A stretch of 64,000 nt of DNA from Candidatus Saccharimonadota bacterium. Its GTDB lineage: Bacteria > Patescibacteriota > Saccharimonadia > Saccharimonadales > VXPC01. The DNA is taken from positions 3,380 through 67,379 of the forward strand of contig JAPOWB010000003.1 in NCBI GenBank assembly GCA_026707815.1. Reading direction: 5' to 3'. Below, in pieces: positions 1-64,000 of this stretch. The number at the start of each line of letters is the position of its first letter. Within the stretch, counting starts at the first letter, position 1. The position numbers and the translations under genes are program-made. Under the pieces are notes generated by a model. That model saw only the letters and a program-made list of their open reading frames with translations, was not told the origin of the DNA and did no database searches.

Positions 1-111
1 AATTTCTCAGGGGGAGAGCTTCGTTACTTAACAAAACCTCTTATTGGCATTGGCAGAAAATGGTTTATGTTTGCTAAACTTTTATAAGATTGATAAACAT
101 AAGCTTTATTC

Positions 112-140
112 TTGTAATAATGGAATAAATATTGTATAAT
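112..140 (+). promoter_or_regulatory. sigma70-type promoter of cassette A
   Basis: TTGTAA (112-117), 17-nt spacer, TATAAT (135-140). It lies in A+T-rich DNA just upstream of the G+C-rich leader (~161-297) of the MoxR-like gene. Confidence 0.4.
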
Positions 141-297
141 ATTAATTAGCTAAGCCCTCTCTTCACGGAGACGGGCGAAGAGTCTCTAGGTGAGATGAAC
201 CGACAATTCTCTCTCCTAGCAAGTTAACAGTCTATCGTTCCCAACCCCCCCCTCCACCAACAACCCACCGATCCCAAAAAAAGACAGGAAGGACAAA

Positions 298-1407
298 ATG
301 ACCACTGCAACCCAAATCAGAACCCGAAAAACACAACCCACCCCTCCCCCTCGAGCTCTCTCCTACGACAAAGTGCGGAATCTGTTCGGCATGATGGTCG
401 CTGAATTGGAGCGACACGTGTTCGGACAGGCCAAACTGGTCAGGGAGGTTGTCCAGGCAATCCTCAGCGGTCAGATCCTCTTGATCGTTGGACCCTCGGG
501 CGTGGGCAAAACCCATGTCGTCGAGGTCGCCATCAAGATCTTTGGCTTGAAGGGAGAAGTTGTTCCCCTGAATCCAGAGGTCACCGCCGAGGAAATTACC
601 GGATTCCCGATTTTCGATCGGGCGTCAGGTAAGATGGTTCATCATGAAGGACCATTTGGCAGGGGCAATCAACTGGTTGTGCTGGACGAAGAAAATCGTA
701 CCAGCGACAAGAACCAAAACGGTCAACTGTACGTCCTCAACAACAAAGAGGTCGTCATTGACGGACAGCGATACCCCCTCGCTCAGCCCTTCACGGTCAT
801 CATGACCATGAACCCACCGGAAGTTGATGGTACCAGAGATCTGATTTCGGCTCTAGTCGATCGGATTGATGTTGCCGTCTGGGTCGGTCAACCGAACATC
901 AACGGTAGCCAACTCGAAGCATTCTTTGAGTGCCTCAAGTACTGGCGCAATCCTCCAGAAATCAACATTCTGCGGGGAGACTCTGCTTCAGCTGCTAGTG
1001 GCAACGGTCACCAACCGATGTCCCAGCCTGTGGCAGAGATCAGCGATGCTCGTCAAACCATCAATCAGCTCAGGAGCTACATGCCTGATCAGATTCTCCG
1101 GTTGGTGTGTGTCATTGTCAGGCACTTCATCGTCAGCGGGATCTTTGCTCACGAGCCGTCAATTCGCACCCTCAATGCGATGGCTCAAAAAGCCTTGATC
1201 CAAGCCATCACCCAGGATGGACGACAGCCCCAGGCCAAGCATGTCTGGGATGTGGCCAGCCAGTGTCTGCTCCTCTACGAGACCGAGGAATACATGACTA
1301 CCGCCGACAAGATCCAGGTGATCGACCGAGAGCTAAAAAAGCTCAAGGATCAGGCGACCAGTCTCGGACGTGGAGGTCTGGACAGGCTCTGGGCACAGTA
1401 CCGTTAG
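298..1407 (+). CDS. MoxR-like AAA+ ATPase (G+C-rich, foreign-looking)
   Basis: Walker A GPSGVGKT; Walker B-like LVVLDEENR; MoxR/AAA_3-style FTVIMTMNPPE...LVDRI. SD AGGAAGGA sits a few nt before the ATG. Hand count gives 32/60 G+C in 361-420 versus 16/60 in 13621-13680. Ends with TAG. Confidence 0.85.
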   Translation: MTTATQIRTRKTQPTPPPRALSYDKVRNLFGMMVAELERHVFGQAKLVREVVQAILSGQILLIVGPSGVGKTHVVEVAIKIFGLKGEVVPLNPEVTAEEITGFPIFDRASGKMVHHEGPFGRGNQLVVLDEENRTSDKNQNGQLYVLNNKEVVIDGQRYPLAQPFTVIMTMNPPEVDGTRDLISALVDRIDVAVWVGQPNINGSQLEAFFECLKYWRNPPEINILRGDSASAASGNGHQPMSQPVAEISDARQTINQLRSYMPDQILRLVCVIVRHFIVSGIFAHEPSIRTLNAMAQKALIQAITQDGRQPQAKHVWDVASQCLLLYETEEYMTTADKIQVIDRELKKLKDQATSLGRGGLDRLWAQYR

Positions 1408-1422
1408 AGAAAGGAGGACAAA

Positions 1423-1608
1423 TTGGGAAAACCCTGCGACAAGCCTTTGGTGAGAATATTCTCAGAAATCATCTTATCCAAAGTTAAGTGTGGGGTTTTC
1501 TTTAAAATAATCATGAAAGGAACGCCTCACTGTAACGCCCACAAACACCCCACACTTGGTGACGAAGCTTCGGCAAAGTCAAGCAAGTTGTGGGGTTTTC
1601 CCATTTAA
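1423..1608 (+). CDS. small Cys/His-containing ORF (61 aa), or a post-TAG in-frame extension of the MoxR-like gene
   Basis: AAAGGAGG lies 5 nt before a TTG start. The ORF is in the same frame as 298..1407 (66 sense codons after its TAG). It contains the 12-nt direct repeat TGTGGGGTTTTC (1489-1500, 1589-1600) and an 11-bp inverted repeat (1486-1496/1547-1557), so it could instead be RNA structure. Confidence 0.3.
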   Translation: MGKPCDKPLVRIFSEIILSKVKCGVFFKIIMKGTPHCNAHKHPTLGDEASAKSSKLWGFPI

Positions 1609-1641
1609 AGCCAATTTCAGAGTCTTGAAGAAAGATTCAAA

Positions 1642-2580
1642 CTAAGTTGGAGGTTGTCGATTATTATTAATGTTTGGTTTTTGAACCTTATCTATGGCGT
1701 TGGCGGTAATCATGGCTTCTCTGAGCTGATCGGAAACTTGATTCATGCCTCCGGGGCTGTGAGGGATTAGAATAGTATTGGTATCTGAGCTTAAGCCAAT
1801 ATCTTTTAAAGTATCAAAATATTGAGTCATTAATACTAAATTCATAACATCTTGAGGACTGGTTCCGGGAACATTATCTTGAAAATCAGTTACGCTTTCT
1901 CTTAAGCCATTGACAATTGCCAAGCGTTGATCGGCAATTCCCCTACCCTGCAGAGCCTTTGATTCCGCTTCAGCTTCAGCGGCTTTGACTACTCTAATTT
2001 TTTCAGCTTCAGCCTCTTCGACAGCAGCCAACTTTAATCTTTGGGCAGTCTGAATCTGATTCATGCTAGCTTTAACTTTAGCGGCTGGATCAATATCAGT
2101 TACCAAAGCCTTTAAAATACTATAGCCGAAATCATCCATGATTTCAGATAATTCATTTTTTACAGCTAGGGCAATTTCATCTTTAGTTTCAAAAACAGTA
2201 TCCAATTTAATGACTGGTACCCGAGCCCTGACTACATCATAAACATAGCTTCTGATTTGAAATTCTGGTTGTTGCAACCTATAAAAAGCATCTATGACTT
2301 TTTGGTGATGAACATGATATTGAACACTGACTACAACATTAACAAAGACATTATCTTTGGTCTTAGTCTCAATTTTGACATCCAGTTGCTGAATTCTTAA
2401 AGATAAAGTCCCAGCGATTCGATCCACAAAAGGAATGCGCCAATGTAAGCCGGCTTGAGAAACCTTTTTGAATCTACCAAACCTCTCAATAATCTTAGCG
2501 GTTTGTTGAGTAACTACATAAAAGCCGACCAGAAAAAGTAATAAAATTCCTAATCCCAAGACGACAACTAAACCTGACAT
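1642..2580 (-). CDS. SPFH/Band-7 (stomatin/prohibitin-like) membrane protein
   Basis: N-terminal TM segment followed by the typical IIERFGRF...GLHWRIPFVDRI SPFH core and an Ala/Glu-rich coiled coil. Confidence 0.9.
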   Translation of the reverse strand: MSGLVVVLGLGILLLFLVGFYVVTQQTAKIIERFGRFKKVSQAGLHWRIPFVDRIAGTLSLRIQQLDVKIETKTKDNVFVNVVVSVQYHVHHQKVIDAFYRLQQPEFQIRSYVYDVVRARVPVIKLDTVFETKDEIALAVKNELSEIMDDFGYSILKALVTDIDPAAKVKASMNQIQTAQRLKLAAVEEAEAEKIRVVKAAEAEAESKALQGRGIADQRLAIVNGLRESVTDFQDNVPGTSPQDVMNLVLMTQYFDTLKDIGLSSDTNTILIPHSPGGMNQVSDQLREAMITANAIDKVQKPNINNNRQPPT

Positions 2581-2712
2581 CTGATAACCCCTATAAAGTT
2601 GAATTCTTATTTAGATATTAATTTTATAATAGTATACTGATACAAATTAAGCTAATTAAATTATCTAGATAAAAGATCTATCCAGTAAAACGAACTTTTA
2701 AAACATGCTTAT

Positions 2713-2789
2713 GCATCGGTAGCTCAGCGGATTAGAGCGTCGGTCTTCGGAACCGAAAGTCGGGGGTTCGAATCCCTCCCGATGCGCCA
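2713..2789 (+). tRNA. tRNA-Arg (anticodon UCG)
   Basis: Hand-folded cloverleaf: acceptor GCATCGG/CCGATGC, anticodon loop CTTCGGA, T-arm GGGGG-TTCGAAT-CCCTC, encoded CCA. Confidence 0.9.
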
Positions 2790-2833
2790 GTCATTCAAGT
2801 TATGATTTGAAATATAATTGTTTTAAATTTATT

Positions 2834-2909
2834 CGGGGCGTAGCGCAGTTGGTAGCGCGTACGGTTTGGGACCGTGAGGTCGGAGGTTCAAGTCCTCTCG
2901 CCCCGACCA
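2834..2909 (+). tRNA. tRNA-Pro (anticodon UGG)
   Basis: Acceptor CGGGGCG/CGCCCCG, anticodon loop TTTGGGA, T-arm GGAGG-TTCAAGT-CCTCT, encoded CCA. Confidence 0.9.
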
Positions 2910-2953
2910 AAAAATCTTATTTTTAATCCTACAGAGAGCTCATACTCTCACGT

Positions 2954-3030
2954 GGGTCATTAGCTCAGTTGGTTAGAGCAACGGACTCTTAATCCGTGTG
3001 TCCTGGGTTCGAATCCCAGATGACCCTCCA
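2954..3030 (+). tRNA. tRNA-Lys (anticodon CUU)
   Basis: Acceptor GGGTCAT/ATGACCC, anticodon loop CTCTTAA, T-arm CTGGG-TTCGAAT-CCCAG, encoded CCA. Confidence 0.9.
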
Positions 3031-3149
3031 GTTTGATACATAACTAACAATATTGCCATATAACGTCTGTTCCGGTGAAGATTTTTGCATGAAACAACTG
3101 ATTGAAATATTGCTTTTGCAATCACCATGTCATTGTAGTACAATGGTAA

Positions 3150-4745
3150 TTGAAAATGGATAATAACGAGTTAACCCCTCAGCAACAACTACTGGTTGAA
3201 AAATTAGAGAACGCAGACCAAGAAATTGATCAGTTGCTACCCCAGTACTCATTGGGTCGGAAATTCCAGCGTCCCATATACAGCCGTCTCTCCAAGACGG
3301 CAACGAATTTTCTAACGACCGGGCAGGGATCAGAGTGGATAATCATGGCTGGTTTGCGTGGGGTTGGCAAAACAACTTTACTAGCCCAACTCTATCTCCA
3401 CCCCAAACTTAAATCCGCAACAAGGTTCTATTTGTCGTTAGATCAAGCTCAGTTGCTTGGAGCAGAAATGAATGATGTTATAACAGCACTGGAACACAAA
3501 TTAGGTCAGCCTTTAACCCAAACCGAAGAACCCATATTCGTCTTTTTGGATGAAGTCCATTCCTTGCCTAAATGGTCTTTGGCCGCCAAGATACTGCACG
3601 ATCGCTGCCCAAAATTGTTTCTGGTTTGCACCAGCTCATCAGCTTTAGCTTTATGGACAACTCCTGATATTGCCCGCCGAGCGAGATTTATGCGTGTTAG
3701 TCCACTCAGCTTACCAGAAGCCATCTTCATCAATACCGCCAACGAAAACGACCGATGGCACAACGAAAATATAGAAGAATTCATACCCAACATAACATTA
3801 GGTAGCAAAATTCAGTCAGCCCTGTTTGACTCAGAAAACGCATACCAAGTCTACAGTCGCATCGAAATGCTTAAATCCGAGATTGATCATTATTGGAAAA
3901 ATCGAGACGCCAACAAGGATATTAGCAATTACATCACGAGTTACGAAACCCTACCCTATGCTTTGAATATCAAGCATTCCAGTAATGACAGACATAATCC
4001 CGACCCCGAAACAATCAATGAAATTCGGGCTCGCATACGTCAAACCTTGGACAAAGTATACAATCATGATTTATCCATAGTCGGTCAATTTGATCAATCC
4101 ACCCGACACCATTTTCCTAGTCTTCTGCTGTGGCTAGCTAATTCGGGGCAGCAGAGCCTGACCAAGATGGCCAAACGTATGAGCTTAAACGTCAGAACAT
4201 TACAAAATATGCTTGAAATACTGGTTAACAGCGAAGTTCTGATAGCCGTACCGCCGTTCGGTTCAACCTCGGGCAAAATCGCCAAACCCTACAAGTATCT
4301 GTTTACGGCTCCGGCTATCCGTCACGCTCTTAACAATCCGCCTAGAGATCAATTGCAGGAAGCTCAACTCGATCAACTTAGGGGATTCCTACTAGAAGAC
4401 ACAGTAGGTTTCTATATGAAACAGACTTTTGACAATCAACCTTTGGGTGGATTAGTCGAGTATGATTCAAGTCGAGAAGGTGCTGATTTTATTGTTATGC
4501 CAAGCCATATTAAAAAAGAAGCCATCGCCGTTGAGGTTGGTTGGCGAAAACGAACCAGCCAACAGGTACAGGCTACCTTGAAGCGTATTCAGAGTAATCG
4601 TTATGGCATAGTAATCACCGATTGTAATCTCAAACTTGATGATTCTGACCAAATTGTGTTTGTACCCATGAAGATTTTCCTGCTTATGCAACCACAAGAA
4701 TTTTCGGGAGCTAGTTCTTTAAATCTGAATCCCCCCGATAACTAG
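3150..4745 (+). CDS. AAA+ ATPase with C-terminal DUF4143/PD-(D/E)xK-like domain (COG1373-type)
   Basis: Walker A GLRGVGKTT and Walker B IFVFLDEVH. C-terminal EGADFIV...AIAVEVGWRK resembles the nuclease-like DUF4143 tail. The likely real start is the ATG at 3156. Ends TAG TAG. G+C is visibly above background. Confidence 0.7.
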   Translation: MKMDNNELTPQQQLLVEKLENADQEIDQLLPQYSLGRKFQRPIYSRLSKTATNFLTTGQGSEWIIMAGLRGVGKTTLLAQLYLHPKLKSATRFYLSLDQAQLLGAEMNDVITALEHKLGQPLTQTEEPIFVFLDEVHSLPKWSLAAKILHDRCPKLFLVCTSSSALALWTTPDIARRARFMRVSPLSLPEAIFINTANENDRWHNENIEEFIPNITLGSKIQSALFDSENAYQVYSRIEMLKSEIDHYWKNRDANKDISNYITSYETLPYALNIKHSSNDRHNPDPETINEIRARIRQTLDKVYNHDLSIVGQFDQSTRHHFPSLLLWLANSGQQSLTKMAKRMSLNVRTLQNMLEILVNSEVLIAVPPFGSTSGKIAKPYKYLFTAPAIRHALNNPPRDQLQEAQLDQLRGFLLEDTVGFYMKQTFDNQPLGGLVEYDSSREGADFIVMPSHIKKEAIAVEVGWRKRTSQQVQATLKRIQSNRYGIVITDCNLKLDDSDQIVFVPMKIFLLMQPQEFSGASSLNLNPPDN

Positions 4746-4750
4746 TAGTA

Positions 4751-5617
4751 TTGACCATGAATTTATTTTTCATAGATGACAGTGGCAGCAAGCAATGGGA
4801 CACCCCTCATGCTGAGTCATTTATTGTAAAACCTCCAGCAAGAACAGAGCAAAATAGGAAGTACTGGGAATCCAATTATTTTGTTCTTGCCGGGATTCAT
4901 GTAGACAGCCGCTTAGTAGCCAAATTAAATCAAGAAATCAGGCAAAAGAAAAAGGAGGTTTTCGGTAACGGACAGGTCGAGATAAAATCGTACTACCTGC
5001 GAAACCCTGAAGCACGAAAGAGGCAATACCTGCGGAAGTATGATTTAACCCCAAAAGATTTGAAAAGTTTCGTTGATACCTTCTGGTACAAGTTGCTCGA
5101 GGATAACAAGGAAAACATTCAAATCCAAGCAGTCGTTTTAGATAAAAGATATTACAGCGAGCAAAGGCATCGTCATTCCCCACTAGATATAGCCACGGTG
5201 GCTCTTCTGGATAGAATAGAAAAACATCCTAAAAAACAATGCCGGATAATATTTGATCAAATGGAATCAAGTATAAGATCAACCAAAGGTGATCAGGGTA
5301 GAATATTACAGATAGCTGACAAGTCAATTAATCTAGATTCACGGCGAGATGGCTCGTACAGCCATATAGACGTAAAGTTTGGAAAATCATCTTCTTCAAA
5401 TTTCCTGCAATTAGCCGACATTGTCGCCTATAATATAAGAAGGCAGTTTGTAGATTTTGGCGATCAACAGACAACCAAGCCACTCAGATTTTTGAAATAT
5501 TACCCCTATTTTGAGAGAATGATGGACAACTTTTACTGCAATTCCAAAAATTCAGGGATACAGGGAGACGGTCTAGTAAAACTACCGAACCCACCAAAGT
5601 TTATTAAATCTAACTAA
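4751..5617 (+). CDS. DUF3800 family protein
   Basis: N-terminal FFIDDSGS and C-terminal NFLQLADIVAY match the two signature motifs of DUF3800. The ATG at 4757 lies 11 nt after the upstream stop, so the two genes are likely co-transcribed. Confidence 0.65.
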   Translation: MTMNLFFIDDSGSKQWDTPHAESFIVKPPARTEQNRKYWESNYFVLAGIHVDSRLVAKLNQEIRQKKKEVFGNGQVEIKSYYLRNPEARKRQYLRKYDLTPKDLKSFVDTFWYKLLEDNKENIQIQAVVLDKRYYSEQRHRHSPLDIATVALLDRIEKHPKKQCRIIFDQMESSIRSTKGDQGRILQIADKSINLDSRRDGSYSHIDVKFGKSSSSNFLQLADIVAYNIRRQFVDFGDQQTTKPLRFLKYYPYFERMMDNFYCNSKNSGIQGDGLVKLPNPPKFIKSN

Positions 5618-6037
5618 GAAAAAATAAAAGCACCTGCTAAAACAGATGCCCTTATGACGTCAGTCCTCGTCTGAGTACTGCTATCAAAGAGTGAGCAGCT
5701 AGGCCTCTCAGCCGACCGACGATACTATTATTCTAATATTATTAGACCTATTTATCAATATGTTGTTTAATATGTCTCTTTTGACAGTAGCACATCGAGT
5801 CTGGCTATCTTCTTCAGTTATCTGGAGAACCTCAAAACATTCTTCAATTATGAATGAGCGATTCCACTTATTTACATCTGTAAAAATACTTTGCGCAGAG
5901 CTTCTCAGCAAGTAAGGCAGATGAGAGGAGATTATTGCACACTTCTTGACGAAATAGCTAAAAATAAATTTATTAATTAGTTGTTATCTTCTAGGGCAAT
6001 TTCCCAATAGATGTGTTAGTATTTGTAGGATATTTCT

Positions 6038-6775
6038 ATGTCTAAGATTCAATTAAAAACATTCAAGCCTTATCAAATAGGTAGCGATCAACCTCAACAA
6101 ACAGTTATTTTTGTTCAAGGATTCGGTGTTAAGTCTGATAGCAAGGGACTCTTCACTGATCTAGCTGACTATTTTCATGCCTCTCAAATTACTAGCTTCA
6201 TTTTTCATTTAAGTGATTATGATCAATTTGGTAATTCCTACTTTCTCCCCCTCAATAAACAACAGGAACGTCTAATCAATATTTATAACTATGTTCTGCA
6301 AAGATTTCCAGACCAGCCTCTAACAATTATTGGACACAGTTTAGGTAGTGGAGTTTTGAGCAGCTTAATGCTTAATGTAAAAGCTAATAAATATATTATA
6401 TTAGCTCCAACTATGGATAGTCCTGGTCCTAAAATTAAGTCTGCTTTAATAAAGCATCGCCAAGCCCAAGTTGATGGTCAAAAAATTAGCTTTAAAAGAA
6501 AAAACGGTGTAACCAGCACTTTTTCACAAGAATATGTCGATCAATTCGATATCAAATTTAGCCAAATCTATCAACAAGTTTGGCCAAAAATTAAAGATTT
6601 ACAAATTATTATTCCTGATCAAGACTTGCCTCGCTATGACGAGAATTTATTGAATTTTTTTCAAACATTTCAGCCTGTAATAATGCCAGATTGTGACCAC
6701 AATTTCAGTGATCAGAATCGCCAAAAATTAGCTGCCACCATTCTGCAATTTCTTAGAGCCAATCAGGAGACTTAA
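6038..6775 (+). CDS. alpha/beta-fold hydrolase
   Basis: Nucleophile elbow IIGHSLGSG and a late D/H region (PDCDHNF). Composition is host-like. Confidence 0.6.
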   Translation: MSKIQLKTFKPYQIGSDQPQQTVIFVQGFGVKSDSKGLFTDLADYFHASQITSFIFHLSDYDQFGNSYFLPLNKQQERLINIYNYVLQRFPDQPLTIIGHSLGSGVLSSLMLNVKANKYIILAPTMDSPGPKIKSALIKHRQAQVDGQKISFKRKNGVTSTFSQEYVDQFDIKFSQIYQQVWPKIKDLQIIIPDQDLPRYDENLLNFFQTFQPVIMPDCDHNFSDQNRQKLAATILQFLRANQET

Positions 6776-6776
6776 A

Positions 6777-7367
6777 ATGGCGTCTAAGATTCTGATTATC
6801 ACTGGAAGCTCCCAAGCTAATTCCCAGTCTTTAAGAATCGGTCAATATATTAAATCTGCAGGAGAAAAATTAGACCTGAATCTTGATTTGGTTGATTTAT
6901 ATGAAGTAAATTTACCTATTTTCCTTAATCAGACAGCTAATCAATGGCCTCAACTCGCTAAACAATTGTCAACGGCTGAAGGGTATATTTGGATTATCCC
7001 CGAATGGAATGGTGGAGCTAATCCAAGCATCAAAAACATGCTTCTCTATACTGATGTAACTTTGCTGGGGCATAAACCTGTTCTGCTGATAGGTATTAGT
7101 GCTGGAAAGGGTGGCTTCTACCCTATTATGGATACTAAATCTGTCGGTCAAAAAGATCCTAGATATGTCATCATACCTGATTGCCTAGTGATTAACCGTT
7201 GCCAAGAAGTTCTATTGACCAATAATTTAGATGAGCAGGCTGAAGATTATCAATTAAAACTTCGAATTAACTATATTTTAAAAATTTTAAATCTCTACAT
7301 TAAAAACTTGAATAATTTAAGACAATCTAAAATCATTGATTACAAAACCTACCCCTTTGGAATGTAG
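6777..7367 (+). CDS. NAD(P)H-dependent FMN reductase / flavodoxin-like fold protein
   Basis: KILIITGSSQANSQS N-terminus and IIPEWNGG motif typical of the family. GGAG lies inside the upstream gene's end. The TAG stop is followed by 49 in-frame sense codons. Confidence 0.65.
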   Translation: MASKILIITGSSQANSQSLRIGQYIKSAGEKLDLNLDLVDLYEVNLPIFLNQTANQWPQLAKQLSTAEGYIWIIPEWNGGANPSIKNMLLYTDVTLLGHKPVLLIGISAGKGGFYPIMDTKSVGQKDPRYVIIPDCLVINRCQEVLLTNNLDEQAEDYQLKLRINYILKILNLYIKNLNNLRQSKIIDYKTYPFGM

Positions 7368-7644
7368 GGATTTATGCATAACGCCAATCACAAATTAAAT
7401 GATTTGAAATACTTCTCTCGACATCGATCAATTCAATCTTTGACTTCTTACCTTAATGTGATTGAAGCAGAAAAAATCTCATCAGAAGATTGCAAAAGCT
7501 CTCACAGACTATATTGAATAACTCAATAATCAATTAAAGCTTTAATGAATCATAATCAATGTCTGATAGTTCACTAACAGACTACGGTTATAATTTCATC
7601 TCAAAAAATAATAAGGGGTAAAAATCAATCAATAGAAGTAGCCA

Positions 7645-7944
7645 CTACCCACCCCAAAATCCGACAAGAAGGAGTAGAAACCCGACAAAGATAATGGGGG
7701 TTGCTATTAAAGACAGTGCCACTATAGACATAGCCCTGCCTTTACCATTTAATTGTTTAGACTTTATTAATCCTATGATTGCAAGCACAATGCCAGCAAT
7801 CAGACTCATGACACTGCCTAAACCACCTAGTACCAAAAGAGTATCAGCAACCTCCTCCAAAAAGGGATTCCTTTGTTTGAATCCCAATGCGAATGCATAC
7901 GGTATTATTATCAAAAGAACTATGCAGAGTATGCTACACACCAA
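7645..7944 (-). CDS. small integral membrane protein (3 predicted TM segments)
   Basis: Almost entirely hydrophobic 99-aa ORF with a TTG/GTG start next to GGAG. The homopolymer tract lies 27-45 nt upstream. Confidence 0.5.
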   Translation of the reverse strand: MVCSILCIVLLIIIPYAFALGFKQRNPFLEEVADTLLVLGGLGSVMSLIAGIVLAIIGLIKSKQLNGKGRAMSIVALSLIATPIIFVGFLLLLVGFWGG

Positions 7945-7970
7945 ACTCCACGTAGCACACAGATTGCTAG

Positions 7971-7989
7971 TTTTTTTTTGGGGGGGGGG
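7971..7989. repeat. T9G10 homopolymeric tract (C10A9 on the minus strand)
   Basis: Read directly: nine T (7971-7979) followed by ten G (7980-7989). On the minus strand it lies between a GATAAT box and the start of the 7645..7944 gene. Confidence 0.95.
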
Positions 7990-8276
7990 TTATTATCCAT
8001 AAGCCTAGTTTAGCATTTTGCGTAAGATTTTGGCTAGTTTGGGTAGCAAAATTGACCTTTTTGAAATCCAAAACTACTAACAGATGTGAATTGTAGCCTT
8101 CAATCTGTTTCACATAATTGTTGCTAATAAGACATATTAAAATATTGAATTGTGTAATTCGCTAGGTTTTAAAACACTTAACACAACATTTTTTACTCAG
8201 TTGAGTTGTATTCAAGAATTAGTTACAAATCGCCTCTTTTTTAGTCATTTGAATACACTTCATAATCCCTATGCTT

Positions 8277-8885
8277 TTATAGGGTAATCGGTTTGATATT
8301 TAAATCACAATAATCGATAAGAGAGAAATATGGCAGACCGCAATCAGCCATCTTTTCAGCAGTTCTTTGTCCTCTATTGACGACAGCCACCACTCCAATA
8401 ATTGTCGCTTTGGTTTTTAAAATGGAATCAACAGCTCGCAAAACAGAATTACCAGTCGTTATTACATCTTCGACTACTAGCACCCGACTATCTTCGTCAA
8501 GAGAAGTTCCTTTAATTGTCTTGTTAAAATTTTTGTTCTTGAGAGAATCAGAATGAATACTAAACCAATTTTTATTAGTCAAGGATGCCATGGCTATGGC
8601 AATTGGATCTGCCCCGAAAGCAGGACCACCAACAGCCGACCATTGATTGCCAAATTGTTCAGTCACTTGATTGAGAAGCAAGTTGCTGGCTAATTCTAAA
8701 TTTTGCCATTTAGAGAAAGCTAAGCCCAAATCAACAAAATCTCTGGACAAAATACCACTAGATAATTCCCGACCAGGAGCTGGCAGACGTTTAAGCCCAT
8801 AAGCTGTTATTAACCGTATCAGTTGCCTTTTCTTAATTTGTGCTTGATCTTCAGAGTGTTCAAGTCTAGATTCTACGCTGTTCAT
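8277..8885 (-). CDS. pyrE: type I phosphoribosyltransferase, orotate PRTase-like
   Basis: PRPP-binding loop VLVVEDVITTGNS and overall PyrE-like layout and length (202 aa). Confidence 0.65.
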   Translation of the reverse strand: MNSVESRLEHSEDQAQIKKRQLIRLITAYGLKRLPAPGRELSSGILSRDFVDLGLAFSKWQNLELASNLLLNQVTEQFGNQWSAVGGPAFGADPIAIAMASLTNKNWFSIHSDSLKNKNFNKTIKGTSLDEDSRVLVVEDVITTGNSVLRAVDSILKTKATIIGVVAVVNRGQRTAEKMADCGLPYFSLIDYCDLNIKPITL

Positions 8886-9092
8886 TACTTCTTTTTTAAC
8901 ACTTGGCTTCTGCTCAGTGATTGATAATCAATCATTCATAAAAAAATTAGCATATCATAAGAATTCTCAAGAATGTCTATATTTCATTCTAAGCCAAAAA
9001 GCCATACATTGCCAAAAAACAAATCTTTCAAGTTGAGATATTCTCAATCTGTCAGTTCGGTCTGCATTCTAATGCAAATGTTTTTTAGAAAC

Positions 9093-10124
9093 TTAGACCA
9101 CCCCCAAATATGAATCAGTTGCCACTGTCTCCATTTTCTCGGCTTCATAAAACAAATATTCCGCATCCTCGGGATAATTCTTAGCATACCGACCTCCTAA
9201 ATCTGTCTCCATGAGTCCCGAGGCAACTTCATCAAACGGGTTACCCACACTCCCCAAGCCAAGAAAACCATTCGGATTCAGCTTGTAACCGACAGCTCTC
9301 AGTAATTGCAGGTCGCCATTGTCACGGGCAGCCAAGCAAACAGCAAAAATCGGTTCAAAAATTTGCGACTTGAAAAACTCCACTGCTTCTTCCGTTGATG
9401 CATGTTGTCTATAAGCTCCAACTAACCTGAAAATAGCTGTCCTCGGTTCACTAAGATAGGCTTTTTCGGTGGTCACGGCTTCTCGGATACGCTTATTATA
9501 AACTTCGGGGTGATGTCTGTTGATTTTCACAGGTAAATTTTCCAGATAATCCTGTTCCAAAGAAGCTTGCTTCAATGACCAAAAATCAATCTCTATATTT
9601 CCCTCAATGCCCTCAACAGAAGTGAAACGTTTATTCGAAATTTTAATACTTGTTTGCGGTAGTAACGACCGCTGATCTTCCTCGGACAATCGCTCAAAAA
9701 CTTCCACTAAGGTTTGGCGGGTTTGCAGTACCGTCGGTGCCAATTCGGAATGAATGAGATTCATGCCCGATGCATCAACCTTAAACCCAAGACTAGCCAG
9801 ACCTTCATAGTATAAGAGGGAAGATTGACATTCTAGATGTAACATAGGACTGCGTTTTTGACAGGAATCTTGCTGATAAGCTTCGACAGCACGCATATAG
9901 CGCAATAGATGTTGATAATGCAAGGAACGCAAGGAGCCACAACCAGCTTCTTGCAATTTATGATTTAAGGCATCAAGAAGGTTTGCCTTGGCTTCGATAA
10001 AATTTAATCTGGCGCAATCATGCTCCTCAAGGCTTGCCACTTCAAAACCTAACATAGCCTCCGCACCCAATACTTCAGACATAGTCTGACCACCATTTAT
10101 CTCGCCCGATTTTTTGTGATTCAT
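9093..10124 (-). CDS. orphan hypothetical protein (cassette H, elevated G+C)
   Basis: Long ORF with no motif I recognise. I prefer the ATG at 10124 (MNHKKSGE...), which is preceded by AAGGAG (10135-10140), over the track start at 10163. Confidence 0.6.
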   Translation of the reverse strand: MNHKKSGEINGGQTMSEVLGAEAMLGFEVASLEEHDCARLNFIEAKANLLDALNHKLQEAGCGSLRSLHYQHLLRYMRAVEAYQQDSCQKRSPMLHLECQSSLLYYEGLASLGFKVDASGMNLIHSELAPTVLQTRQTLVEVFERLSEEDQRSLLPQTSIKISNKRFTSVEGIEGNIEIDFWSLKQASLEQDYLENLPVKINRHHPEVYNKRIREAVTTEKAYLSEPRTAIFRLVGAYRQHASTEEAVEFFKSQIFEPIFAVCLAARDNGDLQLLRAVGYKLNPNGFLGLGSVGNPFDEVASGLMETDLGGRYAKNYPEDAEYLFYEAEKMETVATDSYLGVV

Positions 10125-10436
10125 TACAGCGCGTCTCCTTCTTTCAATTTTTTTATACTGCAAAGTCTACTCTATGTGAAAAGGATAGACAAGGATAAGC
10201 TCTATAGTGAATATGTCGCAGCTGCAAAAAATTTAAATTGTTTCAATAACAAAGGTCGATAATAATACAAACCAACCACAGGAATTTCTTCAAGCTACGA
10301 TTTTAACGACAATAACCCATAAGTAGAACAGCCTGTCTATCTGAAATTAGAATAAACCTCAAATATGATGTATATATTCATAAAATTCAAGAACTTGGGT
10401 GATTATGTTAAACTACCAGTGTTAGTTTGCTACCAA

Positions 10437-10524
10437 GCCACGGTGGCGAAATTGGTATACGCGCACGACTCAAAATCGTGTTCTTATTGTGAGAGTGAGG
10501 GTTCGAATCCCTCCCGTGGCACCA
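10437..10524 (+). tRNA. tRNA-Leu (anticodon CAA), long variable arm
   Basis: Acceptor GCCACGG/CCGTGGC, anticodon loop CTCAAAA, 16-nt variable arm, T-arm GAGGG-TTCGAAT-CCCTC, encoded CCA. Confidence 0.9.
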
Positions 10525-10696
10525 TGATTGAAGTCTTTAAAATATAATTTATACTTATATCGATTAAATTCAGCTAGTCATTCTTTTAAATTTGTCATAA
10601 TCTCTATTCTGCGCCAATCTAATGTTGCCTCAAAACTGCCTATAATTCTTCAGAGACTAAATTTTCTTTTGTTTGCAATTTAAAAAGGAAAGGTAT

Positions 10697-12817
10697 TTAA
10701 ATGGAATGAAGAAACTGTCCGTCGACAAGTTGCCAAGTAATCACTTCTCCACTAGCAGTAATGCCATAAACTAAATCTTCAATAATAATAGTTCTGATTG
10801 GACTTAATTTCTCTTTATCTTTTGCGATGGCTATTAAATTTTGTTCCAAGGATAAAGTTTTATCAATGACCCGAACAGCAAGGATACCATTTTGTCGAGT
10901 GGAATCCCAGCTTCGGAAAGAAGATAGGGGATACCAACCAGCCCTATAGGGAATAAAGGATAGATCATTATAAAACAGAAAAGCTCGATGATCATCTTCG
11001 ACGCTTGAATATCCCCAGAAGTTTGATTCTTGGATATCTAATATATCTTCTAATAGCAATTGATTAACTCGTTGAGGATTAGTCGCATTAGAAATATCAA
11101 ACAAAGAAATTTGTAAGCCTTCAATCCGCCCTTCTTCATTAGCCTCTTGGCCAATTCCCAGCAGAAGATTGTCTGCCACTGGATGTAAATAAGAGGAAAA
11201 GCCAGTAATCTTTAATTCACCTAAAGCTCGGGGGTTGCTTGGATTAGATAAATCCAAAGCATAGAGAGGATCAATTTGACGAAAAGTCACAACGTAAGCT
11301 TGTGAATCCATAAACCTTACAGCAAAAATTCTTTCATCTATGCCTAAACCTGCAATAGTGCCAATTTCTTCTAAAAGTCCTCGGTGAGGACGCAAAATTT
11401 TAACATGATTTTCTTGTTTATTGTCTTCAGCATCATCGATAGTCACAGCAACTCTTAAATCTCCCCGATATTCATCCATAGAAAACTGATTTAAAAGACT
11501 GCCGGCGACTTCCCCGCTAGCTAGATAGATTGGTCGAGCTAACAGAGAATATTCTTCGGATTGCCAGATACCAAATTTGTGAATAATAGTTTTTAGATTT
11601 GTCGATTCAATATGTAATGCAACCTCGTCACCTGTGATTTCCACTTCATCTGTAGCTTCAGTCGTAGCAACATAGACATGATCAGAGGTGGCATATATAG
11701 TACGTCCATCAGCTGCTAAACCAAGAGCTGACCAATTTGAAGGTCGCAATTCTTCTGAGGCATCAAAAATCATCATCGATAAAGTATTCAGCCCAGAAAA
11801 AACTTTAGGTGTTAATAACTGAGAACAATTCATAAGAGGTTGAGTCGGGGTCTCTGGATTCAAATTATCTTTATAGGCTGGCATCCAATTGTGCAATTCG
11901 GATTCACGAATTATATTCTTATTATTGATCAGGGCACGCTGTTCAGCAAAGAGACCTGATCCAGATGGATAATCCCATTCCAAGCCTAAAGGTTGAGAGG
12001 CAGTAATTAATCTGACAACATGATTGACTAAACGCATGCCAACATATTCTCCGTCAAAAGTGAAATCAGCTATGATATTCGGAGATTGCCGATCTTCGAT
12101 ATCCACTTGAATTAACCTTGATGTACCAAAGCCAATTCTACCGATAATAATTAAAGTATCCCTTGAAACCTGATTGCTTGAAGTTTTGGAGGATAACAAC
12201 ATATCAAATGCTCGAACATCAAGGTCAACTACAGCAATAATTTCTGGTGAATTATTCTCATCAACTTGCTTGATGTCTATAATTTTCAATATTTCTCCAT
12301 CTAAAAGATAAATATAATCCCCGTCATGCGTGACAAAGTCAGCTTCAGAAACTCCTTCTACCTGCACATTAGCTAGGCTATGACCAGATTTAGTGGCACT
12401 GATGGATTCTGTGGAAGATTCGGCGGTGATACCGTCGGCGAGGCCTTCAGCGACATCCAAAACATCAGGCTCCCCACTAATAACAAAGCCTCCAGTTAAT
12501 CCCCAAGGAGTAACTTGTTCAAGAGCGTGTTCTTTGTAATAGTTTAGAACTTGTTCACAATCATCTGGAACAGTTAAACCGAGCCGGGCTAAGATTTTAT
12601 TTTCTTGATCTATATCTTTTGAAATTGGCGAATAAGGTAGCTGAGGCTCATCTATGGGAATAGCATCATCAGTTGATCGAAAAACCAAGGAGACTAAAAT
12701 GACTAGAATCACTAAAATTAAAAGACTGACAATAGCCAATAGCAACTTAGAATTTATTGGGGATTTAAGTGGTTTTTGATTTATTTCTTGAGGCATAGTT
12801 TTTTCCGACTCTCCCAT
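10697..12817 (-). CDS. membrane-anchored secreted beta-propeller-domain protein (Beta_propel-like)
   Basis: N-terminal TM segment. C-terminal SSYLHPVADNLLLGIGQE...LQISLFDISNATNP is typical of the PF09826-type beta-propeller family. Confidence 0.65.
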   Translation of the reverse strand: MGESEKTMPQEINQKPLKSPINSKLLLAIVSLLILVILVILVSLVFRSTDDAIPIDEPQLPYSPISKDIDQENKILARLGLTVPDDCEQVLNYYKEHALEQVTPWGLTGGFVISGEPDVLDVAEGLADGITAESSTESISATKSGHSLANVQVEGVSEADFVTHDGDYIYLLDGEILKIIDIKQVDENNSPEIIAVVDLDVRAFDMLLSSKTSSNQVSRDTLIIIGRIGFGTSRLIQVDIEDRQSPNIIADFTFDGEYVGMRLVNHVVRLITASQPLGLEWDYPSGSGLFAEQRALINNKNIIRESELHNWMPAYKDNLNPETPTQPLMNCSQLLTPKVFSGLNTLSMMIFDASEELRPSNWSALGLAADGRTIYATSDHVYVATTEATDEVEITGDEVALHIESTNLKTIIHKFGIWQSEEYSLLARPIYLASGEVAGSLLNQFSMDEYRGDLRVAVTIDDAEDNKQENHVKILRPHRGLLEEIGTIAGLGIDERIFAVRFMDSQAYVVTFRQIDPLYALDLSNPSNPRALGELKITGFSSYLHPVADNLLLGIGQEANEEGRIEGLQISLFDISNATNPQRVNQLLLEDILDIQESNFWGYSSVEDDHRAFLFYNDLSFIPYRAGWYPLSSFRSWDSTRQNGILAVRVIDKTLSLEQNLIAIAKDKEKLSPIRTIIIEDLVYGITASGEVITWQLVDGQFLHSI

Positions 12818-12834
12818 TTTGCCTTAAAATAGAC

Positions 12835-13410
12835 CTAACTTGTTGGTTGATCCTTAGAATCTAATTCAGCCAAAGTCCTTTGGAGAATATCTCTGAGTCT
12901 ATAGGCATGCTTCAAGCTCATCCCCACCTTAGCAACACTCCGACTAACAGTTTTATTGTTTAATCGAGCATTTTGTAAAAATTCAATAATCACTCCCCTC
13001 TCAGAAATATTCAAGCTTGTTTCATCAGTATAAACAGCCATCCGATCATTTTTCATTTCTTCTGAAATGGCTAAAATAACCCCTTGCCCACCGTTAGCCA
13101 TCTTAGAGCCGAGCATTTGTTCCAAAAACATCTGAAAATCAGAAATAGGAGCATTCTTAGATTTTTTCTTCAAAGAACCATAGCCAGCTAAAGCTAATAA
13201 CTGTTGGGTTTTTCGCTTAGACAATTCAAAGTAGTTAGCCAATATAGCCACTATATCTTCTTCGGGGCGAACCTGTCCTAACTCCAATTGTTTAAGTTTC
13301 TCGGCTGAGATTTCAACTGCTCCACTGACATCATTTACAGATTTTTTAGCATCTTGTCTGATTTTTTTTAATTGAGTTCCAAAATCTCGATATTTTTTGT
13401 CCTTATCCAT
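12835..13410 (-). CDS. XRE-family helix-turn-helix protein
   Basis: N-terminal HTH_3-like segment (LKKIRQDAKKSVNDVSGAVEISAEKLKQLELG). TATAAT lies 7 nt before the ATG, so the mRNA is leaderless-like. Confidence 0.65.
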   Translation of the reverse strand: MDKDKKYRDFGTQLKKIRQDAKKSVNDVSGAVEISAEKLKQLELGQVRPEEDIVAILANYFELSKRKTQQLLALAGYGSLKKKSKNAPISDFQMFLEQMLGSKMANGGQGVILAISEEMKNDRMAVYTDETSLNISERGVIIEFLQNARLNNKTVSRSVAKVGMSLKHAYRLRDILQRTLAELDSKDQPTS

Positions 13411-13608
13411 GATTTTTATTATAACTTAGTTTTGACAAAACTGACAAACCTTAAAGTTAAAAGTTTTTTAAAGATTTAAAAATATGATATCTTAGAATCA
13501 GCCAAAAATCTAAACATCCAAAATTGTGAAAATCAGATTTCTTATCAAGTATTTGTCGTAAAGACTGTTAAAATAAGCCTGAATACAAATTGAAAAATAT
13601 ATAAAGTT

Positions 13609-15123
13609 TTGTCGGAAATTTTTCAGACTTTCAATCCCAACAGTGAAATCAGCCTTAAAAAATTTAAAGAGATTTTAAAAAACTCGGAACGTTTTACTGA
13701 AGCTGATTTAGCTTTAATCAACCAAGCTTTAGAATTTGGTAAAAAATATCATCAAGGACAGAAAAGATTATCTGGGAAGGATTACTTTAAATGTCACTGT
13801 TTACATGTAGGTTTGTATCTGCATGTTCTTCAATTAGATGCCGCTATCATTGTAGCTGGGATTTTGCACGATAGTCTTGAAGATACTGAAGCAACTTTAA
13901 AAATTATTGAAGACCAATTTGGTTCTGAAATAGCTTTTTTAATTGACGGAGTCAGCAATTTATCAGATATCAAATACCGTTACTATAAACAAAAAATTAG
14001 TTCTTTGAGAAAATTTTTTGTAGCTGTTTCCAAAGATGTTCGAGTCATTATTATTAAGCTTTGTGACCGATTGCATAATTTACAAACTTTGGAATATTTA
14101 GAAGCTGACAAGCAAAAACGTATTGCCGAAGAAAGTATGTTGATTCATGCCCAACTAGCTGAAAGACTAAATATTTCTCAGCTGCATAAACAAATTAATG
14201 ATTTGGCTTTTCCTTATGTTTTCAAAAAAGATTATCAACGAGTCAAAGCTTTGCAAAAACAAACTTTAAAAAATGTAGACAAAGTCATTGAGAAAGTCTA
14301 TCGCAAATGTCTAATTATCTTAGATAAGAACTTAGACTATAAGCCCTCCATTGATCGACGACTCAAAAGTACTTACAGCTTATATAAAAAACTCCTAAAG
14401 GAGGACTGGAATATTAAGGCAATTTATGACGTGATTGCTTTGAGAATTATTCTGAAAGATCCAGCGGATTGTTATAAAGTTTTAGGCTTGATTCACAATC
14501 AATGGCAACCGATTAATCAACGTTTCAAAGATTATATTGCTTCACCAAAAAGCAATGGCTATGCCAGTTTACACACAACCATTTTTACTGGAGATGGCTC
14601 AGTGGCTGAGATTCAAATTAAGACTGCTGAAATGCACCAATTAGCTGAATATGGCTTAGCCAGACATTTGCAATATAAAAAAGATACTAGCCGGGATCCT
14701 TTGGAAATGAGAAAGAAAACCACCTTCGATTGGTTAGACCAACTTAAATTAATGCATGCCCAAGAAAAATTTGATGTCAAAGACTACATAAATGATTTAA
14801 GGTCAGATTTTTTTAACGATCGAATCTTTGTTAAAACCCCTAAAGGTGATGTCATTGATCTCATTCAAGGAGCAACTATTTTAGATTTTGCCTTTGCTAT
14901 CCATACTGATATTGGTTTAATTGCTAAGGGAGGCTATATCAATGGTTCTTACAAAGCCTTAAAAACACCCCTCAATAATTTGGATATAGTAGAAATTGTC
15001 ACGGATAAGAAAATTAAGCCTCAAAATAAATGGTTAACTTGGGTTAAAACGCCTCTAGCCATTCGCTCTTTAAAGTCATGTCTTGGCAAAAACCAAAAAC
15101 CCAATCCGACTAAAAGCAGATAA
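13609..15123 (+). CDS. rel: RelA/SpoT homologue (bifunctional (p)ppGpp synthetase/hydrolase, short form)
   Basis: HD hydrolase motif GILHDSLEDT, synthetase motif DYIASPKSNGYASLHT, and a TGS-like segment (IFVKTPKGDVIDL). TTG start. Confidence 0.85.
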   Translation: MSEIFQTFNPNSEISLKKFKEILKNSERFTEADLALINQALEFGKKYHQGQKRLSGKDYFKCHCLHVGLYLHVLQLDAAIIVAGILHDSLEDTEATLKIIEDQFGSEIAFLIDGVSNLSDIKYRYYKQKISSLRKFFVAVSKDVRVIIIKLCDRLHNLQTLEYLEADKQKRIAEESMLIHAQLAERLNISQLHKQINDLAFPYVFKKDYQRVKALQKQTLKNVDKVIEKVYRKCLIILDKNLDYKPSIDRRLKSTYSLYKKLLKEDWNIKAIYDVIALRIILKDPADCYKVLGLIHNQWQPINQRFKDYIASPKSNGYASLHTTIFTGDGSVAEIQIKTAEMHQLAEYGLARHLQYKKDTSRDPLEMRKKTTFDWLDQLKLMHAQEKFDVKDYINDLRSDFFNDRIFVKTPKGDVIDLIQGATILDFAFAIHTDIGLIAKGGYINGSYKALKTPLNNLDIVEIVTDKKIKPQNKWLTWVKTPLAIRSLKSCLGKNQKPNPTKSR

Positions 15124-15166
15124 ATTGACAAAAATATATCATATAAGATATATTCAATCTAGATAA

Positions 15167-16702
15167 ATGAAAACTAACTCTATGACTGCTAATGAAAAAC
15201 TGGGCAGACTAATCCAAGAAATTCGCCAACACAGAGATTTAACTCAAACTGAATTAGCCCAATTAATGGATACTTCCCAAAGTGCTATTAATCGCATAGA
15301 AAAAGGTAAGCAAAATCTAAGCTTAGAAATGATTAAAAGATTTGGTCTAGTTTTAAAACATCCCTTTATCAATATTAATGATCATAAAGTTTCGCTTAGA
15401 ATCTATGGTGGTCGGAAATTAAGTGGACAAAGCACTGTTAATCCAGCTAAGAATACTTGTCTAGCTCTAATCTTTGCCAGCTTACTCAACCACGGCAAAA
15501 CTATACTTAAGAAAGTTCCTCGGATTGAAGAAATCTTCCGAATCATTGAGGTTCTTGAAAGCTTGGAAGTCAATGTCCGCTGGATAGATAATGATTTAGA
15601 AATTAAGCGACCAACTAAATTAAATTTTGACAATCTGAATAAAGATTTAGTTTCCAAGACTAGATCAATTATTATGCTAATTGGTCTAGCTGCCGATGAA
15701 AAGAGAAAATTTATTTTGCCTTTCAGTGGCGGTTGTCGATTAGGTCAACGATCTATTATTGCTCACGCTGTTGGCTTGGAAAATTTAGGTATTCAGATTA
15801 AAACTACTAATGATCATTATCAAATAACTAATCAGCTTCAAGCTAGTCGAAGACCAATTATTATGTATGAAAGCAGTGATACAGCGACCATCAATATCTT
15901 ATTGGCTGCCGCCAAACTTGGTGAACGGACAATTATTAAAATGGCTAGCTCCAATTACCAAATTGAAGATACCTGCTTATTTTTGCAAAAATTGGGTTGC
16001 AAAATTACTGGTCTAGGTAGCACCACTCTAACTATAGAAGGCTGTCCGACATTAATTAAAAAGGATGTCGTTTATCATCCCCTAGAGGATCCTATAGAGG
16101 CTATGACATTAGTCTCAGCTGCTCTGACCACTAATTCGGAATTAACCTTAAAGCGAGTGCCTTTGGATTTTTTGGAATTAGAAATGCTTAGAATTTCCCA
16201 AATGGGCGGTCAAATTGAAATTCTTAAAGAATATATAGCTCATAATCAGTATTCCAGATTGGGAGATATTCAGATTTTACCCCACAATCATCAATTAATA
16301 GCTCCCTTAGACAAGATTAGCTGTCGACCTTATCCTGGTCTGAATATAGATAATCTGCCCTACTTTGTGCCAATCGTCGCCTCAGCCAAAGGCACCAGCT
16401 TGATACATGACTGGGTTTACGAAAACCGAGCCATTTATTACACAGAGCTCAGTCGCATGGGAGCTAATATTCGCCTAGCTGACCCCCATCGCATTTATGT
16501 GACTGGTCCAACTCAATGGCAAGCCACAGATTTATCTTGTCCACCGGCTATTCGTCCAGCGGTTATTAATTTGATTGGTATGCTGGCTGCCAATGGCATC
16601 AGCACCTTAAGGAATATTTATAGCATCAGTCGAGGCTACGAAAATCTTGCTCAGACTTTCAATGACTTAGGGGCAAAAATAGAAATCATGAAAGAAATTT
16701 AG
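15167..16702 (+). CDS. murA: UDP-N-acetylglucosamine 1-carboxyvinyltransferase fused to an N-terminal XRE HTH domain
   Basis: Residues ~10-65 form an HTH (LTQTELAQLMDTSQSAINRIEKGK). The remainder aligns by eye with MurA, including the catalytic Cys loop PFSGGCRLGQR and the C-terminal SRGYENL...LGAKIE. Confidence 0.8.
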   Translation: MKTNSMTANEKLGRLIQEIRQHRDLTQTELAQLMDTSQSAINRIEKGKQNLSLEMIKRFGLVLKHPFININDHKVSLRIYGGRKLSGQSTVNPAKNTCLALIFASLLNHGKTILKKVPRIEEIFRIIEVLESLEVNVRWIDNDLEIKRPTKLNFDNLNKDLVSKTRSIIMLIGLAADEKRKFILPFSGGCRLGQRSIIAHAVGLENLGIQIKTTNDHYQITNQLQASRRPIIMYESSDTATINILLAAAKLGERTIIKMASSNYQIEDTCLFLQKLGCKITGLGSTTLTIEGCPTLIKKDVVYHPLEDPIEAMTLVSAALTTNSELTLKRVPLDFLELEMLRISQMGGQIEILKEYIAHNQYSRLGDIQILPHNHQLIAPLDKISCRPYPGLNIDNLPYFVPIVASAKGTSLIHDWVYENRAIYYTELSRMGANIRLADPHRIYVTGPTQWQATDLSCPPAIRPAVINLIGMLAANGISTLRNIYSISRGYENLAQTFNDLGAKIEIMKEI

Positions 16703-16862
16703 CTTCGGTTTTTGGGAACCTATTACATAAATAAGGGCATTTTTCATGCCTTCAATGAAATAAAAAAACTCAAGCTCAAACTTCGACTGAAGTCAAAACT
16801 TGGCTATTGGCAGCTGACATATATACCATAAAAGATACAAAAAACTAATTAAAGAGGGTTAA

Positions 16863-17174
16863 TACGAAATTAGTCCAGATTTTGTTAGATAGGGGCTTAA
16901 TATTCTGCAAAATCACCATATGGAAGAAGTCAATGATCGCAATAAAATCACTGAAAATTAGCAACGACCCTTAAAATCTGCCCAAAATCAGTTAGATAAG
17001 CTAGACGAATTGGTTACTGCAGGGATAATGACTGCAGAGCGTTATATAAGGTAGATAGCTAAAGTAGAAGATAAGATGAAACAATTAGAATCCGAATTTT
17101 ACATGGTCAGAACCAATGATTTACAGATAGAAAGTGATACTTTGAACACCAAAATTTTCATTTGGGGTGAATGA
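16863..17174 (+). pseudogene. decayed ORF of unknown family with three in-frame TAG codons, abutting tRNA-His
   Basis: A single frame stays open for 104 codons apart from TAGs at 16890, 16959 and 17052. The coiled-coil-like sequence ...QLDKLDELVTAGIMTAERYIR*IAKVEDKMKQLESEF... runs 12 nt into the tRNA 3' end. Confidence 0.35.
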
Positions 17175-17240
17175 TGGGAATTGAACCCACGACCTCCGGA
17201 ACCACAACCCGGCGCTCTAACCAACTGAGCTACACTCACC
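17163..17240 (-). tRNA. tRNA-His (anticodon GUG) with encoded G-1
   Basis: The reverse complement folds as G-1 + GTGAGTG/CATTCAC acceptor, anticodon loop TTGTGGT, T-arm GTGGG-TTCAATT-CCCAT, discriminator C, CCA. Confidence 0.9.
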
Positions 17241-17363
17241 ACAGACAGACCAAACAGCCTATATATTATATATCACACTTAAAACTGATTTTTAAAAATC
17301 TTTTACGCTATTGACCGGCTTGACAATTGATGGATCAATTTATGTTTTATAATTATTTATCAG

Positions 17364-18584
17364 ATGCTACTTTTTATTAAAGACAACAGTAAAATCTTAC
17401 TACCCAGCCTTTATCTGCTCTTGGGAGGTTTGATGACTTTGATCGCCTTTCTCATCCATGATATCTTTTTAGCTGATGAAGTTTCTCAAGAAACAACTCA
17501 TCAGGTAGTTGTGAATCAGGTTGGAGCTGAAGTATTGCAACCAAGTAAAATTACTGGGCGTTATTTAATGACGGGGACAGTAGTCTGGGATAGAAATGTA
17601 GAACGAGCCAGTCGTCAAACTGATGGTTCACTAGATTATGAATATCCATTCAGAGGTTTGGATACCTATCAACCTCATAATTATGATGCTTGGGTGGCTG
17701 ACTTAGAATGTCCTATTCATAGCGATGACTTAGCCTATGAACTTGGTCATACCCTGCTAGAATTTAATTGCTTACCCGAATTTTTGCCTTACGCTCAAAA
17801 ATATTTCCAGTTCTTCAATCTGGCTAATAATCATTCTGACAATTCTGGTTCAGCCAAACTAGAAGCAACTAGAAGACTTCTAAAAGCTGTTAATATTCAA
17901 CCATTTGGTGATCCTGATCCCGGTCAAAACCAACATGCCTGCCAAGTTGTCAGTTTGCCAATTAAACTTTGGCAAACCGAAGATCAATTTGAAGAGGCTA
18001 AAATGCCTGTAGCCTTCTGTGCTTGGCATTATTTTTATCGCTTACCTTTAGCTGGTGAAATTGAAATCCTAAAGCAATATGCTGAATTAATGCCAGTCTT
18101 TGCTTTTCTGCATATGGGGGCTGAATATTCAGCCACGGCTGATGGTGTTCAAACAGCCATCGCTCATCAAGTCATTGATGCTGGAGCAGATTTCGTCATT
18201 GCCAATAATCCTCATTGGGTACAAAATGCTGAACTATACAAAGAGAAGCTCATAGTTTACTCGACTGGCAATTTTATTTTTGATCAAGCCTTCAATGAAG
18301 AAGTTAAAAGAAGTGCCAATATTATTGTTGAAATTGAAGCTGACTGGAATCAAAATTTAGCTGATTGGATCGATTTGGCTTCAGATTGTTCGGGTAGTCC
18401 TAATAAATGTTTAGAGTTAGCTCAATCTAAAAAATTGCAAAAATCACCAATTAAAATGAATTTTGATGTCATAGCCGGTTATTTAACTAATCATCAACAG
18501 GCCGTTGGCAATGCCTCAATTCAAACTGCAGTCAAAAAACGTCTGGACTGGGACGCTTTATTCAAGCAAAATGAAAATCATTGA
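17364..18584 (+). CDS. CapA/PGA-biosynthesis-like metallophosphatase family protein
   Basis: N-terminal TM segment, the FNLANNHSDNSG motif and later FLHMGAEY / NPHWVQ motifs typical of CapA-type proteins. Confidence 0.6.
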   Translation: MLLFIKDNSKILLPSLYLLLGGLMTLIAFLIHDIFLADEVSQETTHQVVVNQVGAEVLQPSKITGRYLMTGTVVWDRNVERASRQTDGSLDYEYPFRGLDTYQPHNYDAWVADLECPIHSDDLAYELGHTLLEFNCLPEFLPYAQKYFQFFNLANNHSDNSGSAKLEATRRLLKAVNIQPFGDPDPGQNQHACQVVSLPIKLWQTEDQFEEAKMPVAFCAWHYFYRLPLAGEIEILKQYAELMPVFAFLHMGAEYSATADGVQTAIAHQVIDAGADFVIANNPHWVQNAELYKEKLIVYSTGNFIFDQAFNEEVKRSANIIVEIEADWNQNLADWIDLASDCSGSPNKCLELAQSKKLQKSPIKMNFDVIAGYLTNHQQAVGNASIQTAVKKRLDWDALFKQNENH

Positions 18585-18591
18585 AAATCTT

Positions 18592-19536
18592 TTATTCCAA
18601 AGATTGATCAAAAATAGCTTGAGCTAAATTATCTAGCAAAATATTTAAATCTTCTAATAAAACATCTTCCTGAAAAACACTAATCGCTAAAACTTGATTT
18701 CTATCATTCAATTCAATAATACCCACATCAATCCAATTATAATTATCACCAGCTTGATTAAGATAAGTCCCTGTTTTATTGTAAACTTTGGCATAATTAT
18801 CGAAAGCCGGTTGCAACAGCCTTCTATAGCTTTGATTATGCATAGCAGTCAGTAGTCGCTTGCGACTATCTTCTGATAAATTATCGCCATAAATAAGACT
18901 TAATAGCTTAATCATCTCTTCAGCAGAAGTTCGAAATCCAGCCGCATGAATTTGCTTTAAGTCCAATTTCTCTAAACGAGTTTGAATGACTGGATAACCA
19001 TAATGTCTCAGAAGAGCTTCACCGCAAGGTGAATCCGAAACTTCAATCATTAGATTGAGGCAAGTCCTCAAATCTAAATCTCTATATAAGTTATGCCTGA
19101 AAAAAGGCTGGGTTAATGTCAATAAATTATTATCTATATCTTCATAGACTAAATAAGCTAAATATAGTTTGTAAAGACTAGCTGTTGGATAGATATCCTC
19201 AGCATTATGAGACAGTAGACGATCTTGATTGGTTAAATCTTCAATAACAATACTCAGTCGAGCATCAGAGGCATGGGCAAAATCAGCTACTATCTTTTCT
19301 AAGATAGCTTTATCAAAGCTTGGATTAGGATTATCTAATAAGGTATCAGTTTTGTTTGATACCTCTGAATTTGATTGTTGAACAGAATCAGTTGGTGTCA
19401 ATATTTCTAGTTGATTTGACGATTGTTGCGGTCTATTTGCTAAATTCCAGCCCACCATGAAGCTAGTAGCCAGCATGACTAGTCCGAAGATTAGAAAGTA
19501 GATTAATCGCTTATACTTCTCTTTCATGACTTTCAA
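18592..19536 (-). CDS. class-A beta-lactamase-like serine hydrolase (membrane anchored)
   Basis: SxxK (ASLYK), SDN-like (VSDSP) and KTG (NKTGTY) motifs in the canonical order. Confidence 0.6.
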   Translation of the reverse strand: MKVMKEKYKRLIYFLIFGLVMLATSFMVGWNLANRPQQSSNQLEILTPTDSVQQSNSEVSNKTDTLLDNPNPSFDKAILEKIVADFAHASDARLSIVIEDLTNQDRLLSHNAEDIYPTASLYKLYLAYLVYEDIDNNLLTLTQPFFRHNLYRDLDLRTCLNLMIEVSDSPCGEALLRHYGYPVIQTRLEKLDLKQIHAAGFRTSAEEMIKLLSLIYGDNLSEDSRKRLLTAMHNQSYRRLLQPAFDNYAKVYNKTGTYLNQAGDNYNWIDVGIIELNDRNQVLAISVFQEDVLLEDLNILLDNLAQAIFDQSLE

Positions 19537-19591
19537 ACTATTTTACAGCATCTATATATCCCTAATAGAGAAATGTTATAATGACACTGCA

Positions 19592-21382
19592 ATGTCAAAA
19601 GTTATCTCATTCATTAAACAACACTGGCGATGGTTCATTATCTTGGGTGGGATCATTCTCATCATCCTAGTCATTTTTTTATTAATTAGTCAATCTCAAG
19701 AATCAGACAACGAAATTCCCCCTGAAAGTAATTCCTCCAATCAGTCAGATGATTCCTCTGATAATAAAAAAATAGATGATTGGCAATTAGATATTAAATC
19801 ATCTACTCCATCTGCTGAGGCTTCAGATAGCTTAACATCAACAACTGCAGAGAGCTTGGGCTTCTCAACTGGCGGGGCGAAAGATATTAATAATTTTCGC
19901 CAGAATATAGAAAATGGCTATCTACCCATTCCAACTGATATTAGTCATGAAGGTTTATTCTATGAATATTTCTTTGAGACTGACTTTGAGGAATCAGACA
20001 CTTGTGAACAACTATTCTGTCCAACTTACGAAACTGCTGTTTCAACAGATCCATTTTCTAATAAGAATGAACATTTTTTAGCAGTCGGCTTGAATTCTGA
20101 TTTGGAAATAGATAGTTTTCAGCGTAAAAAACTCAATTTGGTTTTGGCTCTAGATATTTCAGGTTCAATGTCATCACCTTTTGATAAATACTATTATAAT
20201 GGCAGATTATTAGCTGATCAGGAAACTCGCCCTGATACTCGATCCAAGCTTGAAATAGCTAGTCACGCCTTGATTAATTTACTTAATCATCTTGACGATG
20301 ATGATCGCTTAGGAATCATTCTCTTTGATCATAATGTCTATCAAGCCAAGCCCATAAGATTGGTCGAAGAAACAGATATTAATGCTCTCAAAGGGCACTT
20401 ACGAGAACTCCAAGCTGGAGGCGGAACCAATATGGAGGCTGGCTACAGACAAGCCAGTCAACTATTGACAGAATTTTCCGATGCTGAACAAGATGAATAC
20501 GAAAATCGCATCATATTCTTAACTGACGCCATGCCCAATATTGGAGCTTTGAACAACAATGATTTAGCTAATCTTATTGCGGATAATGCTCGACAAAATA
20601 TTTATACTAGCTTCATTGGGTTAGGCATTGATGCCAATAGTCAACTGATTGAAACTTTGAGTCGAACTAAGGGGGCTAACCATTATTTCATTCATGATTC
20701 TAATGAATTTATACGAAGACTCAATGAAGGCTTCGATTATATGGTTACACCTTTAGTTTTCGATTTGCAACTGAACTTAAAATCCCCAGGCTATAAGATT
20801 AAAGCTGTCTATGGTTCACCTGAAGCTGATCTATCAACTGGACAATTAATGAAAGTTAATACTCTCTTCCCTTCGCTGAGGATTAATGACCAAACTCGAG
20901 GGGGACTGGTTTTACTACATTTAGAAAAAATCTCAGATTCAACTCTGATAGATTTAGATATTAGCTATAAAGATCGCTTAGGTAAACACTTTAAGCATTC
21001 AACAAAAATTGATTTTCCAGATTCCAAAACTCCCTATTATAGCAATTTAGGCATTAGGAAAGGGATTGCCCTAGCTCGATATGTCAATGTTTTAAGAGAT
21101 TGGTTAGCCTATCAAAATAATGCTCAAAAGTACAATATTGAGCTTCATAAACATTGCAAAAAGCCAATTGATTATCGTCAATGTGGTATCCCAGTTGTAT
21201 CAAATGCTGATTTAGGAATTTGGGAAAGAACTTCCAAAACCCTAATTTTAGATAAAAAATATCAAACAATAATGCTCCAACTTCAAAATTACCTCAATAC
21301 TGAACTGAGTTTAATCGGTGATGATCAGCTTCAAATAGAGATTGATCTTCTGGGTAAAATTATCAAAGCCACACAACATTAG
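19592..21382 (+). CDS. von Willebrand factor A domain protein (YfbK-like)
   Basis: MIDAS motif LALDISGSMS and N-terminal FRQNIENGYLPIPTDISHEGLFYEYFF typical of YfbK-type vWA proteins. I prefer the ATG at 19592 (TATAAT 9 nt upstream) because the track start at 19526 overlaps the divergent gene. Confidence 0.75.
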   Translation: MSKVISFIKQHWRWFIILGGIILIILVIFLLISQSQESDNEIPPESNSSNQSDDSSDNKKIDDWQLDIKSSTPSAEASDSLTSTTAESLGFSTGGAKDINNFRQNIENGYLPIPTDISHEGLFYEYFFETDFEESDTCEQLFCPTYETAVSTDPFSNKNEHFLAVGLNSDLEIDSFQRKKLNLVLALDISGSMSSPFDKYYYNGRLLADQETRPDTRSKLEIASHALINLLNHLDDDDRLGIILFDHNVYQAKPIRLVEETDINALKGHLRELQAGGGTNMEAGYRQASQLLTEFSDAEQDEYENRIIFLTDAMPNIGALNNNDLANLIADNARQNIYTSFIGLGIDANSQLIETLSRTKGANHYFIHDSNEFIRRLNEGFDYMVTPLVFDLQLNLKSPGYKIKAVYGSPEADLSTGQLMKVNTLFPSLRINDQTRGGLVLLHLEKISDSTLIDLDISYKDRLGKHFKHSTKIDFPDSKTPYYSNLGIRKGIALARYVNVLRDWLAYQNNAQKYNIELHKHCKKPIDYRQCGIPVVSNADLGIWERTSKTLILDKKYQTIMLQLQNYLNTELSLIGDDQLQIEIDLLGKIIKATQH

Positions 21383-21383
21383 A

Positions 21384-23375
21384 TTAGGTTTTTTCTTTCA
21401 AGCTTCTTAAGTGGTCTCTAATTTCAGCAGCTTGTTCAAATTCTAAATTAGCAGCATGTTCATGCATAGCTTGAGTTAATTGGTATTCTAGTTGAGGTAA
21501 TTCATCTTTAGGAATAGTTTTTAAACTCTTTTGAAATTCATGACGACGTTGCTTAGTCTTGGTGCTTTCAGTCGGTTCTGTCAAACGCAAGCTACTATTA
21601 ATTTCTTTAACAATTGTTCGGGGAGTAATATTGTGCTTTTTATTAAAGGCAATTTGTATATCTCGGCGACGATTGGTCTCATCAATAGCCCTTTGCATAC
21701 TTTGAGTTATCTGATCAGCGTACATAATGACTCGACCCTCTTGATGTCGAGCCGCCCGTCCGATAGTTTGAATTAAAGCTCGATCTGATCTCAGAAAACC
21801 TTCTTTATCAGCATCCAAAATAATTACTAGGCTTACTTCTGGTAAATCTAAGCCTTCTCTCAATAAATTGATGCCAACTATGACATCATAAACACCAGCC
21901 CTTAAATCCCTTAAAATATCAACTCTCTCCAAAGTATCAACATCGCTATGAAGCCATTGAACCTTAATTTGTAAATCAGCTAAGTGATCATTAAGATTTT
22001 CTGCTAAACGTTTAGTCAAAACTGTAATCAGTACTCTTTGTTTTTTGGCGACAGTTTTTTGGATCAAATCAATCAAATCATCAATTTGACCCTTAATGGG
22101 GCGAACCTCCACTAAAGGATCTAGCAAACCAGTTGGTCTAATAATTTGTTCAATAGGTTTGGGGCATCGGGTTAATTCCCAATCACCGGGGGTGGCGGAA
22201 ATATAAATAACTTGGTTGAAATGTTGCTCAAATTCTTCAAAATTTAAAGGTCGATTGTCTAAAGCTGAGGGTAAGCGAAAACCATAATCCACTAAAGTCT
22301 GTTTGCGTGATCTGTCACCAGTATACATGCCTCTAACCTGGGGAATTGTTAAATGACTTTCATCGATTAAAAGCAAAAAGTCGTCAGGAAAATAATCTAG
22401 TAAAGTAACTGGTTCTTGACCTATTCGCCGATTGGTTAAATACCGACTATAGTTCTCTATGCCTTTGACAAAACCCGTCTCAGCCATCATTTCTAAATCA
22501 TAAGACACTCTTTGATTTAATCTTTGGGCTTCTAGGTCTAAGTTTTGGGATTTAAACCAAGCTAGTCTATCTGCTAATTCTTGTTTAATGTCTACCAAAG
22601 CTTGTTTTAATCTTTCTTCAGTTGTTACATAGTGGCTACTGGGGAAAACAGTCAAAGTCGGTTGATTGGCTTCAAATTGCCCCGTTAGAGGATCAAATTG
22701 ACGAATTCTTTCAATTTGATTACCCCAGAAATCAACTCGATAAGCGACATCAATGTCAGCGGGCTGAATATCTAAAACATCCCCTTTAATCCTAAAAGTA
22801 CCTCTTTTCAGTTCCATATCATTGCGTTGATATTGAATGTCGGACAAATGACGGATTAACTTAGCTCGATCTCTGATCGTGCCAGCTTTTAAAGTTACTG
22901 ACAAATCCTTGTACGAAGCCACATCACCCAAACCATAGATACAGCTCACCGAAGCGACAATCAAGACATCAGATCGGCTCAGCAAAGCAGTTGTAGCGGC
23001 ATGTCGCAATCGATCAATCTCTTCATTGATATCGCTATCTTTCTCAATATAAGTATCAGTCTGAGGTTTATAAGCTTCAGGCTGGTAATAATCAAAATAA
23101 CTAACAAAATAATGAACGGCGTTATTAGGAAAAAAAGCTTTGAATTCACCGTAAAGTTGAGCTGCTAAAGTCTTATTGTGGACTAAAACTAAAGTTGGTT
23201 TTTGATGCTGGGCGATAATATTGGCGACTGTAAAAGTTTTACCCGTTCCAGTCGCTCCTAACAACACTTGTTCATTATGCCCTTTTTTCAAATTTTGACT
23301 TAACTTATTAATGGCTTGGGGTTGATCGCCTTGGGGTTGAAAAGGGCTGACTAATTTAAATTTTTTATTATTCAC
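21384..23375 (-). CDS. uvrB: excinuclease ABC subunit B
   Basis: Full-length match by eye: GATGTGKTF Walker A, DESH box (LLIDESH), and the C-terminal UVR motif ([11 protein letters not shown]). Confidence 0.95.
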
Positions 23376-23542
23376 AAGTAAAAGAGCAAATTAATAATTG
23401 CTGATTTAAAAAGACTTTAAGTATCTAATATATTACAGAATAATTAACGTTATTGACAATAAAAAATGTCAAGATTGGAGACAATTATTCAACGAACCAG
23501 CTTTTCAGATAGAATATTGATCTTTTATCAATCACCTATCTC

Positions 23543-23581
23543 AAAAGTTAGGAGGGAGAGCAGTATTACCTACTCCCCCTC
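23543..23581 (-). terminator. hairpin terminator of cassette D
   Basis: On the minus strand: GAGGGGGAG-12 nt-CTCTCCCTC (9 bp with one G-U pair) followed by CTAACTTTTG, 27 nt after the TAG stop. Confidence 0.5.
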
Positions 23582-23608
23582 AGGTGGACAGAAACAGAAG
23601 GGCAGTGA

Positions 23609-24433
23609 CTACCAGTTACGGTTAACCACGGCTTCGAACGTGTCTGACAGTTGAGCTGTCGAGGTCACGTCGTGGCATTTGCTGCAGATAGCAGTGAGGA
23701 ACTGGATGTGATCTTGAACGAATTTGGGTTGGGTATAGTCTCGCCTGAATTTAGTCTGATTGGTGTCAACCACGGCAATGGTATGAAACCTCCAATCAAT
23801 CAAATCCTGGCTAGAAGACATAGTTGCAGCCATCCAGACAGCTGATTCCATGATGTCCCAGTGACACTGTGGAGCCCATTGACAGACGGGAAATCCCGCA
23901 TCAACGATGGATGAAATCAGTACCACATGGCAAGTAGTCCGCTGTGGCTTCGGCGAAGTCGTATTAAGGCAGGCATACCCCGCTTCACGCAAAGCTGTCG
24001 AATACAGATTGTCGACTGATCCTTCTGCCCCACCCCCAGCTTGGAGGATGGGATGGAAGCTCTCAACACCGTTCGGCTGAACGCTGATGACTCGATCAAC
24101 GACAAATGGGATTTCCCCCGAGAAGAATCGTCTCGGCTCATCATTGAGCAAAAGATTCTCGAGGAGTTGCCATGAACCCGGCTGACCATCGTTAACATGA
24201 ACGACGATCAACTGCCTCTCCCACGGTGCTCTGATTCGCCCGTCATCGTAGGCAGACTCATAGTCGCTGGAGGGACCGCCGGCAGCGGCAATCGGGGTGG
24301 CAGCAGTCAGGATGCTGATCAAACAGACAGCCATCATGCCCATCAAACCACGCGCCAACGTGGTTTTGCTCGACCAGAATGACTGATCTGACGTCAGACA
24401 TTTCTGATTCTTCTTCATGTTTTTTCCTTTCAA
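23609..24433 (-). CDS. G+C-rich secreted or membrane-anchored orphan protein (cassette D)
   Basis: AAGGAGGAGG upstream. Hydrophobic N-terminal segment GLMGMMAVCLISILTAATPIAAAG. Cys-rich mature part with no motif I recognise. The start is either TTG 24433 or ATG 24418. Confidence 0.65.
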   Translation of the reverse strand: MKGKNMKKNQKCLTSDQSFWSSKTTLARGLMGMMAVCLISILTAATPIAAAGGPSSDYESAYDDGRIRAPWERQLIVVHVNDGQPGSWQLLENLLLNDEPRRFFSGEIPFVVDRVISVQPNGVESFHPILQAGGGAEGSVDNLYSTALREAGYACLNTTSPKPQRTTCHVVLISSIVDAGFPVCQWAPQCHWDIMESAVWMAATMSSSQDLIDWRFHTIAVVDTNQTKFRRDYTQPKFVQDHIQFLTAICSKCHDVTSTAQLSDTFEAVVNRNW

Positions 24434-24474
24434 AGTGGTTGCTCCTCCTCCTTATGAGGGAAGCACTGATATAT

Positions 24475-24503
24475 ATTATACAATACTCTTATGATTTTTT
24501 CAA
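24475..24503 (-). promoter_or_regulatory. sigma70-type promoter of cassette D
   Basis: Minus strand: TTGAAA (24498-24503), 17-nt spacer, TATAAT (24475-24480). 25 of 28 aligned positions are identical to the promoter at 62376-62404. Confidence 0.5.
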
Positions 24504-24525
24504 GGTACCTGTGCTTTTATACTTA

Positions 24526-25668
24526 TTAGTTTTGACAGATATCAAAATTAACTTCATAGGAGATATTGCTTTGGTTAAAATTTTTAATCAATTCACTGTT
24601 AGCCAGACTACCTTGATTGCTTGGGGGAATTTCAATAGCGAAATCCAAAGCTTTTAAATCAATGTTAAAAATTTGATTAAAATCACCAATTAAAGATTGA
24701 TTAGAGCAGAGAAAACCCCAATCTAAATCAGTATTAGCTCCAGTCTGAATCACTGCCAAAACCAAATCAGCCAAAGCTTGACGATGGTATAAATTGTATG
24801 TGTGATCTTGAGTTATGCATTGATAGCTCCCCCGTCGAACCTCAGCCACTTCAGCTTCTAATTGACTTAATTCACCGCTGTCGAAAGAAAGTCTCAACTT
24901 TTCTGCATTAGCCAGAGCTTGCTTATAAATTTGATTAAAATCAGCTTCGGACATTTGAGAACAATCCAAGCCAGCATAAGCAAAGCCAGAAGGTAGATTA
25001 TATGATGTCTGAAACAAGGTGAAATAGCTAACCGAAGCTGAAATTAGTAAACTGAATATTAAAAGTATGAAAATGGTTATTCGCAACCTAGATCTTGGTC
25101 GACGAGATCTTTTATAATACTTTAAATTTAACTTAGGTAGCTGTGACTGAGGAACTTCTGGAGATCTGGAAACTGTTGATTGATGAGAAATATGACTCGG
25201 TATGGTCATTAAGGGAGATTGGGGATTAGGGGTTGAAGGTTTATATATCTGATTAATCGGTGGAGCGTGATGAGGAGGAAATGGCTGATAAGGTTGTTGA
25301 GGTTGAGTATTTATTGATTGAGGAACTACTTGAGCTGGATGAGGAGACTGTGCTTGAGGAAATTGTCCACCAGTCACTGGACGTTCTGAATAAATCGGAG
25401 AACTATTCTGTTGAGATGAATCAGGTTGAGTTAAGGCTTGGGCTGGATGGACTGGGTTTTGGGTTTGATTGGCCATTGGTTGATAAATGGGTGGCTGTGG
25501 TTGAATTGGATTAGAGGCAATTTGAGCTTGAGGCGAATTTTGAGCTTGCTCCGGAGAAATCAAGTGAGTCTGAGTTTGAGATATGTCCAAACTCAAAGAT
25601 TTCGAACACTGAGAGCAAAATTTATCTGTTTCTAAGACTTGAGCTTGACAATTAGTGCATCGTCTCAT
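24526..25668 (-). CDS. zinc-ribbon, Pro/Gln-rich, single-pass membrane protein
   Basis: N-terminal CxxC...CxxC (RRCTNCQAQ...FCSQCSK), a long P/Q-rich linker, a TM segment (ITIFILLIFSLLISASVSYF) and a C-terminal extracytoplasmic domain. Confidence 0.6.
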   Translation of the reverse strand: MRRCTNCQAQVLETDKFCSQCSKSLSLDISQTQTHLISPEQAQNSPQAQIASNPIQPQPPIYQPMANQTQNPVHPAQALTQPDSSQQNSSPIYSERPVTGGQFPQAQSPHPAQVVPQSINTQPQQPYQPFPPHHAPPINQIYKPSTPNPQSPLMTIPSHISHQSTVSRSPEVPQSQLPKLNLKYYKRSRRPRSRLRITIFILLIFSLLISASVSYFTLFQTSYNLPSGFAYAGLDCSQMSEADFNQIYKQALANAEKLRLSFDSGELSQLEAEVAEVRRGSYQCITQDHTYNLYHRQALADLVLAVIQTGANTDLDWGFLCSNQSLIGDFNQIFNIDLKALDFAIEIPPSNQGSLANSELIKNFNQSNISYEVNFDICQN

Positions 25669-25719
25669 CTTTTAAATCCTATAAGAAATTTACATCAGAA
25701 AAAGTTATAAAAATTATCT

Positions 25720-26373
25720 TCAACCTCCAATTGATTGAGCTTGAGATTTAATTTTTAGAGCATCAGCCATAATCTGATCAAAAAGTTTCTTATTATCTGC
25801 CAATAGCTGAGAATCTAAATCTTGATAAGATTCCGCTATAATCTTGTTAAAAGCAGTTAATAAAATTTGAGGATCTTGATGGATAACCACGCGACGTTGT
25901 TGTTCAACTGGTAAACCTCTTAAATAATTCAAAAGAGTGTTATTATCTTGATTAGTCTCATCTAATAAAATGCCGACCGGTAAATCAATTTCTAAAGCTA
26001 AAGATAACTCAACCAAATTATCCATCACTGCGCCAACCAAAATAACCCCCTGAGCATTACTGATCATCTGGGCTAACAGAGGGAAATCTTTAGAAGCCGT
26101 ATAATAAATCCAGTCATAGCCCTCAACTGGTAGCTGTAATTCAACTGTATGATAACGTAAATTCCGAGCTGGACTGAAACCAATGCTTAAGCCTGCTTTA
26201 TCTGTCATACCTAAAGCAACCTGATGAGCAAGATTAAAACCAATTTCAGTTAACAAAGCATGTCCTTGGCTGGCTAATATCTGTCCCAATTCGAAGCCAG
26301 CTCGACTGAGATGCTGGCAACTATGCAGAGGTACTTTACTGCTGACTGCCAAACTATACTTAATCCCACCCAT
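25720..26373 (-). CDS. LOG/TIGR00725-like Rossmann-fold protein with degenerate motifs
   Basis: Overall pattern resembles the SLOG/LOG family. The usual GGGxGxM and GGxGT motifs read EIGFNLA and GAVMDNL, so the call is tentative. Confidence 0.35.
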   Translation of the reverse strand: MGGIKYSLAVSSKVPLHSCQHLSRAGFELGQILASQGHALLTEIGFNLAHQVALGMTDKAGLSIGFSPARNLRYHTVELQLPVEGYDWIYYTASKDFPLLAQMISNAQGVILVGAVMDNLVELSLALEIDLPVGILLDETNQDNNTLLNYLRGLPVEQQRRVVIHQDPQILLTAFNKIIAESYQDLDSQLLADNKKLFDQIMADALKIKSQAQSIGG

Positions 26374-26416
26374 AATATACTTTATAGTAACATATTTTTG
26401 TTGTAATTATGCCTAC

Positions 26417-27421
26417 TTAAAGATTAACAATATTAATCATTAAAGCAACATAGATAGATAAGAAGACCGCCCCTTCCCAAAGTCGTATTTCCTTGGTAAT
26501 GCCATTGACTAATAAAATTAAAGCTGAAGCCAATAATCCCAGTAAAGACCAGCCCAAAACACTGGTGTTAATAATCTGGGTATGAAGTAATCCAGCCACC
26601 CCACCGACTAATAAAATATTAAAGGCGCAAGAACCAATAATATTGCCCAAAACTAAATCACCCTTGCCTTGTCTGAGAGCTTTGTATGAGACTAAAAGTT
26701 CAGGCAAACTGGTTCCCAAAGCAATGGTTAGAAAAGTAGCGATTTCGATGCCAATTTGCACCTCTTGAGCAATTTGTAACATGTTATCAATAGCTAATCT
26801 TGAGCTAATAGCCAAAATAGTTGCTGAAACTACTAAAACTATTAAGCTTAAAATTAATTGCTTATGGCTAATGCTTGCAGGCTTGCTAACTTTAGAGTTT
26901 AAGGTTGATCGTTGGTCTTTGGCTTTAAGGCTAATTTTTTTAAGCCAAGCTATCAGACCCAAATTGGGTTTATCAGATTTTTGAGTTAAATTATAGACTA
27001 GATAACCGATGAAACTAATGCTTAAAAGTAGCCCATCAAGAAAAGTTAAATTACTATCCAAGATTAAAATACCAAATAAAATGGTCATGGTTAGCAGATA
27101 CGGTAAATCCAGATCAATCAGATTTTTCTTGAAAGTAATCGAGCCAAAAAGTAAAGTCATAATCCCCAAAATGACCAAGACATTAGCTACATTTGAACCA
27201 ACGATATTAGCAATGGCAACATTATGAGTATCATTTAAAATCGAGCTAACACTAGTGGCCAATTCAGGCAAACTGGTACCAAAGCCAACTAAAACAACTC
27301 CCAAGACAAAAGCTGGTAGATGAAACTTTTGACCAATAACATCCACAGATTTTAAAAACCAATCAGCAGCTTTAACGACTAAAATTAAAGCTACAACTAA
27401 AATTAAAATATTAAAAAACAT
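26417..27421 (-). CDS. Ca2+/cation antiporter (CaCA, YrbG-like)
   Basis: Two alpha-repeat motifs GTSLPELATS and GTSLPELLVS within a ~10-TM protein. Confidence 0.85.
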   Translation of the reverse strand: MFFNILILVVALILVVKAADWFLKSVDVIGQKFHLPAFVLGVVLVGFGTSLPELATSVSSILNDTHNVAIANIVGSNVANVLVILGIMTLLFGSITFKKNLIDLDLPYLLTMTILFGILILDSNLTFLDGLLLSISFIGYLVYNLTQKSDKPNLGLIAWLKKISLKAKDQRSTLNSKVSKPASISHKQLILSLIVLVVSATILAISSRLAIDNMLQIAQEVQIGIEIATFLTIALGTSLPELLVSYKALRQGKGDLVLGNIIGSCAFNILLVGGVAGLLHTQIINTSVLGWSLLGLLASALILLVNGITKEIRLWEGAVFLSIYVALMINIVNL

Positions 27422-27477
27422 GCCTTGTTATTGAAGATTGCTTTTCTCATGCTCTTAAGCATAATATCTTTCAAATG

Positions 27478-27624
27478 TTAATTAATTGACTCTCTTTTAT
27501 AGACTGCTGCTAAAAATTCAATATCCTTTTGCAAAAAAGTTTTTAGTGATCTCCCCCAGTCATCTACAATCAACCAGTCGAAGTGACCGATTGCAAGAAT
27601 TAGGAGGAGACCACCAATCTTCAT
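27478..27624 (-). CDS. possible second small ORF of cassette E (48 aa, hydrophobic N-terminus)
   Basis: Found by hand and below the track cutoff: ATG at 27624 preceded by GAGAGG, MKIGGLLLILAIGHFDWLIV.... The 3' half is A+T-rich and runs into the antiporter promoter region. Confidence 0.2.
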   Translation of the reverse strand: MKIGGLLLILAIGHFDWLIVDDWGRSLKTFLQKDIEFLAAVYKRESIN

Positions 27625-27643
27625 CAATTAACCTCTCTGAGGC

Positions 27644-27868
27644 TTACCTCGAACTCAGAGTTCTCTCCGTGGGAACCTTAATTCTGAAGAGATGCTTCAA
27701 GACCGCCTGGGTCTCCTTGACAAAGATCAACAGAAACATGCCAACAGTCATAATGACTGCCAAGCCGAAGAACAAGATGAAATTTTTCATCTCTTGAATG
27801 TCTTCAACTCCGCAACAGTTCAACAACCGTCGCCTAAACCTCTTCTCGTAATCTTGACGGATTATCAT
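27644..27868 (-). CDS. G+C-rich small single-TM protein (cassette E, 74 aa)
   Basis: GAAAGGAGGA lies 7 nt before the ATG. Basic N-terminus followed by a TM segment FILFFGLAVIMTVGMFLLIF. A hairpin CTCTGAG-12 nt-CTCAGAG spans the stop codon. Confidence 0.5.
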   Translation of the reverse strand: MIIRQDYEKRFRRRLLNCCGVEDIQEMKNFILFFGLAVIMTVGMFLLIFVKETQAVLKHLFRIKVPTERTLSSR

Positions 27869-28036
27869 CAGTCATCCTCCTTTCTTTTGGCTTATTGGTT
27901 TGATGGATTGGCTGATTTTTGATGAAGAACGATTCATTGCCTGATTGAATCAAGAATGAATTAATTAACATTTAAAAGAACAAAATTGTTGTTTTGTCAA
28001 ATTATAGCACATTGGATTCATATTTAAAGATATGAG

Positions 28037-28609
28037 CTATTTATCAGCTCGATGCTTAAGACTATCACCCCAAATGCTTTTGATGGCAATAATATTTAAA
28101 TAGCCATCAGCTCCCGTTCTTAGTTCTTCTGAGACTGAAGCTTGAGAGGCTAAGATATAAACTTTTTTATTACGAGTTCTTAAATATTGGACTAGACTCA
28201 AAAAATCAGAATCCCCTGTTAGCAAAACTACTTGCTGATACTGATGTCTATGATGAACCGCATCAATAGTCATCTCAACATCCATATTGCCTTTTTCTTG
28301 AACGAAATGCTTTGAACCCACTCGAACATTGATACGTTTTAGGGGCTTTTTAATAACTTTGAACTTTAAACCTTTTTCTAAAAAAGTATAAAATTTATGA
28401 CGATCCCCTAAATTATAAGATCGAGTACCCTCTTCTGGATAGGCTTCGTAATAAAAGAACTTAATCTTTTTCGAGGGAAAACGCCTAAAGATATATTTGA
28501 CTAATTTTTCATAATCAATTAACCGTCGCTTATATTTTTGCATCTCCCACAAATTAGCTGAATCAATAAAAACATAAGTGTGGTGAGCGGATTTAACGGA
28601 ACGTTTCAT
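28037..28609 (-). CDS. NYN/LabA-like domain protein
   Basis: VFIDSANLW N-terminal motif and LLTGDSDF motif typical of NYN/LabA nuclease-like domains. Confidence 0.7.
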   Translation of the reverse strand: MKRSVKSAHHTYVFIDSANLWEMQKYKRRLIDYEKLVKYIFRRFPSKKIKFFYYEAYPEEGTRSYNLGDRHKFYTFLEKGLKFKVIKKPLKRINVRVGSKHFVQEKGNMDVEMTIDAVHHRHQYQQVVLLTGDSDFLSLVQYLRTRNKKVYILASQASVSEELRTGADGYLNIIAIKSIWGDSLKHRADK

Positions 28610-28670
28610 AAAATACTAGAACTGATGCTTGAAAATCTCTAAAGATGATTTCTTTTAGGAAAATAAAGCT

Positions 28671-28747
28671 GGTGGGTACTGAGGGACTCGAACCCCCGAC
28701 CTCCTCGGTGTAAACGAGGCGCTCTAGCCAACTGAGCTAAGTACCCT
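28671..28747 (-). tRNA. tRNA-Val (anticodon UAC)
   Basis: The reverse complement folds with acceptor GGGTACT/AGTACCC, anticodon loop TTTACAC, T-arm GGGGG-TTCGAGT-CCCTC, CCA. Confidence 0.9.
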
Positions 28748-28807
28748 TAAAAATAAAAAACCAACAATATCTAAAATAATATATCATTTTTGAGTAAATC
28801 CCGTCTT

Positions 28808-31627
28808 TTAAAAGAGTCGTTTCAAGAATTGACCAGTGTATGACTGCTTAGTTTGGGCAACTTTTTCCGGTGTTCCAGTAATGACAATTTCTCCACCACC
28901 ATCCCCGCCTCGAGGTCCCATATCAATAATCCAATCGGCATTTTTTAGAACATCCAAATTATGCTCAATGATAATCATACTATTGCCAGCATCGACTAAA
29001 GCGTGTAGAACTTCTAATAATTTTTTAATATCATCCATATGCAAACCTGTAGTTGGCTCATCTAAAATATATAGAGTCTTACCAGTGGCTCGCTTGCTTA
29101 GCTCTTTAGCTAATTTAATTCTCTGGGCTTCACCACCACTCAAAGTTGTCGCTGATTGCCCCAAAGTAATATAACCTAAGCCTACTTGATGTAAGGTCGT
29201 CAATTTATTGTAGATACTGGGAATATTAGTAAAAAACTCTAAGGCTACATTAACCGTCATATTCAAGATATCGGCAATGTTTTTGCCTTTGTAATGGACT
29301 TCTAAAACTTCCTTGGTATAACGTTTGCCCTGACAAGCTTGACAGGTAATGAAAATATCAGGTAAAAAATGCATTTCTTTCTTTAAAGCCCCATCACCAG
29401 CACACGTTTCGCAACGACCACCACTAACATTAAAACTAAATCTGCCTGGTGTGTAACCTCGCTGACGAGCTAAGGGGGTTTTAGCAAACAGTTCCCTAAT
29501 AGGCGTATAAAGTCCAACATAAGTAGCTGGATTACTTCGAGGAGTTCGCCCGATGGGGTCTTGATTAATTATGATAACTTTATCTAAATGTTCGGAACCT
29601 GTCAGAGATTGATGTGCTCCAACAGCAATATTAAAAACTTTATTTAGCCGAGCTTTAAGTTCAGAAGCTAAGATACCGTTAATTAGAGTGCTCTTACCAG
29701 AGCCTGACATTCCAGAAATTGCCACTAAAACACCTAGTGGTATTTGAATGTCAATATTTTTTAAGTTATGTTGGTTAGCTCCTTTAATCTCAATATATTT
29801 GCGATTATCAATCGGACGCCGATGATTTGGAAAGCTAATAGATTTCTCCCCTCTTAAATATTGCCCAGTCAGAGATTTGGGATGACTATAAATTTGATCA
29901 GGTGTTCCAGAAGCGACTATCTGACCACCTTGCAAACCAGCTTGAGGTCCAACATCAACCACGAAATCTGCTTGTCTGATGGTGTCTTCATCGTGTTCAA
30001 CAATTAGTAAACTATTGCCAAGATCTCTAAGTTTTTTTAAAGTACTCAACAATCTCTGATGATCAAATTGATGTAAGCCAATCGATGGTTCATCCAAGAT
30101 ATAAAGAACCCCTTGCAAACCTGAACCAATTTGGGTGGCTAATCTAATTCTTTGAGCCTCACCACCACTCAGAGTATTAGCTGCTCTATCTAAAGTTAGA
30201 TAATCTAAACCAACTTCTTCCAAAAAACCAAGTCGAGCTTTAATTTCTCTTAGAATTGATTGACCAATTTTCAGATCTTGAGAACTCAATTTTAATCCAT
30301 TAAAAAATTTTTGAGCTTCAGTCACGGTTAAACCGGTAATTTGGGCAATGGATTTATCAGCAATAGTAACTGCTAGAACAGCTGGATTAAGTCTTTGACC
30401 TTTGCACTGATGACAAGGTTTTTCCACCATATAACGTTCGATCTCGGCTCTCCGATAACTGCTATCCGTTTCCTTATGCAATCTTTCCAATTGAGGAATC
30501 ACACCCTCAAAAGTAGTTGTAAAAACTCGACCAGTAGTTAAGGGGATTTGATATTCTTCATGATCTGTACCATAAAAAACTTTATCTAAATTTTCTTCAG
30601 TTAGATCGCCTGTTGGAACTCTGATGCTAAAATTAAATCTATCGGCCACAGCTGCCAGTTTTTTAAAGGTCCAAGCTTCAGGACGAAAACGGTTATAAGG
30701 TCGAATTGCCCCCTCAGTGATGCTTAAATTGCCATTAGGGATAACCAGTTGAGGATCAACTTCTAATCTTCGACCTAAACCCATGCAGACCGGACAAGCT
30801 CCGAACGGACTGTTAAAACTAAAAGTCCTCGGTTCCATTTCTGGAGGTTCAAAATCAGGAAAATCAGAATTATAATACCTCTGGCTAAAACGATAAGTTT
30901 TATCTTCATCGACATCAACAACCAATATTCGACTATCAGTAACACTTAGCCCAGCCTCGATTGATTGTCCAATTCTTTCAGCAAATTCATCATTATTAAT
31001 AATCCGATCAATGACGATTTCAATATTGTGTTTTTTATTCTTATCCAATTCGGGGAATTCATCTAAATCATAAGTAGTGCCGTTGACTCGAACTCGACTA
31101 TAGCCTTGTTTTTGGTAGATATCGGGTATATGGGCATGTTGACCTTTCTTGGCATCAACAATTGAAGCTAAAATTAAAAAACGATGATCTTTAGGTAAAT
31201 TTAAAACTCCTTTGACAATATCCTCATAAGACATGGTCTGAATGATTTGACCAGATGGATCATGGGCAACGCCAATCCGAGCATACAATAATCTTAAATA
31301 ATCATAGATTTCAGTGACTGTGGCAACGGTGCTACGAGGATTCCTAGAAGCAGTTTTTTGATCAATAGAAATAACTGGACTTAAGCCAGTAATCTGCTCA
31401 ACTTCAGGTTTTTCTTTCATGCCCAAAAACTGGCGGGCATAAGAACTTAAAGACTCCAAATAGCGTCTCTGTCCTTCTGCAAAGATGGTATCAAATGCCA
31501 GTGATGACTTACCTGAACCCGAGACACCAGTGATCACTACTAATTGATGACGGGGGATTTCAAGATTAATATTCTTTAAATTGTGTTCTCTGGCACCTTT
31601 AATAACAATATAATCCGACAGAGGCAT
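28808..31627 (-). CDS. uvrA: excinuclease ABC subunit A
   Basis: Two ABC modules (GVSGSGKSS and GMSGSGKST; two LSGGE signatures) and zinc-finger CxxC pairs. Length is 939 aa. Confidence 0.95.
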   Translation of the reverse strand: MPLSDYIVIKGAREHNLKNINLEIPRHQLVVITGVSGSGKSSLAFDTIFAEGQRRYLESLSSYARQFLGMKEKPEVEQITGLSPVISIDQKTASRNPRSTVATVTEIYDYLRLLYARIGVAHDPSGQIIQTMSYEDIVKGVLNLPKDHRFLILASIVDAKKGQHAHIPDIYQKQGYSRVRVNGTTYDLDEFPELDKNKKHNIEIVIDRIINNDEFAERIGQSIEAGLSVTDSRILVVDVDEDKTYRFSQRYYNSDFPDFEPPEMEPRTFSFNSPFGACPVCMGLGRRLEVDPQLVIPNGNLSITEGAIRPYNRFRPEAWTFKKLAAVADRFNFSIRVPTGDLTEENLDKVFYGTDHEEYQIPLTTGRVFTTTFEGVIPQLERLHKETDSSYRRAEIERYMVEKPCHQCKGQRLNPAVLAVTIADKSIAQITGLTVTEAQKFFNGLKLSSQDLKIGQSILREIKARLGFLEEVGLDYLTLDRAANTLSGGEAQRIRLATQIGSGLQGVLYILDEPSIGLHQFDHQRLLSTLKKLRDLGNSLLIVEHDEDTIRQADFVVDVGPQAGLQGGQIVASGTPDQIYSHPKSLTGQYLRGEKSISFPNHRRPIDNRKYIEIKGANQHNLKNIDIQIPLGVLVAISGMSGSGKSTLINGILASELKARLNKVFNIAVGAHQSLTGSEHLDKVIIINQDPIGRTPRSNPATYVGLYTPIRELFAKTPLARQRGYTPGRFSFNVSGGRCETCAGDGALKKEMHFLPDIFITCQACQGKRYTKEVLEVHYKGKNIADILNMTVNVALEFFTNIPSIYNKLTTLHQVGLGYITLGQSATTLSGGEAQRIKLAKELSKRATGKTLYILDEPTTGLHMDDIKKLLEVLHALVDAGNSMIIIEHNLDVLKNADWIIDMGPRGGDGGGEIVITGTPEKVAQTKQSYTGQFLKRLF

Positions 31628-31795
31628 AACTACTTAATTATAACTGATAATCAATTCGAATGTTGAAATTTTAATTTATTGCTAGCTTATGACGTTTCTG
31701 TTATTTTTTTTAAAAAATTCAAAAGATTATTACGCTGTATTAATAATTTATTCAAGTTTTTTGTCTTCACTCCTCTGCATATTGTGAAAATAATT

Positions 31796-33394
31796 TCAAA
31801 AGAAATAATCTGCTAAATATTGTCTTAGATGGGGATCAACCACATAAATATAAGTCCCTCTCATAGCCCGAGTTAAAAGAACCTTATAAATATTTTTAAT
31901 ATACTGCTCCAATTCTGAAGAGCTGGCTGTCCTCTTGCCATTAAAATCGTGGTAATTATCGGGGTTAATTTTTAAAATTTTAGATATAGGATCATAAATT
32001 AGATCTTGACCAATGATTACCCCAGCATAGTTGAGATCATAGCCTTGGATAGTGTGAATGCAACCAACTTCATTGATAGCATTTTCAGAATTTGGCCAAT
32101 CTAAAACCGAAGAGCTATTCCACTTCAAGGGAATGTTATCAATAATAAAATCATATTCTAGATTAGGATTCTTTTTGGTTAACCATTTCCAGCTGTAGCC
32201 AGCGACTATTCTTGATAACCCAACTCTTTTATCGTGCTCTTTGATAAGCTGAATCATCTCTGCCAAGGAATTAAATAATCTAAATTCATAAGAAGTAAAA
32301 GATCTCTTAATGGGTCGCCTATTATTCAAAATGTCATCAATGTAATTGATATAATTTTTACCAGCTCTAATCCTAATCTGGTCATTCAAATAATATTCAT
32401 CTATATTGAGATTGCTCAAAGCTTGAGGTCTGATATCCCCCGGCTGGATAGATTGCTGTTCATCATAGAGCAGAATTTGACTTCGCGATTGATGCAAAAT
32501 CCAATCTAATTGACTGCCATCATGCCCAAAATTGAATCGCCTATTGATGGTATCAAAGTGAGAATATTGAGATAGATTAACTCGCCTCTTCAAACGATGA
32601 GCTTCGTCAACAATTAAAATATCATAGGTTTTCTTAGCGACATCATAAGGAGAGATTGCCATATCTGGTTTTAAATCAACATCTGATTTAAAAACCATCT
32701 TCAAACTATATCTTAGCTGTTGCATGGGAATAACTAGAGCGATCGTCAATCTTGGATATTTCTGCTTAAATCTTTTGACTAAATAAGTGGCTAAAATAGT
32801 TTTACCAGTACCTGGTTCCCCCGAAATAACACAAGTTTTTGACATCTCGGAATCTTGAGCAAAAGAAGCTAATAAATCATTGGCTATATTTTGTTGAGTT
32901 TCAGTTAAAGCTTTATAGGGCGAATACTTGAAAAGGATATTATTTTCAATATCTTCAATATTTTGATCAACAATTTGATTAGTCTTTAAATTCCGCCAAA
33001 TAACTTTGAAACTTAATCGATAATTTTCAGCTTGATGATAATCCAAATTACTTAAACCATCGTTGCGATTCAGTAATTCATGACCACTACCTGCCAACCA
33101 GCGAATTAAATGGGATTCCAGATCTTTGCAAACAGATTGATTGTAATCAAAATCAGTAATAACATGTAAAATTTTTAAGTCTGATTTTTGTGGATCAGTT
33201 AAATGTTCGCGAGCTCGATTTAAGGCCTTATGAGTTTCTCCAACATAAGCAACTTTATTTTTAGATTGTTGGGGATTGGATAAAAGATAAACAACTGGCC
33301 AATTTAAACCATACCTTTTACCATCATCGGATACATAATCTTTTAATTCTTCCAGTTGACCTTTACCAAAATGAAATTGTTTTATTTGTGCCAT
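31796..33394 (-). CDS. GIY-YIG nuclease domain fused to DUF2075 (Schlafen group-3-type) P-loop helicase-like ATPase
   Basis: The N-terminus VVYLL...AYVGET...R..EH...LLNRN fits GIY-YIG. Walker A ISGEPGTGKT and Walker B ILIVDEAHRL fit the ATPase part. The C-terminal IHTIQGYDLNY and VLLTRAMRG are typical of DUF2075. Confidence 0.7.
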   Translation of the reverse strand: MAQIKQFHFGKGQLEELKDYVSDDGKRYGLNWPVVYLLSNPQQSKNKVAYVGETHKALNRAREHLTDPQKSDLKILHVITDFDYNQSVCKDLESHLIRWLAGSGHELLNRNDGLSNLDYHQAENYRLSFKVIWRNLKTNQIVDQNIEDIENNILFKYSPYKALTETQQNIANDLLASFAQDSEMSKTCVISGEPGTGKTILATYLVKRFKQKYPRLTIALVIPMQQLRYSLKMVFKSDVDLKPDMAISPYDVAKKTYDILIVDEAHRLKRRVNLSQYSHFDTINRRFNFGHDGSQLDWILHQSRSQILLYDEQQSIQPGDIRPQALSNLNIDEYYLNDQIRIRAGKNYINYIDDILNNRRPIKRSFTSYEFRLFNSLAEMIQLIKEHDKRVGLSRIVAGYSWKWLTKKNPNLEYDFIIDNIPLKWNSSSVLDWPNSENAINEVGCIHTIQGYDLNYAGVIIGQDLIYDPISKILKINPDNYHDFNGKRTASSSELEQYIKNIYKVLLTRAMRGTYIYVVDPHLRQYLADYFF

Positions 33395-33434
33395 TTATCA
33401 ATGATTAGAATAAATCAAAATATTGAATGAAGAT

Positions 33435-33758
33435 TCACTGGGTAAATTTAGTATATTTTTGAGCATTGCCCTTTGATGAAGAAATAGGATATTTTTTCTC
33501 GTTAATAGCAAGTTTTTGAAGACCAATCTCTTCTAAATCTAGTTTTAAATTGTGACTCAGTAACAGTAAATAAATGTAAATATCGGCAATTTCTTGTTTA
33601 ATTTCTGACAGATTATCAAAGCTATCCTGCCATTGAAAATGCTCCAATAATTCAGCTGATTCTATGACCAAGGATTTAGCTAAATTGCTAGGTTTGTGAA
33701 ATTGTTGCCAATCTCGAGCTTGGCAAAATTTAAGTAGTTGGTCAATAAGTTTTGTCAT
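33435..33758 (-). CDS. MazG-like nucleotide pyrophosphohydrolase (small all-alpha NTP-PPase)
   Basis: RDWQQFHKPSNLAKSLVIESAELLEHFQW and EIADIYIYLL match the EExxE/metal-binding helices of MazG-type NTP-PPases. It lies 40 nt upstream of the DUF2075 gene on the same strand. Confidence 0.7.
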   Translation of the reverse strand: MTKLIDQLLKFCQARDWQQFHKPSNLAKSLVIESAELLEHFQWQDSFDNLSEIKQEIADIYIYLLLLSHNLKLDLEEIGLQKLAINEKKYPISSSKGNAQKYTKFTQ

Positions 33759-33876
33759 ATACCCATAATAATATGTTAATCACTTAAAAATCATTGTATA
33801 AATATAATCAAAGCACAAATATTGACTGAATTTTTTAAATTTTAATGCTTAACTTTAAACGTATTAGATATCTTTT

Positions 33877-34051
33877 AGAGAATCAGAGCAAGAGAGTAAG
33901 TTGCCTTGAAGCATATTCAACACGCTTCAAAGGAAGATTCAACTCTGCCCCCGAAGGTGCAGTAAGTTGACATCACGGTCTCAGGGCTGGTTTTCGGAGG
34001 GATAGCCCACGAAACGGTGTGTCTGACTTATACTCTCTTCTCTGATTCTCT
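33877..34051. ncRNA. unidentified structured RNA-like element (G+C-rich, ORF-free)
   Basis: Closing helix 33877-33901 / 34026-34051 (12+7+5 bp with small bulges). Internal hairpins at 33904-33933 and 33945-33962. Possible H-type pseudoknot (GGGCT 33984-88 / AGCCC 34004-08; GTTTTCG 33990-96 / CGAAAC 34010-15). Strand and identity are unresolved. Confidence 0.5.
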
Positions 34052-34380
34052 GACCCAACTAGATTGAAATTACAATCTGCCTCATCTAAGATCCACTTCT
34101 CTTCTTCTCGCTTCTCTCAAATCGAGGCAAATCGTCTCAACATAATCCCAAGCCTAGTGGACAGATTGGGGATCTACTTAGATCCACTTCACTGCTTTAC
34201 AGTGAAACATTAAACTCTAAATTAACTTATAAAGGATCGTCTTTGGGTATTTAATATTCAACAAAGATAGTTGACGAGAATTGTAACTAATAGATATTTC
34301 AATTGCAAATAATTTTTGTATACTCATCAGAAATATTGTTTAATATATTTAGTTTAAATTTCACATATAAGATCCTCAAT

Positions 34381-34821
34381 ATGTCCTTGTCAGCCAAGTT
34401 GCGTCGCAAATTATCCATTTATGGTTTGAATACTTTGGGAATTTTTTTGCTGCTCTTAATTCCCTTTATTGGACCTCTGCCTGGACCAGGGGGAATCCCT
34501 CTGCTAATCGCTGGACTGAAATTATTATCTGTTCATAATAAATGGGCGCAACAACTTCAAGATTTTATTAAGAAGAAAGGTCTTGGTCTTAGTGATTTAT
34601 TATTCCCTCAGTCATCTAATGCCCAAATTATTTGGGATTTAGGTATTTTATGGGGCTGGGTTTTATCGATCTCTATTTTAGTCATATACAGTCCAGGTGG
34701 AATTTGGATGTTGCTGATCAGCACTCTGATGACTACTTTAGGGGTTTGCTGGTTAAGGAATCACTATCGTTGGCAACGCTTCTTGATTTATCTAAAAATC
34801 AATAAAAAAATTCATAAATAA
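34381..34821 (+). CDS. PGPGW-motif small membrane protein
   Basis: LLLIPFIGPLPGPGGIPLLIAGLKLLS matches the PGPGW transmembrane family. I prefer the ATG at 34381 over the TTG at 34303. Confidence 0.6.
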   Translation: MSLSAKLRRKLSIYGLNTLGIFLLLLIPFIGPLPGPGGIPLLIAGLKLLSVHNKWAQQLQDFIKKKGLGLSDLLFPQSSNAQIIWDLGILWGWVLSISILVIYSPGGIWMLLISTLMTTLGVCWLRNHYRWQRFLIYLKINKKIHK

Positions 34822-34836
34822 AAAATAGAATAATCT

Positions 34837-36246
34837 TTAGGACGATTGAGGTAAAATGCTATCAATGTAAAACTGTAGCTCTTCAAGCAAATTAATCTTT
34901 TCAGAATCATTGGCATATTGTCTTAAAGATTTTTGAAGCTGATTTTTAAAATGCTTGAGATTTTTTTTCAAACTCTGAGCTTTGTATTTCTCCCAAGCTA
35001 ATAATTGATTCTGTTGTAAAGTTTTTGGGAAATTGCGAGCCTGATACAAAAATAGCAATTGCCTGAAACGATTATCATCAAAACTAATTTCTAAGTTAGT
35101 TAACTGATCTGCCGTAGCTTGGCGGACTTCTTGACATTTATTAATGTCTGATTGAGATAAATCAGATTCAGCCAAAGTAACTTCCACATTATCTGACTGA
35201 GGGATATCTTGATTAAGTTGAGTATAGGTTTCAGCGATCGTTTTAGCTAACTGATCTTCTTTTAAAGCTCTAAAATTAGCGAAGATGACAGATTTATCTA
35301 ATTTTAACCTCTGAGCTGAATCTTTATCCAAAACTGTCAAGGGTGCTACAGCTGGCAATTGATTAATATTTAAAACAGAAAATGGAGTCGGAGGAGCTTT
35401 TCTTAGTCTAGATTTTTTAATGGCTAGCACTAAATCATAGGCTGACAATTTTTGCCATGGTTTCAAATCATAGCGTAAATCATAAACAATATAACTATCT
35501 AGATGAATTGGATGTTCACACAAAACAGCAGATAAACTAGTTGAAGTTGTTTTGTTGAATCCTAAATTAGTATAGGTACTGTAAAGAAAAGGTTGTTTAT
35601 CTTGATTAATAATCTTTTTAACAAAATCGGCTTGTCTTAAGTTGAGAAAATGTTCAAATAGTTTTGGCTGTTTTTGGCGAATTAATCTAGCCAAATTGAT
35701 AGAGGCTTCAACATCAGAACCAGCTGTGTGTTGATGACTATGCTTTATGTTATTAGCTTCAGATAAAACCCCAAGAGTCAAATTTAGTTTTTGGGTTTCC
35801 GAATCTCTAGACCACTGCAAGCCTTGGGGTCGGATATCAGCAGCTAGCCTTAACAGAGGATATAAATCAAAATTAGCCGAAGCCTCTAAGATGGGTGATG
35901 TAGGAGTAAAGTTCCGCCAATGCAACCATTTCATGAAAGGATTATCAAAAAAGATAGTGTTATAGCCAGCAAAAACTGTCTCTTTTAGATAAACATTCTC
36001 CTCCAACCAATTAAGAAATTGGTACTCTGTTAAACCCTCTAAATTAGCTTGCTGGGGCAAAATTTTATGAGTAGTGATGGCTTGAGGGTTGGGCAGAATA
36101 TCTTCGCTAACTTTGACATAAAATTCCTCCAAATCTGAAATTGGTTCTAGATTAACATCCAATCGTTGACCAGCAAATTGTAATATACGATCCTGAATAG
36201 GATCTAAGCCTGTCGTTTCTAAATCATAAAAATAAAAAGTCATCAA
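34837..36246 (-). CDS. sbcB: exodeoxyribonuclease I
   Basis: DEDDh exonuclease N-terminus FYFYDLETTGL. H-x4-D (HTAGSDV). C-terminal LLFLYQARNFPKTL closely parallels E. coli SbcB LLFNYRARNFPGTL (from memory). Confidence 0.85.
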   Translation of the reverse strand: MMTFYFYDLETTGLDPIQDRILQFAGQRLDVNLEPISDLEEFYVKVSEDILPNPQAITTHKILPQQANLEGLTEYQFLNWLEENVYLKETVFAGYNTIFFDNPFMKWLHWRNFTPTSPILEASANFDLYPLLRLAADIRPQGLQWSRDSETQKLNLTLGVLSEANNIKHSHQHTAGSDVEASINLARLIRQKQPKLFEHFLNLRQADFVKKIINQDKQPFLYSTYTNLGFNKTTSTSLSAVLCEHPIHLDSYIVYDLRYDLKPWQKLSAYDLVLAIKKSRLRKAPPTPFSVLNINQLPAVAPLTVLDKDSAQRLKLDKSVIFANFRALKEDQLAKTIAETYTQLNQDIPQSDNVEVTLAESDLSQSDINKCQEVRQATADQLTNLEISFDDNRFRQLLFLYQARNFPKTLQQNQLLAWEKYKAQSLKKNLKHFKNQLQKSLRQYANDSEKINLLEELQFYIDSILPQSS

Positions 36247-36263
36247 CTTTACAATATATCAAT

Positions 36264-37580
36264 TTATTTAACTTTATCATGTTGATTGTGACTTTCAATA
36301 ATCTCATCAAGATAAAGATCACCAACTTCCTCTATGCCAAAAACTATTCTTTCATCTTTATAATTTTGCCTCAGTAGTTGTTTGGTGATGCCTAGCTTTG
36401 TCATGATATTTCTCAATCGAGATCGAGCGTGATAATTATTAAAATCTGTTTTCAGAGCAAAATTTTCAATTTTTTGTCCAAGCACTTGAAAAGTTTGTTT
36501 ATTCAATCGAGTGATTTCAAATTTATCCTTATCATCAAGTCTAAAAACTACCATATCTTCAGATGTTGATTGAATTGACTGTTGAGCTAGAATTTGTTTT
36601 TGACGATTAATTAAATTCTTTAAATCAGTCAATAAAGGTTCTAAATTTAAATGAGCTAAAGCTGAGATTCGATGCAACTGATGATTGGATCTTAAAATCG
36701 ATTGCAGAGCTTTAGTTTGCTGATTGAGAAATTTTTTATCAACTAACTCAATCTTAGTTAAAGCAACTATTTGGGGTAATTCTAAAAGAGCTGGATTATA
36801 TTTTTCCAGCTCACTAATAATTTGATTATACCCAAGTTTGGGATCATTATTTTGGCAATCAATTAAATGCAGTAAAACTAAATTACGCTCAACATGTTTG
36901 AGAAATTGATGACCCAAACCTTTGCCTTCGGCTGCCCCCTCGATTAAACCCGGTATATCCGCAATCAAACACTGATTAGCAGTCACGCCCAAATATGGCT
37001 CTAAAGTCGTGAAAGGATAGGCTCCGATTTTCGGTCGAGCCTTGGTGACTGATCTTAAAAAAGTGCTTTTGCCACTATTGGGCAAACCAATCAAACCAAC
37101 TTCAGCCAAAAGTTTTAGTTCAACTTGAATTTGACATTTTTGCCCCTTAAGACCTTTCTCTGCCACCAAAGGTATTTGTTGATTGGAGGACTTAAAATGA
37201 GCATTACCAAAACCTCCACTACCACCGATAGCTACAATAACTTCTTGTTGATTTTCGATAAGATCAGCGATGACTCTGTCAGTCTTTAAATCAGTAATCA
37301 AGGTTCCAACTGGAACTTTAATTACCCTATCTTGTCCTGTTTTGCCCTGGCGATTATTACTTCCGCCAGCTTGACCGTTGCCGGCTTTAATTAATTTTTT
37401 GAATCTGAATTGACTTAAGTCATATTCAGTTTGATCAGCTTTAAAAATAACACTGCCTCCTTGTCCACCATTGCCACCATTAGGACCACCCTTGGCAACA
37501 AATTTTTCCCGACGGAAACTAATTAAACCGTCTCCACCTTTACCAGCTTCAATAGTTAAAGTCGCTAAATCAACAAACAT
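36264..37580 (-). CDS. obg: GTPase Obg
   Basis: Obg fold N-terminus FVDLATLTIEAGKGGDGLISFRREKF...GGNGGQGGS. G1 GLPNSGKST, G3 DIPGLIEGA. C-terminal OCT-like domain. Confidence 0.95.
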   Translation of the reverse strand: MFVDLATLTIEAGKGGDGLISFRREKFVAKGGPNGGNGGQGGSVIFKADQTEYDLSQFRFKKLIKAGNGQAGGSNNRQGKTGQDRVIKVPVGTLITDLKTDRVIADLIENQQEVIVAIGGSGGFGNAHFKSSNQQIPLVAEKGLKGQKCQIQVELKLLAEVGLIGLPNSGKSTFLRSVTKARPKIGAYPFTTLEPYLGVTANQCLIADIPGLIEGAAEGKGLGHQFLKHVERNLVLLHLIDCQNNDPKLGYNQIISELEKYNPALLELPQIVALTKIELVDKKFLNQQTKALQSILRSNHQLHRISALAHLNLEPLLTDLKNLINRQKQILAQQSIQSTSEDMVVFRLDDKDKFEITRLNKQTFQVLGQKIENFALKTDFNNYHARSRLRNIMTKLGITKQLLRQNYKDERIVFGIEEVGDLYLDEIIESHNQHDKVK

Positions 37581-37600
37581 TGTTTTTAATAAAAAAATAC

Positions 37601-38833
37601 TTAAATATCAGATGTATAATCGATGGACTGTTGACCATACTGACTTCTCAGATTAATATTACAGGTTTGATATAAACTATGATTGGGAGCTTGAAGATGA
37701 ATAGACAGTGAATAATAATCATGATGATCAATAATAATTCCGAAAGTTGCCCAGCGACCACTGCCCGCCCACAAACAACCCCGATAAATCACTGTTCCAT
37801 CGGCAATAGCTAGAATGTCTGTCCCCTCATCATGACCAATATCTAAACCTCGATGGGCTGGATGATAAACTTGAGTTACTCGTCTAACATCTTGCTCAAC
37901 TGGCCAAACTAAATGATTTTGATTAATGAATGACCAAGGATTATAAGCTCGACCTTGTTTGGACAGAATTTCAATGTGTAAATGCGGTCCTGTCGACCAG
38001 CCAGTATTACCTAATTTACCAATCACCTCACCAGCTTTAATTTCTAAATTACAGCCATGGCAATTCAATTTAGTTACATCCCCCAAAGAAGCATCTCGCC
38101 AAAATGTCGGAACATCTGTATCTGTTTGCAGATTGGCATGGGGAATAAAAATTAACTCTCCAACTGGCAGTTGATTACCGTCTTCAATATCATTAAAATG
38201 CAAAAAATCATCTATGATGAAGTTGAAGCGCCCCGCCAAAGTTAAAACTGTATCATCAGGTTTGACTTCATAAACAATGCCATCCAAACCAATTGGCGGA
38301 ATAAACAATAATCGCCCGGCTTCTAAAGTGTTACTCAATAAACCATTACTTAATCGAATGCTATTGGCGCTAACCTTAAATCTATTAGCTAAAGAGATGA
38401 CTGTATCTCCTTCAGACGTAATATGAGGCAGGATATCATGTCGAGTCCGAATAGTTGAATTAATAATAACTGGCTTATCAATAACTGGCGAAGCTTCTAG
38501 GCTATCTGAAGAGAGAAGCAAGCGACTATTATAGGCTTGGGTTTCAATCCAAGCGGTTTCTCGAAAATCAACTAATTCGGCTAAATTCAAGGCGACTTCT
38601 GAAGTTGTCAGCAAATCCAGTAACGGACTCACCTCTTGTGATTCTGACTTTTCAATGACTTGATTAGTGGGATTCAAAAAACTCAAACGATCAAGCTGAG
38701 ACCAAATCAAAATGCTAACCAGTAAACTAACGCCCAAAACAGTTAGAATAATCTGAGATTGAGCTGATTGTTTCAAATACTGACCAAATCCAGAAGATCG
38801 GGATGAATTATCATTAGAAAATAGCTTGGTCAT
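37601..38833 (-). CDS. M23 family metallopeptidase with two LysM-like domains
   Basis: HxxxD (HRGLDI) and GNTGWSTGPHLHIEI M23 motifs. Two LysM-like repeats (EGDTVISLANRFKV, KPDDTVLTLAGRFNF). N-terminal TM segment. Confidence 0.85.
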   Translation of the reverse strand: MTKLFSNDNSSRSSGFGQYLKQSAQSQIILTVLGVSLLVSILIWSQLDRLSFLNPTNQVIEKSESQEVSPLLDLLTTSEVALNLAELVDFRETAWIETQAYNSRLLLSSDSLEASPVIDKPVIINSTIRTRHDILPHITSEGDTVISLANRFKVSANSIRLSNGLLSNTLEAGRLLFIPPIGLDGIVYEVKPDDTVLTLAGRFNFIIDDFLHFNDIEDGNQLPVGELIFIPHANLQTDTDVPTFWRDASLGDVTKLNCHGCNLEIKAGEVIGKLGNTGWSTGPHLHIEILSKQGRAYNPWSFINQNHLVWPVEQDVRRVTQVYHPAHRGLDIGHDEGTDILAIADGTVIYRGCLWAGSGRWATFGIIIDHHDYYSLSIHLQAPNHSLYQTCNINLRSQYGQQSIDYTSDI

Positions 38834-38974
38834 ACATTATCCATCAAAAAATATTTCTTAGCTTTTGACAATATTAGTATTCTTATATTTTAAGAATACT
38901 CCTACTGAAGCAAATCTTAAATTTAGACTCAATTTTATTATATCTCTAAAGCTTCTAAGAGCTTCTCATTTCAA

Positions 38975-40069
38975 TCAATGACAACCTTCAGAACAATAAA
39001 TGGCGGCATCAGAGGTATGCCCTTGCAGAGTTTGATTAAAATGAAAGGTGCAACTAGTTGAAGAGGCTCGACGACAATCATCACCAGTAAAGAAGAATAA
39101 GAAATCAGTCTCCGCTGGATAAGCAACTGCCTTAATAGTATTGCAAGAAACATTGCTAATTGGACTAGGTGGCAAACCTTTATGTATTCGGGTGTTGTAA
39201 GGGCTGGGATTTCCCAGACCTAAGTCAGAGTCAGTGATTTTATCGGCGTATTCAAAAGTAACATCTGAATCTAGTCGAATATTCTGATGATAACGCTTGA
39301 GAAAAACTTGAGCTACTTTATCTCTATCCTGCTTTAATTCAGCCTGTCCTCCAATCTCCTTTTCAATGATAGAAGCTAGAATAACTGCCTTGTGTATGTA
39401 ATCCTCATCACCATCAAATTGATTCATTAAAGCTTGCCTTACATCAGTCGTTAAGCATTGATCTTGGAAATAATCCAAGGCTCGACGAATAAGATGTTGA
39501 GCTGACTCAGCATTGAATTGATTAACAGCAAAGGTTTCAGGTGTAATATAACCTTCCAAGTCAGCATGGTCAGGAATAACATTTTTTATTAAATCATGAT
39601 TGGCATAAGTCTGTTTTTGTAAAGCCAATTGGATATCAGATCTTTGAAAGCCCTGCCTAGTTAGAGAAGCCTCTAGGTCTTTAATAGTCACTTCAGGTGG
39701 AATTAAGACATTAACATCCGCTAAAATACCGCTGACTAGGCGATTAGCAATTTCTGAAGCATAAAAGGAGGGACTTAGTTCAAAAACCCCCTCTTTAATC
39801 TGTTCATGCTGATTGTGGATTCGTAGATGCCACTTAAAGGCAGCTGCATCTCTGATTAAGTCAGCATTTTCAAGATTGATGGCTAATTCGTCTAGGGTAA
39901 TTTCTCTATCAACCAAAAACGACTGGGTTTGAGTTTGCTGGCGATCAACTGGCTTTAAATTCGAATTATACCAACGAATAATTAAAATTAACGAGGCTAC
40001 AAAGGCAAAAAATGCCAGCCAAGTAATCAACATTAAGATTTTTAAATTATTCTGAATCAGATTTCGCAT
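38975..40069 (-). CDS. mltG: endolytic murein transglycosylase MltG (YceG-like) with Cys-rich C-terminal tail
   Basis: N-terminal TM segment and the signature YNTRIHKGLPPSPISN. There is an extra C-terminal segment with 5 Cys (DDCRR...SCTFH...YCSEGCH). Confidence 0.85.
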   Translation of the reverse strand: MRNLIQNNLKILMLITWLAFFAFVASLILIIRWYNSNLKPVDRQQTQTQSFLVDREITLDELAINLENADLIRDAAAFKWHLRIHNQHEQIKEGVFELSPSFYASEIANRLVSGILADVNVLIPPEVTIKDLEASLTRQGFQRSDIQLALQKQTYANHDLIKNVIPDHADLEGYITPETFAVNQFNAESAQHLIRRALDYFQDQCLTTDVRQALMNQFDGDEDYIHKAVILASIIEKEIGGQAELKQDRDKVAQVFLKRYHQNIRLDSDVTFEYADKITDSDLGLGNPSPYNTRIHKGLPPSPISNVSCNTIKAVAYPAETDFLFFFTGDDCRRASSTSCTFHFNQTLQGHTSDAAIYCSEGCH

Positions 40070-40484
40070 ACTCTAAATAATCCATTAAAATGACACAAGC
40101 AGCTAAATCATCCTTGTATCGAGGATGAGTTGATTTAAGATCTAGTGTCTGAGCTTGATGAGTGCTTAAAGTTTCATCTTGATAAATAATGGGTAATTGT
40201 AAATTTAATTGAGCCTTTAGCTCTTCAACCCAAGTCTCAATAAAAGTTGTTTGTTGGGTTGGTTGACCATAGCGATTGAAGGGTAGACCAACAATTAAGC
40301 TAATTGGTTGATATGCTTGAAAAAGCTCCTCAAAACTCAACCAAACAGAATCTTTCTGAAGATCAATAATCTTCAGAGGCTCAACTAAACCAATCCGACT
40401 ATGAGCTCGAGCAACTCCCACTCGTCGACTGCCAATATCTAAAGCCAAAAGCTGACCCTCGGTTTTCAAAACTTTTTTAATCAT
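40047..40484 (-). CDS. ruvX: putative pre-16S rRNA nuclease / Holliday-junction-resolvase-like YqgF
   Basis: LLALDIGSRRVGVA N-terminus and DETLST motif typical of YqgF/RuvX. Length is 145 aa. Confidence 0.85.
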   Translation of the reverse strand: MIKKVLKTEGQLLALDIGSRRVGVARAHSRIGLVEPLKIIDLQKDSVWLSFEELFQAYQPISLIVGLPFNRYGQPTQQTTFIETWVEELKAQLNLQLPIIYQDETLSTHQAQTLDLKSTHPRYKDDLAACVILMDYLEYAKSDSE

Positions 40485-40501
40485 TTATTTTCAAAGAATC
40501 T

Positions 40502-42118
40502 TCAATTCTCATTATCTATATTGACACTAATATCGTCAATTTTCTCAGGTAAGCGGTCAATCCAAAATGCCCAAGCTGGTGACAATTTAATCTCTACCGA
40601 AGCAACTCCGTCTTGACGCCTGAGATTAGCAGCTAGTTGTTTGGCTAATTTACCAACAGATTGTTCTAAAATCTCATCCTCATATAAAATTACTCCGGCT
40701 TGAGCTTGGGAAATTTGAATGATGATATCATAATCATAATTAGCCGCTTCAATCACGGTTGGCTCGGCTGTCCCTGCCCCCAGTGGAATCACTGCTTCTA
40801 AAATAGTGCTTGACTGAGTCAAACCATCATCAATGATTTGTAGATCTTGGGCTTTATTTTCTAATTCCGGGCGAATTAATTTAGCTAGATCAGTTGAGCG
40901 AATACCACCCATATAATAGACAACAACTTGGTGAAGCTGATTATTGCTAATCTGAGGGCATAAATCAGGTTCAATCATATCATCATTGGCTTGTTGGAAG
41001 GTTTCAGGCAAAGGAATAAGATTATTGTTTTGAAGAAGATTGATTAAATCATCCCGAGCTTGATGATGAGTTCGACTTTGGATGAAATCCTCTTTAGCTC
41101 GCTCCAAATCTGAGGCTGTCACACAACTCCGAGTCGACTGACCACCAGCTAAATCTAGACCTCGAACATTATAATGATCGGGGTTATAACCAATAATGGA
41201 ATAACTGCCAGTTGCTAAATTATAATCCTCTCCGGGAGAGACAGCTTCAATCTGAACACTTCGATGATTTAAATTAATGCCTGAAGCAAAGGCTCGACAA
41301 TTTCTAATATCGGCTGAAGCTGGGATCGAAAACTCTAAATCTTCTGATTGCAAAACAAAATCTAAACCATTTCTTCTGAAAATAGTTTGACCATTTATAA
41401 GTAACTCATTAGATGGATGACAATTATAAATCTCAATCACGCCACTGGCTTTGGCTCCGGAAGTTTGACCACTAGTAGAAATATCGTAAGTATAGGTTTG
41501 AGCTGTGGAGAGCATCATTAAAGGTAGTTGCCTATTTTCAATATTTGGTTTTTGAATATCTAAAGATAAATCAGCTTGAACATTAATGCTCAAATCTGTT
41601 AGAGCAGTTTTAATATTAATCTCAGCTGTTTGAGGAGTTAAATAATAAAGCAGAAATACGCCAAAAATTATAACCCCAACTAAAGTTGATAGCTTAAATA
41701 ATCGGGTTTTTAAAACTTTAATTAAGCGAGTTGAGAAACTCCTGCCTGAATCCGAACTAATCTCAGTTGTCGACAAGTTATTAGGGCTGATACCAGCTTC
41801 TGACTGGGATTGACTAGAATCTTCGGTCTTTAAATCATCAAGATGGTCTAAAGAATCAAAAACTGTTAAATTATAATGTTCAGCTAAACTCCGAGTTGAG
41901 GGATTATTTGTAATCAAAATCAATTCAGAATTAAGACTTTGATTAAGATTTGCTAATAAGCGAAGACTGAAAGGCTTGCTAAAGATAACTGATTGAGCTG
42001 GAATAACCAAGACTAACTTGTTTGCTTTGTGAGCATTAATTTGACTTATAACCTCGACTATATCAGCTTCAACAGATAGATGAATGACCTGAGTTGTTGA
42101 TCTGGTTTTTCTTTTCAT
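40502..42118 (-). CDS. hypothetical single-pass membrane protein (538 aa)
   Basis: ~140-aa cytoplasmic N-domain, a TM segment (LSTLVGVIIFGVFLLYYL) and a large external domain. No motif recognised. Confidence 0.5.
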   Translation of the reverse strand: MKRKTRSTTQVIHLSVEADIVEVISQINAHKANKLVLVIPAQSVIFSKPFSLRLLANLNQSLNSELILITNNPSTRSLAEHYNLTVFDSLDHLDDLKTEDSSQSQSEAGISPNNLSTTEISSDSGRSFSTRLIKVLKTRLFKLSTLVGVIIFGVFLLYYLTPQTAEINIKTALTDLSINVQADLSLDIQKPNIENRQLPLMMLSTAQTYTYDISTSGQTSGAKASGVIEIYNCHPSNELLINGQTIFRRNGLDFVLQSEDLEFSIPASADIRNCRAFASGINLNHRSVQIEAVSPGEDYNLATGSYSIIGYNPDHYNVRGLDLAGGQSTRSCVTASDLERAKEDFIQSRTHHQARDDLINLLQNNNLIPLPETFQQANDDMIEPDLCPQISNNQLHQVVVYYMGGIRSTDLAKLIRPELENKAQDLQIIDDGLTQSSTILEAVIPLGAGTAEPTVIEAANYDYDIIIQISQAQAGVILYEDEILEQSVGKLAKQLAANLRRQDGVASVEIKLSPAWAFWIDRLPEKIDDISVNIDNEN

Positions 42119-43422
42119 TATTTTTTAAGACTCTCTTTTTGGATTTTGAGCTCATAAAGATCGGGTAAAGTTATATAGTAATCACAATTATGAAATTTAT
42201 CCCAACTCAACTGACTCAAACCAATATTGACAGCCAAAGAACCTCGATTCATAATCTCAGCTGGCAAACGACTAGATAATTGATTGAAATTAAGAGTCTG
42301 GACTGTTGGTTTATCTTTGAAAACTCCCAAATCAAACCAGTTAAGCTTGGTTAAAGTTTGAGAAGCTAAATCAAAATTACTTAAATAACCAGTTAGATAA
42401 ATCTGATGAGGCAAAAATGTTAAATTTAAATCTTCTAAAACTAAAGCTAAAGCTTTTAACCAAACTTTCAAAGTTTGATTAATGCTTTTTAAGACTGCCT
42501 GACGCTGACTTTTGCTTAACTGAGATAAGTCAAAAGCATTGTTGTCATCCATTAAAGTGATATCAATGGATTGATTGCCCTCTTCAAGATCTCGATTCAG
42601 AGCAGCTTGAAAATGCCACCAGCCAATATTGAACATTTGGCTGGCAAATAAAATACCACCATGGACAATAGTGACATAAGTTGTATCAGCCTCCATGTGT
42701 AATATTAAGCCACTATCTTTGGTAGCTTGAGCTTTTTGCAATCTTAACCAGCCCTGACCAACAGCAAAAGGTTTAGAGGCTAATTTAATGATTGGCAATT
42801 TTAAAGCTACTTTCAAATCTTGGACTAATTGGCGATAGCGTTGATCAATGAAAGAATGATAAAACCCCAAGCTAACAAAGTTAGCTGATTGACCAATTAG
42901 TTTAGGGTAAAGTTGGCTATCTAAAGTAAAGCCAATTAGAGATCTATCCAAAGCCACCAAATCGACATTATGAATTTGCTGATTGAACTCCATCTTTGTC
43001 AAAGCTTTTTGTTGGGCAGCTACTTGATTATTCTGCATGAATTGTTTGAGTTCATCAACATCCAAAGCCACTTGAGGATTGGAACGACGAATTTTATCTC
43101 TTTGAGTTATTGCCTGTATAAAACCCCCACCCAAAGCTAGGCTAAAGCCACTAAGCTTAGCTGATAAGCCCTTAGTTGCCTGTGACAAAGCTTTTTGGCA
43201 AGCTTTGATTAAATCATTAGCTTTCAGAAGATACTCATCAGAAGATTGAAATTTAACTGGTCTTTGAATGCACTTAATAATTTCAAAATTCTCTTTTTTG
43301 AGAACTGTTAGACTGACTTTAATAACATCCAAATCTATATCAAAGCAAGCCACCATTTTCAAAGAAGTTTTCTGGATAACATTTGACTTAGATGAACCAG
43401 AAGATTTAGACAAAAACCGCAT
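42118..43422 (-). CDS. actin-fold ATPase-like protein (FtsA/PilM-like, degenerate phosphate motifs)
   Basis: VACFDIDLDVIKVSL and LHMEADTTYVTIVHGG occupy the positions of the phosphate-1 and phosphate-2 motifs of PilM/FtsA, but the usual glycines are missing. Confidence 0.4.
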   Translation of the reverse strand: MRFLSKSSGSSKSNVIQKTSLKMVACFDIDLDVIKVSLTVLKKENFEIIKCIQRPVKFQSSDEYLLKANDLIKACQKALSQATKGLSAKLSGFSLALGGGFIQAITQRDKIRRSNPQVALDVDELKQFMQNNQVAAQQKALTKMEFNQQIHNVDLVALDRSLIGFTLDSQLYPKLIGQSANFVSLGFYHSFIDQRYRQLVQDLKVALKLPIIKLASKPFAVGQGWLRLQKAQATKDSGLILHMEADTTYVTIVHGGILFASQMFNIGWWHFQAALNRDLEEGNQSIDITLMDDNNAFDLSQLSKSQRQAVLKSINQTLKVWLKALALVLEDLNLTFLPHQIYLTGYLSNFDLASQTLTKLNWFDLGVFKDKPTVQTLNFNQLSSRLPAEIMNRGSLAVNIGLSQLSWDKFHNCDYYITLPDLYELKIQKESLKK

Positions 43423-43502
43423 ATGCTTAATTGTATGATACTATATTCAAATTTCTCAAAATCATCTAATCCAATAATTCTTTATCTAAAGCTATACTAG
43501 TT

Positions 43503-45392
43503 TCATTTTAAAACAGCCTTGATACGTCTAACTCCAGCTGACGAGGATTCTTCCTTGATAATCTTAAATCGCCGACCATCCTCAGACAATTGACTGGTTC
43601 TCTGGACATGGGGTCCACCGCAAATTTCTCGAGAATAATGCTTGCCTTGGGGGTCACCAACAGTATAGACTTTGACTTTATCACCATATTTATCTCCAAA
43701 AGCTCCCAAAACCCCTTCAGCCAAAGCTTTTTGAGTGTCAACAATCTCCCAGGTAATTTTCCAGTCAGCCTCTATTTGCTGATTAACGGTGTCTTCAATC
43801 TGAGCAATTTGCTCAGGGGTAACTTTAGTCTTGTGGCTAAAGTCAAATCTTAATCTTTCAGTTGTAATATTGCTACCTCTTTGGGTAACTTCTGAACCTA
43901 AGGTTAATTTTAAGGCCTTATACATTAAATGAGTCGCCGTATGATACTTAATAGTCATCGGTTGATGGTCTGCTAATCCTCCTTTATATGAACCTATTTC
44001 AATAGTTTGAGAACGTTGGCGCTGTTGAATCATTAACTGATTAAATTTATCTAATAAATTATCCTCTAAAGTTATATCTTGACGATGGGCTTCTTCCAAA
44101 GATAATTCTTTAGGAAAACCATAGGTATCATATAAGACAAACAGGCTCTGCCCAGTTAAGAGCTTCTTTTGGGTTAATTTTTCAAATTGTCTTAAGCCAG
44201 CTTTGAGAGTCCTTTGAAAAACTTGCTCCTCCTTTTTTAAAACTTCGATTAAGCCAGTGTGTTGTTTTTCAAATTCTGGATAAGCCTCAGTATAGACTTG
44301 ACAAATGAGGGGTGTTAAAATATCACTCAAAGAAATTTTGACACCCAACTTTGAAGCCTGCAACTGAGCTCTTCTGATTAATCTTCGCATCACATAACCT
44401 TGCTCTTTATTAGAGGGGATTACCCCATCCAAAGCCAGCCAAGTAGCAGCTCGCCAATGGTCGGCAATAATCCTAAAAGAAGTTGGTTGGTTGGCGTAAT
44501 CAAGCTGGCTTAAATAACTTAACTTCTCAATCATTGGTAGCAATAAATCTGTTTTGAAAATATCCGGCTGATTCAAGCTAGCAGCGACTAATCTTTCCAA
44601 ACCGCCTCCGAAATCAACATTTTTACTTTTCAAGGATTGAAAGCCAGTTTCAGTTTTTTGATATTCCATAAAAACTGAGTTGCCAATTTCTAGAAATCGA
44701 CCAGAATCCGAAGCTGGATGAGGCAGTCCATATTTATCTTGATTATGGTACTCGTTACCAAAATCAAAAAAGAATTCACAGTCGCCCCCAGCTGGATCAC
44801 CTAGAGGAGTTTTATCAATTCCTCCCCCTCGAGACCACCAGTTTTCGTCATCGTTATAATAAAAAATCCGACCATCCTGCATACCGCTTTGACTAGCTTG
44901 ATCAGCTGAAATTAGATCAACTATTTTAGCTTCTAGACCTCGAGCTTGATAAAGCCCTTGTAGAATATGAGCACTAGTGAAATCTTTCTTTAAAGAATAT
45001 TTGTCATCACCACGAAAACAAGTTACATAAAGTCTGTTAACATCCAGCTTTAAATCATCAACTAAAAAATTAAAAAACCAAGTTAGTTGGTCTTTTTTAA
45101 AATAATCCCCCAAAGACCAGTTGCCCAACATCTCAAAGCAGGTGGTATGACTATTATCCCCGACTTCATCAATGTCTTGAGTTCTCAGACAAATTTGGCT
45201 ATTAGCTAATCTCTGTCCTTGAGGATGAGATTCCCCCAATAAATAAGGTAATAACGGCTGCATACCTGATCCGGTAAACAAAGTAGTTGGATCATTTTGC
45301 AAAACTAAGGAAGCTCTACCAATTAATGCATGATCTCGCTTTTGCATATGCCTTAAATAGGCTTGCCGGATGAATTTAGAAGTCATAATCAA
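43503..45392 (-). CDS. alaS: alanyl-tRNA synthetase, short form (no C-Ala domain)
   Basis: Class II core (DPTTLFTGSGMQP, FEMLGNWSLGDYFK) and editing-domain metal motifs (HTATHLM...CGGPHV). 629 aa. Confidence 0.9.
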   Translation of the reverse strand: MIMTSKFIRQAYLRHMQKRDHALIGRASLVLQNDPTTLFTGSGMQPLLPYLLGESHPQGQRLANSQICLRTQDIDEVGDNSHTTCFEMLGNWSLGDYFKKDQLTWFFNFLVDDLKLDVNRLYVTCFRGDDKYSLKKDFTSAHILQGLYQARGLEAKIVDLISADQASQSGMQDGRIFYYNDDENWWSRGGGIDKTPLGDPAGGDCEFFFDFGNEYHNQDKYGLPHPASDSGRFLEIGNSVFMEYQKTETGFQSLKSKNVDFGGGLERLVAASLNQPDIFKTDLLLPMIEKLSYLSQLDYANQPTSFRIIADHWRAATWLALDGVIPSNKEQGYVMRRLIRRAQLQASKLGVKISLSDILTPLICQVYTEAYPEFEKQHTGLIEVLKKEEQVFQRTLKAGLRQFEKLTQKKLLTGQSLFVLYDTYGFPKELSLEEAHRQDITLEDNLLDKFNQLMIQQRQRSQTIEIGSYKGGLADHQPMTIKYHTATHLMYKALKLTLGSEVTQRGSNITTERLRFDFSHKTKVTPEQIAQIEDTVNQQIEADWKITWEIVDTQKALAEGVLGAFGDKYGDKVKVYTVGDPQGKHYSREICGGPHVQRTSQLSEDGRRFKIIKEESSSAGVRRIKAVLK

Positions 45393-45638
45393 TCAATTTT
45401 CTAGCAAATCAACTTCCCTTTGAAGCTCAATGGCTTGGTTTGGTGAACGATTCACATCAATTAAGCCATCAATTTCTCTGATTAGCTCATTTGAACGAAC
45501 CTTGAATTGCTCAAGATGATCAAATTTAGTTTTTGCTTCTTTAAAATTTGGGATAAGTTTTTCCATAAGATTTAGTATAACAAACCAACCCGCATCGATT
45601 AAGATTAAGCCCTTAGAACTTAATGATAAACTCGACAA
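45393..45638 (-). CDS. small hypothetical protein
   Basis: ORF wedged between the giant gene's stop (19-nt overlap) and the alaS start (contiguous). The internal Met (MEKLIPNF...) may be the real start. No motif recognised. Confidence 0.3.
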   Translation of the reverse strand: MSSLSLSSKGLILIDAGWFVILNLMEKLIPNFKEAKTKFDHLEQFKVRSNELIREIDGLIDVNRSPNQAIELQREVDLLEN

Positions 45639-48600
45639 TTTGCATCTATTTCCGCAGTATCGGGACCATAACGCAGAACTCTACCAGTCTCATGTTGGAC
45701 ATCATCCAAATCAGCAGTCGGATGTTCTAAGATTGTGCCATAATCTGGATCACTGATTAACAATTTACAAATACTGGTGGCTGTGTGAATGCCACTTTCT
45801 GGTAAGGGTACAGGCGGTAGAAGAGAAATGCGTTCTTCTAGTCTAACTTTAATGCCTTCAGCTCGACCAGTAGCTCGCAAAACAGCTTGAACATCCAAGA
45901 AAGGCAGACTATCTTCAGTATCTTGCCAAATTTTCTTATCTTGATTAAGATCATCTGTTATATTTAGGGGATTATTGAAGTGAATACCCCTATAACCTTT
46001 AAGAGTTATATCAGCTTTACCATAAAAGGAGGTAATGTTAATAAGATACTGGGTATTATCTCCAGGATCAATCTGTGGATCAGTATCTCTGATAGCTGCA
46101 ATTACTTTGGGGAATTTTAAGATATGTTGACAATTGCCCTTAGCATTACAGCGTCCATGGATAATATCTCCAGGTTTAATATTGGCGAAATTAGATCTGG
46201 ATTTAGTCGCTCGAGGATTACCCTTAGATGCCAGAGTAGCAGTATCACCTGGCTGAGAATAATTATCGCTTGGATAAAGATAGAAAATCTTAGTATTTTG
46301 AGCCAACGACTGTCGACTAAAGCCCGAAGAATCTAAAGCTGTAATTTGAACTTGCAAGATAGTTGCATCTAAATTCCAATCATTGTAACGAGGTAATTGA
46401 GGGTATTGAAAAGCAGCTGAAGGAATGTAATTATAGGGTGGATCACCCAAATCTTGTTTTCTCCATTTAATTTTTAACTTACCCATTCTGGATTGAGTTT
46501 TTAATAAAGCATTAAAAGAGTGATCATGAGAAACTCCATCATATCTAATGTCATCAGGATTTAATTCTAAATCTAAACAAGTATAACCAACATCACCATC
46601 AGCTTGAGGATCTTGCCAGAAATCCCAGCGAAACTGATTAGCTAAATTATTGAATCTAGGATCACTCTTCTTTAAGCAATCTACCCCACCGCCGCTCAGT
46701 AAAGCTCGATATGTGGATTGTCCAGTATTTGAATCTACTCGAATAGGTTTGGAATAGTAATCGTTGGCAGGAGTCTCCTGATCTTCAATGGTAAAACAAA
46801 CATAAATAGTGTTACTTCGAGCACTTTTTGGGAATCTCATTCTAACAGATTCTGAAGAAGGTACACCGACATCGGCGTTAGGTAAAGGTGGAGTAACTCC
46901 AACAATTGGACTGGGTGCAGTCACTGATCGAGCATCTATTCTTATATAATCTGAGTTGGAAATACCGGAATAATCATCTGGATTACAGTCAGAAGGCGGA
47001 GTATTGACAGCAACATAATAGCCCCATGTAGCCTGATTAAGATGACGAGGAGAATCAGCTGGGACTTTACCCTGAGCCCAGACTGTAGCCACTTCAGTTA
47101 AATAATTCCATTGATATTGAACATCAATAGTCGGCACGTTAATTGAATTTGGATCAACTGGAGCAATTGGAGTATCTACTGGACCAAAAACATGAACAGC
47201 ATCTTTTGAGCCGACTGCTAAAACTCCCGAAGTTAATGCCACAGATTGACCAAATCGATCTCCGTTTTGAACAATATTGTTATTTCTCAAATTATCAATG
47301 TCAACATCTTCATTAATCAAACCATGACTAGAAGAATGTTCATATCGATAAACAGCCCCCGTAGCCTTGCCAGATAGAGTGGTTCCATCTTCTTCTTTAT
47401 CGCTTAACTTAGCTCCAATAATCACATCATCGCCATAATTAGCGACACTCGAACCAAAACCTTGAAAATCATTCCTTCTAATATGTAGGAGAATTAATGT
47501 ATCAGGTGTTCTTGGGGCATCATACTCAATTCTGCCCCCAGAATGATCTCTTTTGATTAAAGCTCGAGGCGTTACGCAATTAGAACAATTGGGATCGCTA
47601 TTCAAACTAACTACAATTTCTCTGGGGTTATTATCTATGAATGTAGCATTAATTTCGTCGGTGGCAGTAAAAACTGGAGGCTTAAAATCATCACCATGAT
47701 CAAACCCCCCAGCAGGATAAACCGTATATTGATGAAGCTGATTGCTGCCATGCAATCTAGAATAGGTTGCTAAATCACCTGATTGTAATTCCTTTATCAT
47801 ACATCTCCAACCAATTCGATGAGTGTCCGCAGTATTATAAATCGGCTGAAAGGCAACCGCATCGGATAATGAAGAAAGGGTTCTGCATCTAATCTGATTG
47901 GTATGTACACCTCCATTTTCATCGGGATGATATGAGTTTATAGTAGTACTAGGAGTAGTTTTCAGAATTTGGGGATGTGAACACTCATAACCCCAGTAAA
48001 ATTTAGTAGGAGTGCTGGGATTATTGTCGTGATCAAAATTATTAAGAATAATAAACTTCCACTGACTATCATGGGTACTGGGATTACCATCAGGATCTAT
48101 CTTAGTAGTTCCGCAATGTGTCAAAGAGGCAGAACTACTGGGGGGAGCAGTCATATAGGCAACATCATGAGTGGTGAGAAAAGCTAATTTATCAGAATTT
48201 AATGTTTTACCAGACAACGAGCGAGCATCTGTAATTAAATCCAAAGACTGAATCTTTTTAAGTTGAGTATCACTTGTATATAATTCAAGATCCCAATTCC
48301 AAGATTGAGTAGTCAAATTAGATGTATCCAATTTATAAATATATAATCGACTATATTTATTGCTGGGAGCATCGGAAATTGAGGCTACACCTAGGTAAAC
48401 CTTATTACTAGAATCTTTGTATAGAGAAACTGCTCTACCAAATTGCTCTTCAACACCATCAGCTTTCAAAACTTTACAGTCTTGTAATTTATGATTGCTG
48501 GGATTTGCATCTTGGTCAGCAGTGCAGTTATTTTTTGCTTGCCACTCTCGATCTGCCCAGTTGTAGGTATAAATTTTCAATCCCCCTTGAGAGCCTTTGT

Positions 48601-49264
48601 TGGGCATACCAATAGCAAGAATATGAGTCGGATATAAGCAATCAAATCCTACAGATGGTTGCGATTTATAAGTTGACCAATTGGTTGTAGCAGATGATGG
48701 TATAGCTGTTGTTGTCGTAGGTCTGACTAATTGCCCATAAGTCTTACAATGTTCAAAAATAAATTTTCCATAATCCTCATTAGTGCCACTAATAGGCAGA
48801 TACTGGTATTCAATTCTTTGAGTTTTATTGGTTAAAGTCAGTAAGGCTACATTGGGATTGGCAGAACTAGCGATTTTTTGAGATAAAGTTTCTGGGATTG
48901 TCTGAACAACACCATTAGTTAGATATGTAGCATCAGTAGCATATGAAAAACTATTTGGAACAACAAATGGTGGGGGAGCATTAGATGATGTCAAGCCACT
49001 AATGGTTCTGCCTGTATAGGCTGACAAATAAAGGTCTTCTCTGAGTTGATTGACATAGGGACGCAAGTCATTAATCCCAGTCTCAGCAGCATAGCGAGCT
49101 TGTTGATTTAACTGATTCTCAACTGTCTCTGAATGCCCAATATTGACGATTTGAGCAAAAGATAAAGAAATCAAAGCTAAAATAAACATCACAGAAAAGC
49201 TGATATAAATTGAAACAGCTCCCACTTGATTAGAAACTAGTGCTTTAATTTTGGGATTTATCAA
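45620..49264 (-). CDS. giant PilX-N-like anchored surface protein with FG-GAP/integrin-like repeats (1214 aa)
   Basis: The N-terminus GAVSIYISFSVMFILALISLSFAQ...ARYAAETGIND resembles the PilX N-terminal (minor-pilin-like) domain. FG-GAP-like repeats are present: EQFGRAVSL, GFGSSVANYGDDVIIGA, GDRFGQSVALTSGVLAVGS. TTG start. Confidence 0.6.
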   Translation of the reverse strand: MINPKIKALVSNQVGAVSIYISFSVMFILALISLSFAQIVNIGHSETVENQLNQQARYAAETGINDLRPYVNQLREDLYLSAYTGRTISGLTSSNAPPPFVVPNSFSYATDATYLTNGVVQTIPETLSQKIASSANPNVALLTLTNKTQRIEYQYLPISGTNEDYGKFIFEHCKTYGQLVRPTTTTAIPSSATTNWSTYKSQPSVGFDCLYPTHILAIGMPNKGSQGGLKIYTYNWADREWQAKNNCTADQDANPSNHKLQDCKVLKADGVEEQFGRAVSLYKDSSNKVYLGVASISDAPSNKYSRLYIYKLDTSNLTTQSWNWDLELYTSDTQLKKIQSLDLITDARSLSGKTLNSDKLAFLTTHDVAYMTAPPSSSASLTHCGTTKIDPDGNPSTHDSQWKFIILNNFDHDNNPSTPTKFYWGYECSHPQILKTTPSTTINSYHPDENGGVHTNQIRCRTLSSLSDAVAFQPIYNTADTHRIGWRCMIKELQSGDLATYSRLHGSNQLHQYTVYPAGGFDHGDDFKPPVFTATDEINATFIDNNPREIVVSLNSDPNCSNCVTPRALIKRDHSGGRIEYDAPRTPDTLILLHIRRNDFQGFGSSVANYGDDVIIGAKLSDKEEDGTTLSGKATGAVYRYEHSSSHGLINEDVDIDNLRNNNIVQNGDRFGQSVALTSGVLAVGSKDAVHVFGPVDTPIAPVDPNSINVPTIDVQYQWNYLTEVATVWAQGKVPADSPRHLNQATWGYYVAVNTPPSDCNPDDYSGISNSDYIRIDARSVTAPSPIVGVTPPLPNADVGVPSSESVRMRFPKSARSNTIYVCFTIEDQETPANDYYSKPIRVDSNTGQSTYRALLSGGGVDCLKKSDPRFNNLANQFRWDFWQDPQADGDVGYTCLDLELNPDDIRYDGVSHDHSFNALLKTQSRMGKLKIKWRKQDLGDPPYNYIPSAAFQYPQLPRYNDWNLDATILQVQITALDSSGFSRQSLAQNTKIFYLYPSDNYSQPGDTATLASKGNPRATKSRSNFANIKPGDIIHGRCNAKGNCQHILKFPKVIAAIRDTDPQIDPGDNTQYLINITSFYGKADITLKGYRGIHFNNPLNITDDLNQDKKIWQDTEDSLPFLDVQAVLRATGRAEGIKVRLEERISLLPPVPLPESGIHTATSICKLLISDPDYGTILEHPTADLDDVQHETGRVLRYGPDTAEIDANCRVYH

Positions 49265-49341
49265 AGTTTAAATGTTTATTTTAGTGAACTTACGTATCTG
49301 TAATTATATCTTAAATGAGATTAAAATAATGTTGTATTTTC

Positions 49342-50388
49342 TTAATAAGCAATGATACCACCACCGAGAACTAAATTATCTTGATATAAAACAGCTGACT
49401 GACCTTGGGCTGTGGTCTTAATTGGCTGTTTAAATCTTAATTCAGCTGACTGATTAGATGATAGATTAATCTGCAGAGGATATAATGCTCCTAAATGACG
49501 AATTCTGACTTGATGGATTAGATTTTTTTGAGGTTTGACCAACCAGTGAGTCAATCTAAGTTTTAAAGATGTTGCCCAAAATTTAGGATGGTTTAAATTT
49601 TGGCTAACATACACTTGATTTTTGGTCATATTTTTGCCAGTTACATAATACGGTAGCCCCCCGCCAATATTTAGGCCGTGCCTTTGACCTAATGTATAAA
49701 AAATAGCTCCCTGATGTTGACCAATAATTTGACCTTGATCATTAATGATATCCCCTGGCTGAGTTTGGGCGTAATTTTTTAGAAAATTGACCATACCTAC
49801 CGAACCAACAAAACATAAGCCCATGCTCTCAGCTCGTTGAGCAGTTGGTAAATTTAGTTGACTGGCTAATTGTCGAACCTCCCTTTTTAACATCTTACCT
49901 AAAGGAAAGAGGGTTTTCTTTAGAGATTCTTTGGGTACTCTATATAAAAAATAGGTTTGATCTTTAGTCTGATCAGTTGCTTTATATAGATTTTCATGAT
50001 CCGTCTTAGCGTAATGACCAGTAGCGATAAGGTCAGCTCCTGCTTTCATCGAAGCTTTGAAAAATAAATCGAACTTGACAGTCTGATTACAGCGAATATC
50101 AGGATTAGGAGTTCTACCTTGAGTGTATTCTTCCAGCATATAATCAACGACTAAATCCTTATATTCAGTCTGAAAATCAAAAACCAGAAGTTTGATATTT
50201 AAAAATGTAGCTAACTGTTTAGCAGCTAAATAATCTTCCCGCCAAGGACATTGATATAAGCCAATATCTTGTGTCCAATTTTTCATATATACGCCTACCA
50301 CTTTATAACCCTGCTGCAGCAATAGATAGGCTGTTAGAGAACTATCCACTCCACCTGATAAACCGACAAAAACTACTTTCTGACTCAT
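49342..50388 (-). CDS. mnmA: tRNA 2-thiouridine(34) synthase
   Basis: PP-loop VGLSGGVDSS, catalytic Cys context (NPDIRCN, GLCFVG). 348 aa. Confidence 0.9.
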   Translation of the reverse strand: MSQKVVFVGLSGGVDSSLTAYLLLQQGYKVVGVYMKNWTQDIGLYQCPWREDYLAAKQLATFLNIKLLVFDFQTEYKDLVVDYMLEEYTQGRTPNPDIRCNQTVKFDLFFKASMKAGADLIATGHYAKTDHENLYKATDQTKDQTYFLYRVPKESLKKTLFPLGKMLKREVRQLASQLNLPTAQRAESMGLCFVGSVGMVNFLKNYAQTQPGDIINDQGQIIGQHQGAIFYTLGQRHGLNIGGGLPYYVTGKNMTKNQVYVSQNLNHPKFWATSLKLRLTHWLVKPQKNLIHQVRIRHLGALYPLQINLSSNQSAELRFKQPIKTTAQGQSAVLYQDNLVLGGGIIAY

Positions 50389-50393
50389 AATAT

Positions 50394-51533
50394 CTATTCA
50401 GCTAATATGTGAGCTAATTTTTTAATCACAACTTTAAGTTGTTGCTGGGTAGTTTCGTAATTAAATGAAAATCTAAGTGAGCTATAAATTTCCGCCTTAG
50501 AGTAGCCTAAAAATTTCAAACTACTTGTTTCAAATAAATCAGATTGACTATGGCAAGCTGAACCAATGCCAACATAGATATTGGATTGACTTAGTCTCAA
50601 AACTAAGGTCTCATTGTCTTGATTAGGAAATATTGCTGTCGTTATATGTGGACTACGATTTTTGACTTTACCTAAAACAATTTGACCGCCCAATTTAACT
50701 AATTGATCTTCAAACCATAGTTGTAATTTAGTTAGTCGTCGCACCTGAATACTTTTTTTATGAGCAATCATTTCTAAAGCCAATGTTAAAGCCGAAACCG
50801 TCATTAATGATTCATTGCCAGTCAATGGCATGTCAGATAGCTGATTCTGAGGAACGCCAAATGGTGATTTGAGACTTTGCTTTGAATAAAGTAATCCGCT
50901 TTGCCTGAAAGCATAGAATTTACCGCCATTGTAAGTAACAAAGTCAGCATCAGCCAGAGCTTGAGGCTGTAAATTATATGTTAAAGCCATTTGAGAAGCA
51001 TCTACATGTAATAAAAGAGGCAATTTAGACTGGCAATCCTGTCTTTTTTGTCTTATATCATTTAATATTTTTTTTAATTTAGAGAATGGCTGAATAATGC
51101 CCAGTTCGCTATTAATGCCAGCTATACTTAAGCAGCTAACATCTGAATTTATCTGAGCCAAGATTCCTAAATCAATCTGACCTGTCTTGGAATCAACAGG
51201 AATTAAAGAATCAGCTTGGAGTTTTAATGAATCATGGTCAATATTTAAAGCGACAATTTGCCCTTGAGGATATGTTCTTCTAATACTGGCAAACAACCAA
51301 TGATTAGTTATTGTTGCCCCGCCAGTAAAGATTAAATTATTGAGTTTGACTCCTAAAATCTGAGCTAATCGGCGACGATAATCAACCAATAAATCACTGG
51401 CTATTCTTGCCCCCTGATATAAGGCTGAAGGATTATAGTAATATTGCTTAGCTAATTTAAGGCTCTCTTTCAAAATGCTGGGAGACAAAGGTGTTCCTGC
51501 TGCTGAATCAAGATAGATTTCTTTCGAAGTCAT
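50394..51533 (-). CDS. class V aminotransferase / cysteine desulfurase-like
   Basis: IYLDSAAGTP N-terminus, HVDASQ (PLP-Lys region) and GSACHS active-site Cys loop. ATG at 51533 is preferred to TTG at 51578. Confidence 0.75.
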   Translation of the reverse strand: MTSKEIYLDSAAGTPLSPSILKESLKLAKQYYYNPSALYQGARIASDLLVDYRRRLAQILGVKLNNLIFTGGATITNHWLFASIRRTYPQGQIVALNIDHDSLKLQADSLIPVDSKTGQIDLGILAQINSDVSCLSIAGINSELGIIQPFSKLKKILNDIRQKRQDCQSKLPLLLHVDASQMALTYNLQPQALADADFVTYNGGKFYAFRQSGLLYSKQSLKSPFGVPQNQLSDMPLTGNESLMTVSALTLALEMIAHKKSIQVRRLTKLQLWFEDQLVKLGGQIVLGKVKNRSPHITTAIFPNQDNETLVLRLSQSNIYVGIGSACHSQSDLFETSSLKFLGYSKAEIYSSLRFSFNYETTQQQLKVVIKKLAHILAE

Positions 51534-51903
51534 TGTTGCTTTACTTAAGAATATATTAACTAAAAAAGCTAATCTCAATTATAGATTAACTCGTCATGAA
51601 TCTGATTATTCAGTCAATTCAAAGTAGAAGGTCAGAACACCTTTCAATTAAGTCAAACACAGTGTTACTAGTATAATCGTTAGCTATATACATTGGATGA
51701 GATTCGCTGTTAAAGCAAACGACCAACAGCAAATCTTATCCATTATAGTAATCTCAGTTCTTAAAATTTGCTGAGCGGTGCAAAGAATTTTTTAAAGCTT
51801 TTTATTTTAAAAACTAGCCTTTCAATATCATAAAGAGAAACTATGGGCTTGTCAAATGAGCTTAACAATATCTGATGATAAGCCCAGCCTCCACTCTTTC
51901 AAG

Positions 51904-52776
51904 CTATTTACCTATTCTCCAAATACCCTTCTCTCTAAAGGCAGGTATCGTCTGTCGTTTAGCTTTGGCTAAACAACTATGCATAGACAGATTATTCTGT
52001 TTAGCAAATTCAGTTAGCCTAATGATATCTTTTGACTCTAAATAAGCTAGTCGTTTATTGAGAGATTCAGTAATAGCAGATTCGAGTAGTCTAATCATCT
52101 TAGTGGCATTAGTAATTTTTCTAACATGTTGATATTTGCTAAAAACTGGATAATATTCGGTGTGTTTACTTTTATTCCTAATAATAATTGGTGGAAATCC
52201 TAGATTAGCCAGTTGTTGATTAATTAATACCCGACCGATACGCCCGTTGCCATCACAGAATGGGTGAATATATTCAAATTCAAGATGAAAGAGAGCAATT
52301 TTCTCTATAAAATTATGCTCAATATTTTCATTATATTGGCGCAATGCTTCTGCTAATAATCGCTCAACATGCTCTGGGGCAGGAGCAATGTGATCGGCAA
52401 TTCTCACAAATTCTCCAGCTTGTCTCACTCGACCGGCAATGAAATCATTAATCCCACCAATTAGAAAACGATGAAGTAAAAGAATAAGACTTAAATCAAT
52501 CTTCTGTTCTTTTCTGCTATTTAAATAATCAATAACATTAGATAAATTCTTGGCTTCATATAATTCACGAATACTGATCTGCCTCCGTACAGATTGTTCT
52601 AAGAGTATCCGAGAGGTTTCCGCCAATGTCAGTGTAGAATTTTCAATAGCATTGGAATTATACACTTGCTCGATTAACTCCACTTTGTCAATTTTTTCGA
52701 GTAATGAAAATCTGTTACTTTTTAACTGATCATATAGTTTTTTGAGCTGGAGAATTTTTTGTAATCTTGTATTCAT
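51904..52776 (-). CDS. Fic family protein (class II, intact)
   Basis: Fic motif HPFCDGNGRIGR and N-terminal inhibitory-helix motif SNAIEN, matching (S/T)xxxE(G/N). Confidence 0.85.
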   Translation of the reverse strand: MNTRLQKILQLKKLYDQLKSNRFSLLEKIDKVELIEQVYNSNAIENSTLTLAETSRILLEQSVRRQISIRELYEAKNLSNVIDYLNSRKEQKIDLSLILLLHRFLIGGINDFIAGRVRQAGEFVRIADHIAPAPEHVERLLAEALRQYNENIEHNFIEKIALFHLEFEYIHPFCDGNGRIGRVLINQQLANLGFPPIIIRNKSKHTEYYPVFSKYQHVRKITNATKMIRLLESAITESLNKRLAYLESKDIIRLTEFAKQNNLSMHSCLAKAKRQTIPAFREKGIWRIGK

Positions 52777-53093
52777 AAAGAAATGATAGCAAATTTAATG
52801 ATAATTATGAAGAAAAACATTAATCTATATACAATAATTATATTTTTAACGAAATATGGACAAGATTTATATTAAACTTACAAGCTGTGTGAATATTTCC
52901 AATTTTTTATTATTTTGCAATCATTACTGGTTACTATGAAAGAGCTAAAACTAGTATTGCAAACAAATAAATTTTAGAATGCTCTTATGATAACTTCTGC
53001 AAAGCCACTTGGCTTCGAGATAACCTAGATCAATATATTAATCCACTTTCTCTTGGCAAGATATAGTCAATATTGTTCAGATATAATAGAAAG

Positions 53094-54197
53094 TTAATCT
53101 AGGATTGTGAGCAATTTATTGAAAACTAAAATTCGCTTAGTTTTCATCGGATTTTCATTCAGTTGATCAACCAATCCAGCAGCTAGAAACTTATCCAGCA
53201 GACTGTAGGCGGTCTGGCTATTGGTGATACCCGCTCGTTTAGCTATGCCTTTAAGAGAGAAAATAGGCATCTTAAACAAAGCCTCCAAAAATGCTGAAGC
53301 ATATTTGGAATTAAATTTTGGTAATTCTTGGCTCATCTCTCTATGCAGTTCTTCAATCTGTTCGACCGTTTTTTTGGAGGTCTTAGCTTGTTGTCGTACA
53401 GCTTGCAAAAAGAAACTAATCCAATAAATCCAATCTCCTTCCACGCTGACTAAATTGAGAGCTTCATAATAGTCTCTCCTATGCTTTTCCAGAAATTCGG
53501 AGATATATAGGTTGGGCAAATATGTTAATCCTTGTTTATATAAATATAGAGATATGAGCAATCGCCCAATGCGACCATTACCATCCTCAAAGGGGTGGAT
53601 AGCCTCAAATTGGTAATGTGCTATGGCTGCCTAGATTAGCTTATCACATTCCCTATAGTTAGTCTGTAAATAATATATCAGATTCTCCATTAGCCTATTC
53701 ACTTCAGTGTGAGGGGGCGGGATATAAACAGCTTCCTCAATAGTTGCTCCGGGATAGCCTATATAGACTTGGTTTTGCCTAAAATTGCCGGGTTGCTTAT
53801 CTTTTCCCCTGACCGAATTAAGCAACACAGCATGCAATTCACAAATCATATCAATAGAAATATTACTTTCAGCCAGTAGTCTACGCTCTTCATTCATTGC
53901 CTGTCTGTAATTGTAGATTTCTTCATAATCCTTTCGCTTTTCAGTTGTTCTATCTTGCATCGCTCTAGCATCATATTCGAATACTTCCCTCAGGCTGGCT
54001 TGGGTACCCTCAATTCTAGAACTTAAGACGGCCTCTTTAGTTTCAAAAGATCTTCGGATGAGCATTGGATTGGGTAGTCGCTTGATAGATTCGTCATATC
54101 TAGCTAGTGCATCACGAGTATCCGCTACCAGCTTCAGTATACTGGATAAATCTAATTGGGGAGGTAGATTGGGTGGTATGAAAGAAGTTGGCTCCAT
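53094..54197 (-). pseudogene. Fic family gene interrupted by one in-frame TAG (53631-53633)
   Basis: Track ORFs 53631..54197 and 53094..53561 share a frame. The 69 nt between them encode AAIAHYQFEAIHPFEDGNGRIGRL, the Fic active site. The inhibitory motif SSRIEG is present in the N-terminal part. Confidence 0.8.
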
Positions 54198-54216
54198 GCC
54201 GGAAATTGTAATATAT

Positions 54217-54270
54217 CCAATTCTAGTTAATACTTGTAAACTAGAATTGGATTCAAATAAATTCTAGTTA
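54217..54270 (-). promoter_or_regulatory. operator-like repeat cluster upstream of the interrupted Fic gene
   Basis: Perfect 12-bp inverted repeat CCAATTCTAGTT / AACTAGAATTGG (54217-28 / 54239-50). A third copy AATTCTAGTTA lies at 54260-70. The cluster sits 20-75 nt upstream of the ATG at 54197. Confidence 0.45.
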
Positions 54271-54539
54271 TAAGGCTTATACTGGAATTGGAGCATTTCA
54301 ATTTCCAGACTTTGTAAAAAACCTATGCTCCAACTCCAGTATTCAGCCACTTTTTATAATTCTGCAAGGTAATTTTTGATCTAAAATTAAGTTAACATTG
54401 ACTATTTCAAGTCAGTTGGCTAATTTCAAATAAATGACCTTAGTGAATCTAGAATTAATGTTAAGAATTACAATAATGTAAAGTTAACACAAAAGAACTA
54501 ACATTTCTGCCGCAGAAACCAAAATTAAATGCTTAAAAT

Positions 54540-54917
54540 TTACCAGTTCTGTTCAGGATATAAGCTGGTTAAAACATAATCCCGATAAGCTTGAATCATC
54601 TCTAATAAATGCTGAGATTCAGCTACATCTAACTTATACCACTTATCAGAATTAAAATATTGTTTATAAATTTTCGAATCTAAAATCTTATAACGAATAG
54701 CCACTTCCTTTAATTGGGAATTTTGATCATACCATTTGTCATACCAAATCCAATTAGTTTCATCCCAGCAGAAAAATTCTCTCTGAGCTCCCTTCTCTAT
54801 GACTCCGAACAATAAGCCACCCAATTGGGCTTCTTGTTTGATTAGTTTAGAATAATCAAAATCTTTTTTAGATTTATCTTTTTGGGATTGAGCTGGTTTT
54901 GTTGCTAGATTTAACAT
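54540..54917 (-). CDS. hypothetical Trp/Tyr-rich protein (125 aa)
   Basis: Clean ORF with host-like composition. No motif recognised. Confidence 0.45.
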   Translation of the reverse strand: MLNLATKPAQSQKDKSKKDFDYSKLIKQEAQLGGLLFGVIEKGAQREFFCWDETNWIWYDKWYDQNSQLKEVAIRYKILDSKIYKQYFNSDKWYKLDVAESQHLLEMIQAYRDYVLTSLYPEQNW

Positions 54918-54924
54918 AAATTTA

Positions 54925-55083
54925 TTATCGTCTCCTAGATTTAGATTGAGACTGATTAGTAATTGACCAAACAGCTGTTTCAGTTCTCTTCAAAGCTTTT
55001 TGCAATTGCGTAATGCGTTGTTGACGAAGTTGCAGGTCATAACTTGTTGCCGTTGGGAGTGTTTTAATAATGCGATTTAACAT
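54925..55083 (-). CDS. possible small ORF (52 aa, basic or coiled-coil)
   Basis: Found by hand and below the track cutoff: MLNRIIKTLPTATSYDLQLRQQRITQLQKALKRTE.... Its stop lies 7 nt before the start of 54540..54917. Confidence 0.25.
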   Translation of the reverse strand: MLNRIIKTLPTATSYDLQLRQQRITQLQKALKRTETAVWSITNQSQSKSRRR

Positions 55084-55192
55084 AAAAATGCTTACAAATT
55101 CAATAATTAGTTTTAACCCATCTTATATAGTATTTAATTCTTATATTATATCATGATAATGACTTTATATCAATTTCAGTTTATAAATATCT

Positions 55193-55999
55193 CTAGTCTG
55201 TAGGAATAGCTATATTGAATAAAGTTTGAGCGTTTTTAGTAGTTTGACGACAGAAAAGTTGATCTTCTTCATTTCTGAAATCAATTAAAAAATTGGCAAT
55301 TTGCCTGAGATAATGAGGTTTATTCATCTTGCCTCTAAATGGTTTAGGAGTTAGATAAGGGGCATCAGTTTCTAAGAGCAATCTACTAGAAGGAATAGAT
55401 TTAGCAGCTAAAAGCTGATCTTTGTCTTGGCTGAAAGTCATGATGCCGTTTAAGCCAAAATATAGATCATCATAGGTTAATCCCTTTTTAACTTGCTTGA
55501 GAGAATCAGAAAAACTATGCAAACTACCGGGTAATTTATAATCATCATAAATTGACCAAAAATCTTCAAAAGCAGATCTAACATGGAAAATTAAAGGTAA
55601 ATTTAATTCACCAGCTAAATTCAGTTGCCATTGAAAAATTTGTTTTTGGCGAGCTTTGATTTCTGAATCATGATGATAAAAATAATCTAAACCACATTCA
55701 CCAATGGCTACCAACTTATCCTTGTATTGAGCATCAAGGCTTAACTGACGTAATTGCTCGAACATTTCCTTTAACTCTGTTAAGGGCTTGACTCCAAGAT
55801 GGGGATGAAGTCCTAAACTAGCATAGCAATTTGGATTTTTCAGGCAAAAATCTAAAGCTTCTTGAGAAGATTTCAAATCTGTGCCAACACAAATCATTGC
55901 ATCAATCTTGTTAAGTTGAGCTTGCTTCAAAACATCCTCTATAAGAAAGTCATAATTTGAATCATGAATATGACAATGAGTATCAACTAGAGAAGTCAT
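55193..55999 (-). CDS. tatD: TatD-family metal-dependent hydrolase/DNase
   Basis: LVDTHCHI N-terminal motif, GECGLDY, SFS...LETDAPYL. Confidence 0.85.
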   Translation of the reverse strand: MTSLVDTHCHIHDSNYDFLIEDVLKQAQLNKIDAMICVGTDLKSSQEALDFCLKNPNCYASLGLHPHLGVKPLTELKEMFEQLRQLSLDAQYKDKLVAIGECGLDYFYHHDSEIKARQKQIFQWQLNLAGELNLPLIFHVRSAFEDFWSIYDDYKLPGSLHSFSDSLKQVKKGLTYDDLYFGLNGIMTFSQDKDQLLAAKSIPSSRLLLETDAPYLTPKPFRGKMNKPHYLRQIANFLIDFRNEEDQLFCRQTTKNAQTLFNIAIPTD

Positions 56000-57435
56000 T
56001 AGCTGATCTTTGTTAAAGGAGGTTGAGATAAGACCTTAATCGGATTAGATTGAAAGATTTCAGCAATAATCTGACTGGTCTCAGGAAGAAAAGGATTTAA
56101 AAATCGTTGGAGATCTTTGAGATTAACAGCTACCCTATTTAAGATCTCAGCTACCTGATCTTGATTATCTATCGACCAAGGTTTAGTTAACTCTAGATAA
56201 CGATTCAGCTCTTTTATTTCTTTGAAAATTAAATTTAATGCCTGATCAAATCGACACTTGGCAATGAATTGGTGGTAATTAGATTCTAAATCTGGCTGAA
56301 AAAAATCAACCTGAACATTGTCTGGTAGTTTACCATCTAATTTTTGCCAAATTAGATTTTGTAATCGATGAATCAAATTACCTAATTGATCGACTAACTC
56401 ATTATTATAAGCAGCTAGAAATCTGCCTTGACTATAATCGCCATTTTCATAGGCTGGTAAATGACGCAGGAAAAAATATCTGAAGGCATCTAAGCCATAT
56501 CTATTCACTAAATCGAGGGGATCAACGACATTACCTAAAGTTTTAGACATCTTTTGTCCATCAACTGTCACTAAACCATGAACATATAATTGCTTATACA
56601 CTGGCAAATTTAAAGCTAAAAGCATAGCTGGCCAAATCACAGCATGAAATCTAAGAATATCACGACCAATAATCTGAACATCAGCTGGCCAATGACTTTT
56701 AAATTTTGAACCATCGGGATAATCCAAAACCGTAATATAGTTTAATAGGGCATCAAACCAGACATAAATTATTTGCTGATCATCGCCCGGGACATGAATA
56801 CCCCATTTCAAACTGCTGGTTGGTCGAGAGATACTAATATCTTCTAAGCCGGAATTAAGAAAGCTTAAAATTTCATTCTTAGCTACTTGAGGGACAATCT
56901 TAAGCTGATCCTTCTCGATTAAAATTTTTAACCGATCAGCAAAAACTGAAAGTTTGAAAAAATAATTGGTTTCTTTGAGTCGCTTGTAAGCTTGTTTGTG
57001 ATCAGGGCATTGACCTTGATTATCTTTAACTGTTGTTGGAGTCTTATAATCTTCACAACCCTGACAATACCAACCCTCATAGGTATCTTGATAAATATAT
57101 TGAGACATTTTCTGCCAAGCTGATTGAACAGCTTGGATATGACTGGGATTAGTCGTTCTAATAAAATGACTGTAGCTGATTTGGAGTTTCTCAGCCATAA
57201 TTTTAAAATGTCTAGAGTTTTGATCAACAAAATCTCTGATATCTAGATTTAGATTTAAAGCTTGGTCATAAACTTTGCCCCCATGCTCATCTGTACCAAT
57301 GCTGAAAACAACATTGCGACCTAACTGCCTCTGGTAACGAGCCAGAACATCGCCATAGGTAAACAGCAAAGCATGTCCTAAATGGGGTTGGGCATTAACA
57401 TAGGGAATAGCTGTAGCAACATAAAATTGATTCAT
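55999..57435 (-). CDS. metG: methionyl-tRNA synthetase (short form)
   Basis: Class I HIGH-type motif (AQPHLGHA) and KMSKS (KMSKT). 478 aa. Confidence 0.9.
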   Translation of the reverse strand: MNQFYVATAIPYVNAQPHLGHALLFTYGDVLARYQRQLGRNVVFSIGTDEHGGKVYDQALNLNLDIRDFVDQNSRHFKIMAEKLQISYSHFIRTTNPSHIQAVQSAWQKMSQYIYQDTYEGWYCQGCEDYKTPTTVKDNQGQCPDHKQAYKRLKETNYFFKLSVFADRLKILIEKDQLKIVPQVAKNEILSFLNSGLEDISISRPTSSLKWGIHVPGDDQQIIYVWFDALLNYITVLDYPDGSKFKSHWPADVQIIGRDILRFHAVIWPAMLLALNLPVYKQLYVHGLVTVDGQKMSKTLGNVVDPLDLVNRYGLDAFRYFFLRHLPAYENGDYSQGRFLAAYNNELVDQLGNLIHRLQNLIWQKLDGKLPDNVQVDFFQPDLESNYHQFIAKCRFDQALNLIFKEIKELNRYLELTKPWSIDNQDQVAEILNRVAVNLKDLQRFLNPFLPETSQIIAEIFQSNPIKVLSQPPLTKIS

Positions 57436-57558
57436 TATAGATACACTTGATAATTCATTTTTCTCTACTTTCCATTAAATCATAAAGGCTAGTTTTTAAA
57501 TTCCAATTTTTCTCAGAAAGCTAAATGTAAAAAACAGAAGTCTCAAAGTTTGACCCCT

Positions 57559-60453
57559 CTAATTAATTTGAGAAATAGCTTTAACAATATCTAAATTAGC
57601 CGCTTTTCTAGCTGGCCAAAATGAAGCGATAAAAGCTACAATCACGGCAATCAAATAATAAAATACGATATCTTGCCATGGGATAGTAAATAACCAAGTC
57701 ACTTCATCAGAAGCTGCACCTGAAGTTGCACTAACCATAGTTTTGAGAATATGAAAGGTTAAACCGGCAAAAATTAAACCCAAGATAAAGCCAACTGTTG
57801 CTCCTATCAAAACTATCATGACTGCTTCAAAATTAACCATGGCTTTGACTTGCCTCTTAGTCATACCAGAAGCTCTGAGGACGCCAATTTCTCTAAATCT
57901 CTCCAAGATAGAGAGACTCAAAGTATTGAAAATACCGATGAAAGCCACAACCACCGATAAGCCAAACAAACCTCTTAAAACATTTAAAGTCACATTCAAA
58001 GCTGTTCGGACTTGACTAATCAAAAGAGATAAACTGGATAATCTGAGATTGGGGTATTTATCGGCTAAAGTTTTGAGATCTTCTTCTAAGCCTTCGTTAT
58101 CAGCTGAAGCTTGAGAATTCATCAGAAAATCAATCTTATAAAGATTCGGATTAAATCGACTAAAGGTAGAATGATTCATCAATAAATTTGGAGGCCAATG
58201 CTCGCCATATTCTAAATCCCCTGGATCAAATGTTCCACCTATAGTATATTCAGTCTGATGACCTCTGTCTGATAGCAAAACTAAACTTTGACCAATATGA
58301 CTTTTAAATTTCCCATCATCAGCGATTAATATTTGACCCTGATTTAAAACTTGAATATCCTTATCAGTTAATTGCAAATTGCTAACAGTATTAATGGTGT
58401 TAGGATTAAGTCCGACTACTGCCAGATAAGTTGGATCTTCAGAAGCAACCTGATGCTTGAGTTGACCAAAAGTTAGACTAGATTGAAGTTTATTAAAATC
58501 CGTGATACCTTCTAGTTGATTTATTTCTGCTTCTAAATTCTGATATTGCTCAAAACTAATTGATGGAGTAGTTGATGGTTGGGAATCAAAATATGACCGT
58601 TGAGTCACTAATGCCCAATCATTAAAGGTCACTGACTCAATTTCTGAAGTCACGGTTTTTTCAAACCAGCCAATACTGATAGTTATAAAGACAATTAAAA
58701 TCACTCCAACCACTAAAGTGTTAGTGGTTGTCGCTGAGCGTTTAGCATCTCGCCTTAAGTTGCTGGCAACTAGGTGACTATATTTGAAAAATGGCTTGAA
58801 AATATTCTCTAAAAGATAACTGCCTGCCTTAATTAACCAAGGCATTAAAATTAAACAGGAAATTGCCAAAGTTGATAGACTGAAAATTAAACTAGCAACC
58901 CTTGAAATATAATGAAATGGATTACTATTCTCATTTAAGCTAGATAAAGATAATAGGATTAAAATTAAAATTAAAATACTCAAACCCAGTCCAATTAAAC
59001 CCAGAATAGTTCTAATCTTAAGAGATTGCTTCACAAATTGATGAGTCTCTGCCAAACCTTCAACTACGCTGACTCGAGAAGCCTTAATAGCTGGAGTGAT
59101 TGAAGCCAATAAAGTAATAACTAAGCCTAAGCAGAAAGGATAGATAAAGTCTGACCAATTAAGGTGGAAATTGACTTCTGGAAGATTCAAACTATTAATA
59201 TCAATAATTTGTACTAACCCAACAACTACAAGTAAACCCAAACCGAGACCAATTAAACTAGCTACAACAGCTACAATTAAAGCCTCACAAGTTGCCAAAG
59301 AATAAATCTGTTTTCGACTAAAAGCTAAGGCTCTCAGTAAGGCCAATTCTTTGGTTCTTTGTACAAAAATAATATTAAAGGTATTAACAATGACAAAAAT
59401 ACCAACTAGCATGGCTAAGCTGATAAAAAATAATAGGATATAAGTCATAACCTTTAAAGCTTCTTCTAAAGCCTCGCCTAAAGTGTCTAAAGCCCCATAA
59501 ATTATGCTGTGATCAGTATATTGATCAATGGTAACTTTTGGATTATCCCCAGTCTGCTGTGAGAGTTTAGCAGTTAGATCTCTTCTGACTTGGTGGATTT
59601 GTGAAGATGATATTTTATCTAGCTTATCTTCATCTAAAAAGACATAGATATCTGTATATTGATTTGTCTTTAAGTCAGCTAATTGTTGAACTGTTTGAAT
59701 ATCAAAGATTAAATACCGGTAATGAATCTTATCTAATAAACCGCCCAAACCTTCCAATAAATCAGAAACATAATTGAATTTACTTTGGTTAAAACCAACA
59801 ATTTGAACTGACTGGCTCTTATCCAGTTGATTGTTATGCAAAATTTCAACAGTTAAATCTTGACCAATTTCTAGCTGATGATCTAAAGCCAACTTATAAT
59901 CAATGACAACTTCTGAGCTATTCTCGGGCAGACGACCATCAATCAAAATGAAGGGATTATAAGAGGCTTTGTCATCAATATAATGACTAATAATATTAGT
60001 CTCAAATATTTGATCATAATCGGCATCAAAATCACTGTTAATAATTTCTTTTGATGATGAAGTTTTAACCCTTAAAGTTTTTGAATTCCAGTTCCAATCA
60101 TCTAAATGAACTTGACCAATGATGCCATCAATCCAATCAGAGTCTACGGTTTTTAACTGGTTGATTACCTGGTCATCAGGAAAGTATCGATCAATATTCC
60201 TCGAATCATTGTTGTGACTAATTTCAACAATTTCATTGCTATCGGCTAAAAATTGATTCTCATCGGCTGATTTGACTACCAAGACATGGCTTTCTAAATC
60301 AACGGAATCAATGACTTGACTGAAAGTTGATCTCAAAGAACTGCTCAAAATGAGAGTCGTCGTCGCTAAACCAACCCCAAAAATAATAGTTAGACTAACA
60401 AAAAAGAATCTAAACTTATAGTTTTTAAAATTAGAAAAAGCAATTTTAAACAT
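57559..60453 (-). CDS. ABC transporter permease with two FtsX-like domains (MacB/YbbP-type)
   Basis: 964 aa with two 4-TM FtsX-type modules separated by large extracytoplasmic domains. It is adjacent to the cognate ATPase. Confidence 0.8.
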   Translation of the reverse strand: MFKIAFSNFKNYKFRFFFVSLTIIFGVGLATTTLILSSSLRSTFSQVIDSVDLESHVLVVKSADENQFLADSNEIVEISHNNDSRNIDRYFPDDQVINQLKTVDSDWIDGIIGQVHLDDWNWNSKTLRVKTSSSKEIINSDFDADYDQIFETNIISHYIDDKASYNPFILIDGRLPENSSEVVIDYKLALDHQLEIGQDLTVEILHNNQLDKSQSVQIVGFNQSKFNYVSDLLEGLGGLLDKIHYRYLIFDIQTVQQLADLKTNQYTDIYVFLDEDKLDKISSSQIHQVRRDLTAKLSQQTGDNPKVTIDQYTDHSIIYGALDTLGEALEEALKVMTYILLFFISLAMLVGIFVIVNTFNIIFVQRTKELALLRALAFSRKQIYSLATCEALIVAVVASLIGLGLGLLVVVGLVQIIDINSLNLPEVNFHLNWSDFIYPFCLGLVITLLASITPAIKASRVSVVEGLAETHQFVKQSLKIRTILGLIGLGLSILILILILLSLSSLNENSNPFHYISRVASLIFSLSTLAISCLILMPWLIKAGSYLLENIFKPFFKYSHLVASNLRRDAKRSATTTNTLVVGVILIVFITISIGWFEKTVTSEIESVTFNDWALVTQRSYFDSQPSTTPSISFEQYQNLEAEINQLEGITDFNKLQSSLTFGQLKHQVASEDPTYLAVVGLNPNTINTVSNLQLTDKDIQVLNQGQILIADDGKFKSHIGQSLVLLSDRGHQTEYTIGGTFDPGDLEYGEHWPPNLLMNHSTFSRFNPNLYKIDFLMNSQASADNEGLEEDLKTLADKYPNLRLSSLSLLISQVRTALNVTLNVLRGLFGLSVVVAFIGIFNTLSLSILERFREIGVLRASGMTKRQVKAMVNFEAVMIVLIGATVGFILGLIFAGLTFHILKTMVSATSGAASDEVTWLFTIPWQDIVFYYLIAVIVAFIASFWPARKAANLDIVKAISQIN

Positions 60454-60489
60454 CTAAAAGTAGCTTGATACTTAAAAAATACGAATAAT

Positions 60490-61278
60490 TTACTTCTCCA
60501 AGACATCTAGTTGTCTGGCAATCTGGGCTGTGGTTGGCTTAATAATTTGACTAAAAATTGCTCCATCCTTTAAAAAGATAACTCGCTGGGCATAGCTGGC
60601 GGCTTTAACACTATGAGTCACCATGACAATGGCTTGATTATATTTTTGATTAGCTTGCCCCAAGAAATCCAATACATTGGCTCCGGTTTTGGTGTCTAGA
60701 TTGCCACTGGGTTCGTCAGCAAAAATAATCTGAGGACGAGTCATTAAAGCTCGAGCTATAGCTACTCTTTGTTGTTGCCCTCCAGATAACTGATGAGGCA
60801 GATGATTAAGTCGATCAGCTAAAGCTAAATGATTGACAAGTTCATCAAACCAAGCTTTTTGATCTTTAGATAAAGTTTTCTGAGCTTTAACCATTAGAGG
60901 TAGTAAGATATTGGCTTGGGCTGATAGAGTTGGCAATAAATTAAAGGATTGAAAAACAAATCCAATTTGATATCTCCTTAAAATTGTCAGCTGGTAATCC
61001 GACAAACGAGTAATATCATATCCAGCCAACTTGATTAAACCTTGGGTCGGTCGATCTAAGGTGGCCCAACAATGCAAGAGAGTCGATTTACCAGAACCAC
61101 TTGGTCCCATAATAGCCAAAAATTCTCCCTGTTTGAGTTGGAGTGAAACATCATTTAAAGCCAAAACCTTTAAATTACCCTGAGTATAAACTTTGCTTAA
61201 ATTAGATATTTCAGCTACAAGTGGCTGATCATTAGGACTACTAGCCTTAATTTGCTGTTGAGATGCGTGAGTTGACAT
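60490..61278 (-). CDS. ABC transporter ATP-binding protein (MacB/LolD-like)
   Basis: Walker A GPSGSGKST, signature LSGGQQQR, Walker B IIFADEPSGNLD. Confidence 0.9.
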   Translation of the reverse strand: MSTHASQQQIKASSPNDQPLVAEISNLSKVYTQGNLKVLALNDVSLQLKQGEFLAIMGPSGSGKSTLLHCWATLDRPTQGLIKLAGYDITRLSDYQLTILRRYQIGFVFQSFNLLPTLSAQANILLPLMVKAQKTLSKDQKAWFDELVNHLALADRLNHLPHQLSGGQQQRVAIARALMTRPQIIFADEPSGNLDTKTGANVLDFLGQANQKYNQAIVMVTHSVKAASYAQRVIFLKDGAIFSQIIKPTTAQIARQLDVLEK

Positions 61279-61336
61279 ACCCTTTTGCTGAGAAAGAATA
61301 AATAAATTAAATTTTTAAAAAACAATCATGTCTATA

Positions 61337-61771
61337 TGGTGGAGCTGGCGGGCACTACCCCCGCATCCGCTACATTGTAACAACTCTACGCTTTACAAGT
61401 TTAGTCCATTTAAAAAATTTCTTTGTCGACTTGTTGATCTTAAAAACAGACAAAATGACCAACAATAACGCAAGTTTATTTCTTGAAGATATTCCACTAC
61501 AAATATCTGGCAATCTCGAAAAATATGAAATCTTTAAACTTCTGATTCAAATCGAGATGGTTTGGAAAAAATGAAATTTAAAGTTTGCTTAGAATTAATC
61601 TAGGCAAAAGCATGAACTGCGGAAGATCTCCTAAAAATATCTAGGCAATTCCGAATTCCTGCTACGATATAGTTTTCGGCAACTATAGTTTTTGGCTCAA
61701 TAATGGCAAGCCTAACCAACTTGCACGTTTCTGGTTGTCAAAGAACATACGTCTAACTTAAAGTCAGCCCC
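61337..61771 (-). ncRNA. ssrA: tmRNA
   Basis: The 5' end GGGGCTGACTTTAAGTTAGACG and the 3' end GCCCGCCAGCTCCACCA form a tRNA-Ala-like acceptor with G3:U70. The resume context AAAAACUAUAGUU|GCC GAA AAC UAU parallels E. coli (from memory). Predicted tag is AENYIVAGIRNCLDIFRRSSAVHAFA followed by TAG (61680..61600). Confidence 0.85.
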
Positions 61772-62009
61772 CAACTATCATTCAACTTTCGAATAATTGA
61801 ATAACACTTAAGAATGACTATATTCTCTTTGGTTTTCAAGAGATAAAGTCTAGGACATTATTCTAGCACACTTTTACCTAAACAATGAGTAGATACAGAA
61901 AGTAACTCTCTGAGGGGAGTGAGTATGTCATTGATATACATTAACATGCCTAATTCAAGCACATCTTGCAATTACAACACATACCTCACTCCCCCGAAGC
62001 GAACCTTGT

Positions 62010-62282
62010 TTAGGTCAGCGATGGAATGCCAACCTCTCTCGCTTGACGGTTGATCCGTCGACGCAAATCGTCGGGAAGAACCACGCCTTCCTTTGACAGA
62101 AGTCTCGTCGCATCACGACACTGCTGCCGAAACGCCTGACGAGACAAATCAGGAATCTCCGTACAATCAATGTCCACCACAAGGTAGACTAGAGTGTTGA
62201 GAAGATGAGCGTCGGCAGTATTCTCCAAGATGGGGAGTAAACTCCCCTGCAGAAGATTGTCACCCCAGTAATCATATTGCAT
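62010..62282 (-). CDS. G+C-rich orphan protein (cassette G, 90 aa)
   Basis: GAAAGGAGA lies 6 nt before the ATG. Composition is far above flanking DNA. No motif recognised. Confidence 0.55.
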   Translation of the reverse strand: MQYDYWGDNLLQGSLLPILENTADAHLLNTLVYLVVDIDCTEIPDLSRQAFRQQCRDATRLLSKEGVVLPDDLRRRINRQAREVGIPSLT

Positions 62283-62375
62283 CTTTATCTCCTTTCTTTT
62301 GTCGATTGATCAGACAAGATGCTCACTGCATTTACTCTCAAACTCTATTAGTCTAAGATAATTACAGCTGTATAT

Positions 62376-62404
62376 ATTATATAATATTCTTATGCTTAAA
62401 GCAA
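62376..62404 (-). promoter_or_regulatory. sigma70-type promoter of cassette G
   Basis: Minus strand: TTGCTT (62399-62404), 17-nt spacer, TATAAT (62376-62381). The spacer and -10 region are nearly identical to the cassette D promoter. Confidence 0.5.
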
Positions 62405-62420
62405 TCATCGACTAGATGCA

Positions 62421-63260
62421 GTGTCCTCTTTGTTTTCAAAAAAATTCAATGACAATGTCAGCGATAATTTTAAGATAGAAAATCTATTGATCACTTATTG
62501 TAGGGAAGAATGCCTATACTGTATGATTAAAAAAATGCTAAATGATTTAACTAAGGGTTATCGATTCAAGCAAGCTCTACAAGATGATGGTTTGTCAATA
62601 ATCGCCGAAATTAAACGTCGTTCTCCATCGGCTGGAATCTTAAAGTCAGATTTGGATATTTCGCAATTAGTTTGTGACTATCGTGATGGTGGAGCAAGTT
62701 GTTTATCAGTCTTAACTAACGAAACCCTTTTCGGAGGATCGGATAAAGATTTAAGGGAAGTTGCCCGAATTTCAGAATTACCCATACTGCGTAAAGATTT
62801 TTTGACAAATTTTCAAGATATTGAAGCTAGCCAAGTCATGGGAGCAGATGCCGTTTTACTGATTGTCTCCGAGATCGAACCAGTTAAATTAAAATCTATG
62901 CATGAATTGGCTCTAAAATTAAAGATGGATGTTGTAACTGAAATTCGTCACTCAGAAGAATTTGAACTAGCTATTCAAGCTGGAGCTTATATGATTATGG
63001 TTAATCAACGAAATCAACCCAAAAGCCAAAGTTTCAGCGTTGATTATGATAAAGCCTTAAAAATGCGTTATCTCTTTAATGGATATGACGAGATTATTAA
63101 AATAGCTGGTTCAGGGATTAACATGACAGGAGGAACAAATATTGCTAAGTTAAATGCAGTTGGCTATGATGCTGCTTTAATTGGCGAAGCTCTCTTAACA
63201 TCGGCAGATCCTAAAGCTAATTTATGTTCATTGTTAAAACAAGCCAGTGAATCAGCTTAA
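62421..63260 (+). CDS. trpC: indole-3-glycerol-phosphate synthase-like (TrpC fold)
   Basis: IIAEIKRRSPSAG, LSVLTNE..FGG and LPILRKDF motifs in TrpC order. The start is uncertain (GTG 62421 or an internal ATG). Confidence 0.75.
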   Translation: MSSLFSKKFNDNVSDNFKIENLLITYCREECLYCMIKKMLNDLTKGYRFKQALQDDGLSIIAEIKRRSPSAGILKSDLDISQLVCDYRDGGASCLSVLTNETLFGGSDKDLREVARISELPILRKDFLTNFQDIEASQVMGADAVLLIVSEIEPVKLKSMHELALKLKMDVVTEIRHSEEFELAIQAGAYMIMVNQRNQPKSQSFSVDYDKALKMRYLFNGYDEIIKIAGSGINMTGGTNIAKLNAVGYDAALIGEALLTSADPKANLCSLLKQASESA

Positions 63261-63447
63261 GAGACATTTCTTTGGGTTCAAATTATTGACAATTGGAGGA
63301 TGAAATCCAAAGCACAATACCCGCAACTTGATAAAACACTAACAGATGGTATGATATAAATGACTATTTCACCAATAATGTAGCATTTATTAGATATAAA
63401 TCTGCCTCAAACTTCTCTTTTACCCAAAAAGTAAATTTATTAATTTC

Positions 63448-64000
63448 ATGTCCGAAATCTTAATTAAGAAAAACTATTTAGAAGACTCGGCATTCAGCCA
63501 TAACAACTTCATTGATCCACCCGAAATTAATTCAGATAATACACCTCAAACAGATACAAACAGTCAAAAATTTATATCTAAACAGCAACTCATGAGAGAG
63601 GTTGCGATTGGTAGAACAAGATTATACGAATATATTAATCATGATTTGATTGAGATTAATTGCGATGCTGATAAAAGCAATCAAGAATGCTATTCTGTCG
63701 AGAACATTGACAGAATTAAACAAATAAGACAATTGACGAAATTAGGTTATGAGTTGGCTGAGATTAAAAATTTAATCGAAAATCAAACTGTTCATCAAAC
63801 TTTAGAAAGACTCAAACAAGCCTTAACCAGACAAGAATTAATGGAGCTGACTGATAGCAATAAACAGCATATTCTGAAGCTGGAACAAAAAGGCTTAATC
63901 CAAGCTCTTCCTAACACGCGATTTAGATATTATGATTCTAAAACCGTAGAACAGATTCACCTTATAAAAAAAATGCTACCCATTTGCTATACATACAGCA
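63448..64000 (+). CDS. MerR-like HTH protein, two tandem HTH modules (3' end outside window)
   Basis: Hand-translated open frame from the ATG at 63448 to the window edge. ...REVAIGRTRLYEYINHDLI...YSVENIDRIKQIRQLTKLGYELAEIKNLI resembles the MerR N-terminal domain, and a second similar unit follows. Confidence 0.5.
   Translation, partial: MSEILIKKNYLEDSAFSHNNFIDPPEINSDNTPQTDTNSQKFISKQQLMREVAIGRTRLYEYINHDLIEINCDADKSNQECYSVENIDRIKQIRQLTKLGYELAEIKNLIENQTVHQTLERLKQALTRQELMELTDSNKQHILKLEQKGLIQALPNTRFRYYDSKTVEQIHLIKKMLPICYTYS

Follow-up and report, generated by a model that had tools for sequence, protein, structure and literature searches.

MoxR-type ATPases are known from MRP-type modules, in which their genes stand next to genes for DUF58 and vWA proteins, as in the Bacteroides-type Bat operon (PMC11834572). 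The classical MRP-type operon is compact and co-transcribed, with MoxR as its first gene (PMC11834572). At the locus described here, which lies at the start of the window (the whole 64-kb stretch of DNA that was analysed), genes for an AAA_3-type MoxR, a DUF58 protein and a membrane-anchored vWA protein are adjacent too. However, compared with the classical MoxR operon (PMC11834572), the order is DUF58-vWA-MoxR, and between the genes lie 330-580 nt of spacer with promoter-like sites and hairpins. In contrast to the Bat operon, no TPR or Bat-like genes are found at the locus.

The tail that follows the MoxR stop codon can be compared with two other kinds of described element. Tandem or bidirectional intrinsic (Rho-independent) terminators occur between convergent genes and, as in those, the tail has GC-rich stems and U-runs right after the stop, opposite a convergent gene. 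It differs from ordinary tandem terminators since its two hairpins share their stem sequence, co-evolve, hold sub-hairpins and have loops of 14-45 nt, and since the stem CCCCRCA/TGYGGGG is conserved across a clade with MoxR proteins at 31-37% identity. In attenuators and riboswitch platforms, four consecutive segments are found, of which segment 1 pairs with 2 or 4 and segment 3 also pairs with 2 or 4, and the tail has this same layout. Unlike them, it is placed at the 3' end of a gene and lacks leader-peptide logic, an aptamer-like core and an Rfam match.

The MoxR gene and its protein

The ORF at 298-1407 (plus strand) encodes a protein of 369 aa with Pfam matches to AAA_3 (PF07726, E=3.4e-20, covering profile positions 2-129 of 131) and, secondarily, to AAA_5 (PF07728, 1.9e-13). 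The Walker A (GPSGVGKT) and Walker B (VVLDEE) motifs can be read in the translation, and both are invariant in the subfamily alignment. The closest PDB match is the MoxR-like protein 2r44_A (E=1.9e-16), deposited as 'uncharacterized protein'. The AAA+ core, at residues 27-194, is common to both, but only this N-terminal ATPase half aligns; the C-terminal half (residues ~200-369) is specific to the Saccharibacteria subfamily and can be aligned within the clade only. The AAA lid PF17863, which is usual in MoxR proteins and is carried by remote homologues, was not reported at E<=0.01. The NCBI annotation of the gene is shorter (338 aa), starting at M32 with no Shine-Dalgarno (SD) sequence. The original prediction of a MoxR-type AAA+ ATPase, made from the sequence without database searches, is borne out by the AAA_3 and 2r44_A matches.

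The protein belongs to a small subfamily with 13 cluster representatives at E<1e-30, whose members are named Candidatus Saccharibacteria by NCBI. Outside this clade, the nearest relatives are about 30% identical; a scan of the GTDB species representatives with the subfamily alignment recovered relatives at this level from Myxococcales and Polyangiaceae only, with no donor lineage and no further Saccharibacteria loci. PADLOC defence models gave only weak matches at the P-loop level, and the NCBIfam search was uninformative. This is an ordinary stand-alone MoxR-type ATPase gene of the Candidatus Saccharibacteria chromosome.

The DUF58-vWA-MoxR module

The source contig (L001) matches the window letter for letter at an offset of 5703 and contains the genes that precede it. 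A vWA gene (L001 4678-5664; Pfam VWA match) stops about 40 nt short of window position 1, and upstream of it there is a DUF58 gene (L001 3338-4270; PF01882, 3e-20 over L001 3377-4267). Positions 1-19 of the window (plus strand) belong, as its 3' arm, to the GC-rich hairpin at the end of the vWA gene, with the stem CTCCCCCTGAG/CTCAGGGGGAG read on L001. On the other side of MoxR, a convergent SPFH/Band_7 gene (1642-2580, minus strand; Pfam Band_7, 6e-31) has its 3' end toward the twin hairpins of the tail and is syntenic in the relatives, being found downstream of MoxR in 8 out of 9.

A vWA gene was found upstream of MoxR in all 8 distant relatives and a DUF58 gene in 7 of them (L012 being the one without it). 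The order DUF58-vWA-MoxR is kept in seven distant relatives, those with contigs long enough upstream; the contig of L006 is short and its upstream gene is only partly visible. Since this synteny is maintained in species whose MoxR proteins have only 31-37% identity, it indicates a clade-native module and not a recent foreign cassette. MoxR is the last gene of a complete DUF58-vWA-MoxR module native to the clade, which is cut by the edge of the window.

This revises the original prediction on several points. It had described an orphan MoxR with no adjacent partner, but vWA and DUF58 genes are directly upstream on L001. The only clear vWA gene had been placed 18 kb away; a second vWA gene is indeed present at about 19.5-21.4 kb of the window, but the partner adjoins MoxR and was hidden by the window edge. 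The idea of a recently donated cassette does not stand either, given that both the synteny and the raised GC content are common to the relatives at 31-37% MoxR identity. What looked like a foreign orphan MoxR with an odd tail is corrected to a clade-native module followed by hairpin arms of terminator type.

The spacers between the three genes are AT-rich, and each has its own promoter-like and hairpin-terminator-like signals, so the trio looks like a set of separate transcription units. By analogy with other MoxR/vWA pairs, MoxR would probably act as an ATP-driven remodelling chaperone for, or together with, the vWA (MIDAS) protein.

Putative promoter and leader

A candidate sigma-70-type promoter is found at 112-140 (plus strand), with the -35 hexamer TTGTAA (112-117), a 17-nt spacer and the -10 hexamer TATAAT (135-140). 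It is the top promoter match within positions 1-3200 (10/12), and both hexamers are identical in L006. Distant relatives have a similar consensus-type promoter 5' of MoxR (TTGACT and TATAAT, with TATGAT in L031). We infer promoter activity at this site from its sequence, with a presumed leader of about 150 nt (146-297, plus strand).

The leader contains two local hairpins, at 159-182 (with a competing alternative at 154-176) and 186-219, followed by an A/C-rich, G-poor stretch (A31 C30 G10 T9 in the last 80 nt); its 3' half would be mostly unstructured. Both hairpins, CTCTTC-12 nt-GAAGAG and CTAGG-24 nt-CCTAG, had been noticed in the original prediction, although with coordinates about 10 nt off, near 170-193 and 196-219. 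A structured leader, as proposed there, is not supported by the folding of 146-300, which is ordinary (z=-0.54; 51 of 200 shuffles equally stable), and the identity of the leader to L006 (70%) is below that of the CDS. The C8 run (245-252) and the CCTCC element (251-255), which together occupy 245-255 on the plus strand, are present as predicted, but a functional element is doubtful since near-identical strains, with proteins that are 99% identical, delete or resize it. L002 and L003 have lost 7 nt at this site, including CCTCC, while L004 and L005 have C9 in place of C8 and one A more in the A-run (276-282). An anti-SD role of CCTCC was rejected because of its deletion in L002 and L003. The SD-like sequence read upstream of the gene is AGGAAGGA (286-293, plus strand), 4 nt before the ATG.

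Structure of the tail

The tail forms two hairpins on the plus strand. Hairpin A (1425-1503) is composed of arm a, GGGAAAACCCTGCGAC (1425-1440), and arm b (1486-1500), followed by UUUUCUUU (1496-1503). Folded alone, it has -25.3 to -27.6 kcal/mol (z=-3.8), and it includes a sub-hairpin (1445-1483) that has another sequence in L006 with the pairing kept. Hairpin B (1545-1609), of terminator type, is composed of arm c (1545-1558) and arm d (1584-1602), followed by UUUUCCCAUUU; it has -25.6 kcal/mol alone (z=-3.5) and encloses a GC(UUCG)GC sub-hairpin (1560-1581). The fold of the whole tail reaches -76.7 kcal/mol (z=-5.2), and none of 200 shuffles was as stable. On the minus strand the fold is weaker (z=-1.9), the strand preference coming from G-U pairs.

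The 12-mer TGTGGGGTTTTC, reported in the original prediction at 1489-1500 and 1589-1600, is found at both positions, with no third exact copy in the 64 kb; an exact direct repeat of this length occurs in 0.17% of tail shuffles. The two copies correspond to the 3' arms of hairpins A and B plus their U-tracts, and the complementary ACCCCACACTT (1547-1557) is the 5' arm of hairpin B. The repetition of the 12-mer 100 nt apart, with its complement in between, results from hairpins A and B sharing one stem, CCC(U/C)RCR paired with TGTGGGG. That ACCCCACACTT could pair with either copy was also anticipated, and this alternative pairing is both possible and conserved; arm a, which had been missed, can pair with either copy as well. 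Two mutually exclusive pairings, a-b with c-d or a-d with b-c, are thus available in the window and in seven relatives. The nested one (a-d/b-c) is the thermodynamic optimum in most species, 1-12 kcal/mol below the sum of the two hairpins.

Both hairpins have the form of an intrinsic terminator, being stable stem-loops directly followed by a U-run 3' of the stop codon, although hairpin B is followed by only a short U-run, of 4 U before CCCAUUU. A simple terminator scanner flagged neither of them because their loops are above its 8-nt limit. Rfam searches found only tRNAs and tmRNA elsewhere in the whole window at gathering thresholds, and no match to the tail or the locus, including in positions 1-1800 at E<=10. 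A Y-RNA-like or tRNA-like four-way junction was considered and rejected, since there is no T-loop and no Rfam match.

Conservation of the tail

Hairpin B is homologous to CACCCCRCATTT...AAATGYGGGGTTTTT, found after the MoxR stop of all relatives. All four arms, in the order a-b-c-d and with GGGGTTTTT at the end, come after the MoxR stop in L006, L012, L013, L014, L031, L032 and L033, while L007 has a variant tail with the terminal hairpin only. The distant relatives have an A-run ahead of the first hairpin and a T-run behind the second, the arrangement expected for bidirectional termination. Between the window and L006, the tail has 82% identity and the CDS 76%. The sequences of the internal loops and sub-hairpins show little conservation, and no core resembling a ligand pocket is seen. 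Several relatives also have an SD-like AAGGAGG in the tail, which termination does not account for.

In the terminator stem, a compensatory A-U to G-C change is seen in 3 of 9 sequences, and the stem of L007 is different yet paired; covariation from these nine sequences fits the two-hairpin and the nested fold alike. The arms evolve in concert, with G, C, G, C in all four arms of L032 and G, U, G, C in L012, where three of the four are changed. A concerted change of all four arms is more than an independent pair of terminators requires. The original prediction named conservation of the repeats and stems at the protein level only as the outcome that would speak against an RNA-level reading; in the homologues the ORF is lost but the stems persist, with compensatory changes, which indicates that a nucleic-acid structure is conserved.

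A covariance model built on six distant relatives alone recovers L007 (E=7e-4). Across the 64 kb of the window it gives one match, at 1535-1607, which is weak and not significant (15 bits, E=0.95); the loops are much larger in the window and L006. The homology of the window tail to the distant ones therefore rests on alignment, position and architecture. When JGI metagenomes were scanned with the motif CACCCCRCAYT-N15-45-TGYGGGGTTYTYC, 16 matches were obtained, none of them adjoining a MoxR relative. Most are terminator-like hairpins from unrelated, mostly GC-rich organisms, so the motif alone is generic and not diagnostic of the tail element.

Interpretation of the locus

Positions 112-1640 would represent one complete single-gene transcription unit, made of promoter, leader of about 150 nt, MoxR and a 3' untranslated tail that is structured and about 200 nt long. 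With its twin hairpins, the tail would terminate transcription and insulate MoxR and the convergent Band_7 gene from each other. The terminator activity of both hairpins is predicted from their form. The mutual complementarity of all four arms would also allow the finished RNA to refold into the nested form, a with d and b with c; this form would pair the terminal U-run with the upstream A-run and may protect the 3' end. We consider this joint explanation, a single transcription unit in a clade DUF58-vWA-MoxR module with a twin-terminator tail, the best one and likely to be correct. The four-arm alternative pairing itself is real and conserved, and it is most simply accounted for by twin terminators that share one stem.

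Two alternatives take the tail for something other than an RNA structure. It could encode a small protein: after the TAG (1405-1407) there are 66 in-frame sense codons (1408-1605) before the TAA at 1606-1608, and the SD-like AAAGGAGG (1410-1417), 5 nt before a TTG (1423-1425; whole element 1410-1425, plus strand), opens a 61-codon ORF (1423-1608) with 3 Cys and 3 His. The open codons and this start signal are exactly where the original prediction had them. The SD is perfect and ideally spaced, it is retained in L006, the ORF is intact in five of five strain variants, and an open stretch of 66 codons is mildly unusual, being found in that frame in about 1% of shuffles and in any of the frames in 3%. 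But in L006, the closest relative, only 10 codons of the TTG ORF and 13 of the read-through frame are open before a stop, while in other relatives the ORFs after AAGGAGG are short and unrelated, or there are none. The 61-aa peptide has no homologue among 5.8 billion proteins and no Pfam match. Of the two substitutions between strains, one is non-synonymous (K to E) yet leaves the RNA paired, as A-U to G-U. The GC content of the tail is about 41%, down from 54% in the CDS. The Cys/His ORF predicted originally does exist, then, but an actual peptide or a C-terminal extension of MoxR by TAG read-through is very unlikely, also because the 369-aa protein is already full length beside its relatives. 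Recoding of the TAG was rejected since the downstream frame is not conserved. A DNA-level element, such as a MITE or an attC-like recombination site, with MoxR as a foreign mobile cassette, is scarcely credible. It could be suspected from terminal inverted repeats of 14-16 nt (1421-1434/1593-1606, 93% complementary) that flank a unit of about 180 nt, from the covariance model scoring the reverse strand in relatives also, as for a palindrome-like sequence, and from the GC content of the MoxR gene, 17 points over the 37% of the genome. However, this GC elevation is found in all relatives and is therefore old, the structure is strand-specific, and the element is present in a single copy in the 64 kb and in each related locus of 9-13 kb. 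Its position after MoxR is fixed whichever gene comes next, in species at 31-37% MoxR identity, and the window shows no integrase or transposase beside the element. Blastn of 112-1640 against phage and plasmid collections gave no match, and we saw no extra copies, target-site duplications or empty sites in the sister strains. An integron attC site was rejected for want of an R''/R' core pair and an integrase.

The remaining alternative is that the tail is a cis-acting regulatory RNA, or a small RNA derived from the 3'UTR, toggling between the two-hairpin and the nested form, which would set MoxR mRNA stability, affect read-through into Band_7 antisense or yield a stable trans-acting RNA. The arrangement allowing both folds is kept in 7 of the 8 tail-bearing relatives, the arms change in concert in L032 (four of four) and L012 (three of four), and the nested fold is better than the summed hairpins by the margin given above. 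The clearly better structure on the mRNA-sense strand and the higher conservation of the tail than of the CDS when the window is compared with L006 point in the same direction. We nevertheless regard it as unlikely, for identical stems in two adjacent terminators would produce the alternative pairing automatically. Band_7 being convergent, there is no gene on the same strand downstream to be regulated, Rfam is silent even at E<=10, the loops and sub-hairpins are poorly conserved with no pocket-like core, and the covariation does not tell the folds apart. The regulatory RNA of the original prediction thus gives way to hairpins of terminator form. A more specific version, in which the MoxR gene of these Saccharibacteria has its own clade-specific RNA, either a bistable 3'-UTR element or a processed species of about 100-180 nt, that switches between terminator and nested form, seems to us quite improbable; if true, it would couple the fate of MoxR mRNA to convergent transcription or to an unknown factor recognising the invariant CCCC/GGGG core.

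Under the preferred reading, a transcription unit closed by twin terminators, the locus provides a phylogenetically supported set of promoter, leader and twin terminator. Gene-expression signals of Saccharibacteria (CPR) are almost uncharacterised, and such a set could guide annotation and the design of genetic tools.

Composition and evolutionary rate

The raised GC content extends to the three genes of the module in all relatives. In every relative, the DUF58-vWA-MoxR trio also has a much higher GC3, and it evolves at about twice the rate of its neighbour. This persistent GC3 anomaly, together with the fast evolution of the trio, is of modest further interest.

MoxR module and its neighborhood

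The ORF at 298-1407 (+ strand, TAG stop at 1405-1407) encodes the expected MoxR-type AAA+ ATPase. Its protein matches Pfam AAA_3 (3.4e-20) and AAA_5 (1.9e-13), has the MoxR-like protein 2r44 as top match among solved structures, and contains intact Walker A and Walker B motifs. Near-identical proteins carry the name Candidatus Saccharibacteria at NCBI. The subfamily is small, with 13 cluster representatives (E<1e-30) in an exhaustive HMMER search, 9 of which supplied the loci compared here. In the closest other species (L006, 813-1914), MoxR is split into ORFs of 173 and 199 aa by a frameshift, an ~8-nt deletion in the Walker B region, with the twin-hairpin tail unaffected; either the gene is a pseudogene or the 4.9-kb contig is misassembled.

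The original prediction found no adjacent vWA partner for this ATPase. By exact-sequence look-up, the window was located in the ENA contig ERZ27276919:k141_178691 (L001), identical across the 7.4 kb compared. On this contig a vWA gene ends ~40 nt left of window position 1, with a gene for DUF58 and one for a 534-aa orphan farther upstream, and the 3' arm of the vWA terminal hairpin occupies positions 1-19. Since the contig carries vWA and DUF58 just to the left, the apparent absence of the partner is an artefact of the window edge. These three additional GC-rich genes (L001 920-5664; 51-57% GC, genome 37%) are, in order, the orphan (- strand, no Pfam match), DUF58 and vWA. The spacers around them have 30-35% GC, locally as little as 21-29%, and a hairpin containing C4-7/G4-7 runs stands at the end of each gene.

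The neighborhood is common to all nine loci, with the order DUF58, vWA, MoxR in seven; L012 has vWA with no DUF58 shown, and on the short L006 contig the upstream gene is seen only in part. A convergent Band_7 gene (1642-2580, - strand, in the window) lies downstream in 8 of the 9, adjoining MoxR or a few genes off, with none shown in L014, and in six of those eight a convergent gene for Asp/Glu racemase is the immediate 3' neighbor of MoxR. By analogy with other MoxR modules (family described in PMC11834572), the ATPase would act together with the DUF58 and vWA proteins encoded next to it, presumably as a chaperone. The locus adds another member to each of two known kinds, the MoxR/DUF58/vWA module and the intrinsic terminator. 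Unlike in the classical module, MoxR comes last, each gene of the trio is seemingly transcribed separately, and the trio evolves rapidly with high GC throughout the clade; unlike ordinary intrinsic terminators, those found here form a pair with one common conserved stem.

In every locus the GC of the trio exceeds that of its neighbors, with AT-rich spacers of 330-580 nt between genes; in the window genome, GC3 is 0.63 for MoxR versus 0.30 for Band_7. Identity between the window and distant relatives is 71-78% for Band_7, 47-54% for vWA, 37-44% for DUF58 and 31-37% for MoxR. The trio is GC3-rich in all relatives, and its rate of evolution is roughly double that of the neighboring Band_7. The common neighborhood, GC and divergence pattern show this to be an old, vertically retained, fast-evolving module of persistently raised GC, not a recent insertion. 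A recently donated cassette, as had been proposed, does not agree with synteny and raised GC common to distant relatives. A GTDB scan retrieved relatives at only ~30% identity, in Myxococcales, from which no donor lineage could be named, and no defence-system model matched. A second GC-rich cassette (~50% GC) is present at 23609-24433 (- strand; flanks 23540-23610 and 24434-24490). Its product is an orphan protein of 274 aa that has a hydrophobic N-terminal segment and matched nothing in Pfam or PADLOC; the cassette also has promoter-like ATTGTATAAT, as at the MoxR gene, and a terminal hairpin GAGGGGGAG/CTCTCCCTC.

Putative promoter and leader

The putative promoter TTGTAA-17-TATAAT (112-140, + strand) has both hexamers identical in L006, and distant relatives have a similar consensus-type promoter 5' of MoxR with TTGACT as -35. 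The two predicted leader hairpins exist, at 159-182 and 186-219, ~10 nt left of where they had been placed, and for the first a competing stem (154-176) is predicted to be better. The leader as a whole folds no better than shuffles (z=-0.54), contrary to the structured leader proposed. The C8 run (245-252) and CCTCC (251-255) are present; a function for them as an element is not supported, with indels among strains separated by 1-3 residues in MoxR. A 7-nt deletion takes out CCTCC in L002 and L003, while L004 and L005 have C9 and one more A in the A-run, and the element is not under constraint. As in most relatives, the 3' half of the leader is A/C-rich and G-poor (last 80 nt: A31 C30 G10 T9), a composition that fits an unstructured ribosome-loading region and also looks like a Rho-loading site.

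The boxA consensus GYTCTTTAANA (PMC5725501) is matched exactly in the MoxR leaders of L012 (~3775), L013 (4765-4775), L014 (4704-4714) and L033 (3737-3747), ~230-260 nt 5' of the MoxR start and followed by long hairpins. L007, L031 and L032 have near matches, and the window and L006 leaders only a degenerate remnant (~157-168 in the window). The combination of boxA and hairpins resembles an rRNA-type Nus antitermination leader, here on a protein-coding gene.

Structure of the 3' tail

After the TAG, 66 sense codons follow in frame before a TAA at 1606-1608, and SD-like AAAGGAGG (1410-1417) stands 5 nt before a TTG (1423) that opens a 61-codon ORF with 3 Cys and 3 His. The 12-mer TGTGGGGTTTTC occurs at 1489-1500 and 1589-1600, with complementary ACCCCACACTT at 1547-1557. 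All these features are as originally described; overlooked was a fourth arm, GGGAAAACCCTGCGAC (1425-1440), able to pair with each of the two 12-mers. Among tail shuffles, 0.17% contain an exact 12-mer repeat and ~1% the 66-codon frame (3% counting any frame).

The predicted fold of the tail has an energy of -76.7 kcal/mol (z=-5.2 against shuffles), versus z=-1.9 for the opposite strand; the mRNA-sense strand folds much better because G-U pairs are used. Folding the halves separately defined two predicted hairpins on the + strand. Hairpin A (1425-1440 with 1486-1500; -27.6 kcal/mol, z=-3.8) contains a sub-hairpin (1445-1483) and has UUUUCUUU on its 3' side. In hairpin B (1545-1558 with 1584-1602; -25.6 kcal/mol, z=-3.5) the sub-hairpin is GC(UUCG)GC, and the sequence after the hairpin is UUUUCCCAUUU. 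The two 12-mer copies correspond to the 3' arms and U-runs of hairpins A and B, and the complementary segment lying between the copies corresponds to the 5' arm of hairpin B. The whole-tail optimum nests 1486-1500/1545-1558 inside 1425-1440/1584-1602 (-63 versus -51 kcal/mol for two hairpins), so the suspected alternative pairing is real.

Conservation and interpretation of the tail

L006 (MoxR ~70-75%, Band_7 91% identity) aligns with the window at 82% in the tail, 76% in the CDS and 70% in the leader. All four arms are preserved in its tail, as are both sub-hairpins, of which the first still pairs despite a different sequence. Six distant relatives (L012, L013, L014, L031, L032 and L033) have a compact tail, 91-101 nt long and immediately ahead of the next gene, with the layout AAAAACCCCRCATTT - loop - TGYGGGG - 0-5 nt - CACCCCRCATTT - small hairpin - GAAAAATGYGGGGTTTTT. 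From its sequence, the second compact hairpin with its T5 would be a textbook intrinsic terminator for MoxR, and the A-run 5' of the first would be the mirror-image arrangement serving the convergent gene. A variable stem position covaries (A-U in 5 sequences, G-C in 3), L032 shows a concerted change of all four arms, and L007 has the terminal hairpin only, its stem differing in sequence (GACCCCG/CGGGGTC) but pairing throughout. Trained on the six compact elements, a covariance model matched L007 (E=7e-4) and, in the 64-kb window, weakly and solely 1535-1607 (E=0.95). The motif is single-copy at every locus; a metagenome-wide pattern scan with the stem motif gave only unrelated terminator-like hairpins, so the stem motif alone is generic.

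We consider it probable that this is a complete monocistronic MoxR transcription unit whose 3' UTR is a conserved twin-hairpin terminator/insulator facing the convergent gene: the hairpins would end MoxR transcription and insulate MoxR from that gene. The concerted evolution of the four arms and the favored nested form could also suit a true bistable regulatory or 3'UTR-derived RNA, but there is no downstream target to regulate and adjacent terminators with identical stems give alternative pairing automatically, which leaves this rather unlikely. The small protein or read-through product originally suggested is poorly supported and very improbable: in L006 a stop codon closes the TTG ORF after 10 codons and the read-through frame after 13, and a search with the 61-aa peptide found no homologue. 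A mobile DNA element, also poorly supported, seems even less credible; the locus matched nothing in phage and plasmid DNA collections.

Other observations

AAGGAGG (SD-like), with a TTG within a few bases and an A-run, recurs in several MoxR 3' tails (window 1410-1417; L006 ~1921-1928; L007, L012 and L014), with no conserved ORF after it in those relatives. Six unrelated JGI soil metagenome contigs (L015, L018, L020, L023, L025 and L028; 63-70% GC) share a ~110-nt stretch, …TGCTACCGCCCTGCTACCACGGCATCCGAAC-CACCCCGCACTCGGCG…TGCGGGGTTCTTC…CTGCTGAGTTCGTCCC, with a terminator-like hairpin at its end and no matching Rfam family. This stretch, unrelated to the MoxR tail, could represent a conserved RNA or 3' UTR not yet described.

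In the window, a tRNA cluster (Arg-TCG, Pro-TGG, Lys-CTT; within 2713-3030) is directly followed by an AAA_14/DUF4143 ATPase gene and a DUF3800 gene of somewhat higher GC (3150-5617), a pair also found in the near-identical strain L004 and near MoxR in L012; 2713-5617 may be a tRNA-adjacent island. A tmRNA gene lies at 61337-61771 (- strand; Rfam 55.8 bits, not reported by ARAGORN). The GC-skew spike (+0.28) at 25-26 kb is due to the gene at 24526-25668 (- strand), whose 380-aa product combines an N-terminal CxxC...CxxC motif resembling a zinc ribbon with a long low-complexity region rich in P and Q.

Follow-up and report, generated by a model that had tools for sequence, protein, structure and literature searches.

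A G+C-rich, strongly folded element of 175 nt (M2, positions 33877-34051, minus strand) lies at the fixed edge of a site at which strains of one Saccharibacteria species carry alternative defence genes. It is located in a stretch of 64,000 nt (the window) from a Candidatus Saccharimonadota genome, and full-length copies are retained next to either of the two alternative cargos. Folding predicts that M2 is the 3' module of a larger block, whose upstream module folds far better on the minus than on the plus strand. The explanation tentatively preferred here, which is possible rather than probable, is that the block represents a cargo-independent structured leader or upstream transcript of about 330 nt, which would be read on the minus strand, would remain unterminated before the slot and might be processed into a stable RNA.

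Fold and extent of the structured block

In minimum free energy (MFE) folds, M2 forms a four-way junction with a closing helix of 21-26 bp. Its folding energy is -79.0 kcal/mol on the minus strand (z = -8.4) and -73.3 kcal/mol on the plus strand (z = -6.3), and on neither strand was any of 200 dinucleotide shuffles as stable. With DNA folding parameters, a z-score of -8.4 was also obtained. When G+C content is considered, M2 is more structured than all phase-sampled 175-nt segments of the window. The resemblance to a structured RNA that had been noticed in the initial annotation is thus borne out by fold energies far beyond those of shuffled sequences on both strands. The predicted pairs have high probabilities (0.93 on average, and 0.8-0.98 for the three local hairpins on the junction), so that the fold is well defined. 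Read on the minus strand, it consists of the 21-bp helix P1 (34051-34031 with 33898-33877), P2 with a 15-nt loop AUCCCUCCGAAAACC (34030-33963), P3 with a C(UUCG)G tetraloop at 33955-33952 (33962-33945), and P4 (33944-33899). All pairs of P1 are Watson-Crick pairs. The helix contains the perfect 12-bp inverted repeat AGAGAATCAGAG/CTCTGATTCTCT, whose arms are 151 nt apart and which grows to the 21 bp of P1 and five further pairs in the MFE folds; as terminal inverted repeats, the ends of M2 are perfect over 12 bp and near-perfect over about 24 bp. The closing helix, a 9-bp hairpin, and a CTGC/GCAG hairpin had all been described before and were recovered at their positions. The hairpin at about 33904-33933 has 9 bp on the plus strand versus 13 bp on the minus strand, and the loop of the CTGC/GCAG hairpin (33945-33962) is CGAA on the plus strand, which corresponds to UUCG on the minus strand. 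The H-type pseudoknot suggested for 33984-34015 is geometrically possible and would, in the predicted fold, compete with the lower stem of the same hairpin.

The G+C content of M2 is 47% (45-51% for the whole island) compared to 36.6% for the window and 19-25% for the adjacent spacers, which confirms its description as a G+C island. Its description as ORF-free holds in essence; the region is overlapped by only three short ORFs of 41, 25, and 49 aa, and the two plus-strand ORFs of 41 and 49 aa have no Pfam match. Frame +2 contains two stops in 118 codons.

The G+C island runs on to about 34210, which is beyond the right edge that had been assigned to it. According to the predicted folds, the structured unit has a size of about 330 nt (about 34207-33877) and consists of a hairpin H1 and two modules, M1 and M2, of which M2 is the 3' module; the earlier unit size of 175 nt therefore does not hold. 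The minus-strand sequence of 346 nt from 34215 to 33870 folds as H1, M1, and M2 with an energy of -136 kcal/mol, versus -113 kcal/mol on the plus strand. H1 (34187-34207, minus strand) is a 9-bp hairpin (UUUCACUGU-AAA-GCAGUGAAG) that is present in both the MFE and the centroid folds. M1 (34052-34184, minus strand) is a G·U-rich module of 133 nt with a 12-bp closing helix that abuts M2 directly. It holds a 9-bp hairpin and a 20-bp hairpin, the latter with a purine tract (GAGAGAAGCGAGAAGAAGAGAAG) in its apical loop. On the minus strand M1 folds with -45.7 kcal/mol (z = -4.1) versus -29.2 kcal/mol (z = -2.3) on the plus strand. This loss of 16.5 kcal/mol is due to the many G·U pairs, of which the whole block has 17 on the minus strand versus 8 on the plus strand.

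Two further features of M1 were observed. A repeat CT(A/T)AGATCCACTTC, which reads GAAGUGGAUCU(U/A)AG on the minus strand, occurs at 34086-34099 and at 34177-34190, 91 nt apart, and one copy is inside the palindrome GGATCTAAGTAGATCC. Judged from its sequence, the repeat could be a protein-binding site or could have arisen by chance. Furthermore, the purine tract in the apical loop (34101-34123) resembles the 5' strand of P1 (34033-34051) on the minus strand. It could in principle compete for the 3' strand of P1, which might lead to an alternative pairing or a switch.

In all collections searched, the block is represented by three full, near-identical haplotypes and one fragment. Four substitutions were found within the 330-nt block. 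One of them is located in M1 (34088, minus-strand U to C, converting a U·G into a C-G pair) and three are located in M2, namely C to U at 33959 (C-G to U·G), A to G at 33914 (U-A to U·G), and A to G at 33883 (U-A to U·G). In the minus-strand fold, all four substitutions keep standard pairs (372 of 372 cells paired); in the plus-strand fold, two of the four break pairs and one falls into a loop. This pattern agrees with an RNA-level constraint on the predicted minus-strand fold. The agreement is supportive only, because the changes in the three haplotypes comprise no double (two-sided) changes and four one-sided wobble changes, because the reference structure was derived from one of the compared sequences, because the pattern is not significant (neutral p about 0.10-0.23), and because the SNP density among strains is alike inside and outside M2 (0.62% in the surrounding 19.5 kb, 4 of 622 intergenic positions, and 1 of 175 positions in M2). 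Together with the folding energies, the G·U content, and the C(UUCG)G tetraloop, the four wobble-type substitutions favor the minus strand as the likely strand of the predicted RNA.

The strain-variable slot and the distribution of the block

The interval between the PGPGW gene and uvrA exists in two states within the species, and the shared flanks have nucleotide identities of 99.1-100%. In the window and in seven further loci (L001-L005, L099, and L100), the interval contains a mazG-like gene (33435-33758, minus strand) and a gene for a GIY-YIG/Schlafen-group-3 (DUF2075) helicase (31796-33394, minus strand). In loci L094/L098, L101, and L102, which stem from several independent samples, a 911-aa Type IIG (MmeI-like) restriction-modification (R-M) enzyme is encoded instead (PADLOC, 1116 bits). 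The orientation of the cargo is the same in both states. M2 is full-length beside both cargos; all 12 of 12 full copies reach 204-210 bits with a covariance model and have identities of 98-100%. The G+C content of M2 differs from that of the host and from that of the cargo.

Homology between the two states extends from exoI via the PGPGW gene, a promoter-like site, H1, M1, and M2 to 48 nt behind M2. The states are identical down to 33829, followed by a stretch of about 40 nt in which similarity fades until the left breakpoint is reached at about 33790. A -10-like box shared by both states falls inside this stretch (33792-33797, minus strand; TACAAT in the window and, according to the alignment, TATAAT at the corresponding position of the MmeI strains). 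Homology is lost in the cargo and returns at 31670, 43 nt before uvrA, in a conserved right flank (31628-31670, minus strand) with the TATAAT box of uvrA (31642-31637) located 9 nt before the ATG. Based on this extent of homology, the slot comprises positions 31671-33801 (minus strand), and M2 belongs to its fixed left flank, with a distance of 50-75 nt to the breakpoint of cargo exchange. The graded decay at the left breakpoint suggests a homologous exchange with a more diverged lineage sharing the flank. A structure matching M2 was not found at the right border of the slot. One ENA sample, ERZ23496111, holds both states, L094 with the MmeI cargo and L095 with the mazG-helicase cargo, so that strains with different cargo coexist in one metagenome; the contig of L095 ends inside M2.

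The initial annotation had considered M2 as a cis-regulator of either neighboring gene group, and its co-occurrence with both was examined. The MazG-like protein and the DUF2075 helicase form a widespread conserved pair; among 84 helicase loci collected from ENA, NCBI, Logan, and JGI, MazG is adjacent in 67 loci from many phyla, with a median gap of 108 nt upstream of mazG. Searches of these 84 loci with the covariance model (about 720 kb) and nhmmer found nothing like M2. The loci of the closest helicase homologs (60%, 52%, and 50% identity) and 80 metagenomic helicase loci lack M2, and the nearest cassette (L010, 60% identity) is located 55 nt after secG. Likewise, the nearest homologs of the MmeI-like enzyme (69% identity) are found in unrelated contexts without M2. 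Thus, M2 is absent from the other MazG/DUF2075 cassettes searched and is kept in MmeI strains that lack this operon.

A similar result was obtained for the PGPGW gene. The nearest sampled relatives of ExoI have identities of about 55%. In three ExoI relatives (loci L006-L009), the backbone from alaS via obg, exoI, and a small gene to uvrA is conserved, and so is the TATAAT box 9 nt before the ATG of uvrA. Only 77-117 nt separate the small gene from uvrA in these loci; between the PGPGW position and uvrA there is neither MazG nor a helicase nor room for the M2 block, and searches of the loci with nhmmer and the covariance model returned nothing like M2. L006, in which the small gene at this position does encode PGPGW, has a gap of only 77 nt to uvrA and lacks M2. 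M2 is therefore tied to neither the MazG/DUF2075 cassette nor PGPGW, and a general role as regulator of either one was dismissed.

The mazG-helicase pair itself shows several further features. PADLOC returned only partial Nhi/AbiO/PDC-S14/S41 matches for this pair (window 31796-33758, minus strand; L010 and L012-L093), and a literature description of the pair was not found. Its alternation with a Type IIG R-M system at one site suggests that it is an undescribed two-gene defence or DNA-damage system. Many close homologs of the helicase (P0137, P0152, P0154, P0156, and others) have a size of about 670-680 aa and also match Peptidase_S24 (LexA-like, PF00717), which, as a domain match, hints at an SOS- or RecA-linked control of this helicase family. 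In L012/L013 (Dojkabacteria), a G-quadruplex-like tract of G-runs (GGGCGGGGAGCGGAGGTGAGGGTGGGGATGGGGTAGGGGTAGG) is located upstream of mazG at about 5480-5525.

M2 could not be assigned to a known family. The search against Rfam that had been proposed for M2 was conducted with cmscan on the whole window using all 4,227 families of Rfam 15, among them ribozymes, Y RNA, phage pRNA, and large ornate RNAs. It yielded six tRNAs and a tmRNA elsewhere and no match to M2 at the gathering threshold, and a permissive scan of 33700-34400 with E <= 10 produced three noise matches of 13-15 bits. The earlier exclusion of RNase P, SRP RNA, 6S RNA, and riboswitches is upheld by this result. ARAGORN detected nothing in the M2 region. 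M2 is single-copy, as no further copies were found within the 64-kb window. The other G+C islands of the window were considered as related RNAs and rejected, since they lie inside ORFs. The pattern AGAGAATCAGAG-N135-165-CTCTGATTCTCT had no matches in IMG/VR viral contigs and in genomes of 185,579 species (one each), and a BLAST search in distant mode against phages and plasmids gave no match to M2. In addition, frame +2 of 33863-34210 was translated and used as a pseudo-protein probe with degenerate spaced seeds (six 8-residue seeds per scan); tblastn searches with this probe in genome, viral, and JGI metagenome collections found no relative. As judged from these searches, the M2 block is found in one Saccharibacteria species only among the collections searched. 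Signs of mobility were also looked for. No convincing att-like flanking repeats were found over 31600-34400, no target-site duplication was found around the inverted repeats of M2 (flanks ...CTTTT and GACCC...), and the called genes within about 10 kb include neither an integrase nor a transposase. Within the same distance and in the alternative cargo, called genes had no Pfam match to the reverse transcriptase family. The literature provided nothing applicable on MazG with DUF2075, on structured RNAs of CPR bacteria, or on defence hotspots with non-coding RNAs.

Other structured or G+C-rich features were observed elsewhere in the window. The A+T-rich intergenic segment 54201-54345 contains a perfect 14-bp stem (54215-54252) and an 18-bp stem (54279-54342). 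It is the strongest G+C-corrected fold of the phase-sampled scan and is unrelated to M2 in sequence; its hairpins may be terminators or another structured element. Beside the tmRNA gene, a 57% G+C island at 61945-62290 (minus strand) looks like a short ORF of about 90 aa and not like an RNA. The tmRNA match itself (61337-61771, minus strand) has a length of 435 nt versus 374 model positions and scores only 55.8 bits; being long and low-scoring, it probably carries insertions.

Expression of the block and competing explanations

The minus strand has a sigma-70-like promoter candidate (TTGCAA, 17-nt spacer, TACAAT; 34308-34280) with 9 of 12 consensus matches, whose sequence does not differ among the haplotypes. 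Its predicted start at about 34273 is located about 65 nt upstream of H1. Seven sigma-70-like sites were found in the region versus 4.6 expected; the match is weak evidence because such sites are near chance frequency in this A+T-rich region. A comparable promoter-like site upstream of M2 was not found on the plus strand; on this strand, a candidate promoter of PGPGW itself is located behind M2, at 34271-34298. No terminator-like site was found on either strand between 33400 and 34500, which includes the A+T-rich spacer after P1 (33802-33876, minus strand) that was delimited by alignment of the cargo states.

From these features we infer transcription of the block, its promoter, the lack of termination, processing by RNase III, and any effect on the expression of the cargo. 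An RNA consisting of H1, M1, and M2 would be read on the minus strand, probably from the site at 34308-34280, and transcription would continue toward whichever cargo fills the slot, because no terminator follows M2. The RNA would most likely act in cis and independently of the cargo. Processing and stability of the read-through transcript would then be set by two long duplexes, the 21-bp helix P1, which looks like an RNase III-type substrate, and the 12-bp helix that closes M1; M1 and M2 may be freed as stable RNAs. Judged from the sequence, a separate -10 box seems to precede each cargo downstream of M2, so that the cargo may not depend on read-through.

The same minus-strand signatures would equally be expected for a lineage-specific small RNA gene of a stand-alone trans-acting or housekeeping type, whose ends are shielded by terminal helices as in 6S, tmRNA, Y, and RNase P RNAs. 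Such a gene would be found beside the slot only because cargo exchange uses conserved genes as homology arms, similar to the tRNA and tmRNA genes that border genomic islands. This is in agreement with the closure of both M1 and M2 by helices joining their own 5' and 3' ends, with the conservation of M2 under either cargo, and with the fading similarity at the left breakpoint, which points to homologous recombination in the flank. However, no terminator was found, no known family was matched, and a housekeeping RNA would not usually be missing from the locus in relatives and from all collections searched; this explanation is regarded as somewhat unlikely. An element acting at the level of DNA and lacking an RNA function, either the relic of a MITE-like mobile or foreign palindrome or an attC-like single-stranded DNA recombination structure at the edge of the slot, would account for the terminal inverted repeats with the fully Watson-Crick-paired P1, for the strong fold of M2 on both strands and with DNA parameters, for the short distance to the breakpoint, and for the restriction to one lineage with a G+C content unlike that of host and cargo. 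Against this stand the single copy in the window and the zero matches of the terminal-repeat pattern in viral contigs and species genomes, the lack of a target-site duplication and of a nearby integrase or transposase, and the right slot border without a matching structure. In addition, a double-stranded palindrome does not explain the strand asymmetry and G·U richness of M1, and the ends lack attC R''/R' boxes on a four-way junction that is not a single bulged hairpin. A DNA-level element is therefore considered unlikely.

A plus-strand RNA, that is a small RNA or a long 5' leader regulating PGPGW, would fit the good fold of M2 on this strand and the location of PGPGW downstream of it. It is very doubtful, since the plus strand has no upstream promoter-like site and PGPGW has its own candidate, since M1 is weak on this strand and two of the four substitutions break pairs there, and since L006 has PGPGW at this position but no M2. 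Least probable is that M2 belongs to a known family (6S, SRP, RNase P, riboswitch, or retron RNA) but has diverged too far for the models to detect it, or that it is a decayed coding remnant. The size of 175 nt and the long closing helix do resemble 6S RNA or a retron msr-msd, but there is no Rfam match even at E <= 10, the fold is branched instead of rod-like with a central bubble, the called genes within about 10 kb include no reverse transcriptase, and the element is not conserved in relatives. A coding origin could be reflected by the few stops in frame +2, but neither a Pfam match nor a tblastn relative in the three collections was found. In a more far-reaching reading, a conserved structured RNA beside the exchangeable position of anti-phage genes would form a functional component of a cargo-independent 'defence slot' platform and serve whichever system is plugged in. 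It might control expression or processing, act on phage factors as an RNA sensor or decoy, or mark the recombination arm that allows cassettes to be exchanged in a reduced CPR genome without obvious integrases. This reading is improbable at present.

Comparison with known systems

RNase III-type duplexes in long structured 5' leaders are known from the rnc and pnp leaders of E. coli and from the processing sites of early phage transcripts. As in rnc/pnp-type leaders, a duplex of at least 20 bp is formed from sequences flanking a structured insert, and M2 is located upstream of protein genes in the same orientation with no terminator in between. In contrast to these leaders, the downstream genes vary by strain and seem to have their own -10 box, processing is putative here, and the block is larger and more ornate, with a four-way junction and a second module. 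M2 also resembles 6S RNA in its size (about 175-185 nt for 6S RNA) and in the joining of its ends in a long, slightly bulged closing helix. However, 6S RNA is a rod with a closing stem, a large central bubble, and a terminal stem, whereas M2 is a branched four-way junction according to MFE, centroid, and pair probabilities; furthermore, M2 has no Rfam 6S match at E <= 10 and is absent from the syntenic locus in L006-L009. With retron msr-msd regions (150-250 nt), M2 shares a structured RNA that is closed by terminal inverted repeats beside defence genes, but there is no reverse transcriptase among the called genes nearby, and M2 persists beside two unrelated cargos.

Similarities also exist to elements that mark sites of gene exchange. 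Integron attC sites and CALIN cassettes likewise contain imperfect palindromes that fold better on one strand and border exchangeable, often defence-related cassettes. In attC sites, a single bulged hairpin of 57-141 bp carries R'' (RYYYAAC) and R' (GTTRRRY) boxes at its two ends, and each cassette border has one such site. M2, in contrast, has the ends AGAGAAUC.../...GAUUCUCU without RYYYAAC/GTTRRRY boxes, is 175 nt long with a four-way junction, and is found on one side of the cargo only, while the breakpoint is 50-75 nt away and homologous-recombination-like and no integrase was seen near M2. Like tRNA and tmRNA genes at island borders, M2 is a conserved structured locus at the fixed edge of a variable island; unlike at these borders, there is no integrase, no direct repeat of the 3' end of the RNA at the far border, and no tRNA-like gene detected by ARAGORN.

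The GC-IGR approach has delivered orphan structured-RNA candidates from G+C-rich intergenic regions of A+T-rich genomes, which are normally backed by covariation across multiple species. M2 resembles such candidates in being a G+C island with a strong predicted fold that lies in an A+T-rich intergenic region and belongs to no known family, and differs from them in being known from only three near-identical haplotypes. Its general significance is limited, because it is known from one species-level lineage only and because no covarying pairs are seen among its haplotypes. Descriptions of lineage-specific structured RNAs for Saccharibacteria (CPR) were not found in the literature; if transcribed and functional, the M2 block would be a family-less structured RNA from this group. 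It is best filed as a family-less addition to the lineage-specific structured RNAs and leaders that are seen as G+C islands. Its position is unusual among these: in a CPR bacterium, it forms the fixed border of a site at which defence genes are swapped. This prompts one to ask whether structured RNAs contribute to the way in which defence genes are expressed or exchanged in ultra-small genomes.
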